Positions 1 through 24,038 of a stretch of DNA of 24,038 nt are shown piece by piece. The stretch is from Myxococcales bacterium. Its GTDB lineage: Bacteria > Myxococcota_A > UBA9042 > JABWCM01 > BTVJ01. The DNA lies in assembly GCA_045863395.1 (NCBI GenBank), contig BTVJ01000105.1, positions 1 through 24,038 of the forward strand, in the 5' to 3' direction. A program made the translations under genes and the position numbers. The notes under the pieces are model-generated. The model had not been told where the DNA came from. It made no database searches and saw nothing but the letters and a program-made list of their open reading frames with translations. How positions within the stretch are numbered: position 1 is the stretch's first letter; each line of letters begins with the position of its first letter.

Positions 1-2
1 CC

Positions 3-218
3 GTGGTGAGCTGCCCGAACAACTGCTCGGGCCACGGGACGTGCAACACGAGCACAGGGGTCTGCACGTGCACGGGCGGCTACACGGGCTCGAACTGCGG
101 GACGGCGCCCGTGGTGAGCTGCCCGAACAACTGCTCGGGCCACGGGACGTGCAACACGAGCACAGGGGTCTGCACGTGCACGGGCGGCTACACGGGCTCG
201 AACTGCGGGACGGCGCCC
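3..218 (+). repeat. Exact tandem direct repeat, 2 x 108 bp (3-110, 111-218), in frame
   Basis: Base-by-base comparison shows the two units are identical; each encodes 36 aa. Confidence 0.95.
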
Positions 219-551
219 ATCAACTGGAGCTGCGCCAACTCCAGCTACAACGGTACCCAGTATTGGACATGCAGTGGAGGGAGTCGCTATCGCTGCGTGA
301 ACAATGTCCCGCAGGTCGAGACCTGCTCCCAGTATGGTTGCTTCTCCAACGGCCTGGGCAAGCACGACCTCTGCATCGGGTCCGACGTGGGTTGGTCCTG
401 CTCGAACTCGTCCTACGGCGGGGCGCAGTGGTGGACCTGCAAGAGCGACGGCAAGCTCCACAAGTGCAACTCCTCGGGCCAGGGTATGGTCGTCGCGTGC
501 CCATCTGGGTGCAACACCATGGCTCTCGGCACAAACGACACCTGCAAGTAG
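3..551 (+). CDS. Partial (5'-truncated) cysteine-rich protein: two tenascin-type EGF-like repeats followed by two copies of a 6-Cys module
   Basis: The frame gives CPNNCSGHGTCNTSTGVCTCTGGYTGSNC twice, which is tenascin/EGF spacing. It continues with WSCxNSSYxGxQ(Y/W)WTC...C...C...GC......G..D.C twice and stops at TAG 549-551. It is open at the window edge. Confidence 0.85.
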   Translation: MVSCPNNCSGHGTCNTSTGVCTCTGGYTGSNCGTAPVVSCPNNCSGHGTCNTSTGVCTCTGGYTGSNCGTAPINWSCANSSYNGTQYWTCSGGSRYRCVNNVPQVETCSQYGCFSNGLGKHDLCIGSDVGWSCSNSSYGGAQWWTCKSDGKLHKCNSSGQGMVVACPSGCNTMALGTNDTCK

Positions 552-709
552 GGCCGGTCCACTCTCGCCCGCCGCCTGCCGCGCCCATCCATCTTGCCGC
601 ACCGAGGCGCTCACCTCTCGGGGGGGGAGCTGCCAGCTCCGGCAGTCCGGGGGTCACCGGCCACCCACTGCGACCGGGTCCGGATCCAGATGCCCATCCA
701 CTCCCCGCC

Positions 710-2230
710 TCACCCCCGGTGGCTCTCCACGAGCTGGTCGACGGCGGCGCGGACGGTGCGGACGGAGAAGGGCTTGTAGAGGTGGGGGACGCGCGAGGCC
801 TGGAGGAACTCGTGGGCCTTGGAGCCCGCCGTGTCGCCGGTCATGAAGAGGATGCGGCCCGCCACCCTCGGGCGCTCCTCCAGGATGCGGCCGTAGACCT
901 CCTCGCCGTTCATGCGCGGCATCCGCAGGTCCATGACGATGCCGTCCCAGTCCTCGTTGCGCATCCGGTCGAGGGCCTGGGCCCCGTCCGAGGCGGTGGT
1001 GATCTGGTAGCCCCGGCTCTCCAGGGCGCGGCGGACGAGCTGGAGCATGGCCTCGTCGTCGTCGACCACCAGGATGCGGGGCGGGGGCAGCGTCTCGGTC
1101 TCGGCTTCGTCCACCGTGTCCTCGACGGGGAGGTCGATCTCCAGGGTGGCGCCTCGTGCGCCGTTGAGCGCTCGGACCTCGCCCCCGTGCTCCTGGACCA
1201 GGCTGTAGACCATGGACAGCCCGATCCCCGCGCCGCGCCCGATGTCCCGCGTCGTGAAGAAGGGGTCGAAGATGCGGGAGATCACCTGGGGGGGGATGCC
1301 CGGGCCGTCGTCGCGCACGGCGATGCGCACCCAGCCCGCGTGGGGGCTCGTGGTCGTGATCCGCAGGACGCCCGCGCCGTTGGTGTCGTACATCGCCGTG
1401 ATGGCGTTGGTCATGATGGCGCAGAGCGCCTGGACGATCTGGTGCCCGTCTGCGACGGGGCTCGGGAGGTCCCGGCCCAGGGACGTCTCGACACGGATGT
1501 GGTGCGTCCGCAGCTCCAGGTCCAGGAGCTCCAGGGCCGCGGCCACGGCATCGTTGACCGCGATGCGCTCTGGCTTGGGCGCTGCGGGGTTGGCGAAGGT
1601 GGACAGCTTCTGGACGACGTTGGCCGCCCGCCGCCCCTGCTCGATGATGGACCGGATCTGCTCCTGGGTGTCGTCGTCCAGGTCGCCGTCGAGCAGCAGG
1701 AGCTCCGCGAAGCCCACCACGCTCGCCAGCGGGTTGTTCAGCTCGTGGGCGATGCCCGCCGCGAACTGCTCCAGCGCCTGCATCTTCTCGGCCTGCATCT
1801 GCTTTCGGTGGTGCTCCCGGTCCCGCTCCTGGCGCCTGCGGACCGCGCTCAGGTCCGTGAGGTGGGCCAGGATCCCGTAGGCGCCCTCGCCGTCGTCGGT
1901 GCGCAACAGCGACAGGTCGGCGAGCACCTCCTGGTGGCCGTCGGGCGTCCGGATCCGCGCGACCACGCTCGCCTCCTGGCCGCCCCACGCGGCAGAGAGC
2001 ACGTCGCGGAAGACGCTCGCGGGGCGCACCTCGGCGACGCTCGTAAATGGGCGCCCGACCAGCGACCCCTCAGATCTGCCGAGCATGGCGTAGCCCGGCG
2101 CGTTGCCCGCCAACAGGCGCCCGTGCTGATCGAGCAGCACCGCCCCTTGGCGGATGGTCCGCATGAGGGCCTCGACCGTCGTGCCCTCCTCTGGCAATTG
2201 GACCCGAGCCGTGCTGGCGTGATGACCCAT
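710..2230 (-). CDS. Cytoplasmic hybrid sensor histidine kinase/response regulator (PAS-HisKA-HATPase-REC)
   Basis: H-box AAGIAHELNNPL, G1 DDGPGI, F-box IFDPFFTT, G2 GRGAGIGLS. Receiver motifs ILVVDDDE...MDLRMPRMNG...FMTG...KPF. PAS-like N-terminus. Start uncertain (ATG 2230 or 2164). Confidence 0.9.
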   Translation of the reverse strand: MGHHASTARVQLPEEGTTVEALMRTIRQGAVLLDQHGRLLAGNAPGYAMLGRSEGSLVGRPFTSVAEVRPASVFRDVLSAAWGGQEASVVARIRTPDGHQEVLADLSLLRTDDGEGAYGILAHLTDLSAVRRRQERDREHHRKQMQAEKMQALEQFAAGIAHELNNPLASVVGFAELLLLDGDLDDDTQEQIRSIIEQGRRAANVVQKLSTFANPAAPKPERIAVNDAVAAALELLDLELRTHHIRVETSLGRDLPSPVADGHQIVQALCAIMTNAITAMYDTNGAGVLRITTTSPHAGWVRIAVRDDGPGIPPQVISRIFDPFFTTRDIGRGAGIGLSMVYSLVQEHGGEVRALNGARGATLEIDLPVEDTVDEAETETLPPPRILVVDDDEAMLQLVRRALESRGYQITTASDGAQALDRMRNEDWDGIVMDLRMPRMNGEEVYGRILEERPRVAGRILFMTGDTAGSKAHEFLQASRVPHLYKPFSVRTVRAAVDQLVESHRG

Positions 2231-2382
2231 GGGGTGTGTGCCTCCGTGTCGCTCCCAGTGCACATCGGTGGGCAGCACCGAACCCTTGAGCCTGAAACTG
2301 AAGCGCCCAGCCTCCACCGGTGCCCGCCGGACCTTGCCCCGCGCCCCGCGCCCTCGCTATGCTCCGCCATCTGGAGCGCACG

Positions 2383-3204
2383 ATGAGCTGGCTGTTCCCC
2401 ACCCGTGACGAGACCGTGGCGAAGCTGCGGGCCGCCCTGGACGCGGAGGAGCTGGAGCGCGCGGCGGAGCTCGCGCACAAGGCCATGCGCAAGTGGCCGG
2501 ACGACCCGGAGGTCTTCGAGCTGGCGGGCTGGGTGGCGGCGGAGCTGGAGGCGCCCGACGAGGCCGTGGCCGCCTTCGGCCGCGCCGCTACGCTCGACCC
2601 CGAGTCCATCGGCGCGCTCCTCGGCCGGGCGTCCGCGTGGCTGGACCTGGCGGACCCCGCGCGGGCCCTCGACGACGCGCGGGCAGCGGTGGACCTCGAC
2701 AAGGACGACGCGGAGGCCCACTACGTGCTGGCGACCGCCCTGGAGCTGGCTGGGCGGCTGCGAGAGGCCGACCGCGAGTACGAGCGGGCCGAGCGACTGG
2801 ACCCTGACGCCTTTCCCCGCCCCTTCCGCGTCTCCCGGCACACCTTCGACCACCTGATGCGGCGGGCCATCGAGCGGCTCCCCCCCCACGTCCACGACGC
2901 CATCGACAACCTGAGCATGGGCGTCAAGGACCACCCGGGGCCCGAGGACCAGATCGAGGGGGAGAAGCCCCTGTCGCTCCAGCTCCTGGGCGTGTTCCAG
3001 GGCGCCTCCCTGCGCGAGCGCACCACGGAGGACCCGTGGACCACGGCCGGTCCCGGCATCATCCTGCTCTTCCAGAAGAACCTGGAGCGCGCGTGCAGAA
3101 GCCGCGAGGAGCTGGAGGAGCAGATCCTGATCACCGTCTTCCACGAGGTGGGGCACTACCTCGGCATGGACGAGGACGAGATCCACGGGCGGGGGCTCGG
3201 CTGA
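2383..3204 (+). CDS. TPR-repeat protein with C-terminal zinicin-like (DUF1025-type) metallopeptidase domain
   Basis: Ala/Leu-rich TPR-like helices, then LLGVFQG...IILLFQKNLER...ITVFHEVGHYLGMDEDE (HExxH). ATG 2383 is preceded by GGAG. Confidence 0.85.
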   Translation: MSWLFPTRDETVAKLRAALDAEELERAAELAHKAMRKWPDDPEVFELAGWVAAELEAPDEAVAAFGRAATLDPESIGALLGRASAWLDLADPARALDDARAAVDLDKDDAEAHYVLATALELAGRLREADREYERAERLDPDAFPRPFRVSRHTFDHLMRRAIERLPPHVHDAIDNLSMGVKDHPGPEDQIEGEKPLSLQLLGVFQGASLRERTTEDPWTTAGPGIILLFQKNLERACRSREELEEQILITVFHEVGHYLGMDEDEIHGRGLG

Positions 3205-3213
3205 GCCCCGCTG

Positions 3214-4509
3214 TCAACGCCGCCGCAGCCGCGCCATGAAGAAGCCGTCCATGCCGTCGGTGAGGGGCGAGGTGCGGACGAAGCCGTCGGGGCTCGCCTC
3301 GGTGGGCGGATCCAGCGCGAGGTCCGGGCGCTCCCCCAGGATACCGCCCAGAACCTGCTCCCCCTCGTCCCGGGTGAAGGTACACACCGCATAGAGGAGG
3401 GTGCCGCCCGGGCGCAGGGCGTCCGCCGCCCGCAGCACCATGGCGCGCTGCATGGCCGCCAGCGCCCGCACGTCCCCCGGTTGCCGCCTCCACTGGATCT
3501 CGGGGCGCCGCCGCATGGTGCCGAGGCCCGAGCACGGCGCGTCCACCAGCACGCGGTCGAAGGTGCCCAGCGCGAGGGGCTCCGTGGCATCGAGCGCCGC
3601 CGTCGTCACCCGGTCGCTCACCCGCCAGCGCTGCACCAGGGAGCGGAGGCGCTCCAGCTTGTGGGGGGCCTGGTCGGTCGCGACCACGGCGCCGTCGGGG
3701 CCCACCGCCTCCGCGAGCCAGGTCGTCTTGATGCCGGTGCCCGCGCAGAGATCCAGGACCCGCTCGCCCGGCGCAGCGCCAAGCAGGCGCGCGACCCGCT
3801 GGGAGCCCTCGTCCTGAGGCACCCACAGCGCCTCCGCGAAGGGCGTGGCGAGCAGGGGGTCGACCCCGGTGAGGCGAAGGGCGTGGGGCTCCGTCCCGAG
3901 CTCGCCCGTGGCCCCCGGCTGCGCCGCTACCCACGCGAGGGCGCGCTCCCGCTCCCCCATGCGGCAGCGCACCACCGCCGGCGCCTCATGGGCGTAGGCG
4001 AGCGCGTGGGCCTCCAGGGCGTCGCCCACCACGGCCCGCAGCGCGTCGAGCACCCAGACCGGGTGGCTCGTGCGAATGGAGAGCGCCTCGAGGGTCCCAC
4101 CACCCGGGGGCGCCCCACGCTGGGGCTCGCGGGCCAGACCCCGGAGCACGGCGTTGGCGAAGCCGGCCCGGCGCTGGTCGCCGCGGGCGCGGATCTGGTC
4201 CACCGCCGCGGAGACCGCTGCCCGGGCGGGGACGCGGTCCAGGTGCAGGAGCTGGAACGCCCCGATGCGCATCGCAGTCCGCGTCACCAGATCGAGACCC
4301 GACGTGCCACGGGTCGCGAAGGCGTCGATGGCGTGGTCCAGGCCCGCGCGGGTCCGCAGGACCCCGAACACGAGCATGGTGGCGAGGCCCCGGTCCCGCG
4401 GGTCCGCGACCTTGCCCAGCGCCGCCGCCAGGGCGTCCTGCGCGCCGACGGGCGTCCTCTCCACGGCGAGCAGGGCCTCCAGGGCCGCATCCCGAGCGTT
4501 CGTCTGCAT
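3214..4509 (-). CDS. rsmB: 16S rRNA (cytosine967-C5)-methyltransferase RsmB/Sun
   Basis: NusB-like N-terminus (GFANAVLR), SHPVW, QDEGSQ, DLCAGTGIKT, VLVDAPCSGLGTMRRRPEI, LYAVCT, DGFFMARL. ATG 4509 has an upstream GGAGG. Confidence 0.92.
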   Translation of the reverse strand: MQTNARDAALEALLAVERTPVGAQDALAAALGKVADPRDRGLATMLVFGVLRTRAGLDHAIDAFATRGTSGLDLVTRTAMRIGAFQLLHLDRVPARAAVSAAVDQIRARGDQRRAGFANAVLRGLAREPQRGAPPGGGTLEALSIRTSHPVWVLDALRAVVGDALEAHALAYAHEAPAVVRCRMGERERALAWVAAQPGATGELGTEPHALRLTGVDPLLATPFAEALWVPQDEGSQRVARLLGAAPGERVLDLCAGTGIKTTWLAEAVGPDGAVVATDQAPHKLERLRSLVQRWRVSDRVTTAALDATEPLALGTFDRVLVDAPCSGLGTMRRRPEIQWRRQPGDVRALAAMQRAMVLRAADALRPGGTLLYAVCTFTRDEGEQVLGGILGERPDLALDPPTEASPDGFVRTSPLTDGMDGFFMARLRRR

Positions 4510-4520
4510 GAGCGCCTCCG

Positions 4521-4554
4521 TGCCCTGTCTACAGGGCAGAGGCCCGCTCGTCAA
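4521..4554 (-). promoter_or_regulatory. Putative sigma70 promoter for rsmB overlapped by a palindrome
   Basis: Minus strand TTGACG (4554-4549), 17 bp, TAGACA (4531-4526). Perfect inverted repeat TGCCCTGT-CT-ACAGGGCA at 4521-4538. Confidence 0.4.
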
Positions 4555-4681
4555 CGCGCCCGACGTCCCGCGGACGCGCCGGGTCCGGGACGTCGCATCA
4601 CCCTCCGATCCTCGCCTCTGCGCACCCCGTCTGTCTGGAGGAGGTTGACATTTGACCACCGACCTCCGAAAAGGGGGCGCC

Positions 4682-5638
4682 ATGGTCGCCCTCTCACCGG
4701 CTCGACGTGCGCTGCTGCGGCAGATCCTGATCTGGGCCGTCGCCCTCGGGCTGCTCTCCTATCTGGCGCTGACCACGGACCTGGACGAGGTGTGGCAGAC
4801 CATCCGGTCCGTGCGGTTCGAGCTGGTCCTGCCGGTGGTCATCGCCGGCAACGTCGTCATCTTCCTGTGGGACACGCGCTGCCTCGCCGCGCTGTTCACG
4901 CGGCTCAACAAGCCCGTCGCCTTTCGGGACCTGCTGCCGCTGAAGGGAGCCAGCTACTTCCTGAACATCGTGAACTACAACGCGGCGGCGGCGGCCATGG
5001 CGCTGTTCCTGCGGCGCAAGGCCCGCATCCCGTTCCTGGAGGGCGCGTCCAGCCTCGTGCTGCTCAACGTCGTGGACCTGCTGGCGCTCAACATCCTGAT
5101 CTCGGCGGGCCTCGCGCTGAACCCCGACGCCGTGGGCCCCGTGATGCGGCAGAGCCTCCTCGTGATCAACGTGGCCTTGTACGCGCTGGTCGCCGGGAGC
5201 TTCGTCTACTGGAACGGCGGGTTCGACTTCTTCGTTCTCGGGCGCCTGCGGGCCTGGTCCATCTTCTCGGCGTTCCGGCGGGCGCGCCTGCGGGACTGGG
5301 GCGTGCTCCTGGCCATGCGCATGGTCGTCGTGCTGCTCTACACCGTGCTGAACTACGTCCTGCTGGACCTGTTCGGCGTCCCCGTGCCCTTCGACGTGCT
5401 GCTGCTCTACAACCCGATCCTCACTTTCATCGGCACCATCCCCATCACGGTCTCGGGCATCGGCACCACCCAGGTCGCCATGCGGGAGCTGTACGGGCCG
5501 TTCGCGACCGTGCCGCGTGTCGACGCCTTCAGCACCAGCGTCATCTTCCTCTACCAGCTCATGCGCCTCGCCATCGGGTCGCTTTACGTGTCGCGGGTGC
5601 GGCGCGAGCTGGAGGAGGCGAGGCGCGAGGACGGCTGA
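4682..5638 (+). CDS. Lysylphosphatidylglycerol-synthase TM / UPF0104 (flippase-like) membrane protein
   Basis: Multiple hydrophobic segments, YFLNIVNY-type motif and IPITVSGIGTTQ (family PxTxxGxG motif). Confidence 0.75.
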   Translation: MVALSPARRALLRQILIWAVALGLLSYLALTTDLDEVWQTIRSVRFELVLPVVIAGNVVIFLWDTRCLAALFTRLNKPVAFRDLLPLKGASYFLNIVNYNAAAAAMALFLRRKARIPFLEGASSLVLLNVVDLLALNILISAGLALNPDAVGPVMRQSLLVINVALYALVAGSFVYWNGGFDFFVLGRLRAWSIFSAFRRARLRDWGVLLAMRMVVVLLYTVLNYVLLDLFGVPVPFDVLLLYNPILTFIGTIPITVSGIGTTQVAMRELYGPFATVPRVDAFSTSVIFLYQLMRLAIGSLYVSRVRRELEEARREDG

Positions 5639-6064
5639 CTACTCGCCCTCGGGGGGAGGCTCGGGCAGGGGAGGGGGCACCTGCGGGCTCCAGTCCGTGG
5701 CGTCCACGCGCACCACGAGGGCGTTGGTGGAGCACCGGCGGACGCTGTCGTCCAGGGTGCCGATGATCGCGTAGGTGGGGGTGCGGCCCGCCGCCAGGGC
5801 TTCGGTCGCCGCCGCAAGCAGCAGCGTGGTCGGCGGATCGGCCTCGGGGCGCACCAGGGCGCGCAGCCACCGGTCCCCGAGGCGCACCTCGAAGGGCGGA
5901 CACGGGCAGTCGCAGGGGTTGTAGCGCGCCTCCACCCAGGTGCTCAGGGCCGCGGCCTCGAGCAGCGTCCGGGTCTCCTCCACGGGGGTCAGTGGCACCG
6001 TCTCCGCGGGCACGGCGGTCGCCCCGGCGCAGCTCACGAGGGCCAGCGCGGGCAGCCACCTCAT
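5639..6064 (-). CDS. Hypothetical lipoprotein (141 aa)
   Basis: MRWLPALALVSC signal/lipobox. Its ATG overlaps the upstream UbiA-family stop (ATGA at 6064-6061). Contains YNPCDCPCPPFE. Confidence 0.7.
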   Translation of the reverse strand: MRWLPALALVSCAGATAVPAETVPLTPVEETRTLLEAAALSTWVEARYNPCDCPCPPFEVRLGDRWLRALVRPEADPPTTLLLAAATEALAAGRTPTYAIIGTLDDSVRRCSTNALVVRVDATDWSPQVPPPLPEPPPEGE

Positions 6065-7002
6065 GACCAGTACACCAGCAGCACGACGGCCACCGCCCAC
6101 AGCGCGAGGTTGAATAGGAACGGGCCGTCGCGGAGCATCCGGTCGGTGGGGCTCTGGGCCTCCCCCGGGCGGTTGAGGAGCCAGACGAAGCGCCCGAGCC
6201 CGAAGGCGATGAACGGGACCGTGACCACCAGGGCGCGGGTGCCGAACTGGTCGAACGTGTGATCGCTGAGCGTGTAGGCCGTGTAGCAGCAGGCGGTTGC
6301 GACGGCCGTGCCGATGAGCGCCGCGTTGACGTGGGCGATGTTGTAGCGGCGGAGCACCTTCCGCGTGTGCTCGCCCCCCGAGAACTGGAGCTCGTGCTTG
6401 CGCTTGCCCAGCGCCAGGAAGAGCGCCAGAAGGAACGTGCACGCATACAGCCACAGGGTCACCGGCACGTCGATGGCCATGGCCCCCGCCAGGATGCGCA
6501 GGATGAAGCCGGTCGCGATCACCGCCACGTCCACGAAGACCAGGTGCTTGAGGTGGAAGGAGTAGGCGACGTTGACGCCCCAGTAGCAGAGCATGACCAC
6601 GGCGAAGCGCCACCCGATGGCGAAGGCGCCCGCGATGGCCGCCGCGGTCAGTGCCGCCCCGGCGACCTTGGCGACGGTGACCGGCAGGCGGCCCGACGCG
6701 ATGGGGCGCGCTCGCTTGGCGGGGTGGAGGCGGTCCTTGTCCCGGTCCAGCAGGTCGTTGAGCATGTAGACGGAGCCCGTCATGATGCTGAATGCGACGA
6801 ACGCCGCGATGCTGAGCAGAACGGGGCCGGTATTGGGTAGAAATGTGCCCGGAATGAGCATCTTCTGGGCGAAGACCAGCGGGACGAGCAGGAACAGGTT
6901 CTTGACCCACTGGTGGGGCCGCATGGTGCGGAGCACCTCACGGGCCAGCGCGAGGGCGCCGGGGGCGCGCGTCTCGGCTGGGTGGGTCACGCGCGGGTTC
7001 AC
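6061..7002 (-). CDS. UbiA-family decaprenyl-phosphate phosphoribosyltransferase-like protein
   Basis: MRPHQWVKNLF, YMLNDLLDRDKDRLHPAKRARPIASG, YSFHLKH...DV, GFILR, LALGKRKHE, SPTD...D motifs. Start uncertain (GTG 7002 or 6990, or ATG 6924). Confidence 0.88.
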   Translation of the reverse strand: MNPRVTHPAETRAPGALALAREVLRTMRPHQWVKNLFLLVPLVFAQKMLIPGTFLPNTGPVLLSIAAFVAFSIMTGSVYMLNDLLDRDKDRLHPAKRARPIASGRLPVTVAKVAGAALTAAAIAGAFAIGWRFAVVMLCYWGVNVAYSFHLKHLVFVDVAVIATGFILRILAGAMAIDVPVTLWLYACTFLLALFLALGKRKHELQFSGGEHTRKVLRRYNIAHVNAALIGTAVATACCYTAYTLSDHTFDQFGTRALVVTVPFIAFGLGRFVWLLNRPGEAQSPTDRMLRDGPFLFNLALWAVAVVLLVYWS

Positions 7003-7006
7003 GGGG

Positions 7007-7771
7007 TCAGGGGGACGCGTCGGAGGCGGGCTCCGCGGGGTCGACCGCCGGCGGGATGTCGCCGGGGCCCGGCTCGGGTATGGCCTTGGACGGCTCCGGG
7101 GCGTTCGCGGGCTCGTCGGGTGTCCCGGCCGTGGCCTTGTCTGGGGCCCCGGCCGCGGGCTTGTCAGGCGTCCCTCCCGCGGGCGCGGTGCGCTTGGCTC
7201 CGGTCGCGGGCCCCTCTGCGCCCTCGGCACCCTTGGCGGGGTCGTTCTCGACGCCCTTCTCGGTGATCAGGGTGATGTTGTGCTTCTCGTAGTAGGACTT
7301 CAGCTCGCGGCGGTAGGTGTCCTCGGCCTTGGTCAGCTCGTCGAGCTGCGCGATCAGGGCGTCGACGGGCTCCTTGCGGTTCTCCTCGCTCAGCGCCTCC
7401 CGGAAGACCTTCACGTCGGCCTGGAGCTTGGAGTAGGCGCTCACGAGGAGCCCGTGGATGCGCGCGAGGTCCGGCGTGGTCGCGGGCATGCCGCGCAGCG
7501 CCTCGACGTAGGCGTCGAGCGCCGGGTCCACGTCCTTCTCGATGGCCGCGCGCAGCGGCTCCACCTGCTCGTTCTTGACGGCCAGCTCCCAAACCTGCAC
7601 GAAGCGTCCCTGGGCCTGGTTCACTGCCGGCGTGGCGTCGCTGTAGGCCTGGATGGCGCGCTGCTCGGCGGTCAGCTCCTGGCGCTCCTCCAGCGCCGCG
7701 CGGATGCGCTCGCACCCGGACGAGGCGAGGAGCAGGGCCGCGAGGAGCAGCGCGAGTCGGCGGCGTGTCAT
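7007..7771 (-). CDS. Hypothetical lipoprotein, helical, with a low-complexity Pro/Ala/Glu C-terminal tail
   Basis: MTRRRLALLLAALLLASSGC lipoprotein signal, GC3-rich codons, charged helical core. Confidence 0.75.
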   Translation of the reverse strand: MTRRRLALLLAALLLASSGCERIRAALEERQELTAEQRAIQAYSDATPAVNQAQGRFVQVWELAVKNEQVEPLRAAIEKDVDPALDAYVEALRGMPATTPDLARIHGLLVSAYSKLQADVKVFREALSEENRKEPVDALIAQLDELTKAEDTYRRELKSYYEKHNITLITEKGVENDPAKGAEGAEGPATGAKRTAPAGGTPDKPAAGAPDKATAGTPDEPANAPEPSKAIPEPGPGDIPPAVDPAEPASDASP

Positions 7772-7813
7772 CGGAAGGAGCCTCCAGGGACCGGGGGGGG
7801 CCAAAGCCGGACC

Positions 7814-7843
7814 ATCTTAGCCACCCCCCGAAAGGACCGTCAA
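7814..7843 (-). promoter_or_regulatory. Putative sigma70 promoter for the lipoprotein-ubiA-lipoprotein operon
   Basis: Minus strand TTGACG (7843-7838), 18 bp, TAAGAT (7819-7814). Confidence 0.55.
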
Positions 7844-7931
7844 GCATGCGGACACCCCGGTAGGGATTCGCGCCCTCCGCCTCGGATGCCGCTTGCGCTC
7901 GGAGCGCCGGCTCTGCTATCGGAGCTTCCCC

Positions 7932-8939
7932 ATGGACCCCCGCGTCAAGCAGCTGCAGCAGTCCCTCGCCACGGTGCTGCCCGTGTATCTCATCGAGGGC
8001 GAGGAGCTGCTGCTCGTCGACGAGGCCGCCCGCATGGTCGAAGCGGCCGCGCTGGGCGACGGGCTCCGCGACTTCAACGTGGACCGGTTCCAGCTCGGCG
8101 AGGCGTCTCCGGACCAGATCGGGACGGCGCTGTCGACGATGCCCATGATGTCGAAGCGCCGCGTGGTGGTGGTCCGCTGCCCCCGCGGCATCGAGGACAA
8201 GGCGGCGGAGGGGCTCGCGCGCTGGGCGGAGGACCCTGTGCCGACCTCGACGCTGGTGCTGGTGGTGCCGGGGGCGACGGTCAACGGGAACCTGAAGCTG
8301 CCGCGCGCCGTGAAGAAGGCGGGGGGGCTGTTCCGCTTCGACCCGCTCAAGCCGCGGGAGGTGCCGGCCTGGATCGCGGACCACACCCGCTCCCTCGGCT
8401 TCCAGATACGCCCCGACGCGGCCGCGCTGCTCGCGGAGGTCACCGGCGCCGACCTGATGCTGCTCACCGGGCAGATCGAGAAGCTGATCGCGTACACGGC
8501 CGGGGCCCGCCCCATCGAGCGCGGCGACGTGGAGCTGTGCGTGGAGCGCACCCGCGAGGACGCGGTGTGGGACCTGACCGACGCGGTCGGCGAGCGCAAC
8601 CTGCGCAAGGCCCTGGCGACGCTGGACAGCCTGCTGGAGCACGCCCAGAGCCCCATCGCCGTCGGGGCCGTCCTGACGCGGCACTTCCGCCAGCTCTGGA
8701 TCGTGCGCTGCGAGAGCCGCCGCGGCAAGCCGTCGGACGTGATCGCCACCGACAACAAGATCCACCCCTTCGTCGCGAAGAAGCTGCTCGAGCAGGCCCG
8801 CCACTTCGACGACGACACCCTGGCGTCGCACTTCGAGACGCTGTTCCGTGTGGACCGGGACCTCAAGTCGTCGAAGCTCTCCGACGGCCTGATCATGGAG
8901 CGCCTGATCTTCGATCTGTGCGGCCCACCTCGCCGTTGA
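7932..8939 (+). CDS. holA: DNA polymerase III delta subunit
   Basis: PVYLIEGEE, DFNVDRF, TMPMMSKRRVVVV, GADL...IEKL..Y, VWDLTDAVG, HPFVAKK, DRDLKSS. Adjacent to rpsT. Confidence 0.92.
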   Translation: MDPRVKQLQQSLATVLPVYLIEGEELLLVDEAARMVEAAALGDGLRDFNVDRFQLGEASPDQIGTALSTMPMMSKRRVVVVRCPRGIEDKAAEGLARWAEDPVPTSTLVLVVPGATVNGNLKLPRAVKKAGGLFRFDPLKPREVPAWIADHTRSLGFQIRPDAAALLAEVTGADLMLLTGQIEKLIAYTAGARPIERGDVELCVERTREDAVWDLTDAVGERNLRKALATLDSLLEHAQSPIAVGAVLTRHFRQLWIVRCESRRGKPSDVIATDNKIHPFVAKKLLEQARHFDDDTLASHFETLFRVDRDLKSSKLSDGLIMERLIFDLCGPPRR

Positions 8940-8964
8940 CTCCCCCGAGGGGCTGTGGTAGAAG
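8936..8964 (+). promoter_or_regulatory. Putative sigma70 promoter for rpsT, overlapping the holA stop codon
   Basis: TTGACT (8936-8941), 17 bp, TAGAAG (8959-8964), with extended -10 TG at 8956-8957. Confidence 0.55.
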
Positions 8965-9019
8965 CCGCGGTCCCGTGTGAATGCGGACGAACCCAGACAC
9001 GAGCCGAGAGAAGTCGAAC

Positions 9020-9289
9020 ATGGCGCAGCACAAGCAGGCCGAGAAGCGGCACCGTCAGTCCCTGGTCCGGCGGGCCCGCAACCAGCACTTCACCTCGATG
9101 ATGCGCACCTTCGTCAAGAAGGCCCGCGCGGCCATCGAGTCCAATCCCGCCGCGGCGGCCGAGGCCGTCCAGAAGGCGATCAGCGTGATCGACCACGTGG
9201 CCCAGAAGGGCATCATCCCGCGCACCCGCGCGTCCCGCGTCGCCGGTCGCCTCATGAAGGCGCACCACAAGGCGCTCGGCGGGGAGTAG
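9020..9289 (+). CDS. rpsT: 30S ribosomal protein S20
   Basis: MAQHKQAEKRHRQSLVRRARNQHFTSMMRTFVKK...IDHVAQKGIIPRTRASR matches the S20 pattern. Confidence 0.95.
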   Translation: MAQHKQAEKRHRQSLVRRARNQHFTSMMRTFVKKARAAIESNPAAAAEAVQKAISVIDHVAQKGIIPRTRASRVAGRLMKAHHKALGGE

Positions 9290-9305
9290 GGCATCATCCG
9301 GGTGT

Positions 9306-9329
9306 GGGCGCCTCCTTCTAGGGGCGCCC
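9306..9329. terminator. Possible hairpin between convergent genes
   Basis: GGGCGCCTC-CTTCTA-GGGGCGCCC stem-loop just after rpsT. There is no U-tract. Confidence 0.3.
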
Positions 9330-11747
9330 GCAGTCGCAGGCCAGCGCCTCCCCCGCCGACCGGACGGCCGGCTCCGCCACGACCCGCATGGACCCCGTGG
9401 CCGCCGTGCTGTGCCCCGCCCCCTTCCACGCGCAGCGATCCATCCAGCCCTGCACCTCGCCGCGGAGCCCCAGCGCACCTTCGGGGAGGCTCGTGTCCGC
9501 GATGGCGAAGTGCGCGTGTGCCGCTTGCGGGTCCCCCGCGAAGTAGAGCGCCACGCCCAGCATGCGCTCCCGCTCGGCGGTGACCGTCCGCGGCTCGTCT
9601 GCCATGCGAGCCCGGCGGAGCGGCTCCAGGGCCTCGGCGTGGCGCCCCTCCACGAACAGGCGGCGGCCATACAGATAGGCGACCAGCGGGTCTCCGGGGG
9701 CCGCCTCTGAGAGCGACCGCAGGAAGGCGAGCGCCTCCTCGGTCTTGCGCGGCGTGGTCAGCGCATCGCGCAGGCCGTCACGGACGGTCGGGTCCGGGTG
9801 GGCGAGGGCGCGCAGCTTCACGTCGATGCCGCGGAGGCTCCCTTGATCGAGCGGGGCCGACCGCAGCTCCTCCCACGCCGTGCGGGCCGCGTCCACGTTG
9901 CCGGCGCGCCAATCCGCGTCCGCGAGCTGGTCGCGGAGCGCCGCCTTCAGGAACATGCCGGCGCGGTCCGAGGCGAGCACCTCGGCGACCAGGGCGCGGC
10001 CCTCCTCGTCGCCCGCCGCGAGCAGCACGCTGGCGAGCGCCGCCTTCTTGCCCGGCTCGTCGGGGGTCCACCGCAGCACCGTGCGCCGGATGTCCGCCGC
10101 TCGCCTCAGGTCGCCACGCCGGAACGAGCGGTCCGCCTCCCGCTCCAGACCCGCCACGACGATGGGGCAGACCCGCTGGAGCACGGGCTTGCGGTCGAAG
10201 GTGAAGCGGGCGCGCTCCAGATCCTCGGGCTCCAGGGGGACGCGCGAGCGGTCACGCAGGAAGTCCTTCCACTGTGTCACGAGCGCGTCCATGGGCTCGC
10301 CGAAGGCCGCATGGAAGTCGCCCGACCCGTAGAGGCGGAGCACGGCGGGCATGCCCCGCTCGTCCATGAGCCACCGCACGAGGGAGCCGGCGGTGGTGTA
10401 GGCCGAGCCCCCGAAGGTCGTCAGATAGCCCTGTGGGCCCATGATTCGCGCCAGATCCGGCAGAATTCCAAGCTCCAGCATGGCGGCGCTCCACTGGTGG
10501 GGGGTCAGGCGGCCCCGATCCCACTCGATCGCCGTCGCGAGGCCCTCGACCAGCGCCATGTGGGGGAGCACCCAGTACTGAGCGGTGACGTGGAGCGGGC
10601 CGGGGGCGTACCCTCCGGCAAAGACGTGGGCCAGCTCGTGCTCGAGGATGCCGCTCCCGTAGGGGAGCCGCCCCAGGTGGATCTGGTGGAGCCAGGGCTT
10701 GGCGACGTAGACCTTGTCGGCGCCCATCAGGCGGCGGCGCTGGGCGGCGCTCCCGTAGACGAAGGACTCGATGCGCACCGGGTGGGGGCCCATGAGGGCG
10801 GCGAGGCGCTGCCAGCGGTACTCGTGGTCCTCCGCGATCCACGCGATGTCCTTGACGAAGCGCGGGTCGTCCGCGGGGTACCAGATGGTGACGTGCTCCG
10901 TGTCGTGGCGCCCGCCCAGCTCCCGGCGGATGTCGCCGGCGCTCACCTCCCAGCCGAGCTGGCCGCGGAAGCCGAAGAGGGTGGCCGAGACGGCGAGGGC
11001 CAGGGCGGCGGGGACGAGGGCGCGGCCGCGGAGGTTGGTGAAGCGTGCGCGGAGGGCGCCGGGGGCCAGGGCTGCGCGGGTCAGGAGCAGGACGGCCGCG
11101 AGCTGCACCACGTTGTTCATGCGGTACAGGACGAGGGTGCCCGAGATGCCGATGACGTCGTCGTAGATGGCCCCGATGAGGACGCCGAAGAAGGGGCTGT
11201 ACGCGAAGATCTGCGGCGCCGTGTAGAAGTGCCACGCGAGCCACGCGAAGGACGCGAGGGTGCCCACGATGAACAGCGCCGTCCCCGCCGCGCTCCGGCG
11301 GGTCCAGAGCCCGGCGGCGACCCCGAAGCCCGCTGCGAGGGACATGCTGATGAGCGGGCCTACGAACCAGAAGGCCACGCCGCCCGCGTAGTCGCAGACC
11401 TTCACGCGGAGCGCGTTGGCGCTGATCACGAGCAGGGGCAGGTGCGCGAGGATCAGCGCCGCCCCGACGGCGCCCCGCAGCAGCGTGCCGAGGGTGGCGT
11501 CGGGCTGCTCCCGGCGCGCCACCTGCACCACGCCGACGCCGACGTGGGCGGCGGCGAGGGACCCGACCAGCGCCGTGACGAGGCAGAAGTAGTAGCTCAA
11601 GCTGTCGAAGCCCGGCAGGAAGGCCAGGTACGCGGACAGCGCGACGAGGAGCGCGGCCCAGAGCCGGAAGCGCAGCATCCGGGTGGCGCGCCCGAGCATG
11701 GCGCGGGCGGCCGCGTACTTCGCGGCGACGGCTTGCGGGTCTCGCAT
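9318..11747 (-). CDS. Membrane-anchored gluzincin (peptidase MA-like) protein with C-terminal TPR-like repeats
   Basis: About 250 N-terminal residues carry several hydrophobic helices. ILEHELAHVF is followed by ALVEGLA (HExxH...E). The C-terminus is helical and TPR-like. Confidence 0.75.
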   Translation of the reverse strand: MRDPQAVAAKYAAARAMLGRATRMLRFRLWAALLVALSAYLAFLPGFDSLSYYFCLVTALVGSLAAAHVGVGVVQVARREQPDATLGTLLRGAVGAALILAHLPLLVISANALRVKVCDYAGGVAFWFVGPLISMSLAAGFGVAAGLWTRRSAAGTALFIVGTLASFAWLAWHFYTAPQIFAYSPFFGVLIGAIYDDVIGISGTLVLYRMNNVVQLAAVLLLTRAALAPGALRARFTNLRGRALVPAALALAVSATLFGFRGQLGWEVSAGDIRRELGGRHDTEHVTIWYPADDPRFVKDIAWIAEDHEYRWQRLAALMGPHPVRIESFVYGSAAQRRRLMGADKVYVAKPWLHQIHLGRLPYGSGILEHELAHVFAGGYAPGPLHVTAQYWVLPHMALVEGLATAIEWDRGRLTPHQWSAAMLELGILPDLARIMGPQGYLTTFGGSAYTTAGSLVRWLMDERGMPAVLRLYGSGDFHAAFGEPMDALVTQWKDFLRDRSRVPLEPEDLERARFTFDRKPVLQRVCPIVVAGLEREADRSFRRGDLRRAADIRRTVLRWTPDEPGKKAALASVLLAAGDEEGRALVAEVLASDRAGMFLKAALRDQLADADWRAGNVDAARTAWEELRSAPLDQGSLRGIDVKLRALAHPDPTVRDGLRDALTTPRKTEEALAFLRSLSEAAPGDPLVAYLYGRRLFVEGRHAEALEPLRRARMADEPRTVTAERERMLGVALYFAGDPQAAHAHFAIADTSLPEGALGLRGEVQGWMDRCAWKGAGHSTAATGSMRVVAEPAVRSAGEALACDCGRP

Positions 11748-11753
11748 CGGGGG

Positions 11754-12614
11754 CTACCGGGCGCCGAGGCGGGAGAGAGGGACGACGGGGGAGGCGGACG
11801 GCAGCGCCTCGTTCAGGCTCCCCATGCGGTACCCTTGGAGATCGACGGCCACGTAGAGGAAGCCCGCGGCCTTGCACGCGGCTACCAGGGCGTCGCGGAT
11901 CTCCGGCGAGACCAGCCGCGGCAGGTCGTCGGGCGGCACCTCGATGCGGACCACCGTGTCGTGCCAGCGCGCGCGCATCTGGGGGAAGCCCAAGGCGCGC
12001 AGGGCCTGCTCGCAGCGGTCCACCTGGGCGAGGCGCTCGGCCGTGATCTCCGTGCCGTAGGGGAAGCGGGAGCCGAGGCAGGCGAAGGCCGCCTTGGTCC
12101 ACGTGGGCAGGCCGAGGCGCCGCGACAGCTCGCGGACGTCCGCCTTGGTGAGCCGCGCCTCGATGAGGGGGCTCCGCACTCCCTTCTCTGCGGCCGCGAG
12201 GCGGCCGGGACGGTAGTCGCCGAGATCGTCCAGGTTGCAGCCGTCGACGATGGTGGCGATGCCCAGCTCGTCTGCTCTTTGGCGGCACAAGGAGTAGAGC
12301 TCCGTCTTGCAGTGGTAGCAGCGATCCTTCGGGTTGGTGCGGTAGCCCTCGATCTCGAGCTCGTTGGACCGCACGGTCACGTGGCGCACGCCGAGGTGCT
12401 CGCCCAGGGCGCGCGCGTCCTCCCACTCCCGGTCGGGCAGGGTCTCGCTGAGCGCCGTCAGCGCCGTGCAGCGGTCGCCGAGCACGCGGGAGGCCACCGC
12501 CAGCAGCAGGGCGGAGTCCACGCCGCCAGAGAAGGCGACCAGCACCGAGTCCAGCTCCGCCAGGAGGCGCTCCAGCTCCGCGAGCTTGTCGTCCAGGGTC
12601 GTCGTCGGGGTCAT
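11754..12614 (-). CDS. larE: LarE-like ATP-dependent sulfur transferase (PP-loop, TIGR00268-type)
   Basis: VAFSGGVDS PP-loop, NPKDRCYHCK, DDLGDYRPG, ACLGSRFPYG, DLQGYRMGSLNE. ATG 12614 overlaps the upstream stop. Confidence 0.9.
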   Translation of the reverse strand: MTPTTTLDDKLAELERLLAELDSVLVAFSGGVDSALLLAVASRVLGDRCTALTALSETLPDREWEDARALGEHLGVRHVTVRSNELEIEGYRTNPKDRCYHCKTELYSLCRQRADELGIATIVDGCNLDDLGDYRPGRLAAAEKGVRSPLIEARLTKADVRELSRRLGLPTWTKAAFACLGSRFPYGTEITAERLAQVDRCEQALRALGFPQMRARWHDTVVRIEVPPDDLPRLVSPEIRDALVAACKAAGFLYVAVDLQGYRMGSLNEALPSASPVVPLSRLGAR

Positions 12615-13039
12615 GGGCGCTCCTCGTAGCGGTGGGTGGTGTCGTCCCAGGCGAACAGGCGAGCGTCGGCAGTGCCATCCCCGAGCCCGATCACGACGTA
12701 GGTGAGGCCGGGCCAGAGCGGCTCGCCCAGCGGCGCGGCCATGGCGACGTCTTCTGGCGAGAAGCGCGCGTCCCCCGCCGGGTGGGAGTGGTAGACCGCG
12801 ACCAGGGAGCCCTCGTGGGCCATCAGGACGCGCGGGTCGATGAGGTACGCGGTGCGCGAGGTGCGGGGGAAGGTGTCCGGGTCCGCGGCGTGCCAGGCGT
12901 CCGCCACGTTCTCGCAGGGGAGCAGGGTCAGCGGGTCGCCGCGGAGCACGAGCCCGCAGCACTCGTTCGGAGCCTCTGCGCGGGCGTGGACGCGCATCGC
13001 GTCGAGGAGGCCCGCGCGCTCCAGGTCGTGCAGCGTCAC
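12611..13039 (-). CDS. JAB/MPN+ (M67, Mec-like) metallopeptidase
   Basis: PNECCG catalytic Glu and complete JAMM motif YHSHPAGDARFSPED. GTG 13039 overlaps the upstream TGA. Confidence 0.9.
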   Translation of the reverse strand: MTLHDLERAGLLDAMRVHARAEAPNECCGLVLRGDPLTLLPCENVADAWHAADPDTFPRTSRTAYLIDPRVLMAHEGSLVAVYHSHPAGDARFSPEDVAMAAPLGEPLWPGLTYVVIGLGDGTADARLFAWDDTTHRYEERP

Positions 13040-13608
13040 GGGGCCTCGCAGGTGCATGTGTGCTTGGGGGCCGGCCGGGTCGCGCCGCTCGGCAGCACGA
13101 CGACGCTCGGGCGGGGGTGCCCGAGCAGCGCCAGCAGCACCTCGCTGGCCGCCCAGGCGCCGGCAAGCGCGGCGGTGGCCTCGTCGGGCGCCCACGGGTG
13201 GGTGGCGCATCGCGGGCAGCCGTCCTCCTTGGTGCGCAGCCACGCGAGGAGGACGCCCTCTCCGGCGGGGGCGCCCACAGCCAGGAGGGGGGCGCCCCCG
13301 GCGGCGTCCGTTGCGGCGCGGGCCCCGACTTGTCCGAGCGCCACCACCACGTCCCAGGAGCCTTCCGCGGTGGTGACGGCCACGTCCGGGTTCAGGGCGC
13401 GCAGGCGGGCGTCGAGGCCGTCCGGGGCGCCGAGGAGACCGAGGGTGCCGACCCCGGCGGCCGCCAGGTAGACCAGGGCGGTCTCGGCGCCGGCGGAACC
13501 GGCCACCAGCACGCGGGAACCGAGCAGCCGGGCCTGCCCCACGCCGCCCACCTCGCGCAGCAGGATGTGCCGGGCGTAGCGCTGGATCTGGTCCTCCCGC
13601 AGCGTCAC
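13036..13608 (-). CDS. Degenerate ThiF/MoeB (E1-like) protein lacking ATP-binding motifs
   Basis: QIQRYARHILLREVGGVGQARLLGSRVLVAG, YLAAAGVGTL and LRALNPDV are MoeB-like. There is no GxGGLG and no DxDxVxxxNLxRQ. CPRC and a terminal CTC are retained. Confidence 0.8.
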   Translation of the reverse strand: MTLREDQIQRYARHILLREVGGVGQARLLGSRVLVAGSAGAETALVYLAAAGVGTLGLLGAPDGLDARLRALNPDVAVTTAEGSWDVVVALGQVGARAATDAAGGAPLLAVGAPAGEGVLLAWLRTKEDGCPRCATHPWAPDEATAALAGAWAASEVLLALLGHPRPSVVVLPSGATRPAPKHTCTCEAP

Positions 13609-13823
13609 GGGCGCTCCACCACGAGGCGGTAGAGCTCTCCGTCGGGGCCCTCCTCGATGACCGGGTAGCCGTCCTCCCGCAGGCTGCGGGGCACGTTGCG
13701 GGATGGCTCACCGACCCGCATGACGACGACCAGGCGCTCCCCGGGGGCGAGCGCCTCCAGGGCGAGCTTGGTGCGCACGTAGGTGATGGGGCAGGTGTCC
13801 CGGGTGATGTCGAGGGTGTTCAT
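13605..13823 (-). CDS. TusA/SirA-family sulfurtransferase (72 aa)
   Basis: MNTLDITRDTCPITYVRTKLALEALAPGERLVV...NVPRSLREDGY (LD....CP motif). ATGA and GTGA overlaps on either side. Confidence 0.88.
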   Translation of the reverse strand: MNTLDITRDTCPITYVRTKLALEALAPGERLVVVMRVGEPSRNVPRSLREDGYPVIEEGPDGELYRLVVERP

Positions 13824-14500
13824 GAGGGGCTCCAGCAGGCGCGGCAGGTGGGGTTCTTCGGTACCGCGATGCGCCGGGCCTCTCCAACGAGGGCATCGTG
13901 TACCAGGATGGCGCCGGCGAGGGCAGGGCGCTCCCCCCGCAGGATGCGCAGCACCTCGCCCGCCTGGAGCGCGCCGATGACCCCCGCCATGGCGCCGAGC
14001 ACCCCCGCCTGGGCGCACGTGGGGACCGTGTCGGGCGGGGGCGGCTCCTCGAAGAGGCAGCGATAGCAGGCGCCGCCGGGCATCACGGTCATCACCTGCC
14101 CGGCGAAGCGCAGGATGCCCGCCACCACGAAGGGGACGCCAAGGGCGACGCAGGTGTCGTTGAGCAGGAACTTGGCGTCCAGGCTGTCGGTGCCGTCGCA
14201 GACCACGTCCCACCCGGCGAGGAGCGCCATGGCGTTGGCGGCGGTCACCCGGACGGCGTGCTGCTCGACGCGGCAGTCCGCGATGGCGGCGATGCGGCGG
14301 GCGGCGGCGACGACCTTGGGGGTGCCGATGTCCTCGGTGGCGTAGAGCACCTGCCGCTGGAGGTTGGTCAGATCCACGCGGTCGTCGTCGGCGATGCCCA
14401 GGGTGCCCACACCGGACCGCGCCAGGATCTCGCACAGCGGGGCGCCGAGGCCGCCGGCTCCGACGACGAGGCCGCGGGCGTTGTGGAGGTGCGGGGTCAT
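13820..14500 (-). CDS. HesA/MoeB/ThiF-family adenylyltransferase (E1-like), N-terminally short
   Basis: VVGAGGLG, DDDRVDLTNLQRQ, PKV, DGTDS, CYRC, PTCAQAGVLG, CRAC. Confidence 0.92.
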   Translation of the reverse strand: MTPHLHNARGLVVGAGGLGAPLCEILARSGVGTLGIADDDRVDLTNLQRQVLYATEDIGTPKVVAAARRIAAIADCRVEQHAVRVTAANAMALLAGWDVVCDGTDSLDAKFLLNDTCVALGVPFVVAGILRFAGQVMTVMPGGACYRCLFEEPPPPDTVPTCAQAGVLGAMAGVIGALQAGEVLRILRGERPALAGAILVHDALVGEARRIAVPKNPTCRACWSPS

Positions 14501-14518
14501 CGGGTGGTCACGGGTGGG

Positions 14519-15133
14519 TCAAAGGGCTGCACGCGCTTCCAGCGCCGCCGTGTACTCGCGGACGCTCTGGCTCGTCATGGGCCGGTCCACGAAGGAGGCC
14601 AGCTCCACGAGGTCGATGCCCGGGAGCGCCTCGCTACGTGGCGCCTGGACGTACTCGTCGCCGCGCAGGATCCACGCGGAGATGCGCCCCTTGCGCCAGA
14701 CCCAGACCTCTGCCACGCCGAGCTTCCGATACACCTCGAGCTTGTCGAGCCCGCCGGAGGTCCAGATCACCTCGATGGCCAGGTGGGGGCGGCTGGCCGG
14801 GCCCTCGGTGAAGATCCAGCACTCGTCGGGCTCGGCGCCTGCCTGCTTCGCCTTGTCCTTGAGGGTCCAGGAGCCGACGGTCTTGAAGTCGCGGCCGGTG
14901 TGGAGGCAGTAGGCCTCGACGAGGCACCCGATGGTGGACTTGATCGCTTCGTGCGTGTCGGACGGGGACATGATCTCGACCACCCCCTCGTGGTAGGTGA
15001 TGCGCGGCGCCGAGTGGTCGCCCCGCATCTTCAAGATGCGCAGGTAGTCCGTCCAGGAGGCGCGCAGGGTCACGAACTGGTCACCGACCGGGGAGTCGTC
15101 GTCGCGGGTCAGGTTGGCGGCTGGGGCACTCAT
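14519..15133 (-). CDS. Uma2-family (DUF820) PD-(D/E)xK endonuclease
   Basis: EIMSPSDTHE, AEPDECW, PHLAIEV, KLEVYRKLGVAEVWVW. Confidence 0.9.
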   Translation of the reverse strand: MSAPAANLTRDDDSPVGDQFVTLRASWTDYLRILKMRGDHSAPRITYHEGVVEIMSPSDTHEAIKSTIGCLVEAYCLHTGRDFKTVGSWTLKDKAKQAGAEPDECWIFTEGPASRPHLAIEVIWTSGGLDKLEVYRKLGVAEVWVWRKGRISAWILRGDEYVQAPRSEALPGIDLVELASFVDRPMTSQSVREYTAALEARAAL

Positions 15134-15140
15134 GTCGCGG

Positions 15141-15170
15141 AGTCTAGCGCACAGAACCCCGGCCCGTCGA
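15141..15170 (-). promoter_or_regulatory. Putative promoter giving a leaderless Uma2/E1 operon transcript
   Basis: Minus strand TCGACG (15170-15165), 18 bp, TAGACT (15146-15141), then 7 nt to the ATG. No SD sequence. Confidence 0.5.
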
Positions 15171-15262
15171 GGGTTCGCCGTGAGCTGAGCGCGTACCCCC
15201 GCCGTTCCGCGCTTCCTCGTGGGGTGCCTGTCGCACAGGATGGCTGCCCGTCCGCCCCGCCC

Positions 15263-15291
15263 TTGCCACCCCCGCGGCCCCCCGCTATGCT
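15263..15291 (+). promoter_or_regulatory. Putative sigma70 promoter for holB
   Basis: TTGCCA (15263-15268), 17 bp, TATGCT (15286-15291), 9 nt before the ATG. Confidence 0.5.
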
Positions 15292-15300
15292 CCCCGGTCC

Positions 15301-16332
15301 ATGGCCACCGGCTTCGACGGCATCCGCGGCCACGCCCGCGTCATCGACACGCTCCAGCGCGCCATCCGTGGCGACACGGTGGCGCACGCCTACCTGTTCG
15401 CGGGCCCGGAGGGGGTCGGTAAGGAGCTGGTCGCCCGCACCTTCGCCGCGGCGCTGGTCTGTGATCGCAGGCCCGACGGGCCGTGCGGCGTCTGCTCGGC
15501 GTGCGTGCGCGCGGGCCACGGCTCCCACCCGGACGTGGTCACCGTCTGGCGCACCCGCCTGGAGCGCAAGAGCGACGAGTGGGTGGAGACGGTGGTGCAG
15601 TTCATCACCATCGACCGCATCCGCGAGGTCTCGAAGGTGGCGCGCTACTCGCCGGTGGAGGCGCGGCAGCGGGTCATCCTGATCCGCGAGGCGGAGACGA
15701 TGAACGAGCCCGCGGCCAACGCGCTGCTCAAGACCCTGGAGGAGCCGGTCTCCGCGACCGTGTTCGTGCTCCTCACCGCGCGCCCGCACCTGCTGCTGCC
15801 GACGATCCTGAGCCGGTGCCAGCGGGTGTCCTTCGGCGCCCTGGACCGGGCGTCCATCCGCCAGATCCTCACGGAGGACCTGCCCGAGGGGCGCCGAGTG
15901 CCCGCGGACAAGGCGGACCTGGTCGCCGCCATGGCCGACGGCAGCGTGAGCGCGGCCCTCGCCCTCGTCGACACGGACGCCATCGGGCACCGGGAGGAGT
16001 GGCTCGACCGCTTCGTGTCCCTGAACGACGCCGCGCCGGACCAGGTGCTCGCGGTGGCGGCGGCCATGGCGGAGGACAAGGCCCGCATGGTGGTGGTCCT
16101 CGACCTCCTGCGCCTGTGGGTGCGGGACCTGCTGCTGGCACAGGCGGGGGCGTCGGCGGAGCTGCTGACCAACCACGACCGGGCGGCGGCGGTCGCTGCG
16201 CTGGCTGCGCGCCGGCCGGCGGACCGTCTGCTCGCGGACCTGGATCTGGTATCAGAGACCGAGCGCGCCCTGCGGGGCAACGTGAACCCGCGCCTGGCGG
16301 CGGAGCGACTGCTCCTGCGCATGGCCGCGTAG
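15301..16332 (+). CDS. holB: DNA polymerase III delta prime subunit
   Basis: HAYLFAGPEGVGK, Zn motif C...PCGVCSAC, HPDV, AANALLKTLEEP, LLPTILSRC. Confidence 0.95.
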   Translation: MATGFDGIRGHARVIDTLQRAIRGDTVAHAYLFAGPEGVGKELVARTFAAALVCDRRPDGPCGVCSACVRAGHGSHPDVVTVWRTRLERKSDEWVETVVQFITIDRIREVSKVARYSPVEARQRVILIREAETMNEPAANALLKTLEEPVSATVFVLLTARPHLLLPTILSRCQRVSFGALDRASIRQILTEDLPEGRRVPADKADLVAAMADGSVSAALALVDTDAIGHREEWLDRFVSLNDAAPDQVLAVAAAMAEDKARMVVVLDLLRLWVRDLLLAQAGASAELLTNHDRAAAVAALAARRPADRLLADLDLVSETERALRGNVNPRLAAERLLLRMAA

Positions 16333-16389
16333 GACGGCGGAGCGCTCCCTGCGTAGGGGGGCGCCCTTGCGGACGTACCGGAGCCCCCC

Positions 16390-17289
16390 ATGAACGCCGA
16401 CCCGGAGTTCCCCCTCCTCGACGCCCTCGACCAGGGCTTCCTCGCCCAGGTCCTCGCCGACCCCGACCTGGTGGTGGTCCGCCGCGTGAAGGCCAAGTTC
16501 GACACCACCAACCGGGTGGCGGACTTCCACGCGGGCGATCTCGTCTTGAGGACGGGCGACCGGGTGGTGGTGGAGACGGACAAGGGCACCAACGTCGCCA
16601 CGGTGGTGGGGACTCCCACCGCAGCGCTCGCCCCCCGCCGCTCCCTGCGACGCATCCTGCGCAAGGCCAGCGCGGAGGACCGCGGCCACCACGACTTCAA
16701 TGCCCAGAAGGAGCGCGAGGCCTTCCGGTACTGCCTGGAGCGCATCCGCGCCAGAAGCCTCGACATGAAGCTCGTCACGGTCGAGCTGATGCACAGCGAC
16801 AACAAGGCGATCTTCTACTTCAGCGCCGAGGGCCGCGTGGACTTCCGCGCCCTGGTCAAGGACCTGGCCGCCCACCTGTGGACGCGCATCGAGATGCGCC
16901 AGATAGGCATCCGCGACGAGGCCAAGATGGTCGGCGGCGTCGGGAGCTGCGGCCGGGAGCTGTGCTGCAGCACCTGGCTCCCGGAGTTCACCCCGGTGAC
17001 CATCAAGATGGCGAAGTACCAGGGCCTGGTGCTCAATCCGCAGAAGGTCAGCGGCCTGTGCGGTCGCCTGATGTGCTGCCTCGGCTACGAGCAGGACCAC
17101 TACATGGAGCTGCGCCGGAGCCTGCCGCGGGTGGGTGCGACGGTGAGCACCCCAGACGGGGTCGGCCGGGTCAAGGAGCTGCACCTGCTCAAGAAGCAGG
17201 TGCGCGTCCTCGTCGGTGAGACGCTGAGCACCTGGGACGTGGATCGGGTGGCCCCTGCCGAGGCGGCGCCAGCAGAGGACGACCCGTAG
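16390..17289 (+). CDS. ricT: PSP1-domain protein RicT/YaaT
   Basis: FYFSAEGRVDFRALVKDLA, RIEMRQIGIRDEAK, GSCGRELCC, SGLCGRLMCCLGYE. Directly follows holB, its usual position. Confidence 0.9.
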   Translation: MNADPEFPLLDALDQGFLAQVLADPDLVVVRRVKAKFDTTNRVADFHAGDLVLRTGDRVVVETDKGTNVATVVGTPTAALAPRRSLRRILRKASAEDRGHHDFNAQKEREAFRYCLERIRARSLDMKLVTVELMHSDNKAIFYFSAEGRVDFRALVKDLAAHLWTRIEMRQIGIRDEAKMVGGVGSCGRELCCSTWLPEFTPVTIKMAKYQGLVLNPQKVSGLCGRLMCCLGYEQDHYMELRRSLPRVGATVSTPDGVGRVKELHLLKKQVRVLVGETLSTWDVDRVAPAEAAPAEDDP

Positions 17290-17375
17290 ACGCGGCTCTC
17301 TCCCCTGTGGAGCATCCGGCATTCGTCCGGTCGCGGGAGGCCCGAGGCCGCAGTGCTTACTCTGGAAGGTGCGCC

Positions 17376-18206
17376 ATGAACCGTGAGCCGTTGCAGCTCA
17401 TCGACTCCCACTGCCACCTGGACTACAAGGGCCACGACGACGAGCGGGAGGCGGCCATCGTGCGCGCCCGGGAGGCGGGGGTCGTGCAGATGGTCAACGT
17501 GGAGTCGCGGAGCTCGCTGGTCGCCTGCGAGAAGACCGTGGCCATCGCGCGGCAGCACGACGACGTGTTCGCCGTCATCGGGTTCCACCCGCACGACGCG
17601 CGGCTGATCGACGACGCCGCCATGGCGGGGCTCCGCGCCCTGGCCGCCGACCCCCGCGTCGTCGCCATCGGGGAGACCGGGCTCGACTACCACTACGACC
17701 ACAGCCCGCGGGAGGAGCAGCGGGACGGGTTCCGGCGGTTCCTGAGGCTGGCGCGGGAGCTGGACTTGCCCGTCGTCGTCCACACGCGCGAGGCGGAGGA
17801 GGACACCCTCGCCATCCTGCGGGAGGAGGGCATCGGGCCTGCGGGTGGCGTCATCCACTGCTTCACGGGCACCCTCGGCATGGCGGAGGCGTGCGTGGAG
17901 CTCGGGTGGCACGTCTCCATCTCGGGCATCGTTACGTTCAAGAACGCCGGGGACATCCCCGAAGTGGCGCGGCGGGTGCCTCTGGACCGGCTCCTCGTCG
18001 AGACCGACTCGCCCTTCCTGGCGCCGCTCCCGCACCGGGGGCGCAAGAACGAGCCGGCCTTCGTCACCCACGTGGCCGCGAAGGTGGCCGAGCTGCGGGA
18101 GCTGCCGCTCCCCGCGCTGGCCGCCGCAACCGTCGCGAACACCCGGCGGCTGTTTCGGCTGCCGTCCCCGGGTTCTCCACACGTCGGGGCGGAGAACCCG
18201 TCGTGA
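17376..18206 (+). CDS. tatD: TatD-family DNase/hydrolase
   Basis: IDSHCHLD, GFHPH, IGETGLDY, VHTRE, HCFTG, ETDSPFLAP.P.RGRKNEP. Confidence 0.95.
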   Translation: MNREPLQLIDSHCHLDYKGHDDEREAAIVRAREAGVVQMVNVESRSSLVACEKTVAIARQHDDVFAVIGFHPHDARLIDDAAMAGLRALAADPRVVAIGETGLDYHYDHSPREEQRDGFRRFLRLARELDLPVVVHTREAEEDTLAILREEGIGPAGGVIHCFTGTLGMAEACVELGWHVSISGIVTFKNAGDIPEVARRVPLDRLLVETDSPFLAPLPHRGRKNEPAFVTHVAAKVAELRELPLPALAAATVANTRRLFRLPSPGSPHVGAENPS

Positions 18207-18285
18207 TTCCGCGCGAGTTCGTGTCAAGCCTTATTCTTGGCCCTCTCCAGCGCGCCCTGCTGCCGGCGCGCCTTGTGGATGCCCT

Positions 18286-19854
18286 GTGGAAAACACTGCC
18301 GATCTCATCCTGATCAATACCCGGGTGCGCCGCCCCGGGCACCCCGTCGCCAGCGGCATCGCGCTCGGGGGTGGGCGAGTCCTGGGCGTGGGCACGACGG
18401 CCGAGCTGATGGGACTCGCCGGGCGTCGCACCCGGCGCGTGGCCCTGGACGGGGTCGTCGTCCCTGGCCTGGTCGACTCCCACTGCCACCTGGTCGGGCT
18501 GGCGCGGACCCTCGCCGCCGCGGACCTGCGGGGGGCGAGCCCCGCGGAGCTGGTGGGGCGCGCGGTGGAACATGCGAGCACGCTCCCGCCCGACGTCTGG
18601 GTGGAGGGCAGCGGCTGGGATCAGGCGCGCTGGCCCAGCGGCGCGCTCCCCACCCACCACGCGCTGAGCGCCGCCCTCGACCGTCCGGCCGTGCTGTGGC
18701 GCGTCGACGGCCACGCGATCCTCGTCAACGCGGCCGCCCTGGCCGCGGCCGCCATCACCGCCGAGACGCCGGACCCGCCGGACGGGCGCATCGTCCGCGA
18801 CGCCGTCGGCGATCCAACGGGGGTGCTCATCGACGGAGCGATGCGCCCGGTGCTGGAGCGGGTCCCGCCACCGGCGCCCGCGCGGCTCCGCGCGTTGGTG
18901 GCCGAAGCCCTGAAGGTGGTGGCGGCGGCGGGCATCACGGGGGTCCACGACATGGGGTTGCGGGAGCCGGAGCTCTCCCTCTTGCGCCAGATGGACGAGG
19001 CACGCGACCTGACGTGCCGTGTCCACGCGTACATCGACGGAGAGCAGCCCGACTGGCGCCAGGCCGTCGCCGAACCTCCGTGGCGGGGACGCCTCCTGAC
19101 CGTGAGCGGGGTCAAGCTCTTCCAGGACGGCGCCCTCGGCTCCTGGGGGGCGGCCCTGGACGCCCCCTACTGCGACGACCCGGCCTGTCAGGGGCTCACA
19201 CTGCACGAGCCCGACGACCTCCTGGAGCGCGTCCTGTTCGCCACAGAGGCGGGTCACCAGGTCGCGGTCCACGCCATCGGGGACCGGGCCTTCGGGCAGG
19301 TGCTGGATGCGTTCGCCCAGCTCCCCCCCAGGCGCCGCCCCCGGGTCGAGCACGCCCAGGTGGCGTCGCCGGCCCTGCTGTCCCGCGCCGCGCGCCTCGG
19401 CGCCATTCTGTCCATGCAGCCGCTCCACGCGCTGGACGACGCCCCGTTCGCCGAGCGGCGCCTGGGCAGAGACCGCATGGCCTTGGCCTACGCCTGGGGA
19501 GAGGCCGCCCGCGTCGACTGTCCCGTCATCCTGGGCTCCGACTTCCCGGTGTCGCGCCTCGACCCCCTCTCCAGTCTGGCGGTCGCCACGGGCCACCACC
19601 CGGCGCTCCCCCTGCGCCCGGGGCAGGCGCTGAGCCCGGACCAGGCCCTCTGGGGTGCCACCCAGGGGCCGGCGTGGGCCACCTTTGCCTCTCACGCAGG
19701 CGTGCTCCAGCCGGGCTCGCCGGCGGACCTGACCATCCTGGACGTCGACCCCGTGGCCATGCCCTACGCCACGCGGACCGCCCGGGTCCTCGCCACGGTG
19801 GTCGGGGGCCGCATGGTCTGGCGCCACCCCGAGGCTCCGTTCAAGACGCTGTGA
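18286..19854 (+). CDS. YtcJ-like amidohydrolase (Amidohydro_3)
   Basis: PGLVDSHCH, RVDGH, KLFQDGALGS, VHAIGD, RVEHAQ, GSDFPV, PGSPADL. GTG start inferred. Confidence 0.88.
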   Translation: MENTADLILINTRVRRPGHPVASGIALGGGRVLGVGTTAELMGLAGRRTRRVALDGVVVPGLVDSHCHLVGLARTLAAADLRGASPAELVGRAVEHASTLPPDVWVEGSGWDQARWPSGALPTHHALSAALDRPAVLWRVDGHAILVNAAALAAAAITAETPDPPDGRIVRDAVGDPTGVLIDGAMRPVLERVPPPAPARLRALVAEALKVVAAAGITGVHDMGLREPELSLLRQMDEARDLTCRVHAYIDGEQPDWRQAVAEPPWRGRLLTVSGVKLFQDGALGSWGAALDAPYCDDPACQGLTLHEPDDLLERVLFATEAGHQVAVHAIGDRAFGQVLDAFAQLPPRRRPRVEHAQVASPALLSRAARLGAILSMQPLHALDDAPFAERRLGRDRMALAYAWGEAARVDCPVILGSDFPVSRLDPLSSLAVATGHHPALPLRPGQALSPDQALWGATQGPAWATFASHAGVLQPGSPADLTILDVDPVAMPYATRTARVLATVVGGRMVWRHPEAPFKTL

Positions 19855-19879
19855 CGCACGGCTGACCCATCGAGACCCG

Positions 19880-21067
19880 CTACTCCCGCGGCCCGTGGGT
19901 GGAGTCGAGGCGCTCCAGGTGCTGCTTCTCGCGGGTGTCCCCATGGGACACGTTGGCCATGAGCACGGAGACGGGCCGCGTCTTCGGGAAGTGCTCGAGC
20001 GCGATGCGGAGCGTCACCATGAGCGGCACGGCGAGGACCATGCCCAGGATGCCCCAGAGCCACCCCCAGAAGGCCAGGGCGACCAGGATCAGGAGCGGGC
20101 TCAGGTTCAGGTTGCGCCCCTGCAGGGCCGGCTCCAGCAGGTTGCCGAAGCCCATCTGCACGGTGGTCAAGAGCAGCCCGAGCCAGAGCGCCGTCCATGG
20201 CGAGGGGAACTGGAGCAGCGCAATGCCCATGGGCGCGATGGTGGCGAGGATGGACCCGACATAGGGCACGAAGTTGAAGAGGAACACGCTCACGCCGAGC
20301 AGGAACCAGAAGTCGAGCCCGAAGGCGGCCATGATGGCGATGGCCGCGGCGGCGGTGGCCGCGCTGACGATGACCTTGAGCACGATGTAGCGCTGCACGC
20401 TGGCGTTGATCGCGCCCATCACGTCGAGGAGCCTCGTCGCCCGCTCCTCCCCGTAGGCGAGCTGGATGCGCTGGGGCAGCCGCTCCACCTCCAGCAGCAC
20501 GAAGACCAGGAAGAACCCCACCACGAACAGGTTGCCGACGAAGCCCAGGAACATGGTGGTGCCGCCCCCGAGCACCTGCGCGGCGAAGTCGTCGGGCAGC
20601 CGCGCCAGCACGCTCTCGACGCTGATGCGCTCGTCGGGTTGCACCATGCGCACGCGCCGGGCGAGGTCGGTCGCGGTGGCCTCCAGGCGGGAGAGGTTGT
20701 CCTTGTAGGAGTCCAGGTTGTCGAGGAAGCGCTGCACGTTGAGGGCGACCAGCTCCCCGATGAGGTAGAGGGTCGTCACGATCCCGAGTACGGCAATCGT
20801 ATACGCGAGCGCCCGGGGCAGGCCCCGCCGCACCAGCACGTTGACCACGGGCAGGATCAGGTACGCGAGGAACACCGCGATGGCCAGGGGCTGGAGGACC
20901 GAGGACAGGGCATCCAGCACGACCGTCGCCAACACCAGCACCACGGCGCCCAGGACGACGGCGAAGAAGCGCAGGATGGACCGCAGCTCCTCCACCGAGC
21001 GGCGGCGGCGGTCCCAGGCGCTGTCGTCGGGTTGGGCCTCTTCGCGCTCGGTGGGCTCGTTGCTCAC
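19880..21067 (-). CDS. AI-2E family transporter
   Basis: PLAIAVFLAYLILP, FNFVPYVGS, GNLLEP..QGRNLNLSP, FWGWLWGILGMVLAVPL. Confidence 0.92.
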   Translation of the reverse strand: MSNEPTEREEAQPDDSAWDRRRRSVEELRSILRFFAVVLGAVVLVLATVVLDALSSVLQPLAIAVFLAYLILPVVNVLVRRGLPRALAYTIAVLGIVTTLYLIGELVALNVQRFLDNLDSYKDNLSRLEATATDLARRVRMVQPDERISVESVLARLPDDFAAQVLGGGTTMFLGFVGNLFVVGFFLVFVLLEVERLPQRIQLAYGEERATRLLDVMGAINASVQRYIVLKVIVSAATAAAAIAIMAAFGLDFWFLLGVSVFLFNFVPYVGSILATIAPMGIALLQFPSPWTALWLGLLLTTVQMGFGNLLEPALQGRNLNLSPLLILVALAFWGWLWGILGMVLAVPLMVTLRIALEHFPKTRPVSVLMANVSHGDTREKQHLERLDSTHGPRE

Positions 21068-21134
21068 GGAGGGGAACGTAGCACGAGGCCACCGGAGGCG
21101 TCACCCGCGGCGCGGTCCACCGCTTCGTCCAGGT

Positions 21135-22031
21135 TCACTGCGCCCAGAGCAGGATGACCGCGGTGCCGAGCAGCGCGGCGCCCCCCCCCACGATGCGCCG
21201 CTGGGACAGGCTCTCGCCAAGGAAGACGTGGGCCAGGAGCAGGGTGAAGATCACGGACATCTGGCTGAGGATCGACGACACGGAGGCCGTCGTGTACTTC
21301 ATGCCGCCGAGCCACAGGATCATGGACACGTAGGTCCCGAGGAAGGTGGCGGGCAGGAGCGTTCGCCACACCGGCTGAGGGCGGAAGATGCGCAGCAGCA
21401 CGCGCCCGTTCGGCAGGGGCGCGAGCATCAGGAGCAGGGCGGCGGTGCCCGCCAGGAGCCGGATGGTCGTCACCTCGACGAGGTTGCTCCTCTCCAGCGC
21501 CGGCTTGGCGATCACGATGCCGAAGGCCATGAAGCACTCGGCGAGCAGCGCGATGCCCACGGCCCGGAGCTGGGCCCGGCGCGGGAGCGCGGACGCGGGG
21601 CTGGGCGTGCCGGGCCGCTGCCAGGTCGCGAGGGCCACCCCGAGCACCACGAGGGCGGCCCCCGCCAGGAAGGCCATGCCGATGGACTCCCCGAGCAGCC
21701 ACGTGGAGAAGAGCACGACCAGGGGGGCATAGACGCAGCCGGTGATGGCGAGGAGGCCGGGCCCGATGCGGCGGAGCGCCGTGAAGAACATGGTGTCGGC
21801 GATGGCGATGCCCAGCACGCCGCTGACGATGAGGCGCGCCCAGTCCTCGCTGCTGCGGCCGGTGTCAACGGTGATGCCCGCGACGAGCATCGTGACTCCG
21901 AGGAGCCCCAGCGTCACGGTGTTCTTGTAGAGATTGATACTGGCGGGGGAGACCGCCTCGGAGCGCTTGAAGAGGATGACTCCCGTGGCCCAGGTCAGCG
22001 CGCACCCGAGGGACAGAAGCTCACCCAACAT
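21135..22031 (-). CDS. DMT/EamA-family transporter
   Basis: Ten hydrophobic segments in two repeats, each ending (W/F)LGE...G. Confidence 0.9.
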   Translation of the reverse strand: MLGELLSLGCALTWATGVILFKRSEAVSPASINLYKNTVTLGLLGVTMLVAGITVDTGRSSEDWARLIVSGVLGIAIADTMFFTALRRIGPGLLAITGCVYAPLVVLFSTWLLGESIGMAFLAGAALVVLGVALATWQRPGTPSPASALPRRAQLRAVGIALLAECFMAFGIVIAKPALERSNLVEVTTIRLLAGTAALLLMLAPLPNGRVLLRIFRPQPVWRTLLPATFLGTYVSMILWLGGMKYTTASVSSILSQMSVIFTLLLAHVFLGESLSQRRIVGGGAALLGTAVILLWAQ

Positions 22032-22107
22032 CGGACGCGTCCTTGGCGGTGCCCGTGGCGCGGGCGGGGGTTGCGCGTCCCGAGCGCCGCGTCACGGACA
22101 GCCGGCC

Positions 22108-22770
22108 TCAGGCCTTGATGGCCTGCCCCTCTTTCTTGTGCGAGGCCTCGATGTAGACGACGCCGCTGGTCGCACCGGGGATGGCGCCCTTCACCAGCAC
22201 CAGGTTGCGCGACGGCACGACGCCGACCACCTTCAGGTTCTGGACCGTGCGGCGGGCGTTGCCGTACTGGCCCGGCATGCCCTTGCCCTTCATGGTGCGG
22301 CCCGGGTACGTGTTGGAGCCCGCCGAGCCGCCGTGGCGCATGTACTCGTGGGTGCCGTGGGTGATGTTGTGGGACCCCTTGAAGTTGCAGCGCTTCATGA
22401 CGCCCGCGAACCCGCGGCCCTTGGTCGTCCCCGTCACGTCCACGAAGTCGCCCACCTGGAACATGGCGCAGGTGAGCTCGTCGCCCTCGGACACGTCCTC
22501 CACGTACTCCTCACGGAGGCGGAACTCGTGCAGGTGCCGCTTGGGGGCGGCGCCGTGGGCCTTGAACACACCGAGCTCGGGCTTGTTCAGCTTTCGCTCC
22601 TCGATGTCCGAGAAGCCGAGCAGCATGGCGTTGTAGCCGTCCTTCCCCGTGCGGGTCTTCTTGCGGACCACCGTGCAGGGGCCCACCTCGATGACGGTCG
22701 CCGGAACCTGATTTCCCTCGTGGTCGAACAACTGCGTCATTCCGAGCTTACGACCGATGAGACCTCGCAT
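22108..22770 (-). CDS. rplC: 50S ribosomal protein L3
   Basis: MRGLIGRKLGMTQLF, DGYNA, VDVTGTTKGRGFAGVMKR, KGAIPG. SD-like GGAGAG upstream. Confidence 0.97.
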   Translation of the reverse strand: MRGLIGRKLGMTQLFDHEGNQVPATVIEVGPCTVVRKKTRTGKDGYNAMLLGFSDIEERKLNKPELGVFKAHGAAPKRHLHEFRLREEYVEDVSEGDELTCAMFQVGDFVDVTGTTKGRGFAGVMKRCNFKGSHNITHGTHEYMRHGGSAGSNTYPGRTMKGKGMPGQYGNARRTVQNLKVVGVVPSRNLVLVKGAIPGATSGVVYIEASHKKEGQAIKA

Positions 22771-22836
22771 GGCACTCTCTCCGCTTCTGTCGATAGGGCG
22801 CGGCCCGCAAAGGGGCCGTAACATCAAGGGCGCGCG

Positions 22837-22865
22837 TTTATACCAGCGCCGGGTGGTTGCGTCAA
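22837..22865 (-). promoter_or_regulatory. Strong sigma70-type promoter for rplC
   Basis: Minus strand TTGACG (22865-22860), 17 bp, TATAAA (22842-22837), with extended -10 TG. Confidence 0.75.
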
Positions 22866-22929
22866 CAGGGAGTTCAGGGGGGAGGCAGTGGGAGGAGGCG
22901 CGGGGGAGCCGTCGGGCCCCCCGCCTGGC

Positions 22930-24036
22930 TCACTTCACGCACTCTGGGCTCTGCTTGCCGTAGCACTTGCCCGCCGTGCACAGGTCCCCCACGGTGCAGG
23001 GGTCCCCGTCGTTGCAGAGCAGCCCGTCGATGGGCTCGTGGGCGCAGGCCCCCGTCTCGGGCACGCAGTAGTCCTTGGTGCAGGCGTTGCCGTCCTCGCA
23101 GATGGTGCCGCGGCACAGGTCCCCGCACTCCTGCTTGTACTGGTGCTCGCAGGTGCCGGTCATCGCGTCGCACCAGTCCCAGGTGCACTCGTCGCCGTCG
23201 TCGCAGGTGGCGGCGTCGTCGCAGGTCGTCGCGCACCCCGGGATGGGCTCGTGCTTGCACGTGCTGGTCGCCGGGTCGCACCAGTCCTCGGTGCACGCGT
23301 TGCCGTCGTGGCAGCCGAGGTCGCTCTTGCACGGTACGTCTCCGCAGCCGGGGATCTCTCCGTGCTTGCAGCTTGCCGTCGTGAGATCGCACCAGTCCTT
23401 GGTGCAAGGGTCGCCGTCGTCGCAGAGCGCGTCGTTCTTGCACGTGACGCCGCCGCAGCCGGGGATGAGCTCGTGCTTGCAGGTGGTGGTGGCGATGTCG
23501 CACCAGTCCTTGGTGCACGGGTCGCCGTCGTCGCAGACGAGGTCGTTCTTGCAGACGGTGCCGCCGCAGCCGGGGATCGGCTCGTGCTTGCAGGTGGTGG
23601 TGGCGAGGTCGCACCAGTCCTTGGTGCAGGAGTCGCCGTCATTGCACTCGAGGTCGCTCTTGCACGCCGCGCCGCCGCAGCCGGGGATCGGCTCGTGCTT
23701 GCAGGTGCTCGTGGCGAGGTCGCACCAGTCCTTGGTGCAGGCATCGCCGTCGTCGCAGCCGAGGTCGCTCTTGCACGCCGTGCCGCCGCAGCCGGGGATG
23801 AGCTCGTGCTTGCAGGTGGTGGTGGCGATGTCGCACCAGTCCTTGGTGCACGGGTCGCCGTCGTCGCAGACGAGGTCGTTCTTGCAGACGGTGCCGCCGC
23901 ACCCGGGGATGAGCTCGTGCTTGCAGGTGGTGGTCGTGATGTCGCACCAGTCCTTGGTGCAGGCATCGCCGTCGTCGCAGACCAGGTCGTTCTTGCAGAC
24001 GGTGCCGCCGCACCCGGGGATGAGCTCGTGCTTGCA
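22930..24036 (-). CDS. Partial (5'-truncated) cysteine-rich repeat protein with Dictyostelium CTDC-like repeats
   Basis: The frame of the listed 22930..23163 ORF stays open to the window end. It translates as CKHELIPGCGGTVCKNDLVCDDGDPCTKDWCDIATTT repeats (CDDGxxCTxDxC motif). Confidence 0.88.
   Translation of the reverse strand, partial: CKHELIPGCGGTVCKNDLVCDDGDACTKDWCDITTTTCKHELIPGCGGTVCKNDLVCDDGDPCTKDWCDIATTTCKHELIPGCGGTACKSDLGCDDGDACTKDWCDLATSTCKHEPIPGCGGAACKSDLECNDGDSCTKDWCDLATTTCKHEPIPGCGGTVCKNDLVCDDGDPCTKDWCDIATTTCKHELIPGCGGVTCKNDALCDDGDPCTKDWCDLTTASCKHGEIPGCGDVPCKSDLGCHDGNACTEDWCDPATSTCKHEPIPGCATTCDDAATCDDGDECTWDWCDAMTGTCEHQYKQECGDLCRGTICEDGNACTKDYCVPETGACAHEPIDGLLCNDGDPCTVGDLCTAGKCYGKQSPECVK
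23260..24036 (-). repeat. Tandem array of seven 111-bp (37-aa) coding repeats, followed by degenerate units
   Basis: The anchor CGTGCTTGCA occurs at 23250, 23361, 23472, 23583, 23694, 23805, 23916 and 24027, an exact 111-bp period. Confidence 0.95.
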
Positions 24037-24038
24037 GG

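What the first reader, a model, noticed from the sequence alone, without database searches (positions are those of the whole stretch)
11754..14500. Translationally coupled E1-TusA-E1'-JAB-LarE sulfur-relay operon with no ubiquitin-like carrier
Seen: five genes are joined by four consecutive 4-bp start/stop overlaps (13823-13820, 13608-13605, 13039-13036, 12614-12611), and I found no small ORF ending in Gly-Gly among them. Established: E1 plus JAB normally act on a ThiS/MoaD/CysO-type carrier, TusA carries persulfide, and LarE inserts sulfur into a carboxylated pyridinium nucleotide. Inference: this is a dedicated sulfur-delivery path feeding or regenerating LarE, or making an unknown thio-cofactor. 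Its carrier is either encoded in trans or non-canonical.
Basis: partly seen in the sequence, partly recalled or inferred. Interest (0 to 1): 0.7.

Follow-up and report, generated by a model that had tools for sequence, protein, structure and literature searches.

The report
Split sulfur-carrier activating enzyme beside larE
The two 'E1' genes in this bacterial operon are complementary halves, one with the catalytic site and one degenerate but keeping the cross-subunit arginine, which likely pair into a single eukaryote-style two-part activating enzyme for sulfur carriers encoded elsewhere in the genome, while a dedicated sulfur supply to the neighbouring nickel-cofactor enzyme LarE remains possible but untested.

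Summary
The five genes, the four 4-bp overlaps and the lack of a carrier gene are real. The cluster is a pared-down form of a Myxococcota sulfur-carrier operon (cysK-E1-carrier-E1'-cysM-JAB). A CysO/SAMP-like carrier lies in 43 of 55 same-class JAB loci, and no orthologue was found in this genome.

The new point is the E1 pair. E1 keeps all catalytic motifs but lacks the N-terminal arginine-finger segment. E1' keeps that segment and has lost the ATP loop. The two co-occur in 38 of 39 same-class loci and 23 of 24 loci from other classes, and are fused into one chain, in both orders, in five genomes. They likely form an active/inactive heterodimer like Aos1-Uba2; binding was not modelled.

This genome lacks the ordinary MoeB. 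It encodes a MoaD-MoaE fusion and a tail-extended ThiS, so the E1 pair and JAB likely serve these in trans.

The larE link is not unique: it recurs in five genomes of two other families and, by indirect evidence, in close kin. But it is absent from all 55 same-class loci, and carrier loss also occurs without larE. A dedicated LarE path is only partly supported.

The parts
13820..14500 (-). E1a: MoeB/ThiF-type adenylyltransferase, 226 aa, with GAGGLG(14), D38/D40, NLQRQ(46), K62, D105, CxxC(145), C162 and CxxC(219), but no N-terminal RYxR[QH] arginine-finger segment
   Evidence: (alignment to ThiF and MoeB starts at target residues 28-30). The in-frame TGA at 14519-14521 rules out an N-terminal extension
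13605..13823 (-). TusA/SirA-family protein, 72 aa, with CP motif at C11; likely persulfide carrier standing in for a rhodanese domain
   Evidence: the role is inferred from PMC1779556 (passages)
13605..13608 (-). TusA/E1' 4-bp overlap: the position where relatives carry a CysO/SAMP-like carrier gene (ending PAIAGG, often with a short tail); empty here
13036..13608 (-). E1b (E1'): degenerate E1-fold protein, 190 aa; keeps RYARH with Arg13 (codon 13570-13572, aligned to MoeB Arg14) and lacks GxGxxG and the NLxRQ loop
   Evidence: (model TM about 0.6 to ThiF and MoeB)
12611..13039 (-). JAB/JAMM metalloprotease, 142 aa, E26 and HSH-x7-S-x2-D from residue 84; the only strong PF14464 match in the genome
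11754..12614 (-). LarE sulfur insertase, 286 aa, SGGVDS P-loop and C99/C102/C179, so of the predicted [4Fe-4S] type; the genome's only larE (larB-larC lie on contig C40; LarA not found)
   Evidence: motif meaning from PMC9283937 (passages)
9318..11747 (-). 809-aa predicted membrane protein with no Pfam match; the conserved downstream neighbour of larE in this class (context, not part of the sulfur module)
   Evidence: 13 of 26 relatives' larE loci
14519..15133 (-). Uma2-family nuclease-like gene at the place where the same-order genome G001 has a cysteine synthase (context)

Best explanation
E1 (13820-14500) and E1' (13036-13608) are complementary halves of a MoeB-type enzyme that likely assemble into one active/inactive heterodimer, which with the JAB protease and TusA would mature, adenylate and thiocarboxylate carriers encoded elsewhere (the MoaD-MoaE fusion and the tail-extended ThiS), while larE is likely a co-expressed sulfur consumer rather than the dedicated target. 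[quoted passage not shown] Inferred: heterodimer formation, Arg13 reaching into the E1a ATP site, JAB cleavage after Gly-Gly, TusA as persulfide donor fed by a cysteine desulfurase, and LarE taking sulfur from the same persulfide pool.
For: Complementarity: 48 of 49 relatives' operon-type E1s lack RYxR[QH] before the glycine loop (one ambiguous, L051). All 30 other E1s examined have it, 28 by pattern and 2 by eye. All 50 E1a rows keep NLxRQ, Lys, DxxD, CxxC and the further Cys. An E1b lies upstream of JAB in 38 of 39 same-class loci that hold E1a. Four genomes of genus g8 keep an unlinked E1a with their E1b-JAB fusion (4 of 4 fetched). Outside the class, 23 of 24 loci with E1a hold E1b, and an operon with an ordinary E1 has none (L448). 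Of 22 E1b found by profile, 21 keep the arginine. Single-chain fusions: E1b-E1a in G179, G129, G134 and G267, and E1a-E1b in G116. In G179 and G116 the fusion is the only MoeB-type match and the only carriers found are ThiS- and MoaD-like. In G000 the canonical rhodanese-MoeB is not found, and its syntenic site on C1 is gap-free and lacks it. moaA and thiG are present, with four IscS/NifS-like genes. A JAMM protease cleaves a MoaD-MoaE fusion in Deinococcus (PMC8832034, passages). One E1 serves both MoaD and CysO in mycobacteria (PMC3227635, abstract).
Against: The arginine finger is reported non-essential in MoeB and ThiF (PMC13139853, passages), and APPBP1 R15A only slows NEDD8 activation (PMC6031683, passages), so E1a might work as a homodimer. 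One locus has E1a without E1b (L435), one had no detectable motif (L294), and one E1b has His for Arg (L375). The E1a clade has only SH-aLRT 87 in a quick tree. G229 and G201 keep E1a/E1b/JAB beside larE although they have a canonical E1 and no CysO-like carrier, which housekeeping need does not fully explain. G000 is 97% complete, so an unassembled MoeB or carrier cannot be excluded.
Confidence: 0.6

Rival explanations
1. The module feeds LarE: JAB and the E1 pair make a thiocarboxylated carrier (borrowed MoaD, ThiS or the C69 carrier), or TusA carries persulfide, and this loads the fifth sulfur on LarE's [4Fe-4S] cluster, as TtuB does for TtuA.
For: larE directly follows E1a/E1b/JAB genes in G229, G201, G309, G305 (family f51) and G181 (f49), with no carrier gene in the G229 and G201 loci. 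These LarEs form a clade apart from G000's (G181's row was dropped by my motif filter). In close kin, E1b and LarE proteins share identical longest-contig lengths in 4 cases (6934, 19866, 87995, 128716), and one is an in-frame JAB-LarE fusion, P0244. TusA directly precedes larE in G229 and G305. The TtuA/TtuB precedent is in PMC9283937 (passages).
Against: 0 of 55 same-class JAB loci hold larE. 26 of 37 same-class larE genomes lack this JAB, and 44 of 55 JAB genomes lack larE. 18 of 20 larE loci sampled from other classes have no such neighbours, nor do any of 80 metagenome larE loci, many of them short. No second JAB-LarE fusion was found (a weak test). Thermotoga LarE is served by IscS in vitro (PMC9283937). 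larE also sits after cysteine synthase in 4 genomes of family f11, which suggests general recruitment to sulfur operons.
Confidence: 0.2
2. The adjacency is a by-product of deletion: a radical SAM gene and the carrier were lost, bringing the JAB cluster against the older larE-809aa-rpsT block, with no functional link, and the E1 pair may be a relic.
For: larE-809aa is conserved in 13 of 26 relatives. A NF045502 radical SAM gene follows JAB in 17 of 55 loci and is not found in G000. In G001 the JAB-rSAM contig ends 103 nt after the rSAM gene, and the larE contig ends about 250 nt before larE, with no exact overlap.
Against: All catalytic motifs are intact. E1a is the only MoeB-type enzyme found for a genome with moaA and thiG. 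The link recurs in another class.
Confidence: 0.12
3. E1' is not an E1 partner but a separate adaptor (for JAB or the carrier), and E1a is a homodimer.
For: E1b is fused to JAB throughout family f7 and to a carrier in P0011. The arginine finger is non-essential (PMC13139853).
Against: Fusions to E1a in both orders in three families; the missing and retained segments match exactly; E1b is absent where the operon's E1 is canonical (L448).
Confidence: 0.08

Closest known systems
Class 4 ThiS/MoaD + E1 + JAB sulfur-transfer operons (rows 4b, 4c, 4e of Iyer, Burroughs and Aravind 2006, PMC1779556, passages seen), including the CysO/CysM/JAB route
   Same: Rhodanese-less E1 with SirA/TusA and JAB; in relatives also a carrier and cysteine synthases
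   Different: No carrier and no cysteine synthase in this operon; the E1 is split into two complementary genes; larE follows. The passages seen mention neither a second degenerate E1 nor larE.
Heterodimeric eukaryotic E1s SAE1-SAE2 (Aos1-Uba2) and NAE1-UBA3 (PMC12355090, PMC6031683, passages), and yeast Tcd1-Tcd2 (PMC13139853, passages)
   Same: One inactive subunit that supplies the arginine and one active subunit
   Different: Here the subunits are minimal MoeB-like domains in a sulfur-carrier context with no E2 found nearby; resemblance by convergence is inferred, binding untested
BilD, the bacterial single-chain IAD-AAD E1 (PMC10557695, passages)
   Same: Inactive plus active adenylation domain with the arginine from the inactive one; the fused forms in G179, G129, G134 and G267 have this order
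   Different: BilD works with an E2 in anti-phage conjugation and has an ~80-residue CYS insertion; this pair is mostly two genes. That paper states that other known bacterial E1-like proteins are homodimers.
[4Fe-4S]-dependent LarE of Thermotoga maritima and the TtuA/TtuB system (PMC9283937, passages)
   Same: SGGxDS and CxxC...C motifs; larB and larC elsewhere in the genome
   Different: No carrier-to-LarE transfer is described; the donor shown in vitro is IscS

Membership tests
MoeB/ThiF homodimeric sulfur-carrier adenylyltransferase (E1a) | GxGxxG, D-x-D, NLxRQ, Lys, DxxD and two CxxC motifs | tested here: met
MoeB/ThiF homodimeric sulfur-carrier adenylyltransferase (E1a) | Own N-terminal arginine-finger segment (MoeB Arg14) | tested here: not met
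   In-frame stop 7 codons upstream; alignment starts at ThiF/MoeB residues 28-30; below all MoeB/ThiF equivalog cut-offs
Active/inactive (AAD/IAD) heterodimeric E1 | Second E1-fold subunit lacking the ATP site but keeping the arginine | tested here: met
Active/inactive (AAD/IAD) heterodimeric E1 | The two subunits bind 1:1 and form one active site | not testable with these tools
   No complex model was obtained; natural fusions are indirect support only
Canonical conjugating E1 (UBA1/SAE/NAE/BilD) | CYS-domain insertion and a partner E2 | tested here: not met
   E1a is 226 aa and aligns to ThiF without a large insertion; no E2 family among the 29 window ORFs scanned
Iyer 2006 class 4c/4e operon | ThiS/MoaD-like carrier in the operon | tested here: not met
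   Absent here; present in 43 of 55 same-class loci
Iyer 2006 class 4c/4e operon | Rhodanese-less E1 with SirA/TusA and JAB | tested here: met
Iyer 2006 class 4c/4e operon | Cysteine synthase or sulfate-assimilation genes in the operon | tested here: not met
   None in the window; six cysteine-synthase-like matches elsewhere in the genome; present in G001 and other classes
[4Fe-4S]-type LarE | TIGR00268 over cut-off, SGGxDS, CxxC...C | tested here: met
[4Fe-4S]-type LarE | Bound cluster and P2CMN-to-P2TMN activity | not testable with these tools
   Needs biochemistry
JAMM/MPN+ protease | Glu plus H-S/T-H-x7-S-x2-D | tested here: met

The most novel reading that the evidence does not exclude
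Myxococcota evolved a two-gene active/inactive E1 on their own, and in two lineages this enzyme, with JAB and TusA, was recruited to load sulfur onto [4Fe-4S] LarE through a borrowed ubiquitin-like thiocarboxylate: a carrier-fed route to the nickel-pincer cofactor.
Probability: 0.18. Interest if true: 0.78.

Novelty: new variant of a known kind. Interest (0 to 1): 0.55.

Why it matters
Bacterial sulfur-carrier E1s are described as homodimers, and the active/inactive split is a hallmark of eukaryotic E1s, of yeast Tcd1-Tcd2 and of the single-chain BilD. A minimal, phylum-wide two-gene version, also found fused in both orders, would be a small natural model of how that asymmetry arises. It would also correct the annotation of many short 'hypothetical' or 'partial ThiF' genes. 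The in vivo sulfur donor of [4Fe-4S] LarE is open, and these loci name specific candidates (TusA, DsrE, MoaD/ThiS thiocarboxylate) that can be tested directly.

Tried and rejected
Neither counts for or against binding.
2. The genome-contig scan with JAB returned only distant relatives (30-39% identity, mostly Actinomycetota): 0 of 80 had larE, 67 had a cysteine synthase and 44 a carrier. The metagenome scan with LarE returned no close kin (best 58%).
3. Joining G001's two contigs: no exact overlap; unresolved.
4. My first reading, that the larE link is unique to this genome, was dropped.
5. The phylum search with the E1b profile mostly hit N-termini of ordinary E1s, so it gives no count of E1b.
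6. Circular counts are not used as evidence: Arg13 invariance in alignment A1 (rows picked by that motif), GxGGLG in 50 of 50 and CxxC...C in 43 of 43 LarEs.
7. Alignment A4 placed E1b rows on the wrong half and was discarded.
8. The 470-aa ORF 11754-13166 is an off-frame extension; its N-terminal part does not match the JAB part of P0244.
9. RNA-library contigs cover the region but do not show transcription.
10. The C69 carrier (about 30% identical to the operon carriers, next to an unrelated gene) is not taken as their orthologue.
11. The other PF00899 matches in G000 are TcdA-like, conflict-system-like or spurious.
Full report
Observation. They match ThiF, TusA, a partial ThiF, Prok-JAB and TIGR00268 LarE. 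No GG-ending segment lies among them. Contigs from two other runs cross the TusA/E1' junction without gaps. A -4 overlap is possible in 616 of 1778 close gene pairs of this genome by a crude count, so the coupling marks an operon and nothing more.

The genome (G000, 97% complete). It holds three ThiS-family carriers: MoaD fused to MoaE, ThiS ending GGGSHG before thiG, and a GG-ending carrier on C69. Two of the three have a blocked C-terminus. The window's JAB is the only strong JAB match, with one weak match on C64. The window's E1 is the only MoeB-type enzyme found. Relatives carry a canonical rhodanese-MoeB. Its flanking genes in G001 and G033 map to C1 on either side of a gap-free 9.3-kb stretch with no E1 in it. 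moaA is present, as are four IscS/NifS-like genes. larB and larC lie on C40, and LarA was not found.

Same-class relatives. I read 55 JAB loci from 106 genomes. A CysO/SAMP-like carrier lies in 43 of 55, a NF045502 radical SAM gene follows JAB in 17, TusA occurs in 6, and larE in none. The same-order genome G001 reads cysK-E1-TusA-carrier-E1'-JAB-rSAM. Neither that carrier nor the rSAM has an orthologue in G000. Eight of 39 loci with this E1 also lack the carrier, including G025 with the order E1-TusA-E1'-JAB (its contig ends just after JAB) and no larE in the genome. larE occurs in 37 of 106 genomes and this JAB in 55; the 11 with both never have them on one contig. The stable neighbour of larE is the 809-aa gene (13 of 26 loci).

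The E1 pair. E1 has every catalytic motif of MoeB/ThiF but begins just before the glycine loop, with an in-frame stop seven codons upstream. E1' supplies exactly the missing piece, RYARH with Arg13 aligned to MoeB Arg14, and has lost GxGxxG and NLxRQ. Its model (mean pLDDT 75) matches ThiF and MoeB at TM about 0.6. In a quick tree of 80 E1 cores, G000's E1 falls among 49 relatives (SH-aLRT 87), of which 48 lack the arginine segment and one is ambiguous; the 30 other E1s have it. All 50 keep NLxRQ, Lys, DxxD, CxxC and the further Cys. E1' lies upstream of JAB in 38 of 39 same-class loci holding E1a, and in 6 of the 16 loci without one; the four such genomes I followed keep E1a elsewhere. In other classes the operon is mostly cysK-E1a-carrier-E1'-cysM-JAB, and E1' is found in 23 of 24 loci with E1a. 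Those loci were picked from top search hits, not at random. One operon with an ordinary E1 has no E1' (L448). Five genomes encode the two halves in one ORF: E1'-E1a in G179, G129, G134 and G267, and E1a-E1' in G116. E1'-like proteins also carry source names from Kofleriaceae and Candidatus Binatia. Phylum Myxococcota is taken from the tree label of L194 and from source names of homologues; G000 itself is unnamed.

Reading of the pair. In MoeB and ThiF the arginine comes from the neighbouring subunit; in yeast Tcd1-Tcd2 an inactive subunit supplies it (PMC13139853, passages). NAE1-UBA3 and SAE1-SAE2 divide the same way (PMC6031683 and PMC12355090, passages), and BilD does so within one chain (PMC10557695, passages). 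The simplest reading is an active/inactive heterodimer with one site. Against it, the arginine is reported non-essential, L435 has E1a alone, and G229's E1' has His at that position. Binding was not modelled.

The larE link. It is not unique. larE follows the cluster in G229, G201, G309, G305 and G181, twice without a carrier. In G305 and G181 the cluster is a broad sulfur operon: Rrf2, cysteine synthases, a further PLP enzyme, carrier, NIL, JAB, DsrE, TusA, and in G181 ATP sulfurylase. These LarEs branch apart from G000's. A search for more fusions found none (word-limited, representatives only). Against a dedicated path: 18 of 20 other-class larE loci and 80 of 80 metagenome larE loci lack these neighbours. 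larE follows cysteine synthase in 4 genomes of family f11 and 3 of the 80 metagenome loci. G229 and G201, like G000, have MoaD fused to MoaE, which accounts for keeping JAB; G179 and G116, with free GG-ending carriers, have no JAB beside their fused E1. What stays unexplained is why G229 and G201 keep E1a/E1' when they also have a canonical E1. An earlier scan note (e1-4546508) read a similar adjacency in another genome as two ordinary modules; I did not check it.

Mechanism, most likely. JAB cuts MoaD-MoaE and ThiS after Gly-Gly (inferred; precedent in PMC8832034, passages). The E1a/E1' dimer adenylates them (inferred). TusA, charged by a desulfurase, gives the sulfur in place of a rhodanese domain (inferred from PMC1779556, passages). 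The thiocarboxylates serve molybdopterin and thiamine synthesis, as one E1 serves several carriers in mycobacteria (PMC3227635, abstract). LarE has the three-cysteine motif of the [4Fe-4S] type, which took sulfur from IscS in vitro (PMC9283937, passages); it probably draws on the same persulfide supply. The user of the nickel-pincer cofactor here is unknown; LarA-independent users exist (PMC13524815, abstract and two sections).

Literature coverage. Searches returned no paper, as far as the listings and the passages I read show, describing a two-gene active/inactive MoeB in bacteria or a carrier- or TusA-fed LarE. The library lacks most subscription journals, I read no supplements, and a 2009 survey of the E1-like superfamily (recalled, not seen) may mention the paralog.

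Verdict. Observation confirmed; interpretation partly supported. The operon type is known, and the split E1 is a new variant with good comparative support and no binding test. Interest 0.55.

Noticed in passing
L037, L044-L047, L049, L051, L053, L054, L056-L058, L061, L063, L278, L291, L297 (directly after JAB): A ~420-aa radical SAM protein (NF045502; weak similarity to the MSMEG_0568 family and LipS2) follows the carrier/E1/JAB genes in 17 of 55 same-class loci, in several followed by a DASS transporter and a ferredoxin; a candidate carrier-fed sulfur-inserting enzyme.
   Followed up: partly
P0244: Single 473-aa ORF with an N-terminal JAB domain and a C-terminal LarE, seen once; true fusion or lost stop codon is unresolved.
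   Followed up: partly
L376:5939-7159, L377, L434, L437 (E1'-E1a) and L378:7898-9055 (E1a-E1'): Single-chain inactive+active E1 pseudodimers standing alone, without carrier or JAB nearby.
   Followed up: partly
window 9318-11747: 809-aa protein with no Pfam match, N-terminal hydrophobic segments, an HELAH (HExxH) motif and a weak TPR-like match; conserved next to larE or near the JAB cluster and rpsT across the class.
   Followed up: partly
L189, L190, L191, L081 (family f11); L094, L098, L109: larE lies directly after a cysteine synthase, in two loci with a second cysteine-synthase-like gene further upstream.
   Followed up: partly
G000 C40:7454-9699 and whole genome: larB-larC are present and larE is in the window, but no LarA N-terminal domain was found, so the cofactor's user is unknown.
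   Followed up: no
G000 C64:34219-36889: A divergent E1-like gene preceded by a JAB-like ORF and a further small ORF, near cas1/cas2-like ORFs (labels by eye); resembles a conflict-system cassette.
   Followed up: no
G000 C69:33111-33371: GG-ending carrier translationally coupled to an upstream gene that looks like a BNR-repeat beta-propeller (label by eye).
   Followed up: no
P0011; family f7 loci such as L039:7302-8360 and L060:7053-9041: E1' is fused to a carrier in P0011 and to JAB throughout f7, once with added PAS and GGDEF domains.
   Followed up: partly
window 14519-15133: Uma2-family gene in the place of cysK; no second copy in the genome by tblastn.
   Followed up: no
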